64,000 nucleotides of DNA from positions 26,451 through 90,450 of the forward strand of contig JAAVBC010000010.1 in NCBI GenBank assembly GCA_014803765.1, read 5' to 3'. Each line of letters begins with the position of its first letter. Position 1 is the stretch's first letter. The position numbers and the translations under genes were made by a program. Below the pieces are notes generated by a model. The model did no database searches. It was not told the DNA's origin and was given only the letters and a program-made list of their open reading frames with translations. Source of the DNA: Bacteroides sp. (GTDB taxonomy: Bacteria; Bacteroidota; Bacteroidia; Bacteroidales; Muribaculaceae). Positions 1 to 64,000 of the stretch are shown here, in pieces.

Positions 1-93
1 TTTATTTTTTTTGAAAAAAGTTGAGATTTATCCGGTATAGTTACGAAGTTCATTATATTTTTGTCAAAAATTCAACTAAATGCTACCTATAAA

Positions 94-372
94 ATGAGAA
101 AGACACCAAACGGAAAGAATGGAGCCGTCAGCGAATTATTTGAAGAGTTCATAGAAAAGCATGTCACGATAGAAGGGATTGCAGCCGATTTTGCCCAACT
201 GACGCCCTATCGTCGGCTTGCTATGCTTGAGAAATTCGCTGCCTATGTATCTCCGAAAATGAAATCAATCGAAATGGATGTCAGCCATGAAAGTGTATCG
301 CCCGATATGTTCACCCTGATGCGCCATCTCAAAGACTCCGCAAGCCAATCGGAAAGCCAATCGGAAAATTAG
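94..372 (+). CDS. Small hypothetical helical protein resembling Bacteroidetes prophage-type small proteins
   Basis: The ORF track gives 61..372, but ATG at 94 after an A-rich stretch is the likelier start. The ADFAQLTPYRRLAMLEKFAAYVSPK segment resembles a recurring Bacteroidetes small-protein motif (from memory, not searched). Confidence 0.55.
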   Translation: MRKTPNGKNGAVSELFEEFIEKHVTIEGIAADFAQLTPYRRLAMLEKFAAYVSPKMKSIEMDVSHESVSPDMFTLMRHLKDSASQSESQSEN

Positions 373-585
373 CCCGCCAACCCAACCCGGAAGGCGGACT
401 TACTTATCCCTCGAATTTTCTGCAACTGACAGCATTTACATCCTTTTCTCATCTCTTTCGCCACTCACTTCGCCACTTACTGTCAAAAACTGTTGACAAA
501 TCACAGAATTTTAATTAACTTAGCAGGAAATTTATATTTATCATAATTTTTCATTTAACTAAATAAATTCAATTTAATTGTATCC

Positions 586-3500
586 ATGAATCTCTTGAAA
601 CGAACATTAGCGGGTGCGCTTCTTGCTGCCACTGCTATGTCCGCGAGTGCAGCGACTACTTTTGTAGGCGACCGCACAGATTTTCGCGACGAAACTATCT
701 ACTTTGCAATGACCACCCGCTTCTATGACGGCGACCCCGCCAATAATGTCTGCGGATGGGATCATCAGAATGTTCAGATCGCCCATAAAGACCCCGACTG
801 GCGAGGTGACTTCAAGGGCTTGATCGACAAACTTGACTACATCAAGGCTCTCGGCTTTACTGCAGTGTGGATCACTCCCGTAGTCCAGAACTGCTCCGGC
901 ACTGACTTTCACGGCTATCACTCCATGGACTTCTCCAACGTCGATCTCCGCTATGAATCCCGCAAGGAATGGGGATGCGCCGAGGACGTGAAATTCCAGG
1001 ATCTTATCGATGCCGCTCACGCAAAGGGCATGAAGATTATTCTCGACATCGTGTTGCAGCATACTTCCAACTTCGGTGAGAAGTATTTCTGCGAGCTCTT
1101 CGAACGCGACCAGAATATCCGCAATCAGGCAAGCCCTGAGGCTTCTCTTCATCCCGTCGACATCCTCGGCGGCGAGGCTTACTGGAATCAGATCCCCGAA
1201 GCGCAGTATCAGCAGCGCTTCAAATATCTGAAGAACACCGATGGTCAGAACCACGACTCCAACAACTACTGGCATCACGTCGGCGCCGGCTGGAACTGGG
1301 ATGAACCCAACCGCTGGTGGGGTCAGATCGCAGGCGACTGCGTTGACCTCAACACTGAGAACCCGGCTGTCGTAGATTATATGGTAGAGTGCTACGGCAA
1401 CTTCATCAAGATGGGTGTCGACGGCTTCCGTATCGACACTACAGGTCATATCTCTCCGCTGACTTTCAACGCAGCTTTCATTCCGCGTTTCGAGGAGCTC
1501 GGCGAGCAGTATAAGAGCAAGCGCCTCAACCAGGCTCCTTTCTATATGTTCGGTGAGTGCTGCGCACGCTTCGGTCAGGTTATCTATCGCGGTCAGCATG
1601 TCCTCTCTTCCCACTATTACACATGGAAATCCGATCCCGCTCTCGTCAGCGAGTTCAATACTTTCACTGCCGACTGGTGGGCGAAGCAGAATGTGCCCGA
1701 AGGAGCAGCTCCTCTCGGCAACATGCTGACATGCGAGAAGGATAACGGCACTGTGCATAACTCCGATAATGTGTTCATGAAGAACGGCGCATGGCATGAA
1801 CCCGATTACTCTCAGTCTTCCGGCTTCAATGTAATCGACTTCCCGATGCACTATAACTTCAATTCCGCAGGCGACGCTATCCGCATCGCTAAGGAGGGCG
1901 ACCATTATTATAATGACGCATCTTGGAATGTGGTATATGTCGATTCTCACGACTACTGCCCCGGTCCGAACGATGGCACACGCTTCAACGGCGGCACAGC
2001 TACTTGGGCTGAGAACATGGCGCTGATGTTTACATTCCGCGGTATCCCCTGTATCTACTACGGCTCAGAGGTGGAATTCCAGAAAGGTTGCAAGGTTGAC
2101 GCAGGCGGCACTGATATGCCGGTTTCTGAATCAGGTCGCGCCTACTTCGGTCATTACCTCGAAGGCAATGTGAAAGCTACTGACTTCGGCGTATACACTG
2201 CCGACGGCAACGCTGCGAAGACTCTTAATGCCGATCTCGCTCAGCATGTACGCCGCCTCAACATGATTCGTGCGGCTGTCCCCGCTCTCCGTAAAGGTCA
2301 GTACACATTCGACGGCTGCTCCGCTAACGGCGGCTATGCCTTCAAACGCGCATGGAAAGATTCTTACGCTCTCGTGACAATCAACGGCGGCGCAACATTC
2401 ACTAATGTTCCCGCAGGCAAATACACCGACCTCGTGACCGGTAAGACCTACAACGGCGGCGGCTCAATCACTGTCGACGCTCCCAAGACTCAGGGTCAGC
2501 TCCGCGTGCTCGTGAAGGACTGGAAGGGTGGCAAAGTCGGCGAAGACGGCAAATTCATCTACTCCACTTCTGCCGTAGCTCACGGCGGCTCAGTATCCTT
2601 CACTGACCCGGGTGCTACTCAGTTCTATACTTCTGATGACGCAGTAGGCGCTCCCTCCGTGACTCTTTCTCCCAACGGCGGCTCCTTCAAGACTCCCACC
2701 CAGAATGTGACAGTCGCTCTCAGCGAGACTGCTGCTTCAGGCTGGTATAAAGTCGGCAATAACGCTCAGCAGAACCTTTCTGCAGGTCAGCAGAAGACTG
2801 TGACTATCGGCGAAGGGATGTCATTCGGTGACTCTGTCACTATCACATGGGGCGCTAAGGACTCAGCAGGCAAGGAATACACCGGCAAGGCTACCTACAA
2901 GAAGGTTGACCCGAACGCAGTGATCACTATCTACGTGACTGCACCCTCCGCTCCCAACATCTACGCTTGGGGCACCAACGATGCAGGCGCGAACGTAGAA
3001 CCCTGCGGTGCATGGCCCGGCAAAACTCCGACACTCACTACTGAAATCGACGGCAAGACATTCTATTATGTCACTGTCGACGACCTCTCCAGCGTCAACG
3101 TAATCTTCAACAACGGCGGTGCACAGACCGGTAACATCGAGGGCATCACTGAGGACGTATATTATGAGTATGACGGCGGTTCAAACGCTACAAAACTCGA
3201 TATGAATGTCACTCCCTCTGCAAGTGTTCGCTTCTCTCCCAATGGCGGCAACTTCACCGACACTCAGACAGTCACTGCGACTGCCTATAACGCTACTTCC
3301 GCATGGTATGAAATCGGCTCTACCGGCAAGAAATATTTCTCCGGCAATGTGACATTCACTATCGGCGCAAATATGGCTGATGGCGAAAGCGTGACAGTAA
3401 GCTGGGGTGCAGTCGGTAACGACGGCGCTACTAAGACCGGCAACGTCACATTCACCAAGACTGCCCCGATTGAGATCGGCAAGAACGTAGTCTACTTCGA

Positions 3501-3891
3501 CAACAATGCAAACTGGGGTCAGGTCTACATCTATTCTTGGGATAATGACGGCGCAGTTGAACACTTCGGCGCATGGCCCGGCAAAGCGTTGACCGAGACC
3601 ACTGTCGTAAACGGCAAGACTGTATATTACATCGAGATCCCCAATGCTGTTGACGCTACTCAGGTAATCTTCAACAATGGCAACGGCACTCAGACTACCG
3701 ACCTTCCCTTTAAGGCAGGCTTCATCTACAATGCTAATGGAGATATCATCAGCGGCGTGAACTCTATCTTCAACGATGAAGATGCAGAACCCGAGTATTA
3801 CACTCTCCAGGGTGTTCGCGCCTACAACCCCTCTGCCGGAATCTACATCGTCCGCAAGGGTAGCAAGACCTACAAAGCTCTCGTTCGCTAA
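586..3891 (+). CDS. Secreted GH13 alpha-amylase with two CHB_HEX_C-like Ig modules, two CBM26-like starch-binding modules and a T9SS C-terminal domain
   Basis: Signal peptide. GH13 motifs GDFKGLIDKLDYIKALGFTAVWITP, YHSMDF, GFRIDT (nucleophile D), FGEC (acid/base E) and VDSHD. Repeated SPNGG(S/N)F and GAWPGK modules. C-terminus EYYTLQGVR...GIYIVRKGSKTYKALVR is typical of a T9SS CTD. Confidence 0.9.
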   Translation: MNLLKRTLAGALLAATAMSASAATTFVGDRTDFRDETIYFAMTTRFYDGDPANNVCGWDHQNVQIAHKDPDWRGDFKGLIDKLDYIKALGFTAVWITPVVQNCSGTDFHGYHSMDFSNVDLRYESRKEWGCAEDVKFQDLIDAAHAKGMKIILDIVLQHTSNFGEKYFCELFERDQNIRNQASPEASLHPVDILGGEAYWNQIPEAQYQQRFKYLKNTDGQNHDSNNYWHHVGAGWNWDEPNRWWGQIAGDCVDLNTENPAVVDYMVECYGNFIKMGVDGFRIDTTGHISPLTFNAAFIPRFEELGEQYKSKRLNQAPFYMFGECCARFGQVIYRGQHVLSSHYYTWKSDPALVSEFNTFTADWWAKQNVPEGAAPLGNMLTCEKDNGTVHNSDNVFMKNGAWHEPDYSQSSGFNVIDFPMHYNFNSAGDAIRIAKEGDHYYNDASWNVVYVDSHDYCPGPNDGTRFNGGTATWAENMALMFTFRGIPCIYYGSEVEFQKGCKVDAGGTDMPVSESGRAYFGHYLEGNVKATDFGVYTADGNAAKTLNADLAQHVRRLNMIRAAVPALRKGQYTFDGCSANGGYAFKRAWKDSYALVTINGGATFTNVPAGKYTDLVTGKTYNGGGSITVDAPKTQGQLRVLVKDWKGGKVGEDGKFIYSTSAVAHGGSVSFTDPGATQFYTSDDAVGAPSVTLSPNGGSFKTPTQNVTVALSETAASGWYKVGNNAQQNLSAGQQKTVTIGEGMSFGDSVTITWGAKDSAGKEYTGKATYKKVDPNAVITIYVTAPSAPNIYAWGTNDAGANVEPCGAWPGKTPTLTTEIDGKTFYYVTVDDLSSVNVIFNNGGAQTGNIEGITEDVYYEYDGGSNATKLDMNVTPSASVRFSPNGGNFTDTQTVTATAYNATSAWYEIGSTGKKYFSGNVTFTIGANMADGESVTVSWGAVGNDGATKTGNVTFTKTAPIEIGKNVVYFDNNANWGQVYIYSWDNDGAVEHFGAWPGKALTETTVVNGKTVYYIEIPNAVDATQVIFNNGNGTQTTDLPFKAGFIYNANGDIISGVNSIFNDEDAEPEYYTLQGVRAYNPSAGIYIVRKGSKTYKALVR

Positions 3892-3919
3892 TTGATGGCG
3901 GAAAGCCAAAACCTATAGC

Positions 3920-3959
3920 AATATCCCCGACGCAATCCCGCGCCGGGGATATTTTTTTT
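3920..3959 (+). terminator. Rho-independent terminator after the amylase
   Basis: AATATCCCCG...CGGGGATATT hairpin followed by a T tract. Confidence 0.85.
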
Positions 3960-4050
3960 GAGTCTGATTAAACAAATTTCACATTTTAGTGTCTATAATA
4001 TAAATTTTATTAAATATTTAGACTTATTAAATAAGTAATGCCGCTCACGC

Positions 4051-5442
4051 ATGAATAAAAATTTCTTTTTATCTCCCCGCATCTATGCCGGAATTTTATT
4101 CCTATCCCCGTTGATAGCTGCAGGAGAAGATATTCCCATTGCCATAAATGAGAAATTTACGGCTGCCGATATAACTATGCCCCCGGCACAGGAACTCCCC
4201 TCCGAATGGAGTTTCTCCGATTGCATCGACTGGGCAGCCGCCAATACGACCTCCATCCGCCGCAATATGCTCGATATTCTTCAGGCAGAACAGGATGTAC
4301 TCTCCGCTAAGGATGGGTGGCTCCCGAGCGTAGGTTTCAATACCCGCCAGAGCTATACAAACTTCCCCTCCGCCTATGAAGGACAGAACGGCAACACCTA
4401 TGGAAGCACTTACGGCATATCCGCCGACTGGACCGTCTGGGACGGCAATCTCAGAAAATATAAGATTGAGTCTTCAAAACTCCTCCTTTCGCAGAAATAT
4501 CTCGCTGAGGAGGATCAGCTGAAGACACTTAAGTTGGGTATCTTAGAGGCATATATGAATATACTCTATGCCCGGGAAGCAGTGGAAATAGCAGAGCAGA
4601 CCCTTGAAGTCAGCGATGCGCAGACAAAAAGAGCTTACGCACTGATGGAATCCGGACGCACTTCCAAAGTGGACTATGCCCAGATCGAGAGCCAACGTGC
4701 CCAGGATGAGTATAATCTCGTGCAGGCGAACAACAACCTTGCCAACGCATGCCTCTCCCTGAAAAAGATTCTGGAACTCGGACTGACCACTGAAATGACC
4801 GTCAAGGAAGTGAAATTTCCGGATTCGGAAGTAAATGCTCCCTTACCCGATAAGAATGCCGTCTATTCCTCCGCCATCGCATGGCTCCCCCAATTCCGAA
4901 GCAATGAATTGAGCAAGGAGATTTACGCCAATGACATCAAGGCGGCTAAAAGCACCCGACTCCCTCAGATATCCCTCTCCGGCGGCGTTTCTACCGGTTA
5001 TACTTCCGGCGGACCGGGATGGGGTTCTCAGATGGGGCACAACTTCAATGAGAATATCGGGCTGAATCTGAATATCCCCATCTTCGATGCCAATTCCGCT
5101 AAACGAGCGGAGGCGAAAGCACGCCTTTCCTCACTTGACTATGATCTTACACTGAAATCTCTCAGCGACGATCTTTCAAATACTCTGGAAAGTCTCTATA
5201 TCGATTCATCCAATGCTCGCGCAGGATATCAGGCAGGTCTTTCCAGACTTGAAGCTGCATCACTCACCAATGACCTGACCTCCCGCCAGTTCGAGTTAGG
5301 TCTTGTTAATCCTCTGGAGTTACTGACTGCCCACAACAATCTTCTCACGGCACGCCTTGAGCTTCTTCAGAGCAAATATATGTCTATACTTGCCTCGAAG
5401 ACTATAAATTTCTATCTTACAGGCAATGTGACGCTCCCCTGA
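4051..5442 (+). CDS. TolC-family outer membrane efflux protein
   Basis: Two OEP-type repeats (WLPSVGF, RLPQISL) and C-terminal RQFELGLVNPLELLTAHNNL. First gene of the efflux operon. Confidence 0.9.
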   Translation: MNKNFFLSPRIYAGILFLSPLIAAGEDIPIAINEKFTAADITMPPAQELPSEWSFSDCIDWAAANTTSIRRNMLDILQAEQDVLSAKDGWLPSVGFNTRQSYTNFPSAYEGQNGNTYGSTYGISADWTVWDGNLRKYKIESSKLLLSQKYLAEEDQLKTLKLGILEAYMNILYAREAVEIAEQTLEVSDAQTKRAYALMESGRTSKVDYAQIESQRAQDEYNLVQANNNLANACLSLKKILELGLTTEMTVKEVKFPDSEVNAPLPDKNAVYSSAIAWLPQFRSNELSKEIYANDIKAAKSTRLPQISLSGGVSTGYTSGGPGWGSQMGHNFNENIGLNLNIPIFDANSAKRAEAKARLSSLDYDLTLKSLSDDLSNTLESLYIDSSNARAGYQAGLSRLEAASLTNDLTSRQFELGLVNPLELLTAHNNLLTARLELLQSKYMSILASKTINFYLTGNVTLP

Positions 5443-5497
5443 GATGCAAAATATAACAGAATCCCCCTTATTTAAATCAAATATTCATAAGCAAAGA

Positions 5498-6682
5498 ATG
5501 AGACACTACATAACGTCCGCATGCGCTTCGGCAGCGCTGATCTTCTCGCTCGCTTCATGCTCGGATAAAGGAGCCATGCAAGTGGAGACCTACACCGTCA
5601 GCGAGACCTCTATGTCTGAAATAGTGACCGCGACCGGCACTATGGAATCCGTCACTTCCGTCGATGTCGGCACACAAGTGACCGGCATAGTCTCCCAACT
5701 GTTAGTTGACTTCAACGACATTGTAAAGAAAGGGGAACTAATTGCCGAAATTGACAAGACTCTGCTCAGCGCCGAAGTCGAAAGCGCCAACGCCTCTCTG
5801 GCAAGCGCCAAAGCTCAGTTCGAATATGCTCAACAGAATTATAACCGTGATCTTGCACTGCATAAGGAGAAACTGATCTCGGATTATGAATTCCAGACCA
5901 CGCTTAAGGATTATCAAGTGGCGAAGATGAATTATGAGAAGACGCAGGCTGATCGTGTGCGTGCCGCCACTAATCTCGGTTATGCTGAAATCTATTCTCC
6001 AATCGACGGAATTGTCGTATCGCGCGAGGTAGAGGTTGGTCAGACTGTCGTATCAAGTATGAATGTGGCGAATCTGTATGTAATAGCCGATCTTGACCAC
6101 ATGCAGGTTGTCGGCAATGTCGATGAAGCTGATATAGGTCAGGTTAAAGTGGGGCAGCATGTCACATTTACAGTAGACTCATATCCCGATGACACTTTCA
6201 CGGGGACTGTCACCCAAGTGCGTATCTCCCCGACGACGACCAACAATGTAGTCACTTACGAAGTCATCGTCAGCACTGAGAATCCCGACCATAAACTTCT
6301 CCCCGGCATGACCGCGAACCTGTCGATCTATACTCTCGAACTCGACAATATACTTGCAGTTCCCCTCAAAGCGATGAAGTTCAATCCGGAATTCGCTCAG
6401 GGTGAGGATATGAAGGATATGCCTAAGTTAGTGCCTCTCGACAGTGTCTGCAAAAATTCCGTATGGGTGCTTAAGGAAAATAATCAGCTTGTGCAGACTC
6501 CCGTGGAAGTCGGCATGTCAAACAGTGTATATCAGCAGATCACCGGAGGACTCAAGCCGGGCGACAAAGTGGCAATCCAGATTTCAGAAGCATCTGATGA
6601 AGGGAATCCGCAAGGAGCCAAGAAAGAAGAAAACCCCTTCATGCCCAAACCGCCGGGACAACGTAACAAGACTAAGAAATAA
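5498..6682 (+). CDS. MacA-like periplasmic adaptor (membrane fusion) lipoprotein
   Basis: VTATGTME..VDVGTQVTG, IYSPIDGIVVSR, VDEADIGQVKVGQ and LLPGMTA motifs. Lipobox LASC with the start at 5498 (ORF track starts at 5444). Confidence 0.9.
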   Translation: MRHYITSACASAALIFSLASCSDKGAMQVETYTVSETSMSEIVTATGTMESVTSVDVGTQVTGIVSQLLVDFNDIVKKGELIAEIDKTLLSAEVESANASLASAKAQFEYAQQNYNRDLALHKEKLISDYEFQTTLKDYQVAKMNYEKTQADRVRAATNLGYAEIYSPIDGIVVSREVEVGQTVVSSMNVANLYVIADLDHMQVVGNVDEADIGQVKVGQHVTFTVDSYPDDTFTGTVTQVRISPTTTNNVVTYEVIVSTENPDHKLLPGMTANLSIYTLELDNILAVPLKAMKFNPEFAQGEDMKDMPKLVPLDSVCKNSVWVLKENNQLVQTPVEVGMSNSVYQQITGGLKPGDKVAIQISEASDEGNPQGAKKEENPFMPKPPGQRNKTKK

Positions 6683-6696
6683 GCCCTTCCTCCGCC

Positions 6697-7440
6697 ATGT
6701 CAAAAGAAATTATCAAGATAGAGAATCTCAAACGCTACTTCAAGGTCGGAGATGAAACCGTGAAAGCATTGCGCGGCGTCTCATTCACAATCCATGAGGG
6801 AGAGTTTGTCACTATAATGGGCACATCCGGCTCCGGCAAATCCACTCTCCTCAACACTCTGGGATGTCTTGACACTCCGACCTCGGGTGAATATTATCTC
6901 GACGGGATTGCCGTGAAGGGAATGGGTAAGAACGAACGCGCCCGCATACGCAATCGCAAGATTGGCTTCATATTCCAGAATTATAATCTGCTGCCGAAGA
7001 CTACGGCGCTGGAGAATGTAGAACTCCCACTGCTATATAATTCCTCCGTCTCTTCAAAGGAGAGGCAGGAGAGGGCAGAGAAATGCCTTCGGGAAGTCGG
7101 ACTGGGTGAAAGAATCTATCATAAGAGCAATCAGATGTCGGGTGGACAGCAACAGCGTGTAGCGATTGCACGAGCGCTGGTCAACAATCCCGTCATCATC
7201 CTCGCCGATGAGGCTACGGGCAATCTTGACACGCGCACTTCCTTCTCCATTCTCACCCTCTTCCAGCGACTCCACCGGGAAGGGAAGACTATAATCTTCG
7301 TCACCCATAATCCCGATATCGCCCTCTATTCCTCACGCAATATCACTCTGCGCGACGGCAGAATAGTCAGCGATGAATATAATCATGATATCCAATCAGC
7401 CGAGGAGGTGTATCGCAGTCTCCCCGTCGACATAGAATAA
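6697..7440 (+). CDS. MacB-like ABC transporter ATP-binding subunit
   Basis: Walker A GTSGSGKS, signature MSGGQQQRVAIARAL, ILADEATGNLD. Confidence 0.95.
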   Translation: MSKEIIKIENLKRYFKVGDETVKALRGVSFTIHEGEFVTIMGTSGSGKSTLLNTLGCLDTPTSGEYYLDGIAVKGMGKNERARIRNRKIGFIFQNYNLLPKTTALENVELPLLYNSSVSSKERQERAEKCLREVGLGERIYHKSNQMSGGQQQRVAIARALVNNPVIILADEATGNLDTRTSFSILTLFQRLHREGKTIIFVTHNPDIALYSSRNITLRDGRIVSDEYNHDIQSAEEVYRSLPVDIE

Positions 7441-7452
7441 AATTTTTGAGAA

Positions 7453-8673
7453 GTGAACATACAGAATCTTTTTAAAATAGCCATAAAGGCGCTAAGCAAC
7501 AATAAGATGCGTTGCTTCCTGACGATGCTCGGCGTCATTATCGGAGTTGGAGCCGTCATTGCAATGCTCGCCATTGGTCAGGGTTCGAAGAATTCGATTC
7601 AGTCTACAATCTCCGAGATGGGCAGCAATATGATTATGATTTTCCCGGGAGCTGAAAGACGCGGAGGGGTCAGACAGAGCAGCGATGATATGCAGACACT
7701 CAAACCGGAAGATTATCAGGCAATCATAAATCAAGCATCAGGAATAGCGTATAGCACTCCGACGGTCAATACCTCCGGACAATGGATTAACGGCAATAAC
7801 AACTATCCCTCGCAGGCGCAGGGGGTCAATCCACAGTATCTCGATATTTCCCAGCGCAGTGTAGAGAATGGCGAAATGTTTACGGAAGCTGATGTCAAGA
7901 CAGCCGCCAAGGTCTGCGTTATCGGCAAGACCCTCGCCGACAATCTTTTTCCGGACGGGACGGATCCTGTAGGGAAAGTTGTCAGATTCGGCTCCATCCC
8001 CCTTACTGTAATAGGAGTCCTGAAAGAGAAAGGATATAACACGATGGGGCAGGATCAGGATGATCTTGCTCTGGTCCCTTACACGACTGTCATGAAGCGT
8101 ATGCTCGCAGTCGATTATCTTCAGGGCATCACGGTGTCGGCTCAGAATGAAGATCAGACAGAGATGGTGATTAGCGAACTTAGCGATATTCTGCGCACTC
8201 AGCATAATCTCAGAGATGGAGAGGCAGATAATTTCAACATCCGCTCCATGAAGGAACTTTCGGAGATGATTTCTTCTACGAGTTCCATGATGACAGTGCT
8301 TCTCGCAGCTGTGGCGGGAATTTCTCTGCTTGTCGGAGGCATCGGAATCATGAACATCATGATTGTGAGTGTGACAGAACGCACACGTGAGATCGGACTG
8401 AGAATGAGTATCGGGGCTACGGGACGCGACATTATGACGCAATTTCTTATTGAGGCTGTCATAATCTCCGTGACGGGGGGCATATTAGGGATATTATTGG
8501 GGGCAGCGGCTACGGCAGTGATTAAATTCGTCCTGCACTGGCCCGTGCAGATCGATCCCTCTTCAGTAATACTCTCCTTTGCAGTCTGCACAATAATCGG
8601 GGTAATCTTCGGATTCTATCCCGCTGCCAAGGCTTCCAACCTTGATCCTATCGAAGCGATCCGCTACGAATAA
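7453..8673 (+). CDS. MacB/FtsX-family ABC permease
   Basis: LTMLGVIIGV...GGIGIMNIMIVSVTERTREIGLR...PIEAIRYE pattern. Confidence 0.95.
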   Translation: MNIQNLFKIAIKALSNNKMRCFLTMLGVIIGVGAVIAMLAIGQGSKNSIQSTISEMGSNMIMIFPGAERRGGVRQSSDDMQTLKPEDYQAIINQASGIAYSTPTVNTSGQWINGNNNYPSQAQGVNPQYLDISQRSVENGEMFTEADVKTAAKVCVIGKTLADNLFPDGTDPVGKVVRFGSIPLTVIGVLKEKGYNTMGQDQDDLALVPYTTVMKRMLAVDYLQGITVSAQNEDQTEMVISELSDILRTQHNLRDGEADNFNIRSMKELSEMISSTSSMMTVLLAAVAGISLLVGGIGIMNIMIVSVTERTREIGLRMSIGATGRDIMTQFLIEAVIISVTGGILGILLGAAATAVIKFVLHWPVQIDPSSVILSFAVCTIIGVIFGFYPAAKASNLDPIEAIRYE

Positions 8674-8706
8674 TCTCAACGTATTTACGAATAATCTCAA
8701 CGTATT
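8665..8706. repeat. Exact 21-bp tandem duplication at a convergent gene junction
   Basis: TACGAATAATCTCAACGTATT occurs at 8665-8685 and 8686-8706. Confidence 0.95.
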
Positions 8707-9701
8707 GTAAAGAGACGGCGTGTAGCCTCCTCGGCTGAGTTAACACCTCCCGAGGAGGCTTTGTCATACCAGTAGTCTGCTACAAACGCTTCCGGAGGAA
8801 GAATCCTATGTCCCGGCAAATCTTCTAATCCATCGGGAAATATCTCAAGTAATTCCCCGATTACGAAGGCAGCGGAGGGGTCGCCTTCGATGGCAGCCAG
8901 AAGATAATAGCCCAATGATTGTTCATGATTGTAAGCTACACCCATAGCGCGGGTGTAGGCATCGCCGAGTATCGCCAGACTTTTTCCGCGGATTACTCCC
9001 TCCTCAGCCTCATCGCTGAGCCTGCAGAATATCGGAAGAGCAACATCCGGGACTCTGTGGGTGTAGAGATATATCCCTTTTTCATATTGAACAGAATCGG
9101 GGAGTGTCGCCCATTTCCGCTCCATCATGTCGGCAAGTTTATAGCCTGCATCTGATAATCCGGCATCAAGCGCTGCAGTGTATAGCGCCTCCGCCTGAAG
9201 GGAATCGCGTGCCACTCCGTGTCCATCGCGGAAGAGATCTCCCAACATGGATGTGGCAGTCGCCACTCCCCCTGCCGAGGCTCTCTCCAGCCAATAAGCT
9301 GCTTTCTCCGGCTCATTCTTCACCAGAGGCGAGTTCAGCAGAAGATACCCTAAGTTACCCTGAGCCTTCGGATCTCCTGCCATAGCTGCCGCCTCTATCC
9401 ATTTAAGTCCGTCGGCATCCCCTTCCTGAATAAGATTATACCCAAGAAGATTCTGAGCTTTCAGCGAGCCTGCCTCCGCACTTTCCCTCAGTAGCTGAGC
9501 CGCACGTACGGAATCACGCGCAATTGAATCGAATCCATGATCATATTTCAAGGATTCGATGTAAAGCGAATCGGCATAAGCTCTGTCCCTCTCAAGCACA
9601 CCCTCAGCAGTCGGCACCGGGGAAGAGGAGGAATGAGCGGATACACTTAAAAGAACTGCCGCTCCAATGGAGAGTATGGGAAGGAGAAAAAGGCTACGCA
9701 T
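8697..9701 (-). CDS. Sel1-like repeat protein with signal peptide
   Basis: Repeated A..G...A...LG..Y..G.GV..D...A..W motifs. Confidence 0.85.
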   Translation of the reverse strand: MRSLFLLPILSIGAAVLLSVSAHSSSSPVPTAEGVLERDRAYADSLYIESLKYDHGFDSIARDSVRAAQLLRESAEAGSLKAQNLLGYNLIQEGDADGLKWIEAAAMAGDPKAQGNLGYLLLNSPLVKNEPEKAAYWLERASAGGVATATSMLGDLFRDGHGVARDSLQAEALYTAALDAGLSDAGYKLADMMERKWATLPDSVQYEKGIYLYTHRVPDVALPIFCRLSDEAEEGVIRGKSLAILGDAYTRAMGVAYNHEQSLGYYLLAAIEGDPSAAFVIGELLEIFPDGLEDLPGHRILPPEAFVADYWYDKASSGGVNSAEEATRRLFTIR

Positions 9702-9708
9702 AGGGTTG

Positions 9709-11262
9709 TCAGCTTTTGGGAGTCAGGGTGACAAGGGGCACGAGCATCTCCTGGAGCGAGATTCCTCCGTGCTGGAATGTCCCCGTGTAATATTGCACGT
9801 AATAATTATAATTGTTCGGATAGGAGAAGAAATCCTCATTCATAGCGAAGATGAATGTGCTCGAAAGATTCGGAGCGGGGAGTCCGAAGCGCTTGGGGTC
9901 TTTAATTTCATAGACCTGCTTGGCATTATAGTTCAGATTCTTGCCGACTTTGTAGCGGAGATTGGTATTCGTATTCCTATCTCCGACCACCTTTATCGGA
10001 TTGTCAACACGGATTGTGCCGTGGTCGGTAGTGACGATTACCTTATAACCCAATTCGGCAAGACGCTTAAAGATCTCTATTGCCGAGGAATGGCGGAACC
10101 AGGATTCTGTCAGGGAGCGATAGGCGGCATCCGAATTTGCAAGTTCGCGAATCATCTTAGATTCAGTGCGGGCGTGGGAAAGCATATCAATGAAGTTGAG
10201 CACGAGCACCTGCAGCTTCACATCCTTGTTATGCGAGAGAGAACGGATGAATTTCTCTCCCCCCTGAGAGTCATTAATCTTCGTATAGATAAATTTGTCT
10301 TTGCGACGGAATCGATCGAGCTGAGTCTGGATAAGCTCTTTCTCATGAATATTCAACCCCTCATCCTCATCCTCCTCAACCCAGAGATTCGGAAACATTT
10401 CAGCTATCTGAAGAGGCATTAATCCGGCGAATATGGAGTTACGCGCATACTGCGTGGAGGTCGGCAGAATTGTCGTATAAAGACTCTCCTCGACATTGAA
10501 ATATTCTGAAATGAGGGGCTGCACGATTCTCCATTGGTCAAGGCGGAAATTATCTATAAGTATGAAGCAGACCTTCTCACCCTCATCGAGCAGAGGAAAG
10601 ACATTCTTGCGAAAAATCTCAGGACTCATTATCTCGCGCTCCGAGGGTTCGCTGAGTATCCAGTCTTCATAGTTTCTCTTCACGAACTTACAGAAGTTGG
10701 CATTGGCATCGCGCTTTTGCAGAAGGAGCATTTCATCCATCTGGGAATCTGATTCCACGAGTTTCAGCTCCCAATAGACGAGCTGGCGATACACTTCCTT
10801 CCAGTCCTCCATCGTAGCGGCTGAATTTATCAGCGAGGAGATATGTCCGAATTCCTGCTGATAATCGGAGGTAGCCTGACGCGCCACGAGTTCAGTGCTA
10901 TGCAGATTCTTCTTAAGCGACAGGAGAATCTGATTAGGATTGACCGGCTTAATCAGATAATCGGCAATCTGATTGCCGATAGCCTGATTCATGATATTCT
11001 CCTCCTCACTTTTTGTAATCATAATGACCGGAATCTCCGGATGCGCCTGATTTATGCGTGAGAGGGTCTCCAACCCGGAGAGTCCGGGCATATTCTCATC
11101 GAGAAGCACGAGTGAATAGGGCTTCGACTGAAGCGCATCAAGCGCATCCCGACCATTGGACACAGTGTCGACATCATATCCTTTCGCTTTCAGGAAAAGA
11201 ATGTGGGGCTTCAGCAGATCGATTTCATCATCAGCCCAGAGTATTTTAGGGTTATTCGCCAT
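9709..11262 (-). CDS. porX: T9SS response regulator PorX (receiver + PglZ/alkaline-phosphatase-like domain)
   Basis: KILWADDEIDLLKPHILFL receiver domain; LPTSTQYARNSIFAGLMP, TTDHG and FQHGGISLQEM PglZ motifs. Confidence 0.92.
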   Translation of the reverse strand: MANNPKILWADDEIDLLKPHILFLKAKGYDVDTVSNGRDALDALQSKPYSLVLLDENMPGLSGLETLSRINQAHPEIPVIMITKSEEENIMNQAIGNQIADYLIKPVNPNQILLSLKKNLHSTELVARQATSDYQQEFGHISSLINSAATMEDWKEVYRQLVYWELKLVESDSQMDEMLLLQKRDANANFCKFVKRNYEDWILSEPSEREIMSPEIFRKNVFPLLDEGEKVCFILIDNFRLDQWRIVQPLISEYFNVEESLYTTILPTSTQYARNSIFAGLMPLQIAEMFPNLWVEEDEDEGLNIHEKELIQTQLDRFRRKDKFIYTKINDSQGGEKFIRSLSHNKDVKLQVLVLNFIDMLSHARTESKMIRELANSDAAYRSLTESWFRHSSAIEIFKRLAELGYKVIVTTDHGTIRVDNPIKVVGDRNTNTNLRYKVGKNLNYNAKQVYEIKDPKRFGLPAPNLSSTFIFAMNEDFFSYPNNYNYYVQYYTGTFQHGGISLQEMLVPLVTLTPKS

Positions 11263-11283
11263 TTCTTTATGTTTTAACTATTC

Positions 11284-14200
11284 TCACTGCGCTTCTTCAA
11301 GTTCATCGATTGTCTCGAGTTCCTCTTCGATAGCTTTGTTTTCCTCCGCCTCGGAAGCCTTTTCTTCTATATCTTCTTCGGACGCATCTCCGGATTTTTC
11401 TTCATTTCCGTCATCTTCCTCATCGATTTCATCAGAGTCCTCATTTATCTCCTCCGGATCCTCATTGACCCCTTCCGGGTCTGACGGGGGAAGGAGAGTT
11501 TCCGGGTCAGGTTCTTCATCCTCGAAGCGGAAATATTCTTCAAATGAACGCCCTTCGCGCAGGAGAAGTTCAAAGTTTGCCTTTGAAATCATAATGGGGC
11601 GGACACTCTCGGGAAGTTTGAAGTCGCTTCGCGCCATGACGGAGCGATAATGCTCCAACTCCCGCATATTCTCGAATCCTTTAACAATCAGGAGTCCGAC
11701 ATTTCCGAAGCTCATCGGTTCGAGATCAAAGTCTTTCACAACGAATGAGGAGAAGTTAAACCGCGCTACGTCGTAAAGCACCTGATTCGCACTGACAGAA
11801 TCTCTCGGGAAAGCGAATACGAGATATTGAGGCTTGTTTGGATCACGCTCGAAGCGTGCGGGCTGCCCGTCGGAGCCTGTGGCATCGTCCGATCCGGCGG
11901 CAGTGAGGCGCGTATCCCATAGCATTCCGCGGGCATTCGACATTCCTGCATTCGGAATCTTTCCCTCTCTCAGATTCTTCAGAATCGAACCTGCCATCGG
12001 GGTCATATCCGTTTCAGGCCATTTGTCGAGCAGATAGGTAAGTCGCTCGCGGAATTTATCATTATCTCCCTGCGTCAGATATGCCAAAGCATCGATAAAG
12101 ACGAATTTCGGGAGTATCTGAGAAAGGGGATAATCCTTCTCCATCTCCTCCGTCAGCTTGTGCACTTCGCGGTTCTTATTATCAAGATAAGCTTGATACG
12201 CATCCTCATAGAGACTTTCCTGACGGGCGTGCATCTCGCGCAGTTTAAGGAAGTAATCAGGATCGAGCATCGCTTTGCCGTAAGGGGAGTCGGGGAAATC
12301 GGCGATTATCTGCTGACGCCATTTCTCAGCCTGGGCGGTGTCGTTGTCGCGGACAGCCATAAGATACATATTGTAATATGCATCCAGACGATAGATATTA
12401 TCGGGATAGCGCTTGTCAAGTTCATTGAATTCCCGGCGGGCGGCAGGATAGTCTTCAAGTTTGTCTTTCAGAATGACACCCATATTATAGAGACCCTCCT
12501 GAATGATATTGTTGGAGGTCTGTATTTCCGCGGGCGTAGAAGGAATCTGCTTCAGATAATATTCAGGGTTATGAGGATCGGAAGCAAGATCTTCAAGTTT
12601 CTTCTTCTCCGCAGTCGCGGTGGAGTCCATCGGTTCGCCGTTCTCTTCCGCAATGTCTTCTTCGTCATCCTCGGGGTCGTCGACAGCGTAAGTCGTCTTA
12701 TTACGTCGGCGCCAGTCATCCTCCAGGCGGCGTGCACCCCATTTACGCTGGAACTCGGTCTTTCCGGCATTTTTTGTCATGGTGTTGTAGAAATACCATG
12801 ATTTGTCGGTGTTCATCTGGAAATTGGGGGCGGCGGCATTATCGGTCAGACCCGCGTCCGGGCGATTTGCCATAAATTCCTCACGTGCGGCAGCTTCTGC
12901 CTCCTCTTTCTCCTTCTTCTTTAATTCTTCGACAAGGCGTTCCGCCACTTTCCGCTGCTCCTCGGGGGTCATCTTGGAGAGAGTCAGCAGGGAATCCTGC
13001 AATTCCACATTACCTGCATATACTCCCAATTCATCAAGCACGTCGCTGCGGCGTTTCAGAGTCGCATAGTCCGGGTAATTTTCGGGCAATTGAGGGACAG
13101 CCTGCGAATAACAAGGCTGCGCGGCGACATAATCCTGCTCGGCGAAATATATATTACCCAGCGCCAGTTGGGCAAGCGCTTTGTCGATACCGTTGCGTGT
13201 GGATTTCTCCACTGCCAACAGATAGTTTTTCTTCGCTTCCGCAGTGTCCTTGCGACTCATATATAGATTGCCGATTGCATAATAAATCTGGTCGAGGAAC
13301 TCTTTATTACGCTCATAGCGGGTCAGGGAGCGAAGCGAGCGCACCTCGGAAGCGATATTGCTCCCGGTATAGACCTCGGAGCGCTTGATGCGGGCATTGA
13401 ATTTTGTGCGATACATAGTCGATGCGCCCTTTCCCGCCTTATCATAAGCGGCGTAAGCCTCCTTGTTCTTACCAAGACGGGCATAGACCTGACCGAGGAG
13501 AAAATAAAGTCTGTTTTTCTGACTCCCCTTGGCAGACTTGGCAGCATTTTCCAGATAGGGGACAGCCTCGGCAAACTTGTCGACACGTATGAGATAATTA
13601 GCCTCCACGAGATTATACAGATTCCGAAGAGAATTAGATGTCAGCTGCTTCTCTTTTACAAGATGAAGCACATTCTCCGCCTCATAATCCCAGTCCATGG
13701 CGCAATAGGAGCGAGCCTGCCAGAGACGAGCTTCCGTGACGATCTCCGGCAACCATGTAAAGTGTTTCGAGATATAGAAGAAAGTGGAAGCCGCTCCTAA
13801 AAAGTCACCATTCTGATATTGCGCCTTTCCGAGCATCATCCATGCATTATGGAGAAAGGGATTAAATTCATCGCGGGCGCGGAATTCCTTTTCTTTTTGT
13901 GAATTATTCTTTTTTGCCGGTTTTTTCTTTATGGAATGAAGCTGAATCGCCTTCTGCATCTTTTCTATGGTGCGCTTAAAATCGCCTGAGGGCTGAGGAA
14001 GCTTATTGTCGGCGCGGGCTTCCGCCGGATGCGTCAGAAGGAGCCGGGTATAATCATCCTCGTAAGCCTGCTCCATCGCCTTCAAAGTTTCCTTATAATG
14101 CTCATCGCCGTTATAATATACATTATAGCGGGTATTGAGAGCCTGCCATTGGCGCGACATGGCGGTGTTTTTCTTCGTCGAGCACCCGAGAAGAAAAAAA

Positions 14201-14301
14201 ATCATGCAAAAGCAGACGGAGAAAAGGGGAAGAAGTCCCGAAATTCTCCGGGAACAAGCAAAAGATTTGATATTTTTAGGCGATATAAGCGATTTTCTCA
14301 T
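11284..14301 (-). CDS. porW: T9SS/gliding TPR lipoprotein PorW/SprE
   Basis: Lipobox LLGCSTKKNT, then LNTRYNVYYNG, TPRs and WYFYN...GKTEFQRKWGARRLEDDWRR, all characteristic of SprE/PorW. Acidic C-terminal tail. Start codon uncertain. Confidence 0.85.
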   Translation of the reverse strand: MRKSLISPKNIKSFACSRRISGLLPLFSVCFCMIFFLLGCSTKKNTAMSRQWQALNTRYNVYYNGDEHYKETLKAMEQAYEDDYTRLLLTHPAEARADNKLPQPSGDFKRTIEKMQKAIQLHSIKKKPAKKNNSQKEKEFRARDEFNPFLHNAWMMLGKAQYQNGDFLGAASTFFYISKHFTWLPEIVTEARLWQARSYCAMDWDYEAENVLHLVKEKQLTSNSLRNLYNLVEANYLIRVDKFAEAVPYLENAAKSAKGSQKNRLYFLLGQVYARLGKNKEAYAAYDKAGKGASTMYRTKFNARIKRSEVYTGSNIASEVRSLRSLTRYERNKEFLDQIYYAIGNLYMSRKDTAEAKKNYLLAVEKSTRNGIDKALAQLALGNIYFAEQDYVAAQPCYSQAVPQLPENYPDYATLKRRSDVLDELGVYAGNVELQDSLLTLSKMTPEEQRKVAERLVEELKKKEKEEAEAAAREEFMANRPDAGLTDNAAAPNFQMNTDKSWYFYNTMTKNAGKTEFQRKWGARRLEDDWRRRNKTTYAVDDPEDDEEDIAEENGEPMDSTATAEKKKLEDLASDPHNPEYYLKQIPSTPAEIQTSNNIIQEGLYNMGVILKDKLEDYPAARREFNELDKRYPDNIYRLDAYYNMYLMAVRDNDTAQAEKWRQQIIADFPDSPYGKAMLDPDYFLKLREMHARQESLYEDAYQAYLDNKNREVHKLTEEMEKDYPLSQILPKFVFIDALAYLTQGDNDKFRERLTYLLDKWPETDMTPMAGSILKNLREGKIPNAGMSNARGMLWDTRLTAAGSDDATGSDGQPARFERDPNKPQYLVFAFPRDSVSANQVLYDVARFNFSSFVVKDFDLEPMSFGNVGLLIVKGFENMRELEHYRSVMARSDFKLPESVRPIMISKANFELLLREGRSFEEYFRFEDEEPDPETLLPPSDPEGVNEDPEEINEDSDEIDEEDDGNEEKSGDASEEDIEEKASEAEENKAIEEELETIDELEEAQ

Positions 14302-14468
14302 GTTTGATAAACGATGAAATCAGTGATGATAGTACAAATTTAACTCTTTAAAACGGGATAGCCCAAAACTAAGCCGAAAAAAGTGAAATTTTTATCGCGC
14401 AAATCATAATTGATAATCAATACTTTGAGAAAAAAGTGAAATTTTTTCGTAATTTTTTTGCCAAAATA

Positions 14469-14500
14469 TTTGGTGGGACCAAAAAAAAGCCGTAACTTTG
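14469..14500 (+). promoter_or_regulatory. Bacteroidetes sigma-A promoter for tRNA-Asp
   Basis: TTTG at 14469-14472, a 20-nt spacer, then TAACTTTG at 14493-14500. Confidence 0.8.
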
Positions 14501-14587
14501 CAACGCAATCGGGAAACAAAACGAATCTCGAAAGCCTCCAAGAGAGAGAAATCTTAGAGATAGAATCTCTCAGGAGTCATCCAAAAT

Positions 14588-14661
14588 GGTGCGGTAGTTC
14601 AGCTGGTTAGAATACTAGCCTGTCACGCTAGGGGTCGCGGGTTCGAGTCCCGTCCGCACCG
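14588..14661 (+). tRNA. tRNA-Asp(GTC)
   Basis: GGTGCGG...CCGCACC acceptor stem, anticodon arm CTAGC-CTGTCAC-GCTAG, GTTCGAGTC T-loop. CCA is not encoded. Confidence 0.97.
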
Positions 14662-14674
14662 CCGAGGAGAGAGG

Positions 14675-14716
14675 AAGAGCAGTATGGTAAACTTCGGTTT
14701 CCTGCTGCTCTTTTTT
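14675..14716 (+). terminator. Terminator after tRNA-Asp
   Basis: AAGAGCAG...CTGCTCTTTTTT hairpin. Confidence 0.7.
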
Positions 14717-14767
14717 CGTTTATACATTTCTCTACTAACTCCTAACCCCAAACTCCTAACCCCAAAA

Positions 14768-15607
14768 ATGCGTTCGCTGATTTCCCTCGCTAAGGTCATG
14801 ATTCTTTCCCGACGCCCGTCGGCTGCCGGAAAAACTGAACCCCAACGTCCCCTTATCGTTATGGGCAATGGTCCGTCCCTGCGCTCTTTCCTCAATCAGG
14901 ATGCAAGTCTGCCGGAGGGATTCGATCTTATGGCAGTCAATTTCGCTGCTATAACACCCGAGTTTTTCCAACTACGCCCCACCCTCTACATACTTGCCGA
15001 CCCCCATTTCTTCAACGGCGAAGAGAAGGATTCAAAAGTGCGTTCTCTCTGGGAGGCTTTCCGCAATGTCAACTGGAATATGACCCTCCTGCTCCCCGCG
15101 CGCCATAAAAAGAACCTGCGCGCCAAATTAAGTACACTTCCGCGGACAGTAGATATAAAATGGTATAATCTTACACCGGTGGAGGGCGACGATGCCCTTG
15201 CACGCTTTCTGATGAATGAGGGACTCGGAATGCCGCGCCCGCGAAATGTCTTGATTCCTGCCATTATGACTGCCATACGCGCGGGATATAAGAAAATCTT
15301 CCTCGTCGGAGCCGACCACACTTGGAGTCAGTCGCTATGGGTCGATGACAAGAATCGCGTAGTGAGCGTGCAGCCCCATTTCTATAAGGATAATAAGGAG
15401 GAAGAGGAGAGAGTCGCTGCAGAATATGCCGGCTATCATCTCCACGACATACTCAATAGCCTGCGCATAGCTTTCCGAAGCTATTTCTCAATAGCTGATT
15501 TTGCCGCACATAAAGGGGTGAAAATATATAACGCCACACCCGGAAGCTTTATCGACGCTTTCCCGAGATGCGACTACGCGCAAATGAAGCAGCTGTCAGA
15601 GAAGTAA
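14768..15607 (+). CDS. Maf/GT42 (sialyltransferase-like, DUF115-like) family protein
   Basis: IVMGNGPSL, AVNF, YILADP and IFLVGADH motifs. ATG at 14768 is preferred because the ORF-track start (14684) lies inside the tRNA terminator. Confidence 0.65.
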   Translation: MRSLISLAKVMILSRRPSAAGKTEPQRPLIVMGNGPSLRSFLNQDASLPEGFDLMAVNFAAITPEFFQLRPTLYILADPHFFNGEEKDSKVRSLWEAFRNVNWNMTLLLPARHKKNLRAKLSTLPRTVDIKWYNLTPVEGDDALARFLMNEGLGMPRPRNVLIPAIMTAIRAGYKKIFLVGADHTWSQSLWVDDKNRVVSVQPHFYKDNKEEEERVAAEYAGYHLHDILNSLRIAFRSYFSIADFAAHKGVKIYNATPGSFIDAFPRCDYAQMKQLSEK

Positions 15608-16796
15608 AGAACCCTGTCAGCAATACCGCCCCTGCCACCGGCAGTATATCTCTCGCCAACAGTCTGACTGGATAATCCTGAAGAATCATGCGGGTCGCAT
15701 CTCCGGAAATCTTGATGAATCCGAAATGCTCCTGCAGAAGGCAGAGTATTATGCCGATCGCCAATCCTGAAAGAGCACCCGCGAGTGTGATGTAAAGGCT
15801 TTCCCATGCGAATATCCTCCCTATCCTTCCGGAGGTCATACCTAAAGCCCGAAAGACTTTGATTGACCTGTTCTTCTCAATGACGATCATCGTCATTGTC
15901 GAGATGATATTAAAGGAGGCTATAATCAGAATAAAGAAGAGCAGGAGAGCTGTGATCCATTTTTCGATATTTACCATCCTGAAGTTTATCTCCTGACTCT
16001 CCACACGATCTTTCACTTCATACGCGTTTCCCAACGCTTTGCGTAGCATCTCCGCGGTGTGAGCTGATTCTATCCCCGGCGCACACTTTGCTATGATGGA
16101 TGTCGCCTCCGTGTCATACTGAAAAAGCCCTCTGGCAAGCTCAAGCGGCACATAGACAGTGTTGATATCTATTTCCGATCTGCGCGATTCGAACACGGAT
16201 GTAGCCGTAATGCTATCGGTAAAAAAGGACATCGCGGGATTGGCGAGATTAATTCTCCCTTCCCGGCGCGGAGCGAAGAGGAAAATGCGGTCGTCGGATG
16301 AATAGCTTCCAAGCCTTGAAGCGACTCCCGGGGAAAGCAGACCGGAGGGAGGATCGATAGCCAATGGATCCGAATAAATCTTTTCCCCGGCAATTATCAA
16401 TGAGTCTATGCCGGTGATTTTCCTGAACGCGGAGAAGTCTATTCCCCGGAGCATCACGGGCATCTCCTGCATATTGAAAATTGCCAACGCCTGATCCTCC
16501 ACCATGGGAGTGGCTTCAGCCACTCCTCTCATTCCGCGAATGGCATTTGCCAGCGAGTCTCCGTTAAGGATTGTCTTCCCCTTTGCCGGAGTGATGATGA
16601 CATCGGGAGTGATAAGATCATCGCGCTCGGTCAGCACCTCCTTAAAGCCGTTGAAAACCGAAAGGACACAAAGAATCGCAGCCGTAGCGACAGCTACGCC
16701 TGCAATCGATATTGCCGCCACAGCCTTTATGGCGCTGTGGGGAAGTCTATGCCGGAGATATCGCCATGCGATACCTGCCGGTGTGCCTTTTGTCAT
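15549..16796 (-). CDS. LolC/E (FtsX-like) lipoprotein-releasing ABC permease
   Basis: AWRYL...GVAVATAAILCVLSVFNGF and IASFNIISTMTMIVIEK motifs. Adjacent to rbfA, as is usual in Bacteroidales. Confidence 0.85.
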   Translation of the reverse strand: MTKGTPAGIAWRYLRHRLPHSAIKAVAAISIAGVAVATAAILCVLSVFNGFKEVLTERDDLITPDVIITPAKGKTILNGDSLANAIRGMRGVAEATPMVEDQALAIFNMQEMPVMLRGIDFSAFRKITGIDSLIIAGEKIYSDPLAIDPPSGLLSPGVASRLGSYSSDDRIFLFAPRREGRINLANPAMSFFTDSITATSVFESRRSEIDINTVYVPLELARGLFQYDTEATSIIAKCAPGIESAHTAEMLRKALGNAYEVKDRVESQEINFRMVNIEKWITALLLFFILIIASFNIISTMTMIVIEKNRSIKVFRALGMTSGRIGRIFAWESLYITLAGALSGLAIGIILCLLQEHFGFIKISGDATRMILQDYPVRLLARDILPVAGAVLLTGFFTSLTAASFARSRISGKRR

Positions 16797-17128
16797 TTCT
16801 CAAGTAGACGATCGATATTGTCGATATAATCCAAAGAATCATCAAGATAAAACTGCAGATCGGGGCATTTGCGCAACACGGACTTCACTGCCTGCGCCAA
16901 TTCATAGCGCACAGTCTTCGACTGATTCTGCACATTGAATAGAATCTCCTGCGCTTTTTCGGGCGGGAAGATACTCAGATAGGCTTTTGCAATGCTGAGA
17001 TCGGGGCTGACACGCACGGTGCTGACGCTGACCAGAACGCCACCCATTGATGATGTATATCTGCGGAAAATCTCGCTAAGTTCTTTCTGAATCAATCGCG
17101 CGATTTTTGCTTGTCTTTTTCCTTCCAT
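16793..17128 (-). CDS. rbfA: Ribosome-binding factor A
   Basis: RQAKIARLIQKELSEIF, VRVSPDLSIAKAYLS and PDLQFYLDDSLDY motifs. Confidence 0.97.
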   Translation of the reverse strand: MEGKRQAKIARLIQKELSEIFRRYTSSMGGVLVSVSTVRVSPDLSIAKAYLSIFPPEKAQEILFNVQNQSKTVRYELAQAVKSVLRKCPDLQFYLDDSLDYIDNIDRLLEK

Positions 17129-17246
17129 AATTGATTGTGTTTAGTAATTTCTATCTACCTAACACTCGGGGAGAGGGGATGGTTTGCAATCCACTCTGCT
17201 TTTATCACTGCTTTTATCCCGCTTCGGGAGCCGACGACAGACACAC

Positions 17247-17876
17247 TCAGTCCGTTTTGCGGATGATCGTGATGCCGTCGCGCAGGGGAATGATGACACT
17301 TTCCAACGCCGAATCCTTCCGGACGGCATCATTGAATCTTTTGATTCCTGCTGTCTGCGCATCATTGCGGTCGGCTTCGACTACATGTCCGTCCCATAGA
17401 GTATTGTCGGCTATCAGATACCCCCCCTTGCGCAGAAGGCGTTTGGATTCATCAAGATATTCGGGATACAACCGCTTGTCGGCATCCATGAAGATAAGGT
17501 CGTAGCTGCCGGATGCCATCCCGGGCATAATCTGCATTGCATCGCCGATTATCAGATTGATTTTATCAGCGTAGTCCGAACCGGAGAAGACCTCTTTCAG
17601 AAAGTCCTCATTCTCATCGAATATCTCAATAGTATCTACGACGGCGTTCGCGGGTGCTCCTTCTGCCAGACACAGCGTTGCATAGCCTGTGAATGTGCCT
17701 AATTCAAGCACTCTCAACGGCGCTATCATCTCGGTCAGCATCTTCAGGAAGCGCCCCTGCAGATGACCAGAGCACATTCTGCCATGCACCATCCGCAGAT
17801 TCGACAATCGCTCCAGACGCCGAAGATAATCGGGTTCGCGACTGATATGAGTTTCTATGTAGTCGTAGATATCCAT
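17247..17876 (-). CDS. O-methyltransferase (Methyltransf_3/YrrM-like)
   Basis: VLELGTFTGYA, FMDADK, ADNTLW and PLRDG motifs. Confidence 0.92.
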   Translation of the reverse strand: MDIYDYIETHISREPDYLRRLERLSNLRMVHGRMCSGHLQGRFLKMLTEMIAPLRVLELGTFTGYATLCLAEGAPANAVVDTIEIFDENEDFLKEVFSGSDYADKINLIIGDAMQIMPGMASGSYDLIFMDADKRLYPEYLDESKRLLRKGGYLIADNTLWDGHVVEADRNDAQTAGIKRFNDAVRKDSALESVIIPLRDGITIIRKTD

Positions 17877-17924
17877 TACTCTGGCAGTTCCTTATTCCGG
17901 AATCATTCTCTCTCTTTTCTTCTA

Positions 17925-18377
17925 TCAGGCGAGCAGGGATTCTATGGCAAGCGCATAACCCTCCTTGCCGAGTCCGCTGATTATTCCGCGGCAGGCGGGA
18001 GCCGTGACACTCTTATGGCGGAAATCCTCACGGGCATGGATGTTGGAGAGGTGCACCTCTATCACAGGCACCGGCACCGCCGCTATGGCATCGCGAATCG
18101 CAATGCTGTAATGGGCATACGCCCCCGGGTTTATGACAATGCCCCCGGTCTGAGGATTGAAACCTGCCTCATGAATCTTGTCGATTATCTCCCCTTCGCA
18201 GTTAGATTGGAAGAAATCGAGCCAGACGCCGTCGAAAGCAGAATCCCCGTAACCTCTCACCCCCTCGAAGCGCTTCATGAGCCACGAATTTATATCTTCT
18301 AGAGTCTCGCTGCCATAAATGTCCGGCTCGCGCTTACCGAGAAGGTTGAGGTTCGGTCCGTTGATTATCGTAATCAT
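17925..18377 (-). CDS. aroQ: Type II 3-dehydroquinate dehydratase
   Basis: [27 protein letters not shown] and [11 protein letters not shown] motifs. Confidence 0.97.
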
Positions 18378-19666
18378 TCTGCAATGATGAGATAGTAATT
18401 CTTCTTGCCGCGCTGAGCGATGATATATTTGCCGTTGAGCAGGAGGTCTGCGCCGACTGTCATATTCGGGTCAGTCACTTTCTCCTTGTTAAGGCTCACA
18501 CCGTTACCCTGCACCATCTTGCGCGCCTCTCCTTTTGAGGGGAACACCTGCGTAGTGCCGGCAAGGAATTCGAGCAGGGGAATTCCCGCCTCGAGATCTG
18601 CTTTGCTGATATTGAATGTCGGGACACCCTCGAATATGTCGAGAAGTGTTTTCTCATCAAGCTTCATAAGCGCTTCGCGTGCCTGATTGGAGAAAAGGAT
18701 TGAACTTGCCTCCACGGCAGCATTGTAGTTGTCCTCGCCATGAACCATGATGGTCACTTCCTTTGCAAGACGCTTCTGAAGCGGGCGTGCGCCGGGATCC
18801 TGAGCATGTTCGGCAACGAGCGCTTCAATCTCCTCTTTTGTAAGGAATGTGAAGATTTTGAGGTATTTCTCAGCATCAGCATCGCTCACATTGAGCCAGA
18901 ACTGATAGAATTTGTAGGGGGATGTATAGCGTGCATCAAGCCATACGTTGCCACTCTCGGTCTTTCCGAATTTGCCGCCGTCGGCTTTTGTGATAAGGGG
19001 GCAAGTCAGTGCGAATACTTCTCCTCCGAGCTTGCGGCGCACGAGTTCCGAACCCGTAGTGATATTACCCCATTGGTCCGAACCGCCGAGCTGCAGTTTG
19101 CAGTTCTTGTCCTGGTAGAGATGCAGGAAGTCGAAGCCTTGAAGGAGCTGATATGTGAATTCAGTGAAGCTCAAGCCGTCGCGTGCCTCGCCGTTCAGGC
19201 GCTTCTGAACTGAATCTTTTGCCATCATGTAGTTGACTGTGATATGCTTGCCGATTTCGCGGGCGAAGTCGAGGAAGCTGACATCTTTCATCCAGTCGTA
19301 GTTATTAACGAGTTCCGCCTTATTCGGAGCATCGCTTTCAAAGTCGAGGAATCGGGAAAGCTGATTCTTGATTGCTTCCTGATTGTGGCGCAGTGTCGCC
19401 TCATCAAGAAGATTGCGCTCCGCGGATTTACCGGAGGGGTCACCGATCATACCTGTCGCTCCGCCTACAAGGGCAATCGGCTTATGACCGCAACGCTGAA
19501 AATGGCGAAGCATCATTACGCCGCAAAGATGTCCGATGTGGAGTGAATCCGCTGTGGGGTCGATACCGAGATATGCTGTAGTCATCTCCTTGCGGAGCTG
19601 TTCGTCTGTGCCGGGCATCATCGTGTGGATCATGCCGCGCCAGGTAAGTTCTTCAATGAAATCCAT
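18374..19666 (-). CDS. tyrS: Tyrosyl-tRNA synthetase
   Basis: [22 protein letters not shown] and KFGKT motifs, plus a C-terminal S4 domain. Confidence 0.98.
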
Positions 19667-19712
19667 AATATGTAGTGTAATTTTTAATTTTCGTTACTTA
19701 CTAACTTAGAAA

Positions 19713-20690
19713 TTAATAGTTGCGTCGCAAATAGGTCATCAGTATATGCCCTACGGCTCCGAGTGTCTCTTTTGAGATTCCTTCCATATTGTCGGAAGTC
19801 GTGTGCCAGCGGGAGTTAAAACCGCTCTGCGGATGATATTCGATGATATCCACTGTCGGGATACCCGCCTCTATAAGCTGAATATGATCATCTGTGACAG
19901 CCGATTCCACTCTTTCGGGAAACATTGAGGCGTAACCTTTTTCCGATGCGATGCTCCAAAGGGCGCCATTAAGCCCCGGGGCTGATTTCTCGGAGAAGTA
20001 TTCTTTGGGGAAACGGGGATTTTCACCTCCGACCATATCAAGCAGTATCGCCTCCCGGGGCGCATAACCGCTGACAGGGGGATTCTCGGCGAAATATCGC
20101 GTTCCCATCGCCCATGATTCCTCATTGCCGTCAGTGCCCCAGTCTTCAGCATCCGTAAAGAGGATATCAACCCCCTTTGAGGGAGCCTGCTCAGCCAACT
20201 GGCGGGCGATTTCGAGCAATACGCCGACGCCGCTTGCGCCGTCGTTAGCGCCATCAACGGGCATCTTGCGCTTTGCGGGATCCGGATCCTGATCAGCCCA
20301 CGGGCGGCAATCCCAATGAGCAAGGAGCAGTATTCGTTCGGACGCTTCGGGATTGAATTGCCCGAAGATATTGCGCGTCTGAAGTTTGGTGCCGTCGAAG
20401 GCAGTCAGAGTGGGAGTCTGAGAAATAACTTTCGCTCCATAACTTTCCAATTTGGATGCGAGCCATTCGCCTGCCTGCCGATGTGCCTGAGTATTTGGCA
20501 CACGCGGACCGAACTCAACCTGACGACTGACATACATATACGCAGAATCAGCGGAGAAGCTGACATTCTCAGTCGCTTCCTCGCTCACAGATTCGACACT
20601 TGAACCATCACTTGCTCCGACAGATGCCTTCGCACCACACCCGGCAAGCAATACGGCGATTCCCGCCAAAAAACACGTAATCTCTTTCAC
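19713..20690 (-). CDS. M28 family peptidase / glutaminyl cyclase-like lipoprotein
   Basis: Lipobox LAGC; AHWD, GANDGASG, DAED, LLDMVG, DDH and WHT motifs. Confidence 0.9.
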   Translation of the reverse strand: MKEITCFLAGIAVLLAGCGAKASVGASDGSSVESVSEEATENVSFSADSAYMYVSRQVEFGPRVPNTQAHRQAGEWLASKLESYGAKVISQTPTLTAFDGTKLQTRNIFGQFNPEASERILLLAHWDCRPWADQDPDPAKRKMPVDGANDGASGVGVLLEIARQLAEQAPSKGVDILFTDAEDWGTDGNEESWAMGTRYFAENPPVSGYAPREAILLDMVGGENPRFPKEYFSEKSAPGLNGALWSIASEKGYASMFPERVESAVTDDHIQLIEAGIPTVDIIEYHPQSGFNSRWHTTSDNMEGISKETLGAVGHILMTYLRRNY

Positions 20691-20818
20691 ACCACAAATT
20701 TAATCATAATCCGCCGAATTAAGAAAGCAATTCTCCAAAATTTCATAAGTAAGAGGAACGGCGGGAAATTTTCCCGGTCTTCTATTCGGCGTTTCGCTTT
20801 TGAATAGTACGTCAGAAC

Positions 20819-22183
20819 TCAGAGGAGGAGGGAAAGGATGCCGATGGAGTCGAGGAAGAGTAGGAAAATGGCGGTGGGGCATATCCACTTCAGGAAGAAT
20901 ACAAGGAGGCGGAAGAAGGGGAAGCGCTGTCTCCCTTCATTGGTGAACTGAGCCTGCAGTAGGCGCTTATCCATAACCCAGCCGACAAATACCGAACATA
21001 TCATGCCGCCAATCGGCAATGCGATGTTGGAGGACACATAGTCGAAAAGATTGAAGAATGTCATGCCACAGATGGTCAGTTCTTTCAAGGGTCCGAAACT
21101 AAACGCGCAAAGCAATCCGCCTGCCATCGCTATGGCTGAGGACACCAGTGTGGCTTTCCTCCGGCTCATCTTCTTTTCTTCCGTAAAGTATGTGATGGAA
21201 ATCTCACTCATCGACACTGTGGAGGTGATAGACGCTAAGAAGAGCAGAAGAAAGAAGAGGGTCGACCATATCGCTCCGCCGGGCAACTGCATGAAGATAA
21301 AGGGCAATACCTCAAACACGAGTGTCGGTCCGGATTCGGGAGATAACCCGAAGGAGAACACCGCCGGGAATATGATTATTCCGGCAAGCACTGCCACTCC
21401 GGAATCAAGCAACGCCGTAGTAATCGCCGTCTTTCCAAGCCGCGTATCGGCAGAAAAATAGGAAGCGTATGTCATCATGCACCCCAAGCCCAAACTCAGC
21501 GAGAAGAAAGACTGACCCAACGCACTGAGAAGCACCTTCGAGTTAATCTGACTGAAGTCGGGATGAAAAAGGAAGCTCAAACCTTCATTCCTGCCGGGAA
21601 GAGTGAGGGAGTTGATGCAAAAGGCTATCAGCAGCAAAAACAGAAGCGGCATCAATATATTCGAAGCACGCTCAATCCCCTTTGAAACTCCACCCAAGAG
21701 GATAAATGTATTGCAGAAAAGGAATATAACGGTCCACATCACAGGGCGCCAGCCCGTAGTCAGCGCCATAAACTGCGAATGTTCCCCCTCGGGATTACTG
21801 AAATCCAGCGAACCGGTGGCTGAGGATATACAATATTCTACCGTCCATCCTGCCACAACGGAGTAAAAACTCAAAATCAACAGCGATGCGATAATTCCCA
21901 AATACCCGGAAAATTGCCATTTCTGCCCGGGAGCCAATTGGCGGTAGGCTCCGAAGATATTGCTGCGTGTCGCACGCCCCATACTATACTCCGCGCATAG
22001 GACCGGCACTCCGAGGAGCAGCACGAAAGCAAAGTAGCATATAAGAAAAGCGCCCCCTCCATGAGTACCCGCCTCATAGGGGAAACGCCAGATATTTCCA
22101 AGACCTACCGCCGAACCGACGGTTGTAGCGATAGCCGCGAACTTTGAATTGAATACAGCTCTGTTTTCTGTCTTTTTTGTCAT
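20819..22183 (-). CDS. Sodium-dependent transporter (NSS/SNF family)
   Basis: GSAVGLGNIWRFPY signature and multiple TM helices. Confidence 0.95.
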   Translation of the reverse strand: MTKKTENRAVFNSKFAAIATTVGSAVGLGNIWRFPYEAGTHGGGAFLICYFAFVLLLGVPVLCAEYSMGRATRSNIFGAYRQLAPGQKWQFSGYLGIIASLLILSFYSVVAGWTVEYCISSATGSLDFSNPEGEHSQFMALTTGWRPVMWTVIFLFCNTFILLGGVSKGIERASNILMPLLFLLLIAFCINSLTLPGRNEGLSFLFHPDFSQINSKVLLSALGQSFFSLSLGLGCMMTYASYFSADTRLGKTAITTALLDSGVAVLAGIIIFPAVFSFGLSPESGPTLVFEVLPFIFMQLPGGAIWSTLFFLLLFLASITSTVSMSEISITYFTEEKKMSRRKATLVSSAIAMAGGLLCAFSFGPLKELTICGMTFFNLFDYVSSNIALPIGGMICSVFVGWVMDKRLLQAQFTNEGRQRFPFFRLLVFFLKWICPTAIFLLFLDSIGILSLLL

Positions 22184-22303
22184 TAATTCAGGGTTAGTGC
22201 AAGTAAGTATCTTAAGATTGATCTACCAAACTTAATACCTGCGAAATTTGAATACGTAAGCAATAGGCTCCCTTACATAACGCATAAACCCTGAATGATA
22301 TTA

Positions 22304-23224
22304 TTAGAGCAGCGTCAGTTTTGCCTCTGCGTCTTTTATTATTAAACGCACACGCCGCCCCTCCGTCACAGGAAAATTGTCGTCGATATGCCCGATCGGG
22401 AATCCGAGAACTACCGGACATTTTATTCCCCATTCCTTCAGGCGTTCTGAAATCATAGCCTCCATCGACGGGTAATTGCGGTCGGCATTATAGTCTGTGA
22501 ATCTGCCGAACACAATCCCGGCTGCCGCGTCAAGACTCCCTGCCAATTGCAGCCGCTTCAACATCCTCTCGACCTGATAGATTTTCTCTCCGACATCCTC
22601 CAGAAACAGCACTTTGCCGCGCAGATAATCCGGGGAAAGAATATCCCAGGGGGTTGCCGCCAGCCCATTCAGCACTGCCAGATTCCCTCCGACCAGCTCC
22701 CCTTCCGCTTCCCCTTCTATGCTCCCCTCGATAGCGGGAGTCGTGTATCTCACCTCCTCTTCCGGCTTTTCCATAAGCATGAAAATGCCATCAGTGAGAG
22801 AATCAAGGGGGTGGAGCGTCAGCTGCTTTGCCATTGAGGAATGGACAGACTGCACACCCGCCTTCTGCCAGAGAGCATGCAGCGCGGAAATATCGCTGAA
22901 TCCTATAATCCATTTCGGATTTCGGCTGACACTCTCCTGCAATTCCCGGGAGAGGAGATGCACGCATCCGTAGCCCCCGCGTCCGCATAGGATAGCCTTA
23001 ACTCTCGGATTCTCTATTGCAGCCTTCAGGTCGGCAAGGCGCTCGCGGTCGGTAGCCGCAAATATGCCATATTCATGCCCCCGCGTAAAGGGCATTTCAA
23101 TAGGTTCGTATCCCCGGCGCTTCAGTTCCGCTATCGCTCCATCGATATATTCCGATTTTATCTCTGTAGCCGGAGAGAGAATCGCAATGGCATCTCCGGG
23201 ACGTAATGGCGCAGGCGTCGACAT
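22304..23224 (-). CDS. LD-carboxypeptidase (peptidase S66)
   Basis: RGGYG, GFSDIS, GGNL, FLEDVGE and PIGH motifs. Start uncertain: several ATGs lie between 23224 and 23323. Confidence 0.9.
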   Translation of the reverse strand: MSTPAPLRPGDAIAILSPATEIKSEYIDGAIAELKRRGYEPIEMPFTRGHEYGIFAATDRERLADLKAAIENPRVKAILCGRGGYGCVHLLSRELQESVSRNPKWIIGFSDISALHALWQKAGVQSVHSSMAKQLTLHPLDSLTDGIFMLMEKPEEEVRYTTPAIEGSIEGEAEGELVGGNLAVLNGLAATPWDILSPDYLRGKVLFLEDVGEKIYQVERMLKRLQLAGSLDAAAGIVFGRFTDYNADRNYPSMEAMISERLKEWGIKCPVVLGFPIGHIDDNFPVTEGRRVRLIIKDAEAKLTLL

Positions 23225-23264
23225 TCGATTTAACATTGGATTTAATATGGGATTTGACATGGAG

Positions 23265-24047
23265 TCAGACTGTGACATTGATTCCTGCCCGACGAATCTC
23301 GTCGGCGATGCGTTCGAGTTCATCTTTTTCCACCTTTACGAGCGCTTCCTCAGGTGTGGAGCGATCAAGGGAGTAGATCATCACCTGGCGCGGATTGATA
23401 GCCTTATAGGCTTCAATCAGAGCTTTTATCTCTTCCGGAGTAGTGTTGTCGATCTTCTTGCCATTATGTTCGCCACGCAGGAACATCGTCTGAATCACAC
23501 CCTCTCCGGAGAATTGCTTAAGAGCTTCAATCAGACGCTCTACCGTAAATTCCTTGGATGCCGGATTATCGATGAGCCGCATTGTAGGCTCAATCGCAGA
23601 ATCGAGTTTGAGAATGTTATTGTCCACAAGTTTTAATGCCGCAGCCACTTTCGGGTCAAATATGCGTGTAGAGTTTGTCAGCACTGAGGTCTTGGCATTC
23701 GGAAAATACTTATCGCGGAGCTCATTGACAATCCCTACGACCTCCGGGAAGGCGGGATTCAGAGTCGGTTCGCCATTGCCGCTGAATGTAATGACATCCA
23801 GATTTTCCCCCTTCGACTTCATATCCTGAAGTTTAGCCTCAAGATCGCGGCGAAGTTTCTCGGCAGAGGGTAGACCTGTTGTGCCGGAACCCTGCGCGTT
23901 ATATCCCGCTTCACAATAAACGCAGTCGAAACTGCATATTTTTCCATCATCAGGGAGGAGGTTTATGCCGAGGGACGTACCCAGACGGCGGCTGTGTATC
24001 GGTCCGAACACTGTGGAATGAAAAAGGACCGTCTGATCTTTTGCCAT
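23265..24047 (-). CDS. Radical SAM protein (TYW1-like family, function unknown)
   Basis: FGPIHSRRLGTSLGINL, CSFDCVYCE (CxxxCxxC) and SGNGEPT motifs. Confidence 0.9.
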   Translation of the reverse strand: MAKDQTVLFHSTVFGPIHSRRLGTSLGINLLPDDGKICSFDCVYCEAGYNAQGSGTTGLPSAEKLRRDLEAKLQDMKSKGENLDVITFSGNGEPTLNPAFPEVVGIVNELRDKYFPNAKTSVLTNSTRIFDPKVAAALKLVDNNILKLDSAIEPTMRLIDNPASKEFTVERLIEALKQFSGEGVIQTMFLRGEHNGKKIDNTTPEEIKALIEAYKAINPRQVMIYSLDRSTPEEALVKVEKDELERIADEIRRAGINVTV

Positions 24048-24137
24048 ATCTTATATATCTATTACATGTTTCGCAAGCGAAACTTACCTAACGAATTTAA
24101 AAGTATTCTGCTCTTGTCTGAAAGAGGAGCGGGAGAA

Positions 24138-24926
24138 TCAACGCAGTCGGCGAACCGGCATAAGCGACGCGGCTCCATAAAGCGCTATGAGCAGGAGCAC
24201 TATGGCGGCGGAGGCAGGCACTGATATCAGCCATGCTATCCAGAGTCCCCCGAGTCCTCCGATAAGGGAAATACCGACCGAAAGCAGGAGCAGACGGAGA
24301 TAGCGCCCCGTGAAACGCTCGGCTATCATCTGAGGCAGCGACACGAGCGACATCAGCAGCATTATACCGATAAGCCGGATCGTCATCACAATCCCGACTG
24401 CCACCAACACCGTCATCGCCATATCTATCCATTTCACGGGCAGATTGCGAGTCCGCGCAAAGTCGGCATCGAAACTGACAGTCACTATCAGAGGATAGAA
24501 AAGCGCAAAGAAGAGTATCAGCACCCCGGTGAAGACCGCAAATTCCAGCAAATCGCCTTGCGTTATAGTCAGAACATTGCCAAAGAGAAATGTGTTCAGC
24601 TCGGGCACATATCCGCTCGTAAGGAAGATAAAAAGTATGCCTAATGCCATCCCCAACGCCCATATCACTGCGATTGCCGAATCTTTTCTCGCTCCGCGCT
24701 TTGAGAGCCAGTCGACCCCTAACGCACCCCCTACGGCGAATACTCCCGCCATCAGCATCGGGGAAATCCCGAGAAAATAGCCTAATCCCAGACCTCCGAA
24801 ACAGGCATGGGTTATCCCTCCGGAGATGAAGACCATCCTGCGGGTCACTATGTAGGTGCCTATAATTGCCGCTGCTATTGAGATTAGTGTTACGCCCAAT
24901 GTGGCGTTTTGCATGAATCCGAACAT
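24138..24926 (-). CDS. Metal (Zn/Mn) ABC transporter permease, ZnuB-like
   Basis: GTYIVTRRMVFISGGITHACFGG, LFGNVL and SFDADFA motifs. Confidence 0.92.
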   Translation of the reverse strand: MFGFMQNATLGVTLISIAAAIIGTYIVTRRMVFISGGITHACFGGLGLGYFLGISPMLMAGVFAVGGALGVDWLSKRGARKDSAIAVIWALGMALGILFIFLTSGYVPELNTFLFGNVLTITQGDLLEFAVFTGVLILFFALFYPLIVTVSFDADFARTRNLPVKWIDMAMTVLVAVGIVMTIRLIGIMLLMSLVSLPQMIAERFTGRYLRLLLLSVGISLIGGLGGLWIAWLISVPASAAIVLLLIALYGAASLMPVRRLR

Positions 24927-24945
24927 ATATTCGCAGGTTATATTC

Positions 24946-26286
24946 TTACTTATTACTTATCTGAAAGCCGAGGCGACTGAGCATCTCCCAGTAGCGCGGA
25001 AAGGATTTCCCGACAACCTCCGGACGTTCTATTTTTATCTCGTCGAATCTGCATGCCGCAGGCGCGAACGCCATCGCCATGCGATGATCGGAATATGTAG
25101 ATATCAAGGGAGCCTCCTCCGGTTTGCATAGCTCTCCGTCCCAGAAAAGACTATCTTCATCTGCTTGGAGGATATAGCCTAATTTACGCATTTCCGTCTG
25201 GAGAGACGCAAGACGATCCGTCTCTTTATGTCGCAGATGATGAACCGATGTAAAACGGAATCTCACACCTGCCAGCGCGAACCCTACAGCCAATGCCGGC
25301 ACAAGGTCGGGCGTATCATTCATATCCCATTCCTGAATTTCCCGCGATTCTATAACCTCCGCAAGTTTCTCAGAGCGGCAGATGAGTTCTGCCTCTCCCG
25401 AGTCTACGATCATTGTCTCCACTCCCAATTTCCCAAAAATCTCCGCGCAACGTGAGTCACCCTGCAGCGAACTGCCCGAGGGCGTGAGCGACTTCAGTCG
25501 GACAGGTGTATCGGGCAGAAGAATGGCTGCCTCATAGAAATAGGATGCCGCACTCCAATCCGGTTCTATAGGGAATTCCTTCGGAGCGGAACAGAGCGCG
25601 GGGGGAGTTGAGATAGTCAGATTCCCTGCTTCATCTGTTTCAATACTGGATTTTATACCGAAGCGCGACATTATTTCAAGGGTCATTCGGATATAAGGCA
25701 TCGAGACCGGCGTTGCGCCGACAAAGAGTATTTTCTGCCCCCCGTCCCATAGCGGAGACGCAAGGAGCAGGGCGGATATAAACTGCGAACTTACTCCGGG
25801 ATTCATCTCTATCTCCCGGGCTTTAAGTCTGCGCCCTATGATGCGTAGCGGCAGATGAGATTCCCTTCGGAGAGAACGCACATCGGCGCCCGCTTCGCGA
25901 AGCCCGTCAAGAAGAATACCCAATGGTCGCTTCATAAGCCCGCGCGAACCGCTGACTGTCAAATCCACACCCTCAACCGAGGCGGCAAGAGCAGTGAAGA
26001 AACGAACCGGCGCACCCCCCTCGCCGATATACACGCAATTCCTTCCTCCCGCATCAGTCAAATGATTCAGCGCTCTCGCCATCCCCTCTACATCCTCGGC
26101 ATCGGGATACTCCGGGATATAGGCTTCTGCCACATTCTGCGCCCGACACACTCCATTGAGGGTCATGACGCGCAACGCCACTGATTTCGACAGGGGAAGT
26201 TCGACGACACCTGCCGAAGAATTACGGCTATCCGGCTCATCGCCATGCCCGGGGTTATATCTTACTTCTGCAATCTTCATATTCAT
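24946..26286 (-). CDS. aroA: EPSP synthase
   Basis: LPLSKS, SSQFISALL, DWSAASYF, KETDR, DHRMAM and KSFP motifs. Start approximate. Confidence 0.93.
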   Translation of the reverse strand: MNMKIAEVRYNPGHGDEPDSRNSSAGVVELPLSKSVALRVMTLNGVCRAQNVAEAYIPEYPDAEDVEGMARALNHLTDAGGRNCVYIGEGGAPVRFFTALAASVEGVDLTVSGSRGLMKRPLGILLDGLREAGADVRSLRRESHLPLRIIGRRLKAREIEMNPGVSSQFISALLLASPLWDGGQKILFVGATPVSMPYIRMTLEIMSRFGIKSSIETDEAGNLTISTPPALCSAPKEFPIEPDWSAASYFYEAAILLPDTPVRLKSLTPSGSSLQGDSRCAEIFGKLGVETMIVDSGEAELICRSEKLAEVIESREIQEWDMNDTPDLVPALAVGFALAGVRFRFTSVHHLRHKETDRLASLQTEMRKLGYILQADEDSLFWDGELCKPEEAPLISTYSDHRMAMAFAPAACRFDEIKIERPEVVGKSFPRYWEMLSRLGFQISNK

Positions 26287-26309
26287 AAAGAATAGGGGGG
26301 ATAGAAATT

Positions 26310-27602
26310 TTACTTTAAAAGACACGCATCTCCATAGCTGAGGAAACGATACCCATTGGCAAGCGCTTCATCATACAGCCTGCGCCATTCCGGCTCACCA
26401 GCCGCAATCTCTTCTTCACTTTTTTGGCGATCCAAAAAACTGCTGACGAGAAGCAGAAGTGTGGATTGGGGCTGATGAAAGTTAGTGACCATCCCTCCGA
26501 TTATTCTCCAGCGGAAACCCGGAGCTATCATGATAGAGGTGGAGGCGGAAAGCGCCTCAAGTCCTTTTGCCTTCAGTTCATCCCGAAGTTTGCGGAGGAG
26601 AGTCAGAGTGTCGTAAGCGGCAATATCCTCTGAATACGCCAGCCATTGCGGGAGATGCATTGCATTGACATCACTGACATCATGCGTCATCGCCAGCCAG
26701 CCGAAGTAGGGGAGTGATTCTATGGTACGCACTGAGGTTGTGCCGACTGCCATTATATTCCGCCCTTCCTCCATTGCTCTGATGATAGCTTCGATCACAG
26801 GAAGGTCGACATGGATTGTCTCCGTGTGCATGGGATGGTCGCCGATATTCTCACTTTTCACGGGCTGAAACGTGCCCGCACCGACATGCAGAGTCACTTT
26901 GCGTACTTCCACACCCTTCTCCGCGAGTCGCGAAAAGAGTTCGGGAGTAAAGTGTAAACCTGCCGTGGGAGCGGCTACGGATCCTTCGACACGGGAATAG
27001 ACCGTCTGATAATCCTGCAGATCGGATTCTTCTGAGGAGCGGTTGAGATATGGCGGTATGGGGATATTTCCGGCAGCCTCCACGACGGAAGCAAAAGTCA
27101 CGTCAGGATTATCCCAGCTGAATTTCACCCTACGGGACGCCGACGGCATCTCCCCCTCTTCAAGCGGCAGAAGACGCACAGTGAGTCTGACAGGCTCCTC
27201 CACTCCGGGGATATGGATAGTCTTGGTCAGTTCTTCCTCTTTCCATTTTTTCAGATTTCCTATCATACATGTCCACACACACTCATTGCGGGCGGCGAAG
27301 GAGAGGACATAATCGGAAGGGTCGACTGGTTCGAGGACAAACACCTCTATTCTGGCACCCGATTGACGAAAGAACTCCATGCGGGCATTGATGACTTTCG
27401 TCTCATTGCATAGCAGCAGTGTGCCGGGAGCGATGTATTCCGGAAGGGAGGAGAATATCTTATGCTCGATTTTTCCGTCCGGATGATGCACAATCATCTT
27501 GCAGGCGTCTCTCTGCGCAAGGGGATGCAGAGCGATTTTTTCATCCGGAAGAGGATAATCGAAATTTTCTATATGAATTTCTTTAATTTTTTCTAAGTTC
27601 AT
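26310..27602 (-). CDS. queA: S-adenosylmethionine:tRNA ribosyltransferase-isomerase
   Basis: DYQTVY, AAPTAGLHF, LHVGAGTF, TNFHQP and FLSYGD motifs. Confidence 0.97.
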   Translation of the reverse strand: MNLEKIKEIHIENFDYPLPDEKIALHPLAQRDACKMIVHHPDGKIEHKIFSSLPEYIAPGTLLLCNETKVINARMEFFRQSGARIEVFVLEPVDPSDYVLSFAARNECVWTCMIGNLKKWKEEELTKTIHIPGVEEPVRLTVRLLPLEEGEMPSASRRVKFSWDNPDVTFASVVEAAGNIPIPPYLNRSSEESDLQDYQTVYSRVEGSVAAPTAGLHFTPELFSRLAEKGVEVRKVTLHVGAGTFQPVKSENIGDHPMHTETIHVDLPVIEAIIRAMEEGRNIMAVGTTSVRTIESLPYFGWLAMTHDVSDVNAMHLPQWLAYSEDIAAYDTLTLLRKLRDELKAKGLEALSASTSIMIAPGFRWRIIGGMVTNFHQPQSTLLLLVSSFLDRQKSEEEIAAGEPEWRRLYDEALANGYRFLSYGDACLLK

Positions 27603-27712
27603 AGCGATTTTGTATATAGCTGAATTTCAATATATTTTCTAAACACCAGGGTTAAAATCGACCTCATTTGGAAAATAAAATTGAAATTTCTTTACAAATT
27701 TAGCAAAAAAAA

Positions 27713-27744
27713 TTTGGAGAATTGAAAAAAACGTCTTAACTTTG
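27713..27744 (+). promoter_or_regulatory. Sigma-A promoter for the tRNA-Val pair
   Basis: TTTG at 27713-27716, a 20-nt spacer, then TAACTTTG at 27737-27744. Confidence 0.8.
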
Positions 27745-27756
27745 CAATCGCAAATC

Positions 27757-27834
27757 GGGCGATTAGCTCAGCTGGTTTAGAGCGTCTGCCTTACAAGCAG
27801 AGGGTCTGCGGTTCGAATCCGTAATCGCCCACCA
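27757..27834 (+). tRNA. tRNA-Val(TAC), CCA encoded
   Basis: GGGCGAT...ATCGCCC-A-CCA; anticodon loop CTTACAA. Confidence 0.97.
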
Positions 27835-27883
27835 TTCGCAAAATCTACATATAGGAGAATCCCCATTGGGGTGCATCCAACTC

Positions 27884-27958
27884 GGGCGATTAGCTCAGCT
27901 GGTTTAGAGCGTCTGCCTTACAAGCAGAGGGTCTGCGGTTCGAATCCGTAATCGCCCA
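27884..27958 (+). tRNA. tRNA-Val(TAC), identical second copy without CCA
   Basis: Same sequence as 27757-27831. Confidence 0.97.
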
Positions 27959-27959
27959 C

Positions 27960-27991
27960 AAAAAAGCTTCCGATTCTCGGAAGCTTTTTTT
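27960..27991. terminator. Bidirectional terminator after tRNA-Val
   Basis: AAAAAAGCTTCCGA-TTC-TCGGAAGCTTTTTTT. Confidence 0.9.
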
Positions 27992-28081
27992 ATTTCCAAC
28001 CCCCAACTAAATTTCCGGCTCAAAGGTCCATAGCTCACTGTTCGGTAACGAAGTGCGAGGTCTGGATGACTTTGAGTTAAT

Positions 28082-28789
28082 ATGTTTCCCGATAATTCAA
28101 TAGTTGTGAGTGACATAATTAAAATAGAAGATGTAAAAAAGGTAATAATGCCTTTAAGAGGGCATAGTGTTATCCCCGATTTCTTAGTTGCGCATTTATA
28201 CGGAGTGCAGACTAAGGAAGTTAATCAGGCAGTCAGAAACAATCCCGATAAATTTCCTGAAGGGTTCATTCTTGAATATTCAAAAGAAGAGAAGGCTGAA
28301 CTGGTCAAAAATTTTGACCAGTTCAATATAAAACACTCTTCAGCGACAATTAAGGCGTTTACAGAAAAGGGCTTATACATGCTGGCTACTATATTGAAAA
28401 GTCGTATCGCAACACAAACTACGTTGGCTATTGTAAATACTTTTGCAGAAGTAAGAGAGTTGAAACGTAGTCTTTTAGAGATTCATGATACAGAGTCTCA
28501 GCAAGACAAGAAGATGGGGATGAAGCGTATTGGGGACATTCTTGCAGACTTAATTATGCCAGACCTCGAAACCACCGAAACTCAGTCATCTCTTGAATTC
28601 AACTTTGTCATTGGGAAATTAAAACATTCTGTGACTCGCCAGAGGAGGAATGATAATGCCGACATTATTCTTAGAGAAAAAGTTATCTTTGCCAAAAGGC
28701 TTCTTTTAAAAGGCTTCCAAGAAAAGGATGTATTAGAATTAGCCAACATAACAGAGAGCGACATAATTAAAATTAAAGATTTATTGTAG
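28082..28789 (+). CDS. ORF6N-domain DNA-binding protein
   Basis: LYGVQTKEVNQAVRNNPDKFPEGF...AFTEKGLYMLATILKS is the ORF6N signature. AT-rich relative to its neighbours. Confidence 0.88.
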   Translation: MFPDNSIVVSDIIKIEDVKKVIMPLRGHSVIPDFLVAHLYGVQTKEVNQAVRNNPDKFPEGFILEYSKEEKAELVKNFDQFNIKHSSATIKAFTEKGLYMLATILKSRIATQTTLAIVNTFAEVRELKRSLLEIHDTESQQDKKMGMKRIGDILADLIMPDLETTETQSSLEFNFVIGKLKHSVTRQRRNDNADIILREKVIFAKRLLLKGFQEKDVLELANITESDIIKIKDLL

Positions 28790-28886
28790 CCGGTGCTTGT
28801 CAAAAGATAAGCTCCTTCGACAGATTGAATCTCTGGAGTAAAGATACAAGGCTATCAGACAGAAGCTGTCGATAATACTACCCGGA

Positions 28887-29231
28887 TTACTTGAAGCGAT
28901 GGAGGTCGCGGGCAGTCTTTTTCGCTATGCTTTCGCGGAGGGCGTCTGTAAGGTCAATGCCGCTCTGATTGGCAAGGCAGATAAGCACCCATAACACGTC
29001 TGCCATCTCTTCCTTCAGACTCTTGTCCAAATCTCCCTTCTTCGCCACCTGCTCCCCATATTTACGCGCTATAACGCGGGCTAATTCCCCGACCTCCTCC
29101 GTCAGTAACACCATATTCGTCAGATGCGAGAAATATCCATTGCCGATCTCCTGAATCCATTGATCGACCCTCCTCTGAGCTTCCGAAATAGTCAGCTCTC
29201 CTGTCTCTGTGTCTTTACTATCCTCCATCAT
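28887..29231 (-). CDS. MazG-like nucleotide pyrophosphohydrolase
   Basis: LTEEVGELAR...EEMADVLWVL.CLANQ motif. The start region is duplicated (29249 or 29231). Confidence 0.92.
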   Translation of the reverse strand: MMEDSKDTETGELTISEAQRRVDQWIQEIGNGYFSHLTNMVLLTEEVGELARVIARKYGEQVAKKGDLDKSLKEEMADVLWVLICLANQSGIDLTDALRESIAKKTARDLHRFK

Positions 29232-29245
29232 TCTTTTTTCCCTCA

Positions 29246-29788
29246 TCATTCTTTTTTCCCTCCTTTATCAGCTCCGCCTGCGTTGTGATCTTCCGGATGT
29301 TTCTGAACTTTGACCGACATGGCGCCGGTGCCTGACGCCGCAGCAGCCGAAAGATGGGCAATCAGTTTTCTGACCTTCCCCTCAATTCTCTCCATCGGCA
29401 GCACTTCATCCGCCATATACACCAATGCTACCCCCATCAGGCGAATCTCAGGATTGCAATCAATCACCTCCCGCAGCGCACGACGATTCAGACGCCAAGC
29501 CTCGCGAACCCGGCGCCGCAGAAGGACTCTATCCACAGCATGACGTATCTTCCGCTTCGGAATAGTAATCATCACCTGAAGCGGCGCCATCCTGTCAGGC
29601 ACGCCGACCTTAAAACTATCCCTCAGCTCCTCCTCCGTCCAGGTTTTGAAGAGCATTCGGAGGGGATAGTCGAATTTCTTCTTCCCGTCGGCAAATAATC
29701 CGTCGACGAGCGATTTATGCCTGAGCCGTTCTGATTTGGGAAATGTCAGTCTTATATTATCTTCCATAACGGAGCTATTATCTTCCAT
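29246..29788 (-). CDS. rnpA: Ribonuclease P protein component
   Basis: TFPKSERL and IPKRKIRHAVDRVLLRRRVREAWRLN (RNR-like) motifs. Duplicated N-terminus MEDNSSVMEDN. Confidence 0.88.
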   Translation of the reverse strand: MEDNSSVMEDNIRLTFPKSERLRHKSLVDGLFADGKKKFDYPLRMLFKTWTEEELRDSFKVGVPDRMAPLQVMITIPKRKIRHAVDRVLLRRRVREAWRLNRRALREVIDCNPEIRLMGVALVYMADEVLPMERIEGKVRKLIAHLSAAAASGTGAMSVKVQKHPEDHNAGGADKGGKKE

Positions 29789-29813
29789 AACGGATAATTA
29801 TTCTGATTACGGA

Positions 29814-31334
29814 TTAAAATTTGTGGATCTTCTGCAGGCGGGCACTCAGGAACGGGATATTCTCGAAAATGCCGACAATGCAGACATACGTCGCCAGCAA
29901 CATAAGGCGTATAAGATATGTCAGCCACATCATACCCGGAAATTCCGTGAAGTAGGCAATCGCATAGAAAGCTACGGCTATTACTGAATACGCCCCTATT
30001 CTCCCGATCTGATAGGGGAGGGGGTAATAATGTCTGCCGACAAAATAACTCAGTACCATCACTATGAAATAACTGATAAACGCAGCCCACGCACACCCGA
30101 GATACCCGTCAGGAATCCCGATCGCAGGCACCAGCCAAAGATTGAGCCCCAACATCAGCGCGAAACACAGCAGTGAGAAATACATCCCCCATTGGGTCCT
30201 GTCGGTCAATTTATACCAAAGCGATAGATTGAAAAACACTCCGAAGAAGAGTTCCGCCATCATCATTATAGGCACAACCCTCAATCCCGCCCAATAACCG
30301 GGAGCCACAAAATATTTCAGCAGGGGCAGGAAGAACATTACCCCTAAGAATATCAGCAAACCGAAGATGACAAAGTATTTCATTGCATCGCAATAAGCCC
30401 GACTCTGACTTTCTCCCTCCGCCTTCGCCTGCGAGAAGATAAAGGGTTCGTAGGCATACCTGAACGCCTGCGTAAACATCACCATTACAATGGCTATCTT
30501 TATGTTCGCGCCATATATACCGACCATCGTGCGTGCCGCTTCCGGATTATGCGGGAAAAGATAGGGAATAAGGATCTGACCCATATTCTGACTCAGGATG
30601 CCTGCCACACCCAATATCAGCAAAGGCCAGCTATAATTCAACATTTTGCTGAGAAGAGGGGCGTCAAAACGCCATCTCCTTCCTGTCATCCAGGGGGTCA
30701 GCAATACTAATACGGACAGAGTCGAAATCAGGTTGGCTACGAAAATCCAACCGATGCCGAAGGCATTTCCGCCCATCGGCGTGTACCACCATGAAATCCA
30801 TCCCGGAGCACTCTCCATAATCCTCGGACACGCAAGTATGAAGAAGAGATTAAGCCCTATGTTCACCCCGATACTCGCGAATTTTATCCCTGCGAAGGTC
30901 CATGCCTTGTTCTTATAGCGCAGATAGGCAAAGGGGAGATTAGTGAAGGCATCAATAGCCACTATCACTCCCAACAGCCACACATATTCCTGATGATGCG
31001 GAAGTTTCAATGCGCCCGAAATATTAGGCAAAAAGAGTGTCAGCAGGACGACAAATATTGTTGAAGTGAAAAGAACCGACCATAGCGAGGTCGTATAGAC
31101 TTTCTCAGGATCATCCGATTTATTGGCGAAACGGAAAAAACCGGTCTCCATCCCATAATTCAGAATGACGAGAGCGACAGCCGTAAAACTATACAGAAAA
31201 CTTACTATACCATATTCGGCTGCGACGAATGTATAGACATATAGCGGTGTCAGACCCCAGTTGAGGAATCTTCCGACTATGCTGCTGAGTCCGTAGACCG
31301 CAGTATCTTTTACTAAAGATTTAATTCCTGCCAT
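29814..31334 (-). CDS. Polysaccharide/oligosaccharide flippase (Wzx/MOP family)
   Basis: KSLVKDTAVYGLSSIVGRFLN N-terminus and many TM segments. Follows ruvB, as is usual in Bacteroidales. Confidence 0.88.
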   Translation of the reverse strand: MAGIKSLVKDTAVYGLSSIVGRFLNWGLTPLYVYTFVAAEYGIVSFLYSFTAVALVILNYGMETGFFRFANKSDDPEKVYTTSLWSVLFTSTIFVVLLTLFLPNISGALKLPHHQEYVWLLGVIVAIDAFTNLPFAYLRYKNKAWTFAGIKFASIGVNIGLNLFFILACPRIMESAPGWISWWYTPMGGNAFGIGWIFVANLISTLSVLVLLTPWMTGRRWRFDAPLLSKMLNYSWPLLILGVAGILSQNMGQILIPYLFPHNPEAARTMVGIYGANIKIAIVMVMFTQAFRYAYEPFIFSQAKAEGESQSRAYCDAMKYFVIFGLLIFLGVMFFLPLLKYFVAPGYWAGLRVVPIMMMAELFFGVFFNLSLWYKLTDRTQWGMYFSLLCFALMLGLNLWLVPAIGIPDGYLGCAWAAFISYFIVMVLSYFVGRHYYPLPYQIGRIGAYSVIAVAFYAIAYFTEFPGMMWLTYLIRLMLLATYVCIVGIFENIPFLSARLQKIHKF

Positions 31335-31349
31335 AAGTGTTAGTCAAGA

Positions 31350-32384
31350 TTATTCATCTGCGAAAAGAGAATCCGGATGCTGACGGAAACTCCTCCCCAA
31401 GTGGGTATAGGCGAGTTCTGTCACTTCGCGTCCACGGGGAGTGCGCTTGATGAATCCCTCTTTTATGAGGAATGGTTCGTAGACCTCCTCTATCGTGCCC
31501 GCATCCTCTCCGAGGGCTGTAGCGATAGTGGAGAGTCCGACGGGTCCTCCCTTGAATTTATCAATTATTGTAAGCAGAATCTTATTGTCGATTTCATCCA
31601 GACCATAGCGGTCGATATTCAATGCTTCCAGAGCCATGCGCGCGATGCCGAGAGTAATATGCCCGTCCCCTTTCACCATAGCGAAATCGCGTACACGTCT
31701 CAAGAGGGCGTTGGCAATACGCGGAGTGCCGCGGCTGCGCAATGCTATCTCCAGCGCCGCCTGCTCATCTATGCCTACGCGCAGCAGGCGTGCCGAACGC
31801 TTCACAATGCCGCTCAGCACGTCATGATCATAATATTCCAGATGGCAGTTGATGCCGAAGCGGGCGCGCAGGGGAGAGGTCAATAAGCCGCTGCGGGTCG
31901 TGGCTCCGATCAGAGTAAAGGGAGAAAGGGTCAGCTGCACACTCTTGGCGCCCGGACCCTTGTCAAGAAGAATATCTATTCTATAATCCTCCATCGCGGA
32001 GTACAGATATTCCTCCACAATAGGGTGCAGACGATGAATCTCATCAATGAAGAGCACATCGTGAGGTTCAAGCGACATAAGGATGCCGGCAAGGTCGCCG
32101 GGCTTGTCGAGCACCGGACCTGACGTCACCTTAAATCCTACTCCCAACTCATTCGCCACTATATTGGAAAGAGTTGTCTTTCCCAATCCCGGAGGACCAT
32201 GAAGAAGGGTATGATCAAGCGCTTCGCCACGCAGTCTCGCCGCGCTGACAAAGATTTTAAGGTTAGATATAATCTTCTCCTGACCGCTGAAGTCATCGAA
32301 AGCCAGAGGACGCAGAGCCTTCTCCACATCCCCCTCTGATCCTCCGACGGGACGACTGCCGTCATGTATGTCAAATTCACTCAT
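31350..32384 (-). CDS. ruvB: Holliday junction branch migration helicase RuvB
   Basis: [22 protein letters not shown] and YEPFL...RTPRGR motifs. Confidence 0.98.
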
Positions 32385-32441
32385 TTCTATCAGGTTAGTT
32401 CAGTTTCTTCAGCTAAACATGCTGTCGGGGCGACAACCTTA

Positions 32442-32963
32442 TCAAAGCTGAAGATAATTCAGTTCGTCGCGAATTTCCAATCCGCTCATATTGCGCTTGC
32501 GCGAAATCATTGAAGCGAGCTCGGAAATTGCGGGACGCAGACGCGGATTTCCGAAAATCCGACGATTCTGCATGAAGATACGATTATAGAAAGATTCCAC
32601 TTCATCCTTCTCCAATCCGCAGGTCTCAAGTCCCTCCTGCTCGATTTCGGAATAGACTTTATCCATCACCTCCTTGGGAGCCTCTTCGCCGAGACGCACA
32701 AGGGAACGCGCCAACACGTTTGCCACTACCATGGATGCAGTCAGGTGGAAGTTGCGTATCAGATTCTCCCACACCATCTTCGGCGACACTGCCGGAGACA
32801 GGGAGTAATAATATTCCTGTGAAAATGTCACCATCGGTCCGTCGGCATCAAGTGAAATGCCTACAACCTTGTCGATCGCGTCGAGCGAAGCCAGCGAAAT
32901 AGTCATCCCGGCAAGTCCGAACGCGCGGTCATCCTCGTTGCTATAATTTAATGTCAATGCCAT
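32442..32963 (-). CDS. Conserved hypothetical protein
   Basis: Long co-directional ORF upstream of ruvB; likely start MALTLNY at 32963. Confidence 0.7.
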   Translation of the reverse strand: MALTLNYSNEDDRAFGLAGMTISLASLDAIDKVVGISLDADGPMVTFSQEYYYSLSPAVSPKMVWENLIRNFHLTASMVVANVLARSLVRLGEEAPKEVMDKVYSEIEQEGLETCGLEKDEVESFYNRIFMQNRRIFGNPRLRPAISELASMISRKRNMSGLEIRDELNYLQL

Positions 32964-33062
32964 CTCTTTTTGTTTTTCCTGTGGTTTGGGATAGCCCCTC
33001 AAGGATCGAATTAATCAATCGGAGCTTATTAATAAAACATCGTCCGTCCTCTCCGGGTTCAT

Positions 33063-34901
33063 TCAGAAAAGCCACTGCAGACCTCCGGCAATGACAATCC
33101 CTTCCGTCGGCAGACACGGCAGAATCTCCGCCTTTTGATTCAGCAGATTATCAGCCTGGAAATGAATTGAGAATCTGTCGGTAAAGCTCCATGATGCACG
33201 GAAATTCAGACGTGTTATATCACGAAGACGCATGGAGGCGAGTTCCGGCTTTTCCGAGAGATATTCATCCGATCCCCCGACATATAGTCCTTTCATCGAT
33301 GGATCGGGATAATAAGTAGTGAAGATTCGGCGGACTCCTCTGTATTGATAGGCGAGGGTCAGGGAGAGTTTATCCAGAGGATTTACGGTGGCGACGGCAT
33401 TCAGAGTCCAGCGCGGACGGTCGAGTCCGTTGAAGATGCCCGTCGCATCATGCTGGGGCGTATATGTGCCGTCAACACCGAGTGTCAGATATCGGCTCAG
33501 CTTGTAGCCAAGATCAACTCCTACTCCGAATCCTGATATGTTATAACGCTGCAGTCCGTCGCCATATTCTGCAATCGCTCCTGCGGGGAGTTGTAACCCG
33601 GGGATGGAGGAGACATGTCCGTAGTCGAGAATGGCTGAATACCATCCTCCTGCCCAGACATTGCGTGTCACCTTGTACTGAAGATTAAGCCTCGCCCTGA
33701 AGCCGGCGAAGGGGGTCAGCTCCATCCCAATATTCACATCCAGCGGAGTGTAGACGGGGCGTGTTGAAAGGAGCTGAGGATTGCGGTAGGGATCAAGTTG
33801 CGAAGTCCCGGCAAGGGTGTGAAGTTCCGTCCCTCCGAGAAGATGGATATAAAAACCGACATTTTTCCCCGTCACATCAAATCGCACGTCGGGCGCGGCA
33901 TGGAAGAAGCCGTAATGTTCGCCGGCTTTCGCGCCGTCGGCATTGAATGTCAGGTCAAGGTCTGCCCCTACTCGAAGTGTCATGGAATTGCGCGTCAGAC
34001 GATAGTAGGGATTCAGACAGACGGAACCATACGTATCCGGACGCGGCATATCATGTGCGGAAGATTTGTAAGTCAGCACATCCGCATCAACATTCAGTCC
34101 GAGTGATGAGGCTGCCGACCAACTGTGGCTGATTCCGCCGTCGATCATTATGTCAAGTTCTCGGGTCGCTGTCCGATAACCGAAATAGCGTACTCCTGCC
34201 GCAGCATTCCAGGCGAGTCTGCGGTCGGCGGAAGCGGAACGCCAGCCGATGCGGGCTGCCACATCATTGAGAGTCTGCGTAGGCGCCTCATATTTCACTC
34301 CGGCGGAGGTCTGTGGAGGACGCGACGCGTCGGGCGCATACATAATCGGATCACCCCCATAATAATTGAAGTATCCTAAATGATATTGCCCTGAAACACT
34401 CAATGTCCCTTTGCCTGCGAAGATTTTGGAATAATCTACCCCTATTTCCTCCTGATAGCTGAATCTCGTCGGGGATTCAGCACCGAAAGGACGCCACAGG
34501 GAGGTGGAATTATGCTGAAGCCTCACCCCGAGATGCTGCTCCTTGCTTCTAAGAATGGAGTAGCCCGCCGAAAGGTCGGAGTCAAGCCATGAACCCAATG
34601 TCAGGTTGATATATCCGCGCGGTATAAAACCTTTGCGCTCCGCGCCCCATACAGTCGCCAATGCATCCGGAGCCGATGGGGAGAAGTCGGCAGGTACGCC
34701 CCTTGTAGAATATTCCAGTTTGCTGTCGGCAGCCTGGAAACGCTCGAACTGAGGCAAGCGGTCGAGGCGATGTGCCGGGAGCTTATCATACTCATATTGA
34801 CCCTCCACTTCCAGTCTTTCATGCAATTCCTGCGCGCATAGGGGCATCACGGCTGCAAGCGACAGCATCGAAGCTAAAAATCTGTATTCTGATTTCTTCA
34901 T
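33063..34901 (-). CDS. Outer-membrane beta-barrel (TonB-dependent receptor-like) protein
   Basis: Signal peptide, amphipathic beta-strands, DNLLNQK and C-terminal GGLQWLF. Confidence 0.75.
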   Translation of the reverse strand: MKKSEYRFLASMLSLAAVMPLCAQELHERLEVEGQYEYDKLPAHRLDRLPQFERFQAADSKLEYSTRGVPADFSPSAPDALATVWGAERKGFIPRGYINLTLGSWLDSDLSAGYSILRSKEQHLGVRLQHNSTSLWRPFGAESPTRFSYQEEIGVDYSKIFAGKGTLSVSGQYHLGYFNYYGGDPIMYAPDASRPPQTSAGVKYEAPTQTLNDVAARIGWRSASADRRLAWNAAAGVRYFGYRTATRELDIMIDGGISHSWSAASSLGLNVDADVLTYKSSAHDMPRPDTYGSVCLNPYYRLTRNSMTLRVGADLDLTFNADGAKAGEHYGFFHAAPDVRFDVTGKNVGFYIHLLGGTELHTLAGTSQLDPYRNPQLLSTRPVYTPLDVNIGMELTPFAGFRARLNLQYKVTRNVWAGGWYSAILDYGHVSSIPGLQLPAGAIAEYGDGLQRYNISGFGVGVDLGYKLSRYLTLGVDGTYTPQHDATGIFNGLDRPRWTLNAVATVNPLDKLSLTLAYQYRGVRRIFTTYYPDPSMKGLYVGGSDEYLSEKPELASMRLRDITRLNFRASWSFTDRFSIHFQADNLLNQKAEILPCLPTEGIVIAGGLQWLF

Positions 34902-34926
34902 GACATTTACTGTTATTTCGCCCGGC

Positions 34927-37869
34927 TCAACGCTTCAGACGGGAGTTGATCATCTTTTTAATATCGGCTTCATCGCCGGGATAATTCTCTTCCAGCACTT
35001 TCAGATATTCCTGTGCGAGATAATCCTTTCCCTGCGCCGTATAGGCATCAGCAAGGACAATAAAACCTCTCGCTACCCAGTATTGTTCCTCAGAGCCCGA
35101 GGATGTGAAGCTCTCCATCATAGTTGCAGCCTTTGCCGCATCTCCGGAGTCAAGGAGATTCTGAGCGAGTGTCACGGCGCTGCGTGCGCCTGCTGCGGAG
35201 AAGGGATTGGCGGCAAGTCGCTCCAGAGTGGCGCGGGCTACGCTCTTTTCGTTTCCTGACGGTGATTTCAACCTGTCGGCAGCGACATAATATTCCGCTT
35301 CATCACGCGCTTCCGCAGATGCTCCACCCTCCGCCAATATCTTACGGGCATATTCTGAACGAGTCGCGGCATTGTCGGTCGTACGCATTATTCCGGTAAA
35401 TGCCGCCATCCTGTTCTCCGGACCTCCGTAGCGTTCCACATTCAGATATGCAGCCGATGCATTCTGACGATCATCCGCTTCATAATAGTAGTCTGCAAGA
35501 TGGAGCCACGCCTCGCCGGCATTATCTCCGGAAGGGTATTTCTCCAAATATTCCTTAATTCCGGATATATTGGAGGGATTCTCCAGATACTCGCTTTGGG
35601 CAGTCTCAAACATCAGGGCAGCCATATCCTTCTCTCCTAAAGAGAAGCCGGGAATACCCTTCAGGAACTCTGCGTATTCAGGAAGCTGATGCGTGTCTGC
35701 ATAATAGCGTCTTAACTCCTTGTCGGCGAGACGCGCCTCATCGGAATAGGGGCGGATCTTGAGCAATTTACTGAGTACATCGACCCCTTTTTCCTTCTTT
35801 CCGGCATCGAAATATGCCTGTGCCATTCCGAGCATAGCCTCTGAAGCACGCGGATCGGAGGGATTGCGGTCGACAATTCGGGAGTATGCTTCGGCAGCCT
35901 TCATCGGATTCCCTGTGGAGGAATAAGCATCGGCAAGATCCGACATCACTTCGCTTATCAGCGGCGAACCCCCGAATTCACGCTCAAATCTCTCCAATTC
36001 TGCAATCTTGCCGGAGAGATCTCCCTCTCTTCCGAGAATACGCGCATAGCGATAGGAGGCGTAGTCGGCTCCCGTGCCTTCCCCTTTCAACTGCCGATAG
36101 TCATTTTTTGCTGATGCGTAATCGCCCGTATAATACTTGCAGTCTGCTATTCTAACTGCAGCATCCCTGCGCATCTCCGGAGTCAGGGCAGTCAGCGAAC
36201 CGGATATGGGACGGAAATAGCGTGATGCATCGGCATATTTTCCAAGCTGATACTTCGTATATCCGAGGTCGTAACGGAGAATATCCTCATTCTCTCCGGC
36301 ATATCCGCTCTTCAACGCTGCTTCGTACGCACTTTCCGCACTGCGGTAATTACCGCTGCGATACTCAGCATCACCGAGCCAAATATATGCCTGGGCTGTC
36401 AGCTTGGGATCGTTGCTCTTGATTGCGACACATTGTTTGAGCAATTCCGCAGCCTTACGCGCTTTACCTTGCGACAGGGAGGATGCGCCGGCAGCGTAAT
36501 ATATCTTCTGTTTCAGATGAAGGTCGTCGGCAGAAGGGCGACGCAGACGATCGATCGCGCCGACAGCCTTTTCGTAATCTCCCTGCTGATAATACATCCA
36601 TGCCAGATGGCGTTCCACTGCGGGGGTGTACTGCGACTGAGGATAGGACTCTATGAATCTTTCGAGCATTTCCACATTATTGTCGAAGGGGATATTGCCA
36701 CCCTGCGAACTTGCGGCGACATAGTTATAAAGAGCCGCCTCTGCCACTTTCGGGTCATAGCTCATGCGATATGCCTTTTCGAAGTCTATGGCTGCTCCGG
36801 AAGGATTTCCGGAGAGGGCTTCTATCTGTCCGAGATAGAGATAGGATCCCTGAGCGAGAATATCATGGTTGCCGAGCAGGGGAGCTAAACGTTTGGCAGC
36901 CGATTCATATCTTCCGGCTTCATATTCGCAGACTCCGAGGGCATATCGGGCATCATCCGTAGCATTCTCACCCATAGCTCCTACATAGGAATCCAGCAAT
37001 CCCTCAGCTCTGAGGTATTCTCCCGTCTCATATTCCGATAATCCATAGACCCTCATGGTCTCAAGCTTCATCTGCTCTTCCGGGAGATTATCACGCTTCA
37101 GGATTCCTTGTGCCATCTTCGCACACTTTTCCCATTCTCCAAGACGGAAGTAGCATTGAGCCAGATAGAATTCCGGATACAACCGCTCTCCGAGAAGAAT
37201 CTTTCTGAGTCTGAGATCCTCATTATTCTGAATCTTTGCTACATTCTCAAACCTCTCTACTGCGGAGTGGGTGTCATCCCCGACATAGTCGAGATAACCG
37301 AGATAATAATCGGCAAGAAGTGCATAATCTTTTGATTTTTCAAGGGAGCGGAATAGCGGACGCGCTTCTTTGTAAAAACCCCGGCGCAGCATGCAGACCC
37401 CCTCGCGATAGCTGTAAAGATTTCGCTTATCGGAGGTCAGAAGATTCAGGTCGACACGCTTATATTCTTCCAGCGCCCGACTCCAATCGGCTGCAAAGAA
37501 ATAGAAGTCGCCTGTCAGCAGAATAGCTGTGGAAGCGTCGGCAGATGCAGGATAGTCAGCCGCATATTCTCGTAATATTTCGATGCAACGTTGATCGCCG
37601 GTAGAAAAATAAGCATTTCCAAGCAGGAAAATGAACTCCTGCTCCTCATCGGGAGTAAGTGGGATATCTTCGGTCGCTATGGAAATAAGAGCATCAATGG
37701 CAGCCGGAAAATTGGATGCAGCTGTCATTTCGCGACTGCGTTGCAGCGTAGGGGAGAGGGTATACGCGGAAGCATTATTATAATCCGGAAGCCAGGCGGA
37801 CGCCGGCAGAGCGCACACCAATCCTAATGCTAAAGAGGATATAATCTTATGAATGTTTCGATGAATCAT
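34927..37869 (-). CDS. Large periplasmic tetratricopeptide repeat protein
   Basis: Signal peptide and many TPRs (YxLGY, A.Y..A, YP.S turns). Confidence 0.9.
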   Translation of the reverse strand: MIHRNIHKIISSLALGLVCALPASAWLPDYNNASAYTLSPTLQRSREMTAASNFPAAIDALISIATEDIPLTPDEEQEFIFLLGNAYFSTGDQRCIEILREYAADYPASADASTAILLTGDFYFFAADWSRALEEYKRVDLNLLTSDKRNLYSYREGVCMLRRGFYKEARPLFRSLEKSKDYALLADYYLGYLDYVGDDTHSAVERFENVAKIQNNEDLRLRKILLGERLYPEFYLAQCYFRLGEWEKCAKMAQGILKRDNLPEEQMKLETMRVYGLSEYETGEYLRAEGLLDSYVGAMGENATDDARYALGVCEYEAGRYESAAKRLAPLLGNHDILAQGSYLYLGQIEALSGNPSGAAIDFEKAYRMSYDPKVAEAALYNYVAASSQGGNIPFDNNVEMLERFIESYPQSQYTPAVERHLAWMYYQQGDYEKAVGAIDRLRRPSADDLHLKQKIYYAAGASSLSQGKARKAAELLKQCVAIKSNDPKLTAQAYIWLGDAEYRSGNYRSAESAYEAALKSGYAGENEDILRYDLGYTKYQLGKYADASRYFRPISGSLTALTPEMRRDAAVRIADCKYYTGDYASAKNDYRQLKGEGTGADYASYRYARILGREGDLSGKIAELERFEREFGGSPLISEVMSDLADAYSSTGNPMKAAEAYSRIVDRNPSDPRASEAMLGMAQAYFDAGKKEKGVDVLSKLLKIRPYSDEARLADKELRRYYADTHQLPEYAEFLKGIPGFSLGEKDMAALMFETAQSEYLENPSNISGIKEYLEKYPSGDNAGEAWLHLADYYYEADDRQNASAAYLNVERYGGPENRMAAFTGIMRTTDNAATRSEYARKILAEGGASAEARDEAEYYVAADRLKSPSGNEKSVARATLERLAANPFSAAGARSAVTLAQNLLDSGDAAKAATMMESFTSSGSEEQYWVARGFIVLADAYTAQGKDYLAQEYLKVLEENYPGDEADIKKMINSRLKR

Positions 37870-37929
37870 GAATCAGAGAGGAGTTGTGGATTAGGAGTTA
37901 GGGATGAAGAGTCAGGAGTAAGAAATTAT

Positions 37930-37972
37930 AAAAAAGTTGAGGCCGGCAGTCTTGGAAAGACTACCGACCTCA
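37930..37972 (-). terminator. Terminator of the tRNA-Glu/rpsT operon
   Basis: TGAGGCCGGCAGTC...GACTACCGACCTCA hairpin next to an A tract on + (U tract on -). Confidence 0.75.
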
Positions 37973-37996
37973 GGGGATAGGATGGATTTGGGGAAG

Positions 37997-38068
37997 TAGC
38001 CCATAGCAGAGTCGAACTGCTCTTTAGAGAATGAAAATCTCTCGTCCTAACCGATAGACGAATGGGCC
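37997..38068 (-). tRNA. tRNA-Glu(TTC), no encoded CCA
   Basis: Reverse complement reads GGCCCAT...GAGATTTTCATTCTC...GTTCGACT...ATGGGCTA. Confidence 0.95.
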
Positions 38069-38184
38069 AGCCTGATCGAATCTGACGCTGCGTGACTGAA
38101 TTTCAATCCGGAGACTGAACTCGCGGCATCACGATATCGATATTTCTTGTTATGAAACGGTGTCGCTTTTTAAGCCTGACGATC

Positions 38185-38439
38185 TTAGGCAAGACCGTTG
38201 ATGTGATGCATCATACCGCTGCAAAGGTTGGCAGCCTTATTCTTTGAGATCACATTCTTACGACCGAGACGCTGAAGAAGTGCGCTTACTTTATTGTAGG
38301 CAGCTGTAGCCTCAGCCTTGTCTGTCATTTTACGCACGTTGCGGACAGCATTGCGCGCAGTCTTTGCCCAATAGCGGTTCTCAAGTCTACGCTTCTCCGC
38401 CTGGCGAATTCTTTTTAATGATGATTTATGATTTGCCAT
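38185..38439 (-). CDS. rpsT: 30S ribosomal protein S20
   Basis: [13 protein letters not shown]...KNKAAN. Confidence 0.97.
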
Positions 38440-38478
38440 CTTAAAAATTAATTTCTTTCTTTTCCTATCAATATTATT

Positions 38479-38553
38479 TGGTAGCCCATAGCAGAGTCGA
38501 ACTGCTCTTTAGAGAATGAAAATCTCTCGTCCTAACCGATAGACGAATGGGCC
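38479..38553 (-). tRNA. tRNA-Glu(TTC), CCA encoded
   Basis: Identical to the other copy, plus a 3' CCA. Confidence 0.95.
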
Positions 38554-38598
38554 ACATGTCGCAACTGCCAAGCCCTTGACGGGGGCATTTTGCAAGTG

Positions 38599-38630
38599 CA
38601 AAGTTAAACAACTTTTTTAATTCTCGCAAA
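38599..38630 (-). promoter_or_regulatory. Sigma-A promoter for tRNA-Glu-rpsT-tRNA-Glu
   Basis: On the - strand: TTTG (38630-38627), a 20-nt spacer, then TAACTTTG (38606-38599). Confidence 0.8.
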
Positions 38631-38813
38631 TTTTTCTGCAATTTCTTCATTTTTTTTCGTAAATTTGTGTGAATTTCTCCTCTAAACCCTCCTCTAAACC
38701 CTCTTTTACCCCCTTTTCGGACTCTTACTCGATTATTTTTATGTGGGTGGAGGTCTTTGGCTGAGTCTGATTTGTAACCCTATTTCTGTTTCCCCGCTTA
38801 TTCCGGATTCATT

Positions 38814-40487
38814 ATGATTAAAATTTTCTGTGTCAACACCAACGATTATCTCGAGATTCCGGGCGGAACGACTCTCGCCGAGGTGGCTGCCTCTCTCGCT
38901 GATTCCCTCCGCCTCTCTCCTGTCTGCGCCCTCGTAAATAATAAGACGGAGAGCCTGGACTATAATATATATGCACCCAAGCGTATCGAATTTCTTGATT
39001 CCTCTTCCCCTGCAGGACGCAGAGTCCTTATCCGCTCTCTCTGCATGGTCCTTTATCGTGCCGTCTGCTCTCTGTCGCCTCAACGCGGACTAAGAATCGA
39101 ACATTCTATCTCCGGCGGCTATCTATGTCATCTTATAGATAAGGAGGGCAATATTATCATCCCTTCCGCAGAGGAACTCGATTCAATCCGCGAGTGCATG
39201 GCGCGCCTTATAGCGGAAAATCATCCCTTTGTCGGGCATGAACTCCCGACTGAGGATGTGGCAAAAATTTATGCCGATCAGAATCTGGATTCGAAAGTAA
39301 AACTTCTCGATACCCTCAATCAGCTCTACACTCCTTTCTATACTCTCGACGGAGTGGCTGATTCTTATTATACACCTCTGCTCCACTCTACAGGTTTCAT
39401 CTCTTCTTTCGACATAATCGCCCATCACGACGGCTTTCTCCTCATGGGTCCGAATCCGGAGAACCCCGATGTCCCCGTCAGCCCGGTCACTCAGGAGAAG
39501 ATGTATGAGGCTTTCCGACGCTATCTCCGCCTGAACCGCGCAATAAAGGTCAGCAGCGTAGGCGAACTGAATGAGGTCGTGCAGGCGCGTCAGGTCGCAG
39601 AACTTATCCATGTCGCCGAGGCGATGCATGAAAAGCATCTTGCCTCCATCGCTGAAAGTATCGCCGACCGCAACCGCGACGGGGGAGCCCGCGTCGTCCT
39701 CCTCGCCGGTCCGTCCTCTTCCGGAAAGACCACCACTACCAAGCGTCTCGCGATTCAGATGATGACCAATCTCAAGACGCCGCGCATGATATCTCTCGAC
39801 GATTATTTCGTCGACCGCGATAAAACCCCTCTCGATGAACATGGGGAATATGATTATGAATCTCTATATGCACTCGACCTCGAACGCCTGAACTCCGACC
39901 TTCAGCAACTCATAGCCGGGAAGACCATCAATCTCCCGACCTATTCTTTCGAACTCGGAAGACGTGTCCATAAGGAACGCCCGCTCTCGCTCGCCCCGGA
40001 TGAAGTGCTCCTTATCGAGGGAATCCACGGACTGAACCCGGAACTCACCCGCGCTATTCCGAATGATGATGTCTTTAAGGTCTATGTGTCGGCGCTCACC
40101 TCCCTAAATATAGACGATCATAACTGGATATCTTCTACCGACAACCGACTCTTGCGTCGAATTGTGCGCGATCATAAATATCGAAGCACATCCGCTCTCG
40201 ACACCCTGCGCCGCTGGGCGAGTGTGAGACGCGGCGAGGAGAAATGGATCTTCCCCTTCCAGGAGAATGCGGATGCCACTTTCAATTCTTCCCTGATTTT
40301 CGAACTGGGAGTGATGAAAGATTACGCCGAGCCCCTCCTGCGCCGTGTGCCTCATTCAAGCGAACATTATGCGGAGGCTTACAGATTGCTGAAGTTCCTC
40401 TCTTTCTTCGAACCTATACCTTCTGACCAGATACCGACCACCTCTCTTCTTCGCGAATTCCTCGGAGGCTCAAGCTTCCATTATTGA
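38814..40487 (+). CDS. Nucleoside (uridine) kinase with N-terminal ThrRS-like TGS/editing region
   Basis: LAGPSSSGKTT, SLDDYF, IEGIHGLN and RRIVRD motifs; ends EFLGGSSFHY. Confidence 0.9.
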   Translation: MIKIFCVNTNDYLEIPGGTTLAEVAASLADSLRLSPVCALVNNKTESLDYNIYAPKRIEFLDSSSPAGRRVLIRSLCMVLYRAVCSLSPQRGLRIEHSISGGYLCHLIDKEGNIIIPSAEELDSIRECMARLIAENHPFVGHELPTEDVAKIYADQNLDSKVKLLDTLNQLYTPFYTLDGVADSYYTPLLHSTGFISSFDIIAHHDGFLLMGPNPENPDVPVSPVTQEKMYEAFRRYLRLNRAIKVSSVGELNEVVQARQVAELIHVAEAMHEKHLASIAESIADRNRDGGARVVLLAGPSSSGKTTTTKRLAIQMMTNLKTPRMISLDDYFVDRDKTPLDEHGEYDYESLYALDLERLNSDLQQLIAGKTINLPTYSFELGRRVHKERPLSLAPDEVLLIEGIHGLNPELTRAIPNDDVFKVYVSALTSLNIDDHNWISSTDNRLLRRIVRDHKYRSTSALDTLRRWASVRRGEEKWIFPFQENADATFNSSLIFELGVMKDYAEPLLRRVPHSSEHYAEAYRLLKFLSFFEPIPSDQIPTTSLLREFLGGSSFHY

Positions 40488-40531
40488 TTTCACATATTCA
40501 AAACACCCTCCCTCTCTTCCCCTGAAATGAC

Positions 40532-41902
40532 ATGAAGGAAATCACTGACGAAAATATCGAACATCTCGAACATCTCATAGACGACCGCGACGAGGCGGCG
40601 GCAAAACGCGAAATACGCGAACTCCACCCCGCCGATATAGCGGAAATCTTCGATTCGCTCAACCTCAAAGAGGCGGAATGGCTCTTTAACCTTATTGATG
40701 AAGAGAAGAAGGCTGACGTCCTGATGGAACTGGATGAGGAGGATCGTAAGAAACTCCTCGAAGGGATGGATCCCGAACAGATCGGTCATTATATCGATCT
40801 TCTCGATACTGACGATGCCGTCGACCTGATTCAGGAACTCGATGAGGAAGACCGCAATGAGGTCATCCAGCATATCGATGACATGGAGCAGGCAGGCGAT
40901 ATCGTCGATCTCCTCCAGTATGACGAGGACACCGCCGGCGGCTTGATGGGCACTGAATATATCGAGGTCAATGAAAATATGTCGATGCCGGAGTGTATCA
41001 AGGAGATGCGCCGCCAGGCAGAGGATCTGGATGATATTTATTATGTCTATGTCGTCGATAATGATAATCGCCTGAAGGGTGTGTTGCCACTGAAGAAGAT
41101 GGTGACGCATCCGAATGTCTCCAAAATCAAGCATGTGATGCAGAGTGATCCCGTAGCCGTTCGCACTGACTCGTCGATTGAGGATGTGGCTAAGGATTTC
41201 GAGAAGTACGACCTTGTCGCCATGCCGGTTATCGACAGTATCGGCAGACTCGTCGGACAAATCACGGTCGATGACGTCATGGATGAGGTCCGCGAACAGA
41301 GCGAACGCGATTACCAGTTGGCATCCGGTATCTCGAGCGACATTGATGCCGATGACTCCGTCTTCGCCCAGACAAAAGCGCGCCTCCCCTGGCTTCTGAT
41401 CGGAATCGCCGGCGGAATTTTGAATTCTTTGATTCTGACGGGGTTCGAGCAGCAGATTGCCGCTGTGACGGTGCTGGCGATATTTATCCCGCTGATCGGC
41501 GGCACGGGCGGTAACGTCGGTGTGCAGGCGTCGGCTATCGTCGTGCAGGGTCTTGCCAACGGCAAACTGGAACTCAAAAATGCCGGCAAGCAGATCGGGC
41601 GGGAGGTCATTGTCGCGCTTATGAATGCCGTGGTCATTTCGGGCGCCGTACTTGCTTACGTCCTTATTACCCAGCCGCATTATTATGCAGTGGCATTCGC
41701 AGTGGCGGCATCGCTCTTCTGCGTCGTCATATTTGCCACAGTCTTCGGCACTCTCGTCCCGCTGACTCTTGAACGCCTGAAAATCAACCCTGCCCTCGCT
41801 ACGGGTCCCTTTATTCAGATTATGAATGACGTAGTCGGGCTGCTTATCTATGTGGCTATGTCGACATGGATGCTGAAGTTAATCCCGCTCCCGACAGTCT
41901 GA
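40532..41902 (+). CDS. mgtE: Magnesium transporter MgtE
   Basis: LHPADIAE, CBS pair, ARLPWL, GGNVGVQ and NPALATGPF motifs. Confidence 0.96.
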   Translation: MKEITDENIEHLEHLIDDRDEAAAKREIRELHPADIAEIFDSLNLKEAEWLFNLIDEEKKADVLMELDEEDRKKLLEGMDPEQIGHYIDLLDTDDAVDLIQELDEEDRNEVIQHIDDMEQAGDIVDLLQYDEDTAGGLMGTEYIEVNENMSMPECIKEMRRQAEDLDDIYYVYVVDNDNRLKGVLPLKKMVTHPNVSKIKHVMQSDPVAVRTDSSIEDVAKDFEKYDLVAMPVIDSIGRLVGQITVDDVMDEVREQSERDYQLASGISSDIDADDSVFAQTKARLPWLLIGIAGGILNSLILTGFEQQIAAVTVLAIFIPLIGGTGGNVGVQASAIVVQGLANGKLELKNAGKQIGREVIVALMNAVVISGAVLAYVLITQPHYYAVAFAVAASLFCVVIFATVFGTLVPLTLERLKINPALATGPFIQIMNDVVGLLIYVAMSTWMLKLIPLPTV

Positions 41903-41935
41903 TTTTCACCCTAACCTTTTCTCCTCTCATTTAAT

Positions 41936-44617
41936 ATGGCTGAAACCCCTTTGATGAAACAATATACGGAGATGAAGAAGAAGCATCCTGATGCTATTCT
42001 TCTTTTCCGCGTCGGAGATTTTTACGAGACTTTCTCCGATGATGCCATCGCGGCAAGCGAAATCCTTGGAATTACCCTTACACGCCGGGGAAACGGTTCG
42101 GCAACCTCTGTCGAACTGGCAGGATTCCCTCACCATGCCCTCGACACTTATCTGCCGAAACTCGTCAGAGCGGGCAGGCGCGTGGCAATTTGCGAGCAGC
42201 TGGAGGATCCGAAACTGGCTAAGAAACTCGTGAAGCGCGGCATCACCGAGCTTATAACTCCGGGACTGAATCTGAATGATTCCACACTCCCTCCGCGGGA
42301 AAATAATTTCCTCGCCGCGCTCCATTTCCCAGCTGACGGAAAGAAGGCTTATCCTTTCATCGGTGTGGCATTCCTGGATCTTTCCACAGGGGAATTCCTG
42401 TGTGCCGAAGGGGGAGCTGATTTCGTCGAAAAACTCCTCGTCTCCATCGCTCCGAAGGAGATTCTGAGAATGAGAGGGACACGCCGCCAATGTGAGGAGA
42501 CTTTACTCAAGCAGGGTGCCCTCGGCAATCGTGTGCTATTCACGGAGCAGGATGATTGGATATATACCCCGGAAGCTGCCGGCGAACGCCTCCTTCGTCA
42601 ATTTTCCACTGACTCGCTCAAGGGTTTCGGCGTGGAGGATATGCACAGCGCCATAATAGCCGCCGGCTCCATTCTCCATTATCTCGATTTTACTCATCAT
42701 CATCTGACGCAGCATATCACTTCTTTAGGTCGTATTGACTCGGGCATTTATCTCCATCTGGATAAGTTTACCCTGCGCAATCTGGAGATTCTCGATCCTT
42801 CGCGCCCTGACAGCGGCGTGTCATTGATTCAGGTTCTCGACAAGACGGTCACCCCGATGGGCGCCCGACGCTTGCGCAGATGGTTTGCGTTCCCTCTTCT
42901 TGATGTCGCCGGAATCACCCGGCGTCAGGAAGGTGTGGATGCTTTTTTCCGCAATCCGACATTGCGTGATGCTCTCACAGAGACCTTCCGCAGTGTCGGC
43001 GATCTTGAGCGTCTGAGCGGCAGACTCGCTACCCGGCGTATATCGCCGCGCGAATTGCGTCAGCTCGGGCAGGCGCTGACTCTGGCAGCCCATGCGCGCC
43101 GACTCATGGAGTGTGAGGATTGCGAAACCCTCACCAAGCTGCGTGATCGAATACATGACTGCGAGGAGCAACGCAATCTGATATTATCTTCAATAGCCCC
43201 GGATCCCCCGGTCTCCCTGTCGAAAGGGAATTACATAGCGGAGGGGGTAAATGAGGAACTCGACCGCCTGCGGCATATACTGCGCCATTCCAAGGAAGCT
43301 CTCGATGAGATTCTGCAACGGGAATCTGCCGAATCGGGAATCCCTTCGCTGAAATTGGGTTTCAACAACGTACATGGCTATTATATCGAGGTTCGCAACA
43401 CGCATAAGGATAAAGTGCCGGAAGGATGGATTAGGCGTCAGACCCTCGTCGGAGCAGAGCGCTATATCACCCCCGAACTGAAGGAATACGAACAGACCAT
43501 AATGGGTGCCGGCGACAAGATAGATGCGCTTGAGAAGGAGATCTATGAGAAGATTCTCTCGGCTCTTTCAGATCATCTTACCCTGATAATGGATAACGCT
43601 GCCGTAATTTCCGAACTGGATTGCCTCCTCTCTATGGCAGCAGCGGCTGAGGAGTATAATTACGTCCGTCCGGTCGTCAATGATTCCTTGGAACTTAAGA
43701 TTGTCAATGGCAGGCATCCCGTCATCGAACGCCGGTTGCCACCGGGAGAGTCTTATATCGCCAACAGCGTAACTCTCGACTGCGATAATCAGCAGATAAT
43801 GATGCTGACGGGTCCGAACATGAGCGGTAAGTCTGCCCTGTTGCGTCAGACTGCCCTGATAACCCTTATGGCACAGACCGGAAGTTTCGTGCCGGCGGAA
43901 AGTGCTGAAATCGGTATTGTCGATAAAATAATGACCCGTGTGGGCGCTTCCGATAATATTTCTGCGGGAGAGTCAACCTTTATGGTTGAGATGAACGAAG
44001 CGGCTGCTATCCTGAATAATATGAGCTCCCGCTCGCTTATCCTTTTCGATGAATTGGGTAGAGGCACTTCTACCTATGATGGTATTTCTATCGCATGGGC
44101 TATCGTGGAGCATATTCATGAGAACGGCAGGACTCGCCCCAAGACCCTCTTTGCCACTCATTATCATGAATTGAATGAGATGGAGAAGTCTTTCCGGCGC
44201 ATTGTGAATTATAATGTGTCTGTGGAGGAGATGAATGGTAAGATAGTATTTTTGCGCAAGCTGCGCAAGGGCGGGTCGGAGCATAGCTTCGGTATTCATG
44301 TCGCCAAACTTGCGGGCATGCCCCCTTCGATTGTGAGGCGTGCGGATCAGGTGCTTAAGAATCTGGAAGCCTCCGCTGTCAGTCCGGAGTCTGCGGATAA
44401 GAAGAGCGCCGGGGCAGCCTCCCCCATCGTCAATAAGGCGGAGGTCGGCGGGATTGCGACAGGACGCGATGGCTACCAGCTTTCTCTCTTCCAGCTCGAC
44501 GACCCGCTCCTGGAGCAGATTCGCGATGCCTTGCTCAACATCAGCATCGACAATCTGACCCCTATCCAGGCGCTTACGAAGCTTCATGAGCTGCAATCTC
44601 TCCTCACGGGAAAATAA
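41936..44617 (+). CDS. mutS: DNA mismatch repair protein MutS
   Basis: TPLMKQY, FRVGDFYE, TGPNMSGKS, DELGRGTST, ATHYHEL and SFGIHVAKLAG motifs. Confidence 0.98.
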   Translation: MAETPLMKQYTEMKKKHPDAILLFRVGDFYETFSDDAIAASEILGITLTRRGNGSATSVELAGFPHHALDTYLPKLVRAGRRVAICEQLEDPKLAKKLVKRGITELITPGLNLNDSTLPPRENNFLAALHFPADGKKAYPFIGVAFLDLSTGEFLCAEGGADFVEKLLVSIAPKEILRMRGTRRQCEETLLKQGALGNRVLFTEQDDWIYTPEAAGERLLRQFSTDSLKGFGVEDMHSAIIAAGSILHYLDFTHHHLTQHITSLGRIDSGIYLHLDKFTLRNLEILDPSRPDSGVSLIQVLDKTVTPMGARRLRRWFAFPLLDVAGITRRQEGVDAFFRNPTLRDALTETFRSVGDLERLSGRLATRRISPRELRQLGQALTLAAHARRLMECEDCETLTKLRDRIHDCEEQRNLILSSIAPDPPVSLSKGNYIAEGVNEELDRLRHILRHSKEALDEILQRESAESGIPSLKLGFNNVHGYYIEVRNTHKDKVPEGWIRRQTLVGAERYITPELKEYEQTIMGAGDKIDALEKEIYEKILSALSDHLTLIMDNAAVISELDCLLSMAAAAEEYNYVRPVVNDSLELKIVNGRHPVIERRLPPGESYIANSVTLDCDNQQIMMLTGPNMSGKSALLRQTALITLMAQTGSFVPAESAEIGIVDKIMTRVGASDNISAGESTFMVEMNEAAAILNNMSSRSLILFDELGRGTSTYDGISIAWAIVEHIHENGRTRPKTLFATHYHELNEMEKSFRRIVNYNVSVEEMNGKIVFLRKLRKGGSEHSFGIHVAKLAGMPPSIVRRADQVLKNLEASAVSPESADKKSAGAASPIVNKAEVGGIATGRDGYQLSLFQLDDPLLEQIRDALLNISIDNLTPIQALTKLHELQSLLTGK

Positions 44618-44628
44618 GTAAGTAATCT

Positions 44629-45279
44629 ATGATTCTTGACCTTCATACTCATCGCCCGGCTCCCTACCCGGAGGGAATAATTTCAGTTTCACCGGAGGAG
44701 TTTCCCGATATTTCCGGCGTGCAGGCATATTCCGTCGGTTATCATCCCTGGAGTCTCCCTATTTCGGGGATTTCCGAGGAGCAGATAAGAATTTTGGAGA
44801 AGTGTGCGGAGCGTCAGGATGTCGTAGCGATAGGGGAGTGCGGGGTTGATTTGAGTCATCCGGGTGTGCCGCCGCTCGCCATACAAATGATTACACTGCG
44901 CAAGCATATCGAGGTTAGCGAGCGGGTTGAAAAACCCCTCATCTTGCATTGTGTAAAGGGTCATGATGCGATTATCGGTATGCGTCAGGAATTACAACCG
45001 CGCCAGCGCTGGATTATCCACGGTTTCCGAGGGAAACCGACTATTCTGCAGATGCTGCTGAAGGCAGGCATAGATGTCAGTTATGGGGAGCGTTTCAATC
45101 CCGACAGTGTAGCGCAGACCCCTGCCGACCGGCTCTTTGCCGAAACTGATGAATCCCATAAACCAATCCTCGAAATCATCGACACCCTCCGCGCCACCAA
45201 CCCGGTTGCCACCCCCGACCGCATAGCCCGCAACATCTTCGGCATCTTACATCAGGAAGATGATTGTAAGATTCAGTGA
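44629..45279 (+). CDS. TatD-family hydrolase
   Basis: DLHTH, HPW, AIGECG.D, LHCV, IHGF and ETD motifs. Confidence 0.92.
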   Translation: MILDLHTHRPAPYPEGIISVSPEEFPDISGVQAYSVGYHPWSLPISGISEEQIRILEKCAERQDVVAIGECGVDLSHPGVPPLAIQMITLRKHIEVSERVEKPLILHCVKGHDAIIGMRQELQPRQRWIIHGFRGKPTILQMLLKAGIDVSYGERFNPDSVAQTPADRLFAETDESHKPILEIIDTLRATNPVATPDRIARNIFGILHQEDDCKIQ

Positions 45280-45286
45280 AATTCAC

Positions 45287-45294
45287 TAAATTTG
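45287..45294 (+). promoter_or_regulatory. -7 promoter element for the XRE regulator
   Basis: TAAATTTG about 40 nt upstream of the ATG. Confidence 0.6.
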
Positions 45295-45334
45295 CAGAGT
45301 TAAGTAAGTAATGAAAACATTAAGCAGTTAAGTC

Positions 45335-45820
45335 ATGAGCAGAATCGACCTTGTCAAACTCCGTAAGAGAGCCGGCATGAGTCAGCGCGAGCTGGCTGAG
45401 TTATTGCAGGTGCGCCCCAGTTTCCTCTCAGCTATTGAAAACGGGAAGAGCAGACTTCCGGATGAGAAGATGGCGAAAATAAAGGAAATCTTCGAGATAG
45501 ACAGTTTCGACGATTATCTTATTGACGAACACGCCGGGGAGAGCATGGTCGTGCCGCCGCACACCCACTCCGATTCTGCCGATTCACTGACAATGCTCCT
45601 CAATCATTTCCACGAACTTGCCCACAGGAACAGCCATAGTTCCCATGACGAAGAAGCGACTTCGCGCATCGACTTCCTCACGAAACGCAACGACCGCCTG
45701 TCAGAGCGAGTCGATACCCTTTCAGAGCGTATCGACACCCTCCGCGAGCAAGTCGACACCCTCCGCGAAGAAAACCTCCGCCTAAAAGAACTCCTCCTCA
45801 CCCACAACATCCCCTACTGA
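45335..45820 (+). CDS. XRE-family HTH regulator with His-rich linker and C-terminal leucine-zipper coiled coil
   Basis: LRKRAGMSQRELAELLQV..SFLSAIENGK HTH; heptads LSERVDT-LSERIDT-LREQVDT-LREENLR-L. Confidence 0.88.
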   Translation: MSRIDLVKLRKRAGMSQRELAELLQVRPSFLSAIENGKSRLPDEKMAKIKEIFEIDSFDDYLIDEHAGESMVVPPHTHSDSADSLTMLLNHFHELAHRNSHSSHDEEATSRIDFLTKRNDRLSERVDTLSERIDTLREQVDTLREENLRLKELLLTHNIPY

Positions 45821-45833
45821 TCCCCTCCCCGCG

Positions 45834-45858
45834 AATGTAGGGACGCACCCGTGCGTCC
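45834..45858 (+). repeat. GTAG-type REP-like hairpin; truncated second copy at 47504-47518
   Basis: GTAG followed by GGACGCAC-CC-GTGCGTCC. AATGTAGGGACGCAC recurs at 47504. Confidence 0.7.
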
Positions 45859-45892
45859 GATTACATTGAGTTGGGATTCAATATCTTACTAT

Positions 45893-46072
45893 AGGCGATT
45901 CCGCGAGAGCGAGCAAAGCGAAGCTCAGCCCTATTCCGAGATAATTCCAAAATAACAGGAATAAATAACTGCTAAGAAAAAATTCCGCGAAAATTCAGCC
46001 AATTCCGTGACCGAAGGCATAAGGGGCGAAGCCCCTTGCCGATTCCGCGCGAACAATATTCTTTATAATTCC
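45893..46072 (+). repeat. Dispersed ~180-bp repeat family A, copy 1
   Basis: Near-identical to 47041-47222 (+) and to the reverse complements of 46791-46956 and 50936-51030. Confidence 0.9.
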
Positions 46073-46137
46073 AATTCATTAATCAAAACTATTCATTCAT
46101 AAACACACTAAATTCAAAGGCGAGTTAACAACCCGCG

Positions 46138-46214
46138 GGAGCGGGTTGCCTAACCGGGGTATCGACGCGCGAAGCTCGTTGGGGTGGAAGTATCCCTGTG
46201 AGGCAACCCGCTCC
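46138..46214. repeat. Repeat family B hairpin, copy 1
   Basis: Perfect 14-bp stem GGAGCGGGTTGCCT...AGGCAACCCGCTCC. Confidence 0.9.
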
Positions 46215-46239
46215 GGTTGGCGGATCTGCCTCTGTCTTA

Positions 46240-46410
46240 TCCGTATTCGATCCGTCAGCATCCGAGCCAAAAGATCCGTGTTGTCATAATCCAAAAACAA
46301 TCCCATAGATCTCTATTATTACCTACTTGTCGAATGAGTCCTTATGGATTTGAATGGATTTATTTACACACTGATCTTATTGCTCGGATGCTGACGGATT
46401 CCACGGATTT
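46240..46410. repeat. Repeat family C inverted pair (ATCCGT-rich arms)
   Basis: ATCCGTCAGCATCCGAGC..AAGATC.GTGT at ~46240-46282 pairs with its reverse complement at ~46366-46408. Further related arms lie at ~46455-46510 and ~47400-47446. Confidence 0.8.
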
Positions 46411-46572
46411 GTTATTTTTTTTGATGATAGCGGTAATTTCTTCGGAAGGTGATCACACTGACGCTTGGCTACGCCTGCGCCTCACTGATTTGTACGGATT
46501 CCACGGATTTTCTGACTGCCCCTTGCGTACGATAGCGCCGTCCACGGGTTAACATATGTAGTACGCGTAACA

Positions 46573-46652
46573 ACGGAGCGGGTTGCCTAACCGGAAGCCT
46601 CAACGCCAACCACCACTGAGCGTTGATACAGCAGTTAGGCAACCCGCTCCGT
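46573..46652. repeat. Repeat family B hairpin, copy 2
   Basis: Perfect 19-bp stem ACGGAGCGGGTTGCCTAAC...GTTAGGCAACCCGCTCCGT, with a different loop from copy 1. Confidence 0.9.
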
Positions 46653-46790
46653 GAAATCCATACCATAAGTAAATTAAAAATATCCGTGGCTAATAAATCA
46701 AAAAAACAATCCCACTTTCAGCAATCCACGGATATACCAATGCGCGAACCGAAATTCATTTTTATTTAAACCTTGTGTTGTTTAGTAAAG

Positions 46791-47222
46791 GGAATAATAA
46801 GGATGGTGGTTCGCGCGGAAACGGCTCGGGGCTGTCGCCCCATTGCCTTGGGTTGCGGAAATGGCGGATTTTTCGCGGAATATTTTATTGATTTTGGAAT
46901 GTATAGGAAGCGGATGGGGGCTGAGCATCGCTTCGCTCGCTGATGCGGAATCTGCCGGAGATTGTCAGATGAAAATTCGGCAGAGATTTTCCAAATCGCT
47001 TAAGGAATTTGATAGCAATATGCCATTCTTGATTTGCGGCAGGCGATTCCGCGAGAGCGAGCAAAGCGATGCTCAGCCCTATTCCGAGATAATTCCAAAA
47101 TAATCGGAGTAAATAACTCCCAAAAAATAAATTCCGCGAAAATTCCGCCATTTCCGCAACCCAAGGCAACGGGGCGACAGCCCCGAGCCGTTTCCGCGCG
47201 AACAAAAAATCCTTATAATTCC
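46791..47222. repeat. Family A copies 3 (-) and 2 (+) forming a ~430-bp inverted repeat
   Basis: 46791-46956 is the reverse complement (imperfect) of 47041-47222, with an ~85-nt spacer. Confidence 0.9.
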
Positions 47223-47563
47223 CCTTACCCAACCACACAAGATTAATGAAGAAGGAATATCATTGAGTGCAATGACTAATATAAGGATTGCTGAAAGTGG
47301 GATTGTTCTTGATTTAGGGCACACGAATTTTTTAATCCACTGATTATTATGGATTTCGATTTTTTACATTAAGATATCTTTTCCGGAAGGCTTGGATTCA
47401 CACTGACCCTGGGCTTCGCCTCGTGTATACCGGATTTCATGGATTTAGCACAAAAAGACGTCATTTCGCCATTGAGGATAATCCCTCCCTCAATAACACT
47501 GTAAATGTAGGGACGCACGGCTACTCAAAAAAAGTCATGCGCTTTATGGGATGTTTACCTAAG

Positions 47564-47610
47564 AAAAAAAGAAACTGCCCTCCGAATTTGAAATTCCCGA
47601 GGGCAGTTTT
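47564..47610 (-). terminator. Terminator for the 176aa/603aa operon
   Basis: AAACTGCCCTC...GAGGGCAGTTT hairpin preceded by an A tract on +. Confidence 0.8.
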
Positions 47611-47733
47611 ATTAATGGTAGCTAAAATGAGTATGTATTTTTTTACCCCGATAAGCGAAATTAATAATCATTCGCCTTTACGATGTAAATCTATAGCTTT
47701 TTTAATACCCATAGCAACAATTTAATTTCCGGC

Positions 47734-49545
47734 TTATTCCGCCCAGGAAGGCACGAAACTCTTATCGTTGCTAAGTACTATCACATCTCTGTCTCCACCG
47801 GCATCTTTTAGCATTAGCCATAAAACGCCATTGAAGTCAGACTCCAAATACGTATTGGCATGATTTATTTTACTATTATTATATACTTGCTGTTCAATAT
47901 TAAAGTATATAGGAGTATTATCTTGTGTACCAATATTAAATTTATCCCAGTATGCATCTGTAACTTTGAAAGTCTCCCCTGCACGAATACATTGCTCGTC
48001 GGAACAAACAAATCTAAATATACCATTCCCTAAGTTCTCAAGTTCCCACGCTTCATCACTCCCCCAAGAATTCATATCTCTTCGTAGATAAAGAGGAGTA
48101 TTCCATGTGGGTGTGGGGTTCGGTGTGGTGGTTGAGAGTATAATTTTAGAAAGATCCAGAGACACCTTTATTACATAATTGCCCACCCAGGGACATTCAA
48201 TATTAAAAAACGGAGACTCCAAAGTTACCTCAACATCAGGTGTGTCACCATAATTACATCCTAAACTTCCATCGTTAAATTGATCCCAATCTCCGCGAGC
48301 TGTAGACAATCTGAATTTACTTAGATTATTTACTTTATATACATACCATCCATCTTCCACTCTGAACCGATCCGGAGTTTCAGGATTCCATTCTCCTTTA
48401 ACAAAATCACCGGCTCCGGTGATGTAAAGGGGAGCAGCCGGTTGGGGGGTATATAAAAAGCAGGCATCTATCTCAATATTTGTGCCGGTTAAACCACCCG
48501 ACAACAGAGAAAGAATATTTCCCGTCCAGGGTTTTGACAGATCTCCTAAGTTAAAATCAGGACACACCCTTTTTAATTCACCAATAGAAATATCCACAAC
48601 CTGCCAATTTTTATTAGGGGCAGGTGCAATTGACGGATACAATGCGCCACCATCATTAAATGGTTCTCCTAAAGAGAATTTTGCTGAACGAGCACCAGCG
48701 TCGTATGTACCCCCATCTAATAGAATGATACATTGCGACTTAACAGCCGGTTCGCTATTTGAACGATAGGCAAAATGAATTCTCGTATTATCATTAATCA
48801 TTGAGAAATCCTTACCTTTCGTAAAGCTCGGTCCAATAGAGTATCCACAACCACTCCAACCTTGATTTCCTACAGTAAGTGAAAGATAATCATATCCCCC
48901 ATCTATTCCCGGAGAAGTGGGTTCATTTTCAATGTAGGTATTTTCCCAAATCCAAAAATTACAATCTTCATCCTCCTTCCAATCTAAATCTAAATATTCT
49001 ATATTTCTTTTCTTTATTTCAGTCCTAACTTTATCATCGGCTTGGATTAATATCATATTATCCAGATGGCGATTAAAAATTTCCATTGTAGACTCAGATA
49101 GCTCTCCGTATACGGGGGGATTAGAGGGGAGTGTGGCAGCGACAGAAGATGTATAGCCGCTTTCCACTCCGTTTACCACAGCTTTTACGCGATAAAAGTT
49201 AGACCCTGACAAGGGTTGGCTATCAGTATACGTTGTCTGCGTCAGCTCGGATGCAATAAGGGTAAATTCTACATTGTCCGGCGAACGATATACATTGTAG
49301 GTTGCTCCGTCTACAGCACCCCACGTGATAGTGATCTGATTTTCACCGACAGAAGCATTGATCTCTTCGGGTGCTTCAATCAGGTCATTAACTTCAATAT
49401 AGTCAATATCCGCAACATTATATTCTTGAATGACCTCGCCATTGCGGAATATCTGCAATACTTTGTCTCTCTTGGCAAATGCAAATAGTGATAGCACTGC
49501 CATTATTCCTATAAGAAAAGTTCTATTCTTGTAAAATCGTCTCAT
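47734..49545 (-). CDS. Exported multidomain protein: short N-terminal beta module, FN3 domain, CBM-like domain and SusE/F-like starch/glycan-binding repeats; no T9SS CTD
   Basis: Signal peptide. FN3 pattern ITWGAVDGATYNVYRS...YTD...YRVKAV. PLYITG..W and LYLR.DMNSW modules. AT-rich coding sequence. Confidence 0.7.
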   Translation of the reverse strand: MRRFYKNRTFLIGIMAVLSLFAFAKRDKVLQIFRNGEVIQEYNVADIDYIEVNDLIEAPEEINASVGENQITITWGAVDGATYNVYRSPDNVEFTLIASELTQTTYTDSQPLSGSNFYRVKAVVNGVESGYTSSVAATLPSNPPVYGELSESTMEIFNRHLDNMILIQADDKVRTEIKKRNIEYLDLDWKEDEDCNFWIWENTYIENEPTSPGIDGGYDYLSLTVGNQGWSGCGYSIGPSFTKGKDFSMINDNTRIHFAYRSNSEPAVKSQCIILLDGGTYDAGARSAKFSLGEPFNDGGALYPSIAPAPNKNWQVVDISIGELKRVCPDFNLGDLSKPWTGNILSLLSGGLTGTNIEIDACFLYTPQPAAPLYITGAGDFVKGEWNPETPDRFRVEDGWYVYKVNNLSKFRLSTARGDWDQFNDGSLGCNYGDTPDVEVTLESPFFNIECPWVGNYVIKVSLDLSKIILSTTTPNPTPTWNTPLYLRRDMNSWGSDEAWELENLGNGIFRFVCSDEQCIRAGETFKVTDAYWDKFNIGTQDNTPIYFNIEQQVYNNSKINHANTYLESDFNGVLWLMLKDAGGDRDVIVLSNDKSFVPSWAE

Positions 49546-49547
49546 GA

Positions 49548-50078
49548 TTACTTAATAATGAATTTCAGGTTCAAATTTGATTCGCTATTGGAAGCTACAG
49601 CTATATATACACCCTCTGCCAGCGCCTCCAAACTTAGAGTTTGTCCGCCGGAAAGTGACGATGTGGCGATCAGTACGCCCTTAAAGTCAAAAATTCCCAA
49701 AGAGAAGGGGATTGTGGAACTTGATTCTAATGTCAGCAACTTATCCTCGGAATTATAAGAAAGTTTATTTCCAATGACAGAATCCAATTCTTCCATTCCG
49801 GTAATGATAGATGGCGTACCCTCTCCAATTTCAATATGATGAAAGAGGGAATAGAGTAACGGGGTAGGATCGGACATCGAATCCTTGGAGCTTATCAGCA
49901 TTTCATTCTCTCCAAAGCTGACACGATTAGTTTGCGCAAGATCAAATAATTGGGGAATATCGGAATTACCGGTGAATATCAGACAAGGCACAGTTTCCTG
50001 AGCACCGCCCACTCCCGAACCGAACAATAACGATAATCCTGCGAGCAAACCCGAACTAAATACAGATCTTCGTCTCAT
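49548..50078 (-). CDS. Small secreted protein with T9SS type-A C-terminal domain
   Basis: Signal peptide and a short beta domain. C-terminus IFDFKGVLI...LSLEALAEGVYIAVAS...LKFIIK. Confidence 0.8.
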   Translation of the reverse strand: MRRRSVFSSGLLAGLSLLFGSGVGGAQETVPCLIFTGNSDIPQLFDLAQTNRVSFGENEMLISSKDSMSDPTPLLYSLFHHIEIGEGTPSIITGMEELDSVIGNKLSYNSEDKLLTLESSSTIPFSLGIFDFKGVLIATSSLSGGQTLSLEALAEGVYIAVASNSESNLNLKFIIK

Positions 50079-50137
50079 TAAATCAGGCAGATGCTTCGGG
50101 TTCCCCTCCTCAGCGTGTTAGGTTAACATTAAACAAG

Positions 50138-50400
50138 AAAAAGCGTAGGAATCTGTATCATTGCCGTCCTACGTTCTGAGGCTTCTCGCATTGCCCATCA
50201 ATAGTCGGACGGCAACCGCAGAAGCCCACGCTCGTATATGCAATAATGCCATCCGGCTATATTCCTCCCGGAATATCATGCCGAATGCAAGATAATCACA
50301 TATCCACGGGCATCTACCGTTGCTCAATCTCTGACTATTGATAGAAATTTTGCGAGAATTTCAGAACGTCAAAGAATCAGCGCGGATAAACGCTTTTTAT
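50138..50400 (-). ncRNA. Putative structured cis-regulatory leader RNA (copy 1)
   Basis: Long interrupted hairpin: 50171-50190 pairs with 50351-50369, and 50197-50206 pairs with 50333-50342. Alternative terminator-like pairing of 50141-50149 with 50225-50232. Confidence 0.65.
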
Positions 50401-50490
50401 AAATAAATCAATATCCGATATTTCGGATATCATCTACTTCCCGCCACACTTTACCCTTTCGTGGGGTTCTGCGTTACCGGTTAGTGCTCA

Positions 50491-50522
50491 CAAAATTAAT
50501 ATTTTCTCATCTATCCTCCAAA
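50491..50522 (-). promoter_or_regulatory. Sigma-A promoter driving leader 1 and the T9SS module
   Basis: TTTG (50522-50519), a 20-nt spacer, then TAATTTTG (50498-50491). Confidence 0.75.
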
Positions 50523-50548
50523 ATTATTCCGATTTTTAGAGAATTTTT

Positions 50549-50840
50549 AGAGAGTGTTTGAATTTAGACTCTCTTAATACATTAATCCGAAATGCCATAG
50601 GGGAATAATATTCCCGCTTCCGAATTCTCTAAAATCCCTCACTCAGGGACAAATTCCGACAAAAACATCCCTCACTCAGGGATAAAAGAAACATATTTTT
50701 AGACTAAAGCGCGTAAACACATATCTTTCAGACACATATAAATATATTTATTTAGACAGAAGCTTGGGGCTTTTCTTTTTAGACATATGCACATAAGCAC
50801 ATAAGACACATAATTTATTCTATTTATGAGCCTTATGTAC
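50549..50840 (-). pseudogene. Internally deleted copy of the AAA-ATPase cassette
   Basis: 50549-50627 matches 51977-52055 and encodes EFGSGNIIPLWHFGLMY*. It is joined directly to a copy of the ATPase upstream region (~53200-53442). Confidence 0.9.
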
Positions 50841-50935
50841 ACATGAGTATTATGGGCCTTATTATGGGCCTTATTATGGGTCTATTGTCTAAAAAGAAAA
50901 ACGTTTGCATCTGACAGGGTACTGCGCTTCGGATT

Positions 50936-51030
50936 AGAATTGTAAAGAATGTGGTTCGCGCGGAATCGGCAAGGGGCTTAGCCCTTTATGCCTTCGGTCG
51001 CGGAAATAGCGGAATTTTCGCGGAATTCTT
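50936..51030 (-). repeat. Repeat family A, copy 4 (3' half, same subtype as copy 1)
   Basis: The reverse complement matches the 3' half of copy 1 (~45980-46072), including CCGAAGGCATAA.GGGC.AAGCCCCTTGCCGATTCCGCGCGAAC. Confidence 0.9.
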
Positions 51031-51114
51031 TCTTTGCAAATTTATATTCCCCTAAATTTTTTAGCGGATATTAATAAAAATAAAAAATATGTGCCACATG
51101 TCTGAGAAAGGAGA

Positions 51115-51146
51115 TCGGGACCGCATTTATCCAGATGCGGTCCCGA
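51115..51146. terminator. Strong hairpin, probable terminator
   Basis: Perfect 12-bp stem TCGGGACCGCAT-TTATCCAG-ATGCGGTCCCGA. Confidence 0.65.
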
Positions 51147-51384
51147 CAACGACATAGTTAGATGGTATATAGTGAGGGATAATATTTTTAAGAATTCTTT
51201 AGTATAACCGGAAGAATCCTCTATGATTACAACTCCCATTAATGTCAACCTACACGGAAGTTTTTCGATGTGACATTCTTATAAGTTTTTAGATTGCAAA
51301 GATAGGGAATCCGTGAATTAAAATCTTGAAATAGTGTCTTATAAGATTATACAGACTGTGGCGAGATTTTATACTCTATTCTTA

Positions 51385-51606
51385 TTAATCCTTATGGTGG
51401 TGGTAATCGTTAGAAAGATCTTCGAAAAAATCGTGGTCTAATATTCTGCTGAGTCGTTCAAGTAAAGCTGTGTCAATTGTAGGACGTCGGAAAATGTCAT
51501 AGATGTTGGTGCGATTGCAGTTGAGCTGAATTGCAAGCCACGTAGCGTTATGACCTTTTGGTTGCTGATCAAAAACCTCTTTTATTCGTTTGCCGATATG
51601 TAACAT
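51385..51606 (-). CDS. Small XRE/Cro-like HTH DNA-binding protein
   Basis: HIGKRIKE...TWLAIQLNCNRTNIYDIFRRPTIDTALLERLSRILDHDFF, a typical Bacteroidales small HTH. Confidence 0.88.
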   Translation of the reverse strand: MLHIGKRIKEVFDQQPKGHNATWLAIQLNCNRTNIYDIFRRPTIDTALLERLSRILDHDFFEDLSNDYHHHKD

Positions 51607-51661
51607 AGTGATCTCGGAATGACCATGATCGTTCCCTATTGGTCGACTGACGGACGATGGT

Positions 51662-51890
51662 AAAAAAAGAAGACGTGGAACGATGTTCAGTTTATCTCAC
51701 ATCAGGCATCGCCAAACGCCTCTTACAGAATAAACAGTCCACTCCCACGCCTTGTCCGATATAGCGGCACACCCCCTTGCCGGGGGAGTGGACATTACAC
51801 GGCAAGCTAAGGAGCGTTTAGACTGCTTTATCTTCTGCAAATGAAATTGGCGATTTCGATGTGAAAGACAAAGCAAAAAACGCTTCTTGA
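51662..51890 (-). ncRNA. Putative structured cis-regulatory leader RNA (copy 2)
   Basis: 51697-51715 pairs with 51847-51864. Alternative pairing of 51672-51680 with 51742-51751, followed by a U tract. Confidence 0.65.
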
Positions 51891-51923
51891 CAAAAATGAA
51901 GAAAACACTATCGTTTTCAAAAG

Positions 51924-51955
51924 CAAATATACTAAAAATTACACATGTACACAAA
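51924..51955 (-). promoter_or_regulatory. Sigma-A promoter driving leader 2 and the HTH gene
   Basis: TTTG (51955-51952), a 20-nt spacer, then TATATTTG (51931-51924). Confidence 0.75.
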
Positions 51956-52001
51956 AATCCTGTACGAAGTCTGATAAGAGAGTGTTTGAATTTAGACTCT
52001 C

Positions 52002-53174
52002 TTAATATATTAATCCGAAATGCCATAGAGGAATAATATTCCCGCTTCCGAATTCTATATCATCTTTTACTATATAGCCATTAGGATCCCCTTCAAGCTG
52101 ACGCTGCCCCTTATTCTTTCCGCCGACTTCAAATATCTTATCTCCAATTTTGAAATCGGCAATTCGGGATGTTCTGACTGCTGAAGTGACCCGGACTTGA
52201 TTCTGAAAAAAGGTTTCTCGAACATTCCCGATATCTGTCCCCACACCTGCCAGTGCATACATGAAATTCGGATTATCAAGATATAATTTTTCAACTTTCC
52301 CCAAGCTGCGCAACCCGTTAGTGTCATCCCGAAGCAATGATATCATACCTGCCCTTTCCAATAGACTTAGATATTCGGGGAGAGTATTCTTGCTTACCCC
52401 CACTTCTACGGCAAGTTTCTCAATGCTCGGCTTATATGGCGCAAGATTTGACAGAACTCCAAGTAATTGTTTGAGCTTACGGGCAGTAGTTGCCATCATA
52501 TCAGCAAAAAGCGGAATGTCGGTCTCTACGGTTTGGGAGATTATCTGATTGAGTCTCATTCCGAATTCAGGCTCGTGAGAGAAGGGGAAGTAGCCCGTCT
52601 GCAAATATTGATGGAAATCGGGGAGGGGGTGAGGAATCTCCGGGAGATCCACTCTATGTTCCAGAATCTCTTGAAGAGTATAGGGAGCAATCTCCACACC
52701 CTTATAGAGTCCTAAATACTCGCGAAAGGATAATCCTTGTATATGAAACATTAAGGCTCTTCTGCTGAGATCTGCCTCACCCTTTTTAATATCAAGGATG
52801 GAGCTTCCGGTAAAAATTACCTGCAATTCGGGAAGTGTGTCATGGATCTGCTTAAGCTCTTTCGACCAATTCTTATATTTATGAATCTCATCAATTACGA
52901 GAAAATTTCTACCCGACTTCACCATTTCATTAGCCAATTCGAGCAGGGAATGAGTAGAGAAATAGATATTATCGGCATCTACATATAGACTTCTATCAGG
53001 ATCCCGCTGCAGAATCTTCTGAAGAACAAGAGTGGATTTACCGACACCTCGAGGACCTGTCAGACCGATCAAGCGCGCATTATCAGGCAACTTATCATAC
53101 ACATATCTTCGAAAAGAGGTAGGAGTATGACGCAGGATTTGCCTCATTGTATGGAAAAGTGTATTATCAATCAT
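52002..53174 (-). CDS. AAA_14-type ATPase with C-terminal DUF4143-like (wHTH + PD-(D/E)xK-like) region
   Basis: Walker A GPRGVGKST, Walker B VIDEIH, TGSS, DLSRR, EKLYLDNPN, RETFF and DF..FEVGGK motifs. ATG at 53174 is preferred over the TTG at 53201. Confidence 0.9.
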   Translation of the reverse strand: MIDNTLFHTMRQILRHTPTSFRRYVYDKLPDNARLIGLTGPRGVGKSTLVLQKILQRDPDRSLYVDADNIYFSTHSLLELANEMVKSGRNFLVIDEIHKYKNWSKELKQIHDTLPELQVIFTGSSILDIKKGEADLSRRALMFHIQGLSFREYLGLYKGVEIAPYTLQEILEHRVDLPEIPHPLPDFHQYLQTGYFPFSHEPEFGMRLNQIISQTVETDIPLFADMMATTARKLKQLLGVLSNLAPYKPSIEKLAVEVGVSKNTLPEYLSLLERAGMISLLRDDTNGLRSLGKVEKLYLDNPNFMYALAGVGTDIGNVRETFFQNQVRVTSAVRTSRIADFKIGDKIFEVGGKNKGQRQLEGDPNGYIVKDDIEFGSGNIIPLWHFGLIY

Positions 53175-53203
53175 ACCACAAATATAGTAAAATTCCCCCA
53201 AAA

Positions 53204-53284
53204 TCCCTCACTCAGGGACAAATTCCGACAAAAACCTCCCTCACTCAGGGATAGATTTCGATAAAAACATCCCTCACTCAGGGA
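53204..53284. repeat. Three palindromic 15-mers TCCCTCACTCAGGGA at a 33-bp period (two more at 50635 and 50668)
   Basis: Exact copies at 53204, 53237 and 53270. Confidence 0.95.
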
Positions 53285-53310
53285 CAAAAGAAACATATTT
53301 ATAGACAGAA

Positions 53311-53515
53311 GCACATAAGCACATATATTTCAGACATATAATAAATATATTTATTTAGACAATAGCATGGGGCTTTTCTTTCTGACATAAGCACATAAGC
53401 ACATAAGACACATAATTTATTGTACTTATGAGCCTTATGTACTTATGTGCCTTATGTGCCTTATGTGCTTATGTGCTTATGTGCTTATGTCAAAAAAACT
53501 TATGTGTTTATGTAT
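53311..53515. repeat. Inverted arrays of 8-9-mer repeats (GCACATAA / CTTATGTG)
   Basis: GCACATAA units at ~53311-53415 face CTTATGTG(C) units at ~53425-53512. A shorter version lies at 50783-50840. Confidence 0.9.
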
Positions 53516-53560
53516 AAGAAAAATATGTGCATATGTCTAAGAAAAATATGGGGCGTATGT

Positions 53561-54157
53561 CTAAGGGAGGGTGACGCGGACGATGTATTCGTCGGGGGTC
53601 GCGGCAAGGACCTCCGTGGAGAATCCCCACGTGCGGATGCGGTCAGCAAGGAGCGCAGGGGAGGGGAGAAGATCACTCTCGGCATGACGATCCCCATGTA
53701 TGTTATTGATGAAGTTTTCATCTGAAGGGAAGGCTATGAATATCTTTCCGCCGGGCTTCAGATTCATCTTGAAGAGCCATCGCATCGTCTCCTCCGGTGA
53801 ATGAAGATGGGGATAGACTGAATAGAGCAACGCTATATCATAAATCCCCGGAATCTGCTCTTCCTCAAAATCCAGTCGCAGAAACTCCACATTCCTTAAA
53901 TCTCCGTACTTCTGCCGCGCAATTCCCAACATCCCTTCCGACATATCCAGTCCGACAACTTTCCCCGACTCCCCGACCATTTCGGAAAGATAGGGAGCCA
54001 ACACCCCCGTGCCCGTCCCGAGATCCAACACACTCATCCCACTCTCAATACCCATCTTCCCCAATATCGAACGAATACGCTCCGGAGTCGAACGAACCTC
54101 TGCCGCATCCCATTCAGGAGCCAAAGCATCAAAAAAATCTATCTCTGACTGATTCAT
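53561..54157 (-). CDS. Class I SAM-dependent methyltransferase
   Basis: FFDALAPEWD, VLDLGTGTGVL, DMSEGML and YPH motifs. Confidence 0.92.
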   Translation of the reverse strand: MNQSEIDFFDALAPEWDAAEVRSTPERIRSILGKMGIESGMSVLDLGTGTGVLAPYLSEMVGESGKVVGLDMSEGMLGIARQKYGDLRNVEFLRLDFEEEQIPGIYDIALLYSVYPHLHSPEETMRWLFKMNLKPGGKIFIAFPSDENFINNIHGDRHAESDLLPSPALLADRIRTWGFSTEVLAATPDEYIVRVTLP

Positions 54158-54205
54158 ATAATTCTCTAAACTTAATTTTCAGTGATTATTTTTCTTTTAT
54201 AATAA

Positions 54206-54253
54206 CAAAATTAACCTAAATAAAGTTAATATTGAAATTTTTTACTAACTTTG
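54206..54253. promoter_or_regulatory. Divergent overlapping promoters with a central dyad
   Basis: TAATTTTG on - (54213-54206), TAACTTTG on + (54246-54253), and ATTAAC-N9-GTTAAT at 54210-54230. Confidence 0.6.
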
Positions 54254-54288
54254 TCGCCATAACTTTCAGAAATTATATACCCCAAAAC

Positions 54289-56169
54289 ATGGACAAAAAC
54301 ATTCCCTCCCTTTTATTCGCGATGATAGCAGGCTCCATTGCTGCTACTCACGCCGCTGAAGCTCCTCGCGACACGACCAACCTCGGAGAACTCGTTGTGA
54401 CAGCTCCGTTGAAGACCAATCCTGACCTCATCCCACTGAACGTAACGCAGGTCAGCGCATCTGAGATCGAAAAATCGGGGGAGAGTTCACTACTCCCGGT
54501 ACTCGTAGCGAAAGTGCCCGGTCTATTCGTCACGGAACGCGGATTCGCCGGCTATGGTGTGTCGGGCGGTAGCGCCGGAAGCGTCAATATCCGCGGAGTA
54601 GGACAGGGGAATCAAGTGCTCTTCATGATTGATGGTCAGCCTCAGTGGGCAGGAGTATTCGGACATTCCCTTGCCGACACATACGTCGCCAATGGGGTCG
54701 AGAAGGTCGAAGTAGTGAAAGGTCCATCTTCGCTCCTATATGGTTCCAACGCGATGGGCGGGTCAATCAACCTGGTCACTCACACACAGACAAAGGATGG
54801 ACTGACAGGCAGAGCCCGCGCCATGTTCGGCTCATTCTCCACACAGAAATTCGCACTATCATCAGGCTATAAGAAAGATCGCTTTTCCGCAACTCTTTCC
54901 GGTCAGCTTGATCGCAGCAACGGCAACCGCGCCGGGAGCGCTTTCTGGCTTGCCAACGAATTCCTGCAGCTGAAATACGCCGTCTCCGACCACTGGAGTA
55001 TAGCCGGAATGCTCGACATGACGCAAAGCCATGCCAATAATCCGGGTACACTCCAGGATCCCCTTGAAAATATGTGGACCGACATATTCCGCGGCACAGG
55101 CGGCATCTATGTAAAGAATAGTTACAAAAAGGCTGATGGCGGCATACAGGGCTATATCAACTGGGGACGCCATAATGTTGATGACGGAAATACCCCCGGA
55201 ACGACACCTCGCGACTATCTATTCCATTCTACAGACTATAACATGGGCTTCACTGCCTATGAATCCCTCTACCTCTGGCAAGCCAACACACTCTCTGCCG
55301 GAATCGATTTCCAACATTGGGGAGGACATGTCTGGAACACCGACAAAGCGGATGAATCCATCCGATCTTCAGAGGCAACCCATCATGTAAATGAAATAGC
55401 GGGCTACGTCATGATGCAGCAGGGCTTCTTCAACGATATTCTGAACATCAACGGCGGCGTACGCCTTCAGCACGGCTCGACATACGGTAATGTCTGGGTT
55501 CCCCAAGCAGGCTTTATCGTCCGCCCGGGTCACTCTTCTCAGATAAAGGGTTCATTCAGCAAGGGATTCCGTTCGCCCAACATCCGCGAACTCTATCTCT
55601 ATCCCCCCGCAAATCCCGACCTTAAGCCGGAATATATGCTCAACTATGAATTAAGCTATCGCCAGCATTTTCTCAACTATCGGCTGATGGTCGGAGCCGC
55701 ACTATTCTTTATCGATGCCCGCGACATGATTCAGACAGTACGCATCGACGGACGCCCCCGCAATGTCAACACCGGCAAATTCCACAACAAAGGTTTTGAA
55801 ATTGAGGCGGCATATTCCATCCTTTCCAACCTCTCGGCAAATGCGTCCTGGTCCTACCTCCACACTGACTCCGACACCAACCTCTATTCCCCGAAGAATA
55901 AACTGAACGCTGAGCTGACATACTCTCCCGGTCCCTGCAGTTTCACTCTTGAGGAAATGAGTATCTGGGGGATGAAGAACGGGAATCCCGACGGAAGTTC
56001 AACAGCATATTCATTACTCAACTTCCGCGCAGCCTATACACTCGGAAAGACTGTGCCGGTCACTCTCTCCGTAAAGGTCGACAACATCACCAACAAACAC
56101 TATCAGATAATCTACGGATGCCCGATGCCGGGGACTACCATCATGGGTGGCGTCGAATTCAAGTTCTGA
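54289..56169 (+). CDS. TonB-dependent receptor (BtuB/CirA-like, probable metal/cofactor uptake)
   Basis: TonB box ELVVTA, plug IRG...MIDG...VEVVKGPSSLLYGSNAMGGSIN, NPDLKPE and a C-terminal F. Start at 54289 lies downstream of the promoter. Confidence 0.93.
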   Translation: MDKNIPSLLFAMIAGSIAATHAAEAPRDTTNLGELVVTAPLKTNPDLIPLNVTQVSASEIEKSGESSLLPVLVAKVPGLFVTERGFAGYGVSGGSAGSVNIRGVGQGNQVLFMIDGQPQWAGVFGHSLADTYVANGVEKVEVVKGPSSLLYGSNAMGGSINLVTHTQTKDGLTGRARAMFGSFSTQKFALSSGYKKDRFSATLSGQLDRSNGNRAGSAFWLANEFLQLKYAVSDHWSIAGMLDMTQSHANNPGTLQDPLENMWTDIFRGTGGIYVKNSYKKADGGIQGYINWGRHNVDDGNTPGTTPRDYLFHSTDYNMGFTAYESLYLWQANTLSAGIDFQHWGGHVWNTDKADESIRSSEATHHVNEIAGYVMMQQGFFNDILNINGGVRLQHGSTYGNVWVPQAGFIVRPGHSSQIKGSFSKGFRSPNIRELYLYPPANPDLKPEYMLNYELSYRQHFLNYRLMVGAALFFIDARDMIQTVRIDGRPRNVNTGKFHNKGFEIEAAYSILSNLSANASWSYLHTDSDTNLYSPKNKLNAELTYSPGPCSFTLEEMSIWGMKNGNPDGSSTAYSLLNFRAAYTLGKTVPVTLSVKVDNITNKHYQIIYGCPMPGTTIMGGVEFKF

Positions 56170-56199
56170 TTCTCTGAGATAATTATTCTTTATCGGATT

Positions 56200-57546
56200 A
56201 TGAAGACACGTCTGTCCGTCCTCTATTTTCTGCAATTTGCCGTGTGGGGGTGCTATCTCACATGCTTCGGGCAGTTTCTGGGCGCCGGAGGATTGGGAGC
56301 GGATATTGCATGGTTCTATGCAGCTATCGGGCTGGTCTCGATAATAACCCCCTCCCTGTTCGGGCGTCTTGCCGACCGCACCCGGCGCCCCGAGACACTT
56401 CTTGGCGCCTGCCATCTGGCAGCCGCTCTGCTGATGTTCGTCATGTGGCGCTACGGCATGACCCATACCCGGCTGGAGTTTCGTATTTTCTATCCTCTTT
56501 ATCTGGGATTCTTAGCGTTCTATATGCCGACTATGGCTCTCGCCAACACCTCCTCATTCGGGTTGCTGACACAGAGAGGATACAGCACAATCTCCGCATT
56601 CCCCTCGATTCGCATCTGGGGCACTATCGGTTTTATCGCAGCAATGTGGTTTGTCAATTCCGCCTATTGGGCTCAGGGTTCTTTAGGGTTCGCCTTCCGG
56701 GATTCCGATCCGGCAGCTCATCTAAGATTCCAATATAACGCAATGCAGTTGCTCTGCAGCGGCATTCTCGGAATATCAACAGCTGTTTATTCTTTCATGC
56801 TTCCACGGCTGAAACCTTCCCGGGAGAGAGCAGATGCGAATTCACAATCCTCAGCCGACTCTCCGATTCTTCTCTTGAAGAAAATGCTTTTCGGCAAAAA
56901 GGAGATGACTCTCTTCCTTATCTTTGTCATCTTCTCAGGAGTGTGCCTTCAGATTTCCAACGGCTTTGCAACTCCGTTTATCAATCACTTCATGGCATTC
57001 CGGGAATATGCCGATTCGTTTGCCTCCGGCAATGCCACGATGCTGTTTTCCCTATCGCAGATAGCCGAGGCGAGCTTCGTTCTGCTCGTCGGAATATCTC
57101 TGAAGCACATGGGCATCCGCGGAGTCTACGCAATCGGACTCGCTGCATGGGGACTTCGCTTCCTGACACTCGCCACAGGCAATCCGGGCGATGGTCTATG
57201 GCTCCTTATAGCTTCAATGCTTATCTACGGCATCGCTTTTAATTTCATTACAATTGCCGGGCATCTCTATATCCAGCAGATAGCCCCCGCTAATATGAAA
57301 GGATTTGCGCAGGGATTGATGATGTTTCTAAGCAACGGCATAGGAGCCACTTTCGGCACTGTCGCTGCCGGAGCCATCGTCAACAGCAATTGCCACTGGG
57401 AATTGATAGAACTTCCCGCAGGCAACGCCCGGATGGGGCTCTTTATGGGCAATTGGGAAACACCCTGGCTGATCTTCGCAGCTTATGCCTTTGCAATCGC
57501 TCTTGCATGGCTGATTCTCTATAGAAAAAGTCCGATAAGAAAGTAA
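56200..57546 (+). CDS. MFS nucleoside permease (NupG/XapB-like)
   Basis: RLSVLYFLQFAVWG, FYMPT, IRIWGTIGF and SLSQIAE motifs. Confidence 0.9.
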   Translation: MKTRLSVLYFLQFAVWGCYLTCFGQFLGAGGLGADIAWFYAAIGLVSIITPSLFGRLADRTRRPETLLGACHLAAALLMFVMWRYGMTHTRLEFRIFYPLYLGFLAFYMPTMALANTSSFGLLTQRGYSTISAFPSIRIWGTIGFIAAMWFVNSAYWAQGSLGFAFRDSDPAAHLRFQYNAMQLLCSGILGISTAVYSFMLPRLKPSRERADANSQSSADSPILLLKKMLFGKKEMTLFLIFVIFSGVCLQISNGFATPFINHFMAFREYADSFASGNATMLFSLSQIAEASFVLLVGISLKHMGIRGVYAIGLAAWGLRFLTLATGNPGDGLWLLIASMLIYGIAFNFITIAGHLYIQQIAPANMKGFAQGLMMFLSNGIGATFGTVAAGAIVNSNCHWELIELPAGNARMGLFMGNWETPWLIFAAYAFAIALAWLILYRKSPIRK

Positions 57547-57607
57547 GATATTATATATAATTTAAGATAGTATTATAATTCAGGACGTAATCCGTCATTA
57601 AAACTAA

Positions 57608-57635
57608 AAGGGAGGCACATCACTGCGCCTCCCTT
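57608..57635. terminator. Terminator between convergent operons
   Basis: AAGGGAGGC...GCCTCCCTT hairpin. Confidence 0.75.
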
Positions 57636-57670
57636 CCAATTTACATCAAACTAAAATTTCACTATGAATT

Positions 57671-58213
57671 TCATTTCTTTAGAAGTGAACGTCCTTTCTC
57701 AATAGCCTGCTCATTGAGGGGAATGAGTTTATGATGGCGCTCGGGGAGAGATTTCTTCAATCCTTTGATCACATTTTCCATCGGCAACTTATACTCCATA
57801 GCTTCGAGCAATGCGCCCATTACGACCATGTTGTAAGCCTTTGAATTGCCGATCTCGAGAGTTGCGCCCATCGCATCGATGGGATAGATAGTAATATCCT
57901 CGCGAGTCGGATGATTGTGAATGCCGTTAGTGTCATAGATAAGAATGCCGCCGGGTTTCACCTTGGATGCAAACTTATCGAGACTCTGCTGATTCAGAGC
58001 GATGACAGTGTCATAGGAATCGAGCACGGGGGAGGAGATTCTTTCGTCGGAAAGAATCACGGTCACATTCGCTGTGCCGCCGCGCTGCTCGGGACCATAG
58101 GAGGGCATCCATGTAACCTCCTTATCGTCCATAAGTCCGGAGTAGGCAAGGATCTTGCCCATTGAGAGAACACCCTGTCCGCCGAAACCGGCGATGATGA
58201 TTTCTTCTTTCAT
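57671..58213 (-). CDS. 2-oxoacid:ferredoxin oxidoreductase gamma subunit
   Basis: AGFGGQGVL and PSYGPEQRGG motifs. Confidence 0.95.
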   Translation of the reverse strand: MKEEIIIAGFGGQGVLSMGKILAYSGLMDDKEVTWMPSYGPEQRGGTANVTVILSDERISSPVLDSYDTVIALNQQSLDKFASKVKPGGILIYDTNGIHNHPTREDITIYPIDAMGATLEIGNSKAYNMVVMGALLEAMEYKLPMENVIKGLKKSLPERHHKLIPLNEQAIEKGRSLLKK

Positions 58214-58240
58214 TTCTTTAGCGTTTTGGGAGGTTATTAA

Positions 58241-59002
58241 TTAAAGATTCTTGAGGTCACCGAGAGGATATTTCTCAAACATATTCTGAGCCATCCATTC
58301 GTTGGCTTTCTCAGGACTCATCTTCCAGCCGGAATTACATGTAGACACAACCTCTACTACCGATGTGCCCTTCTTCGCAAGTGCGTTCTCAAAGGCTTTC
58401 TTGAGGGCAGCCTTGGTCTTGCGGACGTTTGCGGGAGTGTGGACACTCTGGCGGGTAACGTAGCATGTGCCGTCGAGAATTGCCATAAGGTTGGTGATCT
58501 CCAGGGGATGACCGTTAAGGTCAACGCGGCGTCCATAGGGAGTCGTAGCTGTCTTCTGACCGATAAGAGTCGTCGGAGCCATCTGTCCGCCTGTCATGCC
58601 ATAGATAGCGTTGTTGACAAAGACCATCACGATATTCTCGCCGCGATTGGCAGCGTGGATTGACTCGGCTGTGCCGATTGCCGACATATCGCCGTCACCC
58701 TGATATGTGAACACGACGTCCTCGGGCCATAGACGGCTGATTGCAGTTGCGACTGCGGGTGCACGTCCATGTGCAGCCTCCACCCAGTCTACATCTATAT
58801 AATTATATGCGAACACTGCGCAACCTACGGGAGATACACCTACCGTCTTGTCCGTAAGACCCATCTCGGCTACGACCTCCGCGATCAATTTATGAATCAC
58901 ACCATGGCTGCAACCCGGGCAATAGTGCATGTGCACTTCATCCAGAAGCTCAGGCTTGGAATATACCTTATTCTCCGGGCGGATTATATCTTTGATATCC
59001 AT
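58241..59002 (-). CDS. 2-oxoacid:ferredoxin oxidoreductase beta (TPP-binding) subunit
   Basis: YCPGCSHG, HGRA and GDGD...NNAIYGMTGGQ motifs. Confidence 0.95.
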   Translation of the reverse strand: MDIKDIIRPENKVYSKPELLDEVHMHYCPGCSHGVIHKLIAEVVAEMGLTDKTVGVSPVGCAVFAYNYIDVDWVEAAHGRAPAVATAISRLWPEDVVFTYQGDGDMSAIGTAESIHAANRGENIVMVFVNNAIYGMTGGQMAPTTLIGQKTATTPYGRRVDLNGHPLEITNLMAILDGTCYVTRQSVHTPANVRKTKAALKKAFENALAKKGTSVVEVVSTCNSGWKMSPEKANEWMAQNMFEKYPLGDLKNL

Positions 59003-59021
59003 TTCTTTCTTGCTTGATACG

Positions 59022-60104
59022 TTACTTGATGATTTTCTCTTCCAGAGCGTTAACTACCTCTTCCGGACTCGGGATAATACCACCCAGACGTCCGAAATGC
59101 TCTACGGGAATATTGTCGTGGACAGCGAGGCGAACATCCTCGATCATCTGTCCGGCATTAAGCTCTACGCAGAGAATACCTTTCTTCCCCTGTGCAGCAC
59201 GCTCTACAGCCTCTGTCGGGAAGGGCCAGAGTGTGATCGGGCGTACGATGCCGACCTTGATACCCTTTTCGGCAGCCATCTCTTTAGCCTTTGTGCAGAT
59301 TCGGGCAATCGAACCGAAAGCGACAATAAGGTAGTCCGCACCCTCTACATCAATCTCTTCCCAACGGGTCTCATTCTTCTCGATTTCGCGATAACGCGCC
59401 TGAAGCTCATGATTGATAACCTCCATGCGTGAGGATTCAAGTTCAAGAGATGTGATGACGTTGCGCTTCCGACCACCTTCTCTGCCATTGGCAGCCCAGG
59501 GGCACTGCTTGCGAATCTCCTCGTCTGTGCGACGCGGACGCTGCTCGGGAAGCACCACCTTCTCCATCATCTGACCTACAATGCCATCGGCAAGAATCAT
59601 CGCCGGATTGCGATATTTGAATGCAAGATCGAAACCGAGTCCTACGAAATCCACCATCTCCTGCACCGTCGAGGGAGCAAGCACTATCAGATGATAGTCG
59701 CCGTGACCGCCACCTTTCGTTGCCTGGAAATAGTCTGCCTGCGAGGGCTGGATCGTGCCGAGTCCCGGACCGCCGCGCATTACATTCAGAATCAATGCCG
59801 GCAGCGAAGACGCTGCTATATAGGAAATACCCTCCTGCTTCAGGCTGACACCCGGGGAGGAGGAGGATGTCATCACAGCTTTACCCGATGCCGCGCCGCC
59901 ATACACCATGTTGATGGCTGCCACTTCGGATTCTGCCTGCAATACAACCATGCCTGTAGTCTCCCACGGCATCAACTCCTCAAGCGTCTCAAGCACTTCC
60001 GACTGGGGAGTGATAGGATAGCCGAAGTATCCGTCGCAGCCATAGCGGATCGCCGCATGTGCGATGGCTTCGTTACCCTTCATAAGTCTTACCTCTTCTT
60101 TCAT
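59022..60104 (-). CDS. 2-oxoacid:ferredoxin oxidoreductase alpha subunit (VorB-like)
   Basis: KGNEAIA, GYPITPQSE, QAESE, SSSPG and ELNAGQM motifs. Confidence 0.95.
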   Translation of the reverse strand: MKEEVRLMKGNEAIAHAAIRYGCDGYFGYPITPQSEVLETLEELMPWETTGMVVLQAESEVAAINMVYGGAASGKAVMTSSSSPGVSLKQEGISYIAASSLPALILNVMRGGPGLGTIQPSQADYFQATKGGGHGDYHLIVLAPSTVQEMVDFVGLGFDLAFKYRNPAMILADGIVGQMMEKVVLPEQRPRRTDEEIRKQCPWAANGREGGRKRNVITSLELESSRMEVINHELQARYREIEKNETRWEEIDVEGADYLIVAFGSIARICTKAKEMAAEKGIKVGIVRPITLWPFPTEAVERAAQGKKGILCVELNAGQMIEDVRLAVHDNIPVEHFGRLGGIIPSPEEVVNALEEKIIK

Positions 60105-60190
60105 ATCTGGTTTTGTTAAATTCAAGGTTAGTGATTTGCTGATTTTCTGAATCGGAATCTTTTAATCCCGATCTGTCATTCCTTTTTCTA

Positions 60191-60421
60191 TCAGTCAACT
60201 TTTACGCGATACACCTCTATACATGCATCCGGACATACCCAGGCGCATGAACAACACCCTGTGCAATTGTCGGGATTCGCCATAAATGCGTAGTGATAAC
60301 CGCGGTCGTTGACCTCATTGGGCTGAAGCGATAAAGTGTCTGTCGGACATGCCACAACACAAAGATTGCATCCCTTGCAACGCTCGACGTTGACAGTGAC
60401 TGCTCCTTTTACTTTTGCCAT
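60191..60421 (-). CDS. 2[4Fe-4S] ferredoxin (delta subunit)
   Basis: CKGCNLCVVACP and CTGCCSCAWVCP motifs. Confidence 0.95.
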   Translation of the reverse strand: MAKVKGAVTVNVERCKGCNLCVVACPTDTLSLQPNEVNDRGYHYAFMANPDNCTGCCSCAWVCPDACIEVYRVKVD

Positions 60422-60527
60422 ATTCTTATTATTTAATAATTTAGCCGCAGCCGGAGGGGCTGCTATGCTTTTCATGATGTTACTTTATACAAAAATAGAC
60501 CTATTTCGCGGGATTTTAAAAGATTGA

Positions 60528-61226
60528 TTATATGTTATGCAACATATTTTTCAAAATTTCTATCCCTTTCGTAGCCGGCTCTGCTATGACCGTCACATTC
60601 GGAATTCCCGGAGTCGGCGCCGGATGTGGGTCTATATAGTAAATCGGTGTGCCGGGACGAACATAGTTGATTAATCCCGCAGCCGGATACACCACCAAAG
60701 ACGTGCCGACAACTACGAATATATCCGCTTTTTCCACAATCCTTATCGCCTCCTCGATCATCGGCACAGGCTCCTGAAAGAAGACTATGTGAGGACGCAT
60801 CAGATCGCCGCGCTTGCCGCGTGTCGAAGGCGAAGTCGATAAATGCTCTATATCAAGAGTCTCTATGTAATCAGGATCAGCCACGGAGCGAATCTTCATC
60901 AATTCTCCGTGCAGGTGAGTAATATGACTCGAACCGGCTCGCTCATGAAGATCATCTACATTCTGAGTGATGATATACACATCATAATCCTTCTCAAGAT
61001 CCACCAACCCTTTGTGGGCGGCATTCGGTTCTACCTCAAGCAATGCTTTCCTGCGGGCATTATAGAATTCGTGGACAAGCTCCGGATTCCTCCGAAATCC
61101 GTCCGCCGATGCGACATCCATCACCGGATAATTCTCCCAAAGACCGTCGGCATCCCTGAAAGTGTTAATGCCGCTCTCTTTGGAAATCCCGGCTCCGGTC
61201 GACACCACTAATATTTTTTTAGCCAT
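60528..61226 (-). CDS. cobB: Sir2-family NAD-dependent deacylase
   Basis: TGAGISKESG..TFR, TQNVDDLHERAG, HLHG and GTSLVVYPAA motifs. Confidence 0.93.
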   Translation of the reverse strand: MAKKILVVSTGAGISKESGINTFRDADGLWENYPVMDVASADGFRRNPELVHEFYNARRKALLEVEPNAAHKGLVDLEKDYDVYIITQNVDDLHERAGSSHITHLHGELMKIRSVADPDYIETLDIEHLSTSPSTRGKRGDLMRPHIVFFQEPVPMIEEAIRIVEKADIFVVVGTSLVVYPAAGLINYVRPGTPIYYIDPHPAPTPGIPNVTVIAEPATKGIEILKNMLHNI

Positions 61227-61431
61227 TATTTAACTCTTAATATTTTCTTTTTTACAAATTTATAATTATTTTTGCAATATCCAATCCCGGATCACTCGTT
61301 TAACACTTTTTTCACTTTGCTTCCGCGCCTGTCCAAGAGGTTCGGAAAGTCGGAAAAATTGACACTACTCGGGTGCCTCTATATTCGATTATAATTTAAT
61401 ATCTAATTAATAATCAATCTTTTTCAAAAAA

Positions 61432-63054
61432 ATGAAAAAACTTTTACTTTCAATCGTGGCGCTCGCAGGCTTCGCAGGCGTAGCCGTCGCTGAGGATTAT
61501 CCGACAGGATCTGCCTCCGCTCCTCTGACAGTGGCTGATTTCATCAGCCAGGGTGCTCCCGCTAAAGGAAGCGGCGTTGCAGGCACATACGTCAAAGGCT
61601 ACATTGTCGGCGATGCTACCGGCATGAACCTCTCTTCAGGTATCGAATGGGAAGCTCCCTTTACTTCCGGAACCAACATCCTCATCGCTGCTTCAAGCTC
61701 TGAGACCGACATCACCCGCTGCATCCCCGTGCAGCTCCCCACTGGTGATGTCCGCACAAATCTCAACCTCCAGGCAAATCCCAACAATCTGGAGCACTGC
61801 ATTATCCTCTGCGGTTCACGCGAGACTTACTTCAGCGTTCCCGGTCTGAAGACTGTCACAAGCTATGAATGGGTTGGCGACGCTCCCACTCCCGGTGGTG
61901 GCGAAGTTGTTACTCCTCCCGTTGCAAGCACTCACCTCTTCGAGGGTCTGACTGCTTCTACTTATAAAGAGTGGACTATCAACGACGGCAATCTCACAGA
62001 GGGCATCTCTTACGTATGGAAATGGGACAGCTCTTACAACTACATGACGGCATCTGCTTATGTAAGCGGCACAAGCTATGCTACTGACGCAACTCTCACT
62101 TCTCCCGTAATCGACCTTACTAACGCTACTGACTGCGCCCTCACAATGACTAATATCATCAACAAGGGTGGCGTGGACGCTTGTAAGATCTATGTGCAGG
62201 AAGTCGGTGGTGCTCGCGTGGCTCTCGACGTTCAGCCCATGCCCGCAGGCACAAGCTGGGAGAAGATCGAAGGCACTGCTTCTCTCAAGGCTTTCGACGG
62301 CAAGAAGATCCAGATCATCCTTAACTACGTTTCCACTACTTCCAACTGCCCGACTTGGGAGGTTTGCAATGTCTACATCGACGGCAACGGCACAGGCAGC
62401 ACTACTCCCGTAGTTCCCGGCGCTCACGTTTATCAGGGTCTGCTCGAAAGCAGCGCTTCTCTGACAGGCTGGACTCTCGAGACTGTAGAAGAATGTGCGG
62501 AAGTTGAAAATATCTTCTCTTGGAAGACTTACAACAACTCTTCTTACCTCAATGGCACCACTAACCTCGGCGGCACTCCCTACTCAGGCTCTGCAATCGC
62601 TTACTCTGAAGTGATCGACCTCACTGAATATACAGAGCTCACTGCTACTTTCGAGCACTGCGCTAAGTTCCAGACTACTCTTAAGGATCTCTGCTGGTTT
62701 GGCGTTCGCGAGGAAGGCGCAACTGACTGGACTAAGCTCACTATCCCCACATGGCCCGAAGCAGGCGCTTGGACTTGGGCAAATGCAGGCACTATCGATC
62801 TCTCTGCTTACAACGGCAAGAAGATTCAGCTCTGCTTCTGGTATGAAGGCAGCGCTACACTCGGTGCTGACACTTGGGAAATCCGCAACGTCTACGTTGA
62901 CGGCTCCAAGAAGGCTACAGGCGTTGAGGAAGTGGCTGTAGAAGAGGGCGAGGCTCTCTACTTCAACCTCCAGGGCGTACAGGTTGCAAACCCCGAAAAC
63001 GGTCTCTACGTTAAGGTCGTTAACGGCAAGGCCACTAAAGTTTACGTTAAATAA
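61432..63054 (+). CDS. T9SS-secreted protein: N-terminal DUF6359-like OB module, two choice-of-anchor-J/MAM-like beta-sandwiches, CTD
   Basis: Signal peptide; YVKGYIVG...TNILIA...PVQLP; repeated (S)P/E.IDLT and LS/KA(Y/F).GKKIQ; C-terminus YFNLQGVQVANPENGLYVKVVNGKATKVYVK. Confidence 0.8.
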   Translation: MKKLLLSIVALAGFAGVAVAEDYPTGSASAPLTVADFISQGAPAKGSGVAGTYVKGYIVGDATGMNLSSGIEWEAPFTSGTNILIAASSSETDITRCIPVQLPTGDVRTNLNLQANPNNLEHCIILCGSRETYFSVPGLKTVTSYEWVGDAPTPGGGEVVTPPVASTHLFEGLTASTYKEWTINDGNLTEGISYVWKWDSSYNYMTASAYVSGTSYATDATLTSPVIDLTNATDCALTMTNIINKGGVDACKIYVQEVGGARVALDVQPMPAGTSWEKIEGTASLKAFDGKKIQIILNYVSTTSNCPTWEVCNVYIDGNGTGSTTPVVPGAHVYQGLLESSASLTGWTLETVEECAEVENIFSWKTYNNSSYLNGTTNLGGTPYSGSAIAYSEVIDLTEYTELTATFEHCAKFQTTLKDLCWFGVREEGATDWTKLTIPTWPEAGAWTWANAGTIDLSAYNGKKIQLCFWYEGSATLGADTWEIRNVYVDGSKKATGVEEVAVEEGEALYFNLQGVQVANPENGLYVKVVNGKATKVYVK

Positions 63055-63077
63055 GTATCCTCCGATAAATCTATCAT

Positions 63078-63109
63078 AAAAGCGTGTCGCTCCGGCGACA
63101 CGCTTTTTT
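63078..63109 (+). terminator. Terminator after the T9SS protein
   Basis: AAAAGCGTGTCGC-TCCG-GCGACACGCTTTTT. Confidence 0.9.
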
Positions 63110-63164
63110 ATCCAAATAAAAAAAACGGAGTCTTCTTCACGAGGACTCCGTTTTTTATTTGGAT
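63110..63164. terminator. Second, bidirectional terminator
   Basis: TCCAAATAAAAAAAACGGAGTC...GACTCCGTTTTTTATTTGGA. Confidence 0.85.
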
Positions 63165-63632
63165 AATTTTTACTGACCTCAGATAGATCTTTAGTCAGTC
63201 TATCCAACAAGTACCAATATTCAACCAAATTAACATTCTGTTCGAATCTGCCCTATAGAAGTATCGACAGATCCGACGATTCGTTACTCCTGCCCTATTG
63301 AATATCGGATTATTTTGCTCGCGCAATTTTTGCCTCAGGCAGGATCTCTATTTTATCTTTCTTATCTACCGATGCAAATATGACAATAATTTTTCATTTG
63401 TCAAAATATTTTTGAAATTATTTTAAAATAATCTAAAATATTTTTGATTATTCTTTCTATTTTATCAATATGCTTTATACTAATAGCATTTTGATATATT
63501 TCATTATGCTATCTTAAAACCGAAATAAATAGATTTATTGAAGAATAATTATCACTTAATTCTTATTTTATTGGCATAATAACCGATATTTATCCGGCAA
63601 AACGTTGACAATTGTCAAAACTCCTTAAAAGA

Positions 63633-63664
63633 AACGCCCCGCGAACTTTCGTTCGCAGGGCGTT
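63633..63664 (-). terminator. Terminator after gap
   Basis: AACGCCCCGCGAAC-TTTC-GTTCGCAGGGCGTT. Confidence 0.75.
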
Positions 63665-63711
63665 ATGGATTCTTGCGGAGTAATCTCCGCAAAATATTCG
63701 TGAGTCAGGTA

Positions 63712-64000
<289 letters not shown>

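Follow-up and report, generated by a model that had tools for sequence, protein, structure and literature searches.

Rod-shaped 5′ leaders of a Bacteroidales-wide RNA family and their possible action as zipper-type transcription attenuators

Two minus-strand leaders in a 64,000-nt stretch of Bacteroides sp. DNA (contig JAAVBC010000010.1; the whole stretch is referred to as the window) share an architecture and precede unrelated genes, which raises the question of what these RNAs are and how they act on the gene behind them. In a sequence-only reading, they had been interpreted as a cis-regulatory RNA family, one possibility being a transcription attenuator in which a terminator-like helix excludes the competing fold, and no known riboswitch class had been recognized in them. 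Bacteroidales dominate the mammalian gut. The order is not known to possess Hfq or CsrA, and RNA-based regulation in it is poorly understood.

A family of structured leaders between promoter and gene

The promoters, the stems, GCGTGGG, and CCTACGC or TCCACGT listed in the sequence-only reading were all found on the minus strand where it had placed them (Table 1). Its boundaries for the leaders, 50138-50400 and 51662-51890, held in part: the functional unit is larger and extends from the promoter to the ATG (50522-50079 for leader 1 and 51955-51607 for leader 2). Across the family, this unit is about 400 nt long and begins with a TAnnTTTG promoter, followed by the 5′ strand M1 and the 250-nt rod; after the rod come a U tract and a small 3′ hairpin, and the unit ends at the ATG. 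The stem of the local M1 hairpin varies in other copies with pairing retained (CCCG/CGGG and CCCA/UGGG).

Table 1. Features of the two leaders and the genes behind them (positions in the window)
Feature	Position	Strand	Basis or remark
Leader 1 promoter, TTTG-N20-TAATTTTG	50491..50522	−	Pattern match; Bacteroidota −33/−7 type
Leader 1 M1 strand, CGCAGAA-C-CCCACG	50460..50473	−	Complementary to hub (13 bp and one C.C mismatch); putative early antiterminator
M1 local hairpin, CCCC-ACGAAA-GGG, and conserved G-rich motif GGCGGGAAGUAG	50434..50466	−	Family alignment A2
Optional small hairpin M2, 10 bp, A/U-rich tail	50409..50432	−	Terminator-like match; only in some copies
Leader 1 rod, about 255 nt, AAAAAGCGUUUAUCC to CCUACGCUUUUU	50139..50398	−	R1 match and covariation
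AAGCGTTT element	50395-50388 (leader 1), 51885-51878 (leader 2)	−	Pattern match
Leader 1 8-bp stem, TTCTCGCA with TGCGAGAA	50358-50351 with 50190-50183	−	
Leader 2 8-bp stem, ATCGCCAA with TTGGCGAT	51854-51847 with 51715-51708	−	
GCGTGGG	50231-50225 (leader 1), 51750-51744 (leader 2)	−	
CCTACGC (leader 1), TCCACGT (leader 2)	50149-50143 (leader 1), 51679-51673 (leader 2)	−	T tract directly after each
Leader 1 hub H, AGCGUGGGCUUCUGCG	50217..50232	−	Alternative partners: 5′ arm 50318-50304 (rod), T′ 50156-50142 (terminator), M1
Leader 1 T′ strand, ACAGAUUCCUACGCU, and U tract	50131..50156	−	3′ side of terminator hairpin
Leader 1 3′ hairpin M4, GCU-GAGGAGGGGAACCCGA-AGC	50093..50114	−	14 nt upstream of ATG at 50078
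Cargo gene 1, 176-aa protein, T9SS type A sorting domain	49548..50078	−	TIGR04183, 24.8 bits vs cut-off 23
603-aa gene after cargo gene 1	47734-49545		
Leader 2 promoter, TTTG-N20-TATATTTG	51924..51955	−	Pattern match
Leader 2 rod and U tract	51662..51890	−	No M1; R1 match
Leader 2 hub, GGCGUGGGA; T′, UUCCACGUC	51751-51743; 51680-51672	−	
Leader 2 3′ hairpin M4, GACCA-loop-UGGUC	51621..51644	−	14 nt upstream of ATG at 51606
Cargo gene 2, 73-aa protein	51385..51606	−	No family assignment

A covariance model, R1, was built solely from 26 leader-1-like copies, and the whole window was searched with it with filters off. Leader 1 scored 279.4 bits on the transcribed strand versus 28.1 bits on the opposite strand, and leader 2 was recovered end to end with 34.7 bits (E = 3.1e-9, model positions 1-267). 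The only other match in the window with an E value below 0.001 was the reverse strand of leader 1. Aligned to R1, the two leaders had their GAAAU/stem/GCCU architecture in register. Leaders 1 and 2 are members of one Bacteroidales-wide family of structured 5′ leaders of about 400 nt, leader 2 being a divergent member without the 5′ module M1. The covariance-model search suggested in the sequence-only reading found homologues with covariation across Bacteroidales, and the claim of a cis-regulatory RNA family held: the family is large, covaries strongly, and is co-oriented with the promoters and genes between which it lies.

Leader 1 is a typical family member, and its genome, which is 58% complete, holds seven copies (three close and four divergent) besides leader 2. 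Within the genus, 21 of 24 genomes carried the family, and at the level of the order it was present in 16 of 148 high-quality genomes, with two to nine paralogous leaders per genome. A motif scan of GTDB species revealed the full rod at 71 of 80 loci, with many Bacteroidales families represented. Paraprevotella clara YIT 11840, Muribaculum caecicola, Phocaeicola oris, and Hallella faecis are among the cultured carriers. The distribution among families is patchy, yet the sequence is very highly conserved. The copies are dispersed, with only one per 8-kb locus and no arrays, and several of them sit at contig ends.

When the window was searched against Rfam 15 at gathering thresholds, only tRNAs passed, and a permissive search (E up to 10, positions 47000-55000) gave no relevant overlap with either leader; the statement that no known riboswitch class applies held in this check. 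No published description of the rod-leader family was found in the literature searched. A blastn search with the 441-nt leader yielded no match among GenBank phages and PLSDB plasmids, and an exact-motif scan of IMG/VR yielded nine contigs, just one of which had the full rod.

The family leader is a co-oriented element between a promoter and a gene. TAnnTTTG occurred on the same strand no more than 180 nt upstream in 110 of 116 copies, compared with 17 of 116 for the opposite strand, and the median distance from promoter to rod was 66 nt. At 60 of 68 loci, a co-oriented ORF started within 260 nt. The cargo genes are unrelated, often encode surface proteins, and lie within AT-rich islands; among them are genes for BspA-type LRR proteins, a C10 peptidase, and T9SS cargo, along with numerous orphan accessory genes. 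A conserved partner gene of the family was not identified, and neither a shared upstream neighbour gene family nor a conserved neighbouring recombinase was found across 68 loci. In the window, the T9SS label that had been given to the cargo of leader 1 held for the 176-aa protein only. The 603-aa protein encoded after it had no full-length orthologue in the 60 other genomes of the genus searched, and only domain-level relatives were found. The description of cargo gene 2 as a small HTH gene failed: neither Pfam nor NCBIfam supports any family, including HTH, for the 73-aa protein.

Rod fold, rival terminator fold, and hub pairings

Both leaders fold as imperfect rods of about 250 nt, with energies of −110.5 kcal/mol for leader 1 and −87 kcal/mol for leader 2 (z = −7.1 and −6.4 against shuffles, respectively; none of 200 shuffles was as stable). 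Among 97 distinct copies, 96.1% of 7643 cells were paired, with double changes at 64 of the 83 pairs, and slid controls were 37-49% paired. The number of compensated cells, 1173, was reached by none of 500 shuffles. The closing helix AAAGCGU:ACGCUUU was 95.7% paired, with double changes at four of eight pairs; in leader 1, the strand that pairs with the 5′ AAAGCGU to close the rod is formed by the last bases of T′. The rod is rich in conserved G.U pairs, and these pairs and the R1 scores of the two strands show that its fold is strand-specific. It contains two hypervariable, strictly Watson-Crick stem segments, and the invariant complementary loops UCUCGCA and UGCGAGA are common to paralogous leaders.

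These properties bear on a reading at the DNA level, in which the leader is a MITE-like palindromic mobile element or a folded single-strand recombination site (attC-like, or a rAID repeat). What prompted the rAID/integron idea was the unrelated, AT-rich nature of the cargo genes. The DNA-level reading is supported by the multiple copies, several of them at contig ends, by their patchy distribution across families despite very high conservation, by their position before unrelated and often AT-rich cargo, and by the conserved intergenic motifs of rAID systems (PMC12247911). As in rAID, a conserved non-coding sequence precedes diverse, short, low-GC, horizontally acquired Bacteroidales genes. 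However, the defining features of rAID are a tyrosine recombinase and a co-oriented gene array, whereas rod leaders are single per locus and have no recombinase nearby. The reading is further contradicted by the non-random orientation of the copies relative to promoter and ORF, by the promoter being part of the unit, by the strand-specific fold that results from the conserved G.U pairs, and by the single copy per 8-kb locus without a conserved neighbouring recombinase in 68 loci. The two tyrosine recombinase (PF00589) genes of this incompletely recovered genome are located on C13 and C17, two contigs without a copy of the leader. Occurrence in both orientations with a strand-symmetric fold, expected of MITE or REP-like palindromic DNA, was not met, and neither was an adjacent tyrosine recombinase with tandem arrays, expected of an integron attC or rAID cassette array. 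The DNA-level reading is very unlikely and largely refuted.

Covariation also supports a rival fold, in which the 3′ part forms a hairpin of the intrinsic-terminator type. That transcription ends at the U tract is an inference from sequence alone, because there are no expression or 3′-end data for any copy. The GCGUGGG:CCUACGC helix was formable in 97.7% of cells in the 97 distinct copies, and hub and T′ changed together in divergent copies (GUGUGGG/CCCACAC, GCGUGAG/CUCACGC, and GCGGGGG/CUCCCGC). In the copies L189 and L203, the compensation was three-way: the 5′ closing strand reads GUGU, the hub GUGUGGG, and T′ CCCACAC. The U tract stands exactly 3′ of T′ in nearly all copies. When the 3′ half was folded alone, its energy was −43.4 kcal/mol in leader 1, with U5 directly following, and −31.1 kcal/mol in leader 2, followed by U7. 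The pairing and the co-changes support the earlier proposal of an attenuator whose terminator helix excludes the competing fold, and premature termination remains a prediction.

The support for the terminator fold has limits. Its helices were 89-98% paired over the 97 copies; as one of the sequences had served to derive the alternative structure, these percentages are inflated. The terminator helix showed only weak column-wise covariation because its bases are nearly invariant: two double changes were seen in alignment A4, and the helix was 81.7% paired in the diverse alignment, with 17 compensated cells versus 6.7, a number matched by 1 of 500 shuffles. Since the diverse alignment was fitted to the rod and the register of the terminator helix drifts in it, we relied on register-free scans, which are less formal. 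The rod had an energy of −149.6 kcal/mol versus −143.7 kcal/mol for the terminator in leader 1, and −101.1 kcal/mol versus −94.7 kcal/mol for the forced terminator in leader 2; it is thermodynamically favoured by about 6 kcal/mol in both.

M1 is a third partner of the hub. The M1:hub complementarity score was 8 or higher in 69% of 94 copies, compared with 6.8% for shuffled upstream sequence, and compensated M1/hub pairs were found (CAGUUAGCCC/GGGCUAACUG, AAACCGGCUC/GGGCCGGUUU, and UCAGUCGGCCCG/UGGGCUGACUGA). In the minimum-energy fold of the nascent leader 1 transcript, M1 was paired to the hub. M1 is not essential, because leader 2 and some other copies lack it. This third partner, the scale of the family, and the hairpin before each ATG were missing from the sequence-only reading.

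An alternative is that the leader acts only post-transcriptionally, with the rod serving as a 5′ stabiliser, as a substrate for RNase III, or as an element of translational control, and that the U tract does not terminate. In agreement with this, the rod is the minimum-energy fold of both leaders, its long near-perfect helices and strictly Watson-Crick variable segments resemble substrates of double-strand RNases, and the hairpin 14 nt before the ATG falls within the ribosome binding region. However, this alternative leaves unexplained the conserved self-complementarity of each arm and the hub:T′ and hub:M1 pairings, none of which a plain rod needs, and it does not account for the position of the U tract directly behind T′. 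We consider it unlikely.

The complementarity of T′ to the 3′ hairpin loop exceeded controls only modestly, being specific in 8 of 37 copies where about four were expected, and it shows locus-specific variants. In leader 2, AUCGUUCC (51684-51677) within T′ can pair with the M4 loop GGAACGAU (51635-51628), and this pairing was present in the unconstrained minimum-energy fold. Such pairing could also fit a leader that is mainly an sRNA gene, or that has a dual function, with the U-tract-terminated RNA as the active product in trans. The product would be about 330 nt long, or about 100 nt if it ended at M2, and its possible targets would be read-through mRNAs of the same family, reached through the complementarity of T′ to the start-codon hairpin loop. 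The leader's own promoter, its strong terminator-like hairpin, and the variable T′/loop complementarity speak for this reading. On the other hand, the fixed distance and orientation to the downstream ORF and the conserved hairpin before the ATG favour action in cis, the T′/loop complementarity is no more than modestly higher than in controls, and the proposed seed would be hidden inside the terminator stem of the terminated RNA. The sRNA reading is also judged improbable. Ryan et al. (2020, PMC7366714) list BTnc163, an intergenic sRNA of Bacteroides thetaiotaomicron VPI-5482 (around 3765732-3765834), as a 102-nt primary transcript that has a PM1 promoter and a transcription start site of its own. 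Its length would possibly fit a leader transcript that runs from its start over M1 as far as M2, although the sequences were not compared, and no published function was found for it in the literature searched. The FopS/GibS sRNAs of Bacteroides were rejected as relatives, being a separate family of short sRNAs.

Proposed zipper-type attenuation

Because two folds are open to the leader, a long rod and a signal that stops transcription, it probably decides the expression of the gene behind it. On balance, and with moderate confidence, we favour the reading that the leader acts in cis as a zipper-type transcription attenuator whose signal is unknown; the default state, like termination, is inferred from sequence alone. 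In this reading, pairing of the hub, a segment of the 3′ arm, with the 5′ arm would zip the whole element into the 250-nt rod, the last helix forming between the 5′ AAAGCGU and the 3′ ACGCUUU. Pairing of the hub with the downstream CAGAUUCCUACGCU would instead give a strong hairpin with the U tract at once after it, that is, an intrinsic terminator, and the 5′ arm and the apex would fold separately. In most copies, including leader 1, the hub could also pair with the upstream M1 (GCAGAAGCCC type), which is transcribed first. If M1 or the 5′ arm occupied the hub when the polymerase was at the U tract, transcription would read through into the cargo gene; if the hub were unoccupied, the terminator would form and a short RNA would be released. 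The M4 hairpin loop, which is complementary to the 3′ strand of the terminator, may couple the fold to translation. As a guess, the signal may be a conserved host protein or RNA that acts on M1 or on the invariant internal loops. The rod is energetically preferred in both leaders, and nothing identifies a trigger that would favour the terminator.

The G-rich 5′ motif had no consistent pairing partner among the other segments. No conserved leader peptide stood out, the AUG-UAG of some copies not being conserved, as judged by eye from 5′-region alignments without a dedicated search. Known aptamer or T-box features were not found, as there was no Rfam match, and a new riboswitch class is not excluded. 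Like trp/his attenuators, riboswitch platforms, and T-box leaders, the rod leaders have mutually exclusive helices on one shared strand, a predicted terminator with a U tract, and a position between promoter and ORF. They differ in that a 250-nt rod takes the place of a compact aptamer and in that their signal is unknown.

The closest comparison is with cATT of the Bacillus subtilis plasmid pLS20, an experimentally shown zipper-type attenuator (Gonzalez-Alvarez et al., Nucleic Acids Res 2026, PMC13401043). Both systems have a long leader (456 nt in cATT versus about 400 nt), with a weak stem-loop in its 5′ part, a long and imperfect one at its centre, and an intrinsic terminator, predicted in the rod leaders, at its 3′ end. 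In both, complementarity between the 5′ and 3′ segments allows further zipping of the long stem, by which the terminator is lost. Three structural features expected of a zipper attenuator were present in silico in the rod leaders: a long imperfect stem-loop at the centre of the 5′ leader, a terminator hairpin with a U tract before the first gene, and a 5′ segment complementary to the 3′ strand of the terminator, which extends the stem as an antiterminator. However, the two systems are unrelated in sequence and belong to different phyla, and cATT serves Gram-positive conjugation operons, whereas rod leaders precede many unrelated Bacteroidales accessory genes. The rod-leader family adds M1 as a third hub partner and a translation-start hairpin. 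Attenuation is proven for cATT and inferred for the rod leaders.

Implications for Bacteroidales

In a bolder reading, which we regard as speculative and unlikely, the leader would serve as a portable RNA gate, moving across Bacteroidales together with horizontally acquired genes and placing them under the control of one host-wide signal. The three-partner hub would then sense a conserved host factor, and the two hypervariable stem segments would serve as per-copy "barcodes" that prevent zipping between the two to nine paralogous leaders. If this were true, it would constitute a new RNA-level taming of foreign genes, with a role comparable to xenogeneic silencing.

Apart from this bolder reading, the rod leaders constitute a large, strongly covarying RNA family that is absent from Rfam and occurs in several copies per genome. 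The three-partner hub lends itself to simple, testable mutants, and the family model allows leader annotation across thousands of genomes. If the attenuator reading is true, zipper-type attenuation, recently described in Gram-positive plasmids, would be extended to another phylum. If the leader gates its genes, it would control a sizeable share of the variable, host-facing gene set.

The rod is a strand-specific RNA structure

The sequence-only reading had described two minus-strand leader RNAs with a shared architecture, leader 1 and leader 2, and every element it listed was found where it had been placed. Each stretch folded into a long imperfect hairpin, hereafter the rod (-110.5 and -87 kcal/mol, z -7.1 and -6.4, respectively), and 0 of 200 shuffles were as stable. 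Rfam 15 gave no match to either stretch, whether gathering scores or a permissive limit of E 10 was applied, and the claim that they belong to no known class therefore held. R1, a covariance model built from 26 rods like that of leader 1, matched leader 2 over its full length (34.7 bits, E 3.1e-9; filters off, whole window), indicating that leader 2 is a divergent family member. The only other R1 match in the window with E < 0.001 was the reverse strand of leader 1.

Features of the two leaders and of the surrounding DNA
Feature	Position	Strand	Detail
Promoters TTTG-N20-TAnnTTTG	50522-50491; 51955-51924	minus	pattern match
AAGCGTTT	50395-50388; 51885-51878	minus
8-bp stems		minus	TTCTCGCA/TGCGAGAA; ATCGCCAA/TTGGCGAT
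GCGTGGG	50231-50225; 51750-51744	minus
CCTACGC, TCCACGT		minus	T tract after each
Hypervariable segment, 5 bp (leader 1)	50368-50364/50176-50172		A4 columns 54-58/414-418
Hypervariable segment, 7-8 bp (leader 1)	about 50341-50335/50203-50197		A4 columns 94-100/379-386
M1 strand (leader 1)	50473-50460		CGCAGAA-C-CCCACG
GAUACAGAUU	50150-50159		terminator strand, leader 1
GAUCUGUAUU	50059-50068		codons 4-7 of 176-aa ORF
AAA_14/DUF4143 ATPase cassette	51977-53464
Deleted mini-copy of the cassette	50549-50862
127-nt inverted repeats	45949-46075/50933-51059		84% complementary, TTCCGCG-rich
Extra copies of 127-nt repeat	46791-46889; 47121-47203
ACATAAGCACATAAG-type short repeats	53385-53482; 50783-50813		31-nt palindrome, 97% complementary, upstream of ATPase gene
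104-nt unit with palindrome TCCCTGAGTGAGGGA	53204-53340		repeated at 33-bp spacing across ATPase promoter region
One more 104-nt unit	50635-50738		in mini-copy

In A4, an alignment of 97 distinct copies, standard pairs occupied 96.1% of 7643 cells, compared with 37-49% for slid partners. Both sides had changed at 64 of the 83 rod pairs, with 1173 compensated cells, and none of 500 shuffles reached these pairing and covariation values. A4 was fitted to the model; an independent MAFFT and RNAalifold analysis agreed (23 of 77 pairs compensated). Two hypervariable stem segments took all four Watson-Crick types, with G.U pairs and mispairs rare, and the blocks around them were invariant even between bacterial families. 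Many G.U pairs were kept in the rest of the rod, and R1 scored 279 bits on the transcribed strand versus 28 on the other, behavior not expected of a double-stranded DNA palindrome. The rod is a genuine RNA structure and is specific to one strand. An element acting at the DNA level is unlikely, since the fold is strand-specific with kept G.U pairs and neither arrays of copies nor an associated recombinase (68 loci from the order; own genome) were found.

Distribution and downstream genes of the family

The two-copy picture proved too small, and the leaders belong to a large family. Two close paralogues of leader 1 (83-86% identity) were present in its own genome; conservation began exactly at AAGCGTTT and ended exactly after CCTACGCTTTTT. 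The covariance-model search that had been proposed, run with R1, detected many homologues, with four further, more divergent copies in this genome (58% complete). A blastn search of 24 further genomes from the genus found 1-9 copies in each of 21, with several copies at contig ends. Eighteen bases of the hub, the 3'-arm segment with GCGUGGG, were searched for as an exact string in a single genome from each GTDB species. At least 120 stretches were returned, and R1 found a full rod in 71 of the 80 taken on; the scan reached Muribaculaceae, Bacteroidaceae, Prevotella, Paraprevotella clara, Hallella faecis, Phocaeicola oris, Barnesiella, Parabacteroides, and Paludibacteraceae. With stricter filters, 16 of 148 high-quality genomes evenly sampled from the order had a match, so that the distribution of the family is broad but patchy.

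Full-length rods (134-289 bits) were also observed on MAG contigs titled Roseburia, Oribacterium, Pseudoflavonifractor, and Staphylococcus (L057, L068, L070, and L088), which are most probably mis-binned Bacteroidales contigs. One viral-collection contig (IMG/VR UViG 3300021319_000137, 85.7 kb) carried a full rod of 136 bits (L208:389-638); the remaining eight motif matches among viral contigs were not rods. No published account of the family was found in the literature searched. FopS/GibS sRNAs, which are different RNAs, and rAID motifs, a different thing, were rejected as its identity.

No similarity was detectable among the first downstream ORFs of 23 loci from the genus. A single downstream protein cluster recurred, at 19 of 68 loci from the order, and its Pfam-scanned members were BspA-type LRR proteins. 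Twenty sampled downstream (cargo) proteins comprised two plain LRR_5 proteins, one C10 peptidase with LRR, one TM2, one LytTR, one FG-GAP/PKD protein of 1925 aa with a T9SS tail, and 14 without a Pfam family; 34 of 60 looked secreted in a crude test. Of the cargo labels in the sequence-only reading, T9SS held for the 176-aa protein behind leader 1, which is accompanied by a 603-aa protein without a full-length orthologue in 60 other genus genomes searched. The 73-aa protein behind leader 2 belongs to no known family, and its HTH label lacked family support.

The two leaders share a 6-kb island in which GC content is 36-42%, compared with about 50% in the flanks. In the ATPase mini-copy, the gene 3' end and terminator hairpin (92% identical) are fused to the upstream region (84-93% identical). 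One leader promoter lies directly downstream of the intact cassette and the other directly downstream of the mini-copy. The ACATAAGCACATAAG-type repeats, present again in the mini-copy, caused spurious Rfam microRNA matches. The 127-nt repeats flank 4.9 kb containing the mini-copy, leader 1, both cargo genes, and some of a non-coding mosaic of repeats; the bracketed stretch may be a mobile or recombining module. At another locus of this genome (L003, C10:17141-17405, 9 kb before the window), the leader precedes ~395 nt lacking any ORF, beyond which lies a gene that appears housekeeping-like (purT-like), judged from N-terminal sequence only; the original cargo may have been lost.

Competing partners of the hub and the start codon

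Alignment of 25 copies with flanks (A2) delimited a conserved unit of ~400 nt from promoter through ATG. It consists of the TAnnTTTG box; a 5' module, M1, with GCAGAAGCCCC, a small CCCC/GGGG hairpin, and a G-rich motif; M2, a small variable hairpin in some copies only; the rod; the U tract and a 15-25-nt spacer; and M4, a small hairpin with a purine-rich loop, then ATG. A same-strand TAnnTTTG lay within 180 nt upstream in 110 of 116 copies (opposite strand, 17 of 116), and the median distance from box to rod was 66 nt. In each of the two window leaders, exactly 14 nt separate the end of M4 from the ATG.

The proposed alternative helix, AGCGUGGG:CCUACGCU, held in that it formed in silico and was compensated in divergent copies; termination itself is inferred. 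Forcing it in leader 1 produced three hairpins (5' arm, apex, and 3' arm), the last of -43.4 kcal/mol with the U tract directly at its end. Mapped onto 97 copies, the 3' hairpin helices were 89-98% paired (AGCGUGGG:CCUACGCU, 97.7%; UCUG:CAGA, 93.8%; UUGCCGUCC:GGACGGCAA, 89-91%, some cells compensated; GGC:GCC, 98.6%) and the 5'-arm helices 88-97%; the structure was taken from one of the sequences scored. Column-wise covariation was weak because the bases are nearly invariant. Matched changes in divergent copies were GCGUGAG with CUCACGC, GCGGGGG with CUCCCGC, and GUGUGGG with CCCACAC; in the last case, the 5' closing strand is also GUGU, so both folds remain possible. Rod and terminator energies were close, at -149.6 and -143.7 kcal/mol for leader 1 and -101.1 and -94.7 kcal/mol for leader 2, whose 3' half by itself reached -31.1 kcal/mol, followed by U7. 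A nearly invariant 7-bp stem beside the hypervariable segments, UCUCGCA/UGCGAGA, has its strands in the loops of two hairpins in the alternative fold, where they could kiss.

The M1 strand, a third partner, is the reverse complement of the 3' part of the hub (GCAGAAGCCC versus GGGCUUCUGC); in leader 1, it pairs with CGUGGG-C-UUCUGCG over 13 bp with one mismatch. A hub-complementary stretch scoring >=8 occurred within 115 nt upstream in 69% of 94 distinct copies, compared with 6.8% for shuffled upstream sequences. Unusual hubs were matched by their own M1 strands (CAGUUAGCCC with GGGCUAACUG, AAACCGGCUC with GGGCCGGUUU, UCAGUCGGCCCG with UGGGCUGACUGA, and GCAGAAGUCUC with GAGGCUUCUGC), and 12 of 37 copies of a diverse set had an own-specific partner (~4 expected). 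CCCACGCC-type strands in other copies pair with the 5' part of the hub instead. When nascent leader 1 was folded up to the hub end, the minimum-energy structure was M1:hub, with 5' arm and apex local. M1 is absent from leader 2.

T', the terminator 3' strand, has a 5' half that stays single-stranded in the rod and is complementary to the M4 loop. This pairing was present in the unconstrained fold of leader 2 (AUCGUUCC with GGAACGAU) and has locus-specific variants (for example, GCGACCC/GGGUUGC, CGGCUCUC/GAGAGCCG, and ACAGAUUCCC/GGGAGUCUGU); it was modestly above controls and is therefore treated as a lead. In leader 1, GAUACAGAUU and GAUCUGUAUU could form a 10-bp helix with two G.U pairs, which might reflect chance or a link to translation.

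Comparison with a zipper-type attenuator

In the conjugation operon of plasmid pLS20, the zipper-type transcriptional attenuator cATT has been shown experimentally (PMC13401043). Its long central stem is accompanied by a weak 5' stem-loop and by a 3' terminator, and this terminator is abolished by zipping of complementary 5' and 3' segments (PMC13401043). The Bacteroidales element has the same anatomy, has no sequence relation to cATT, and additionally contains the M1 strand and the start-codon hairpin. An sRNA or dual-function RNA, instead of a plain cis attenuator, cannot be excluded, nor can a rod acting purely post-transcriptionally. The attenuator proposal of the sequence-only reading remains the favored one, with termination inferred and no measured ends. 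The input is unknown, and termination, default state, and signal are all inferred; because the anatomy matches that of cATT, we read the element, by analogy and with moderate confidence, as a cis-acting attenuator.
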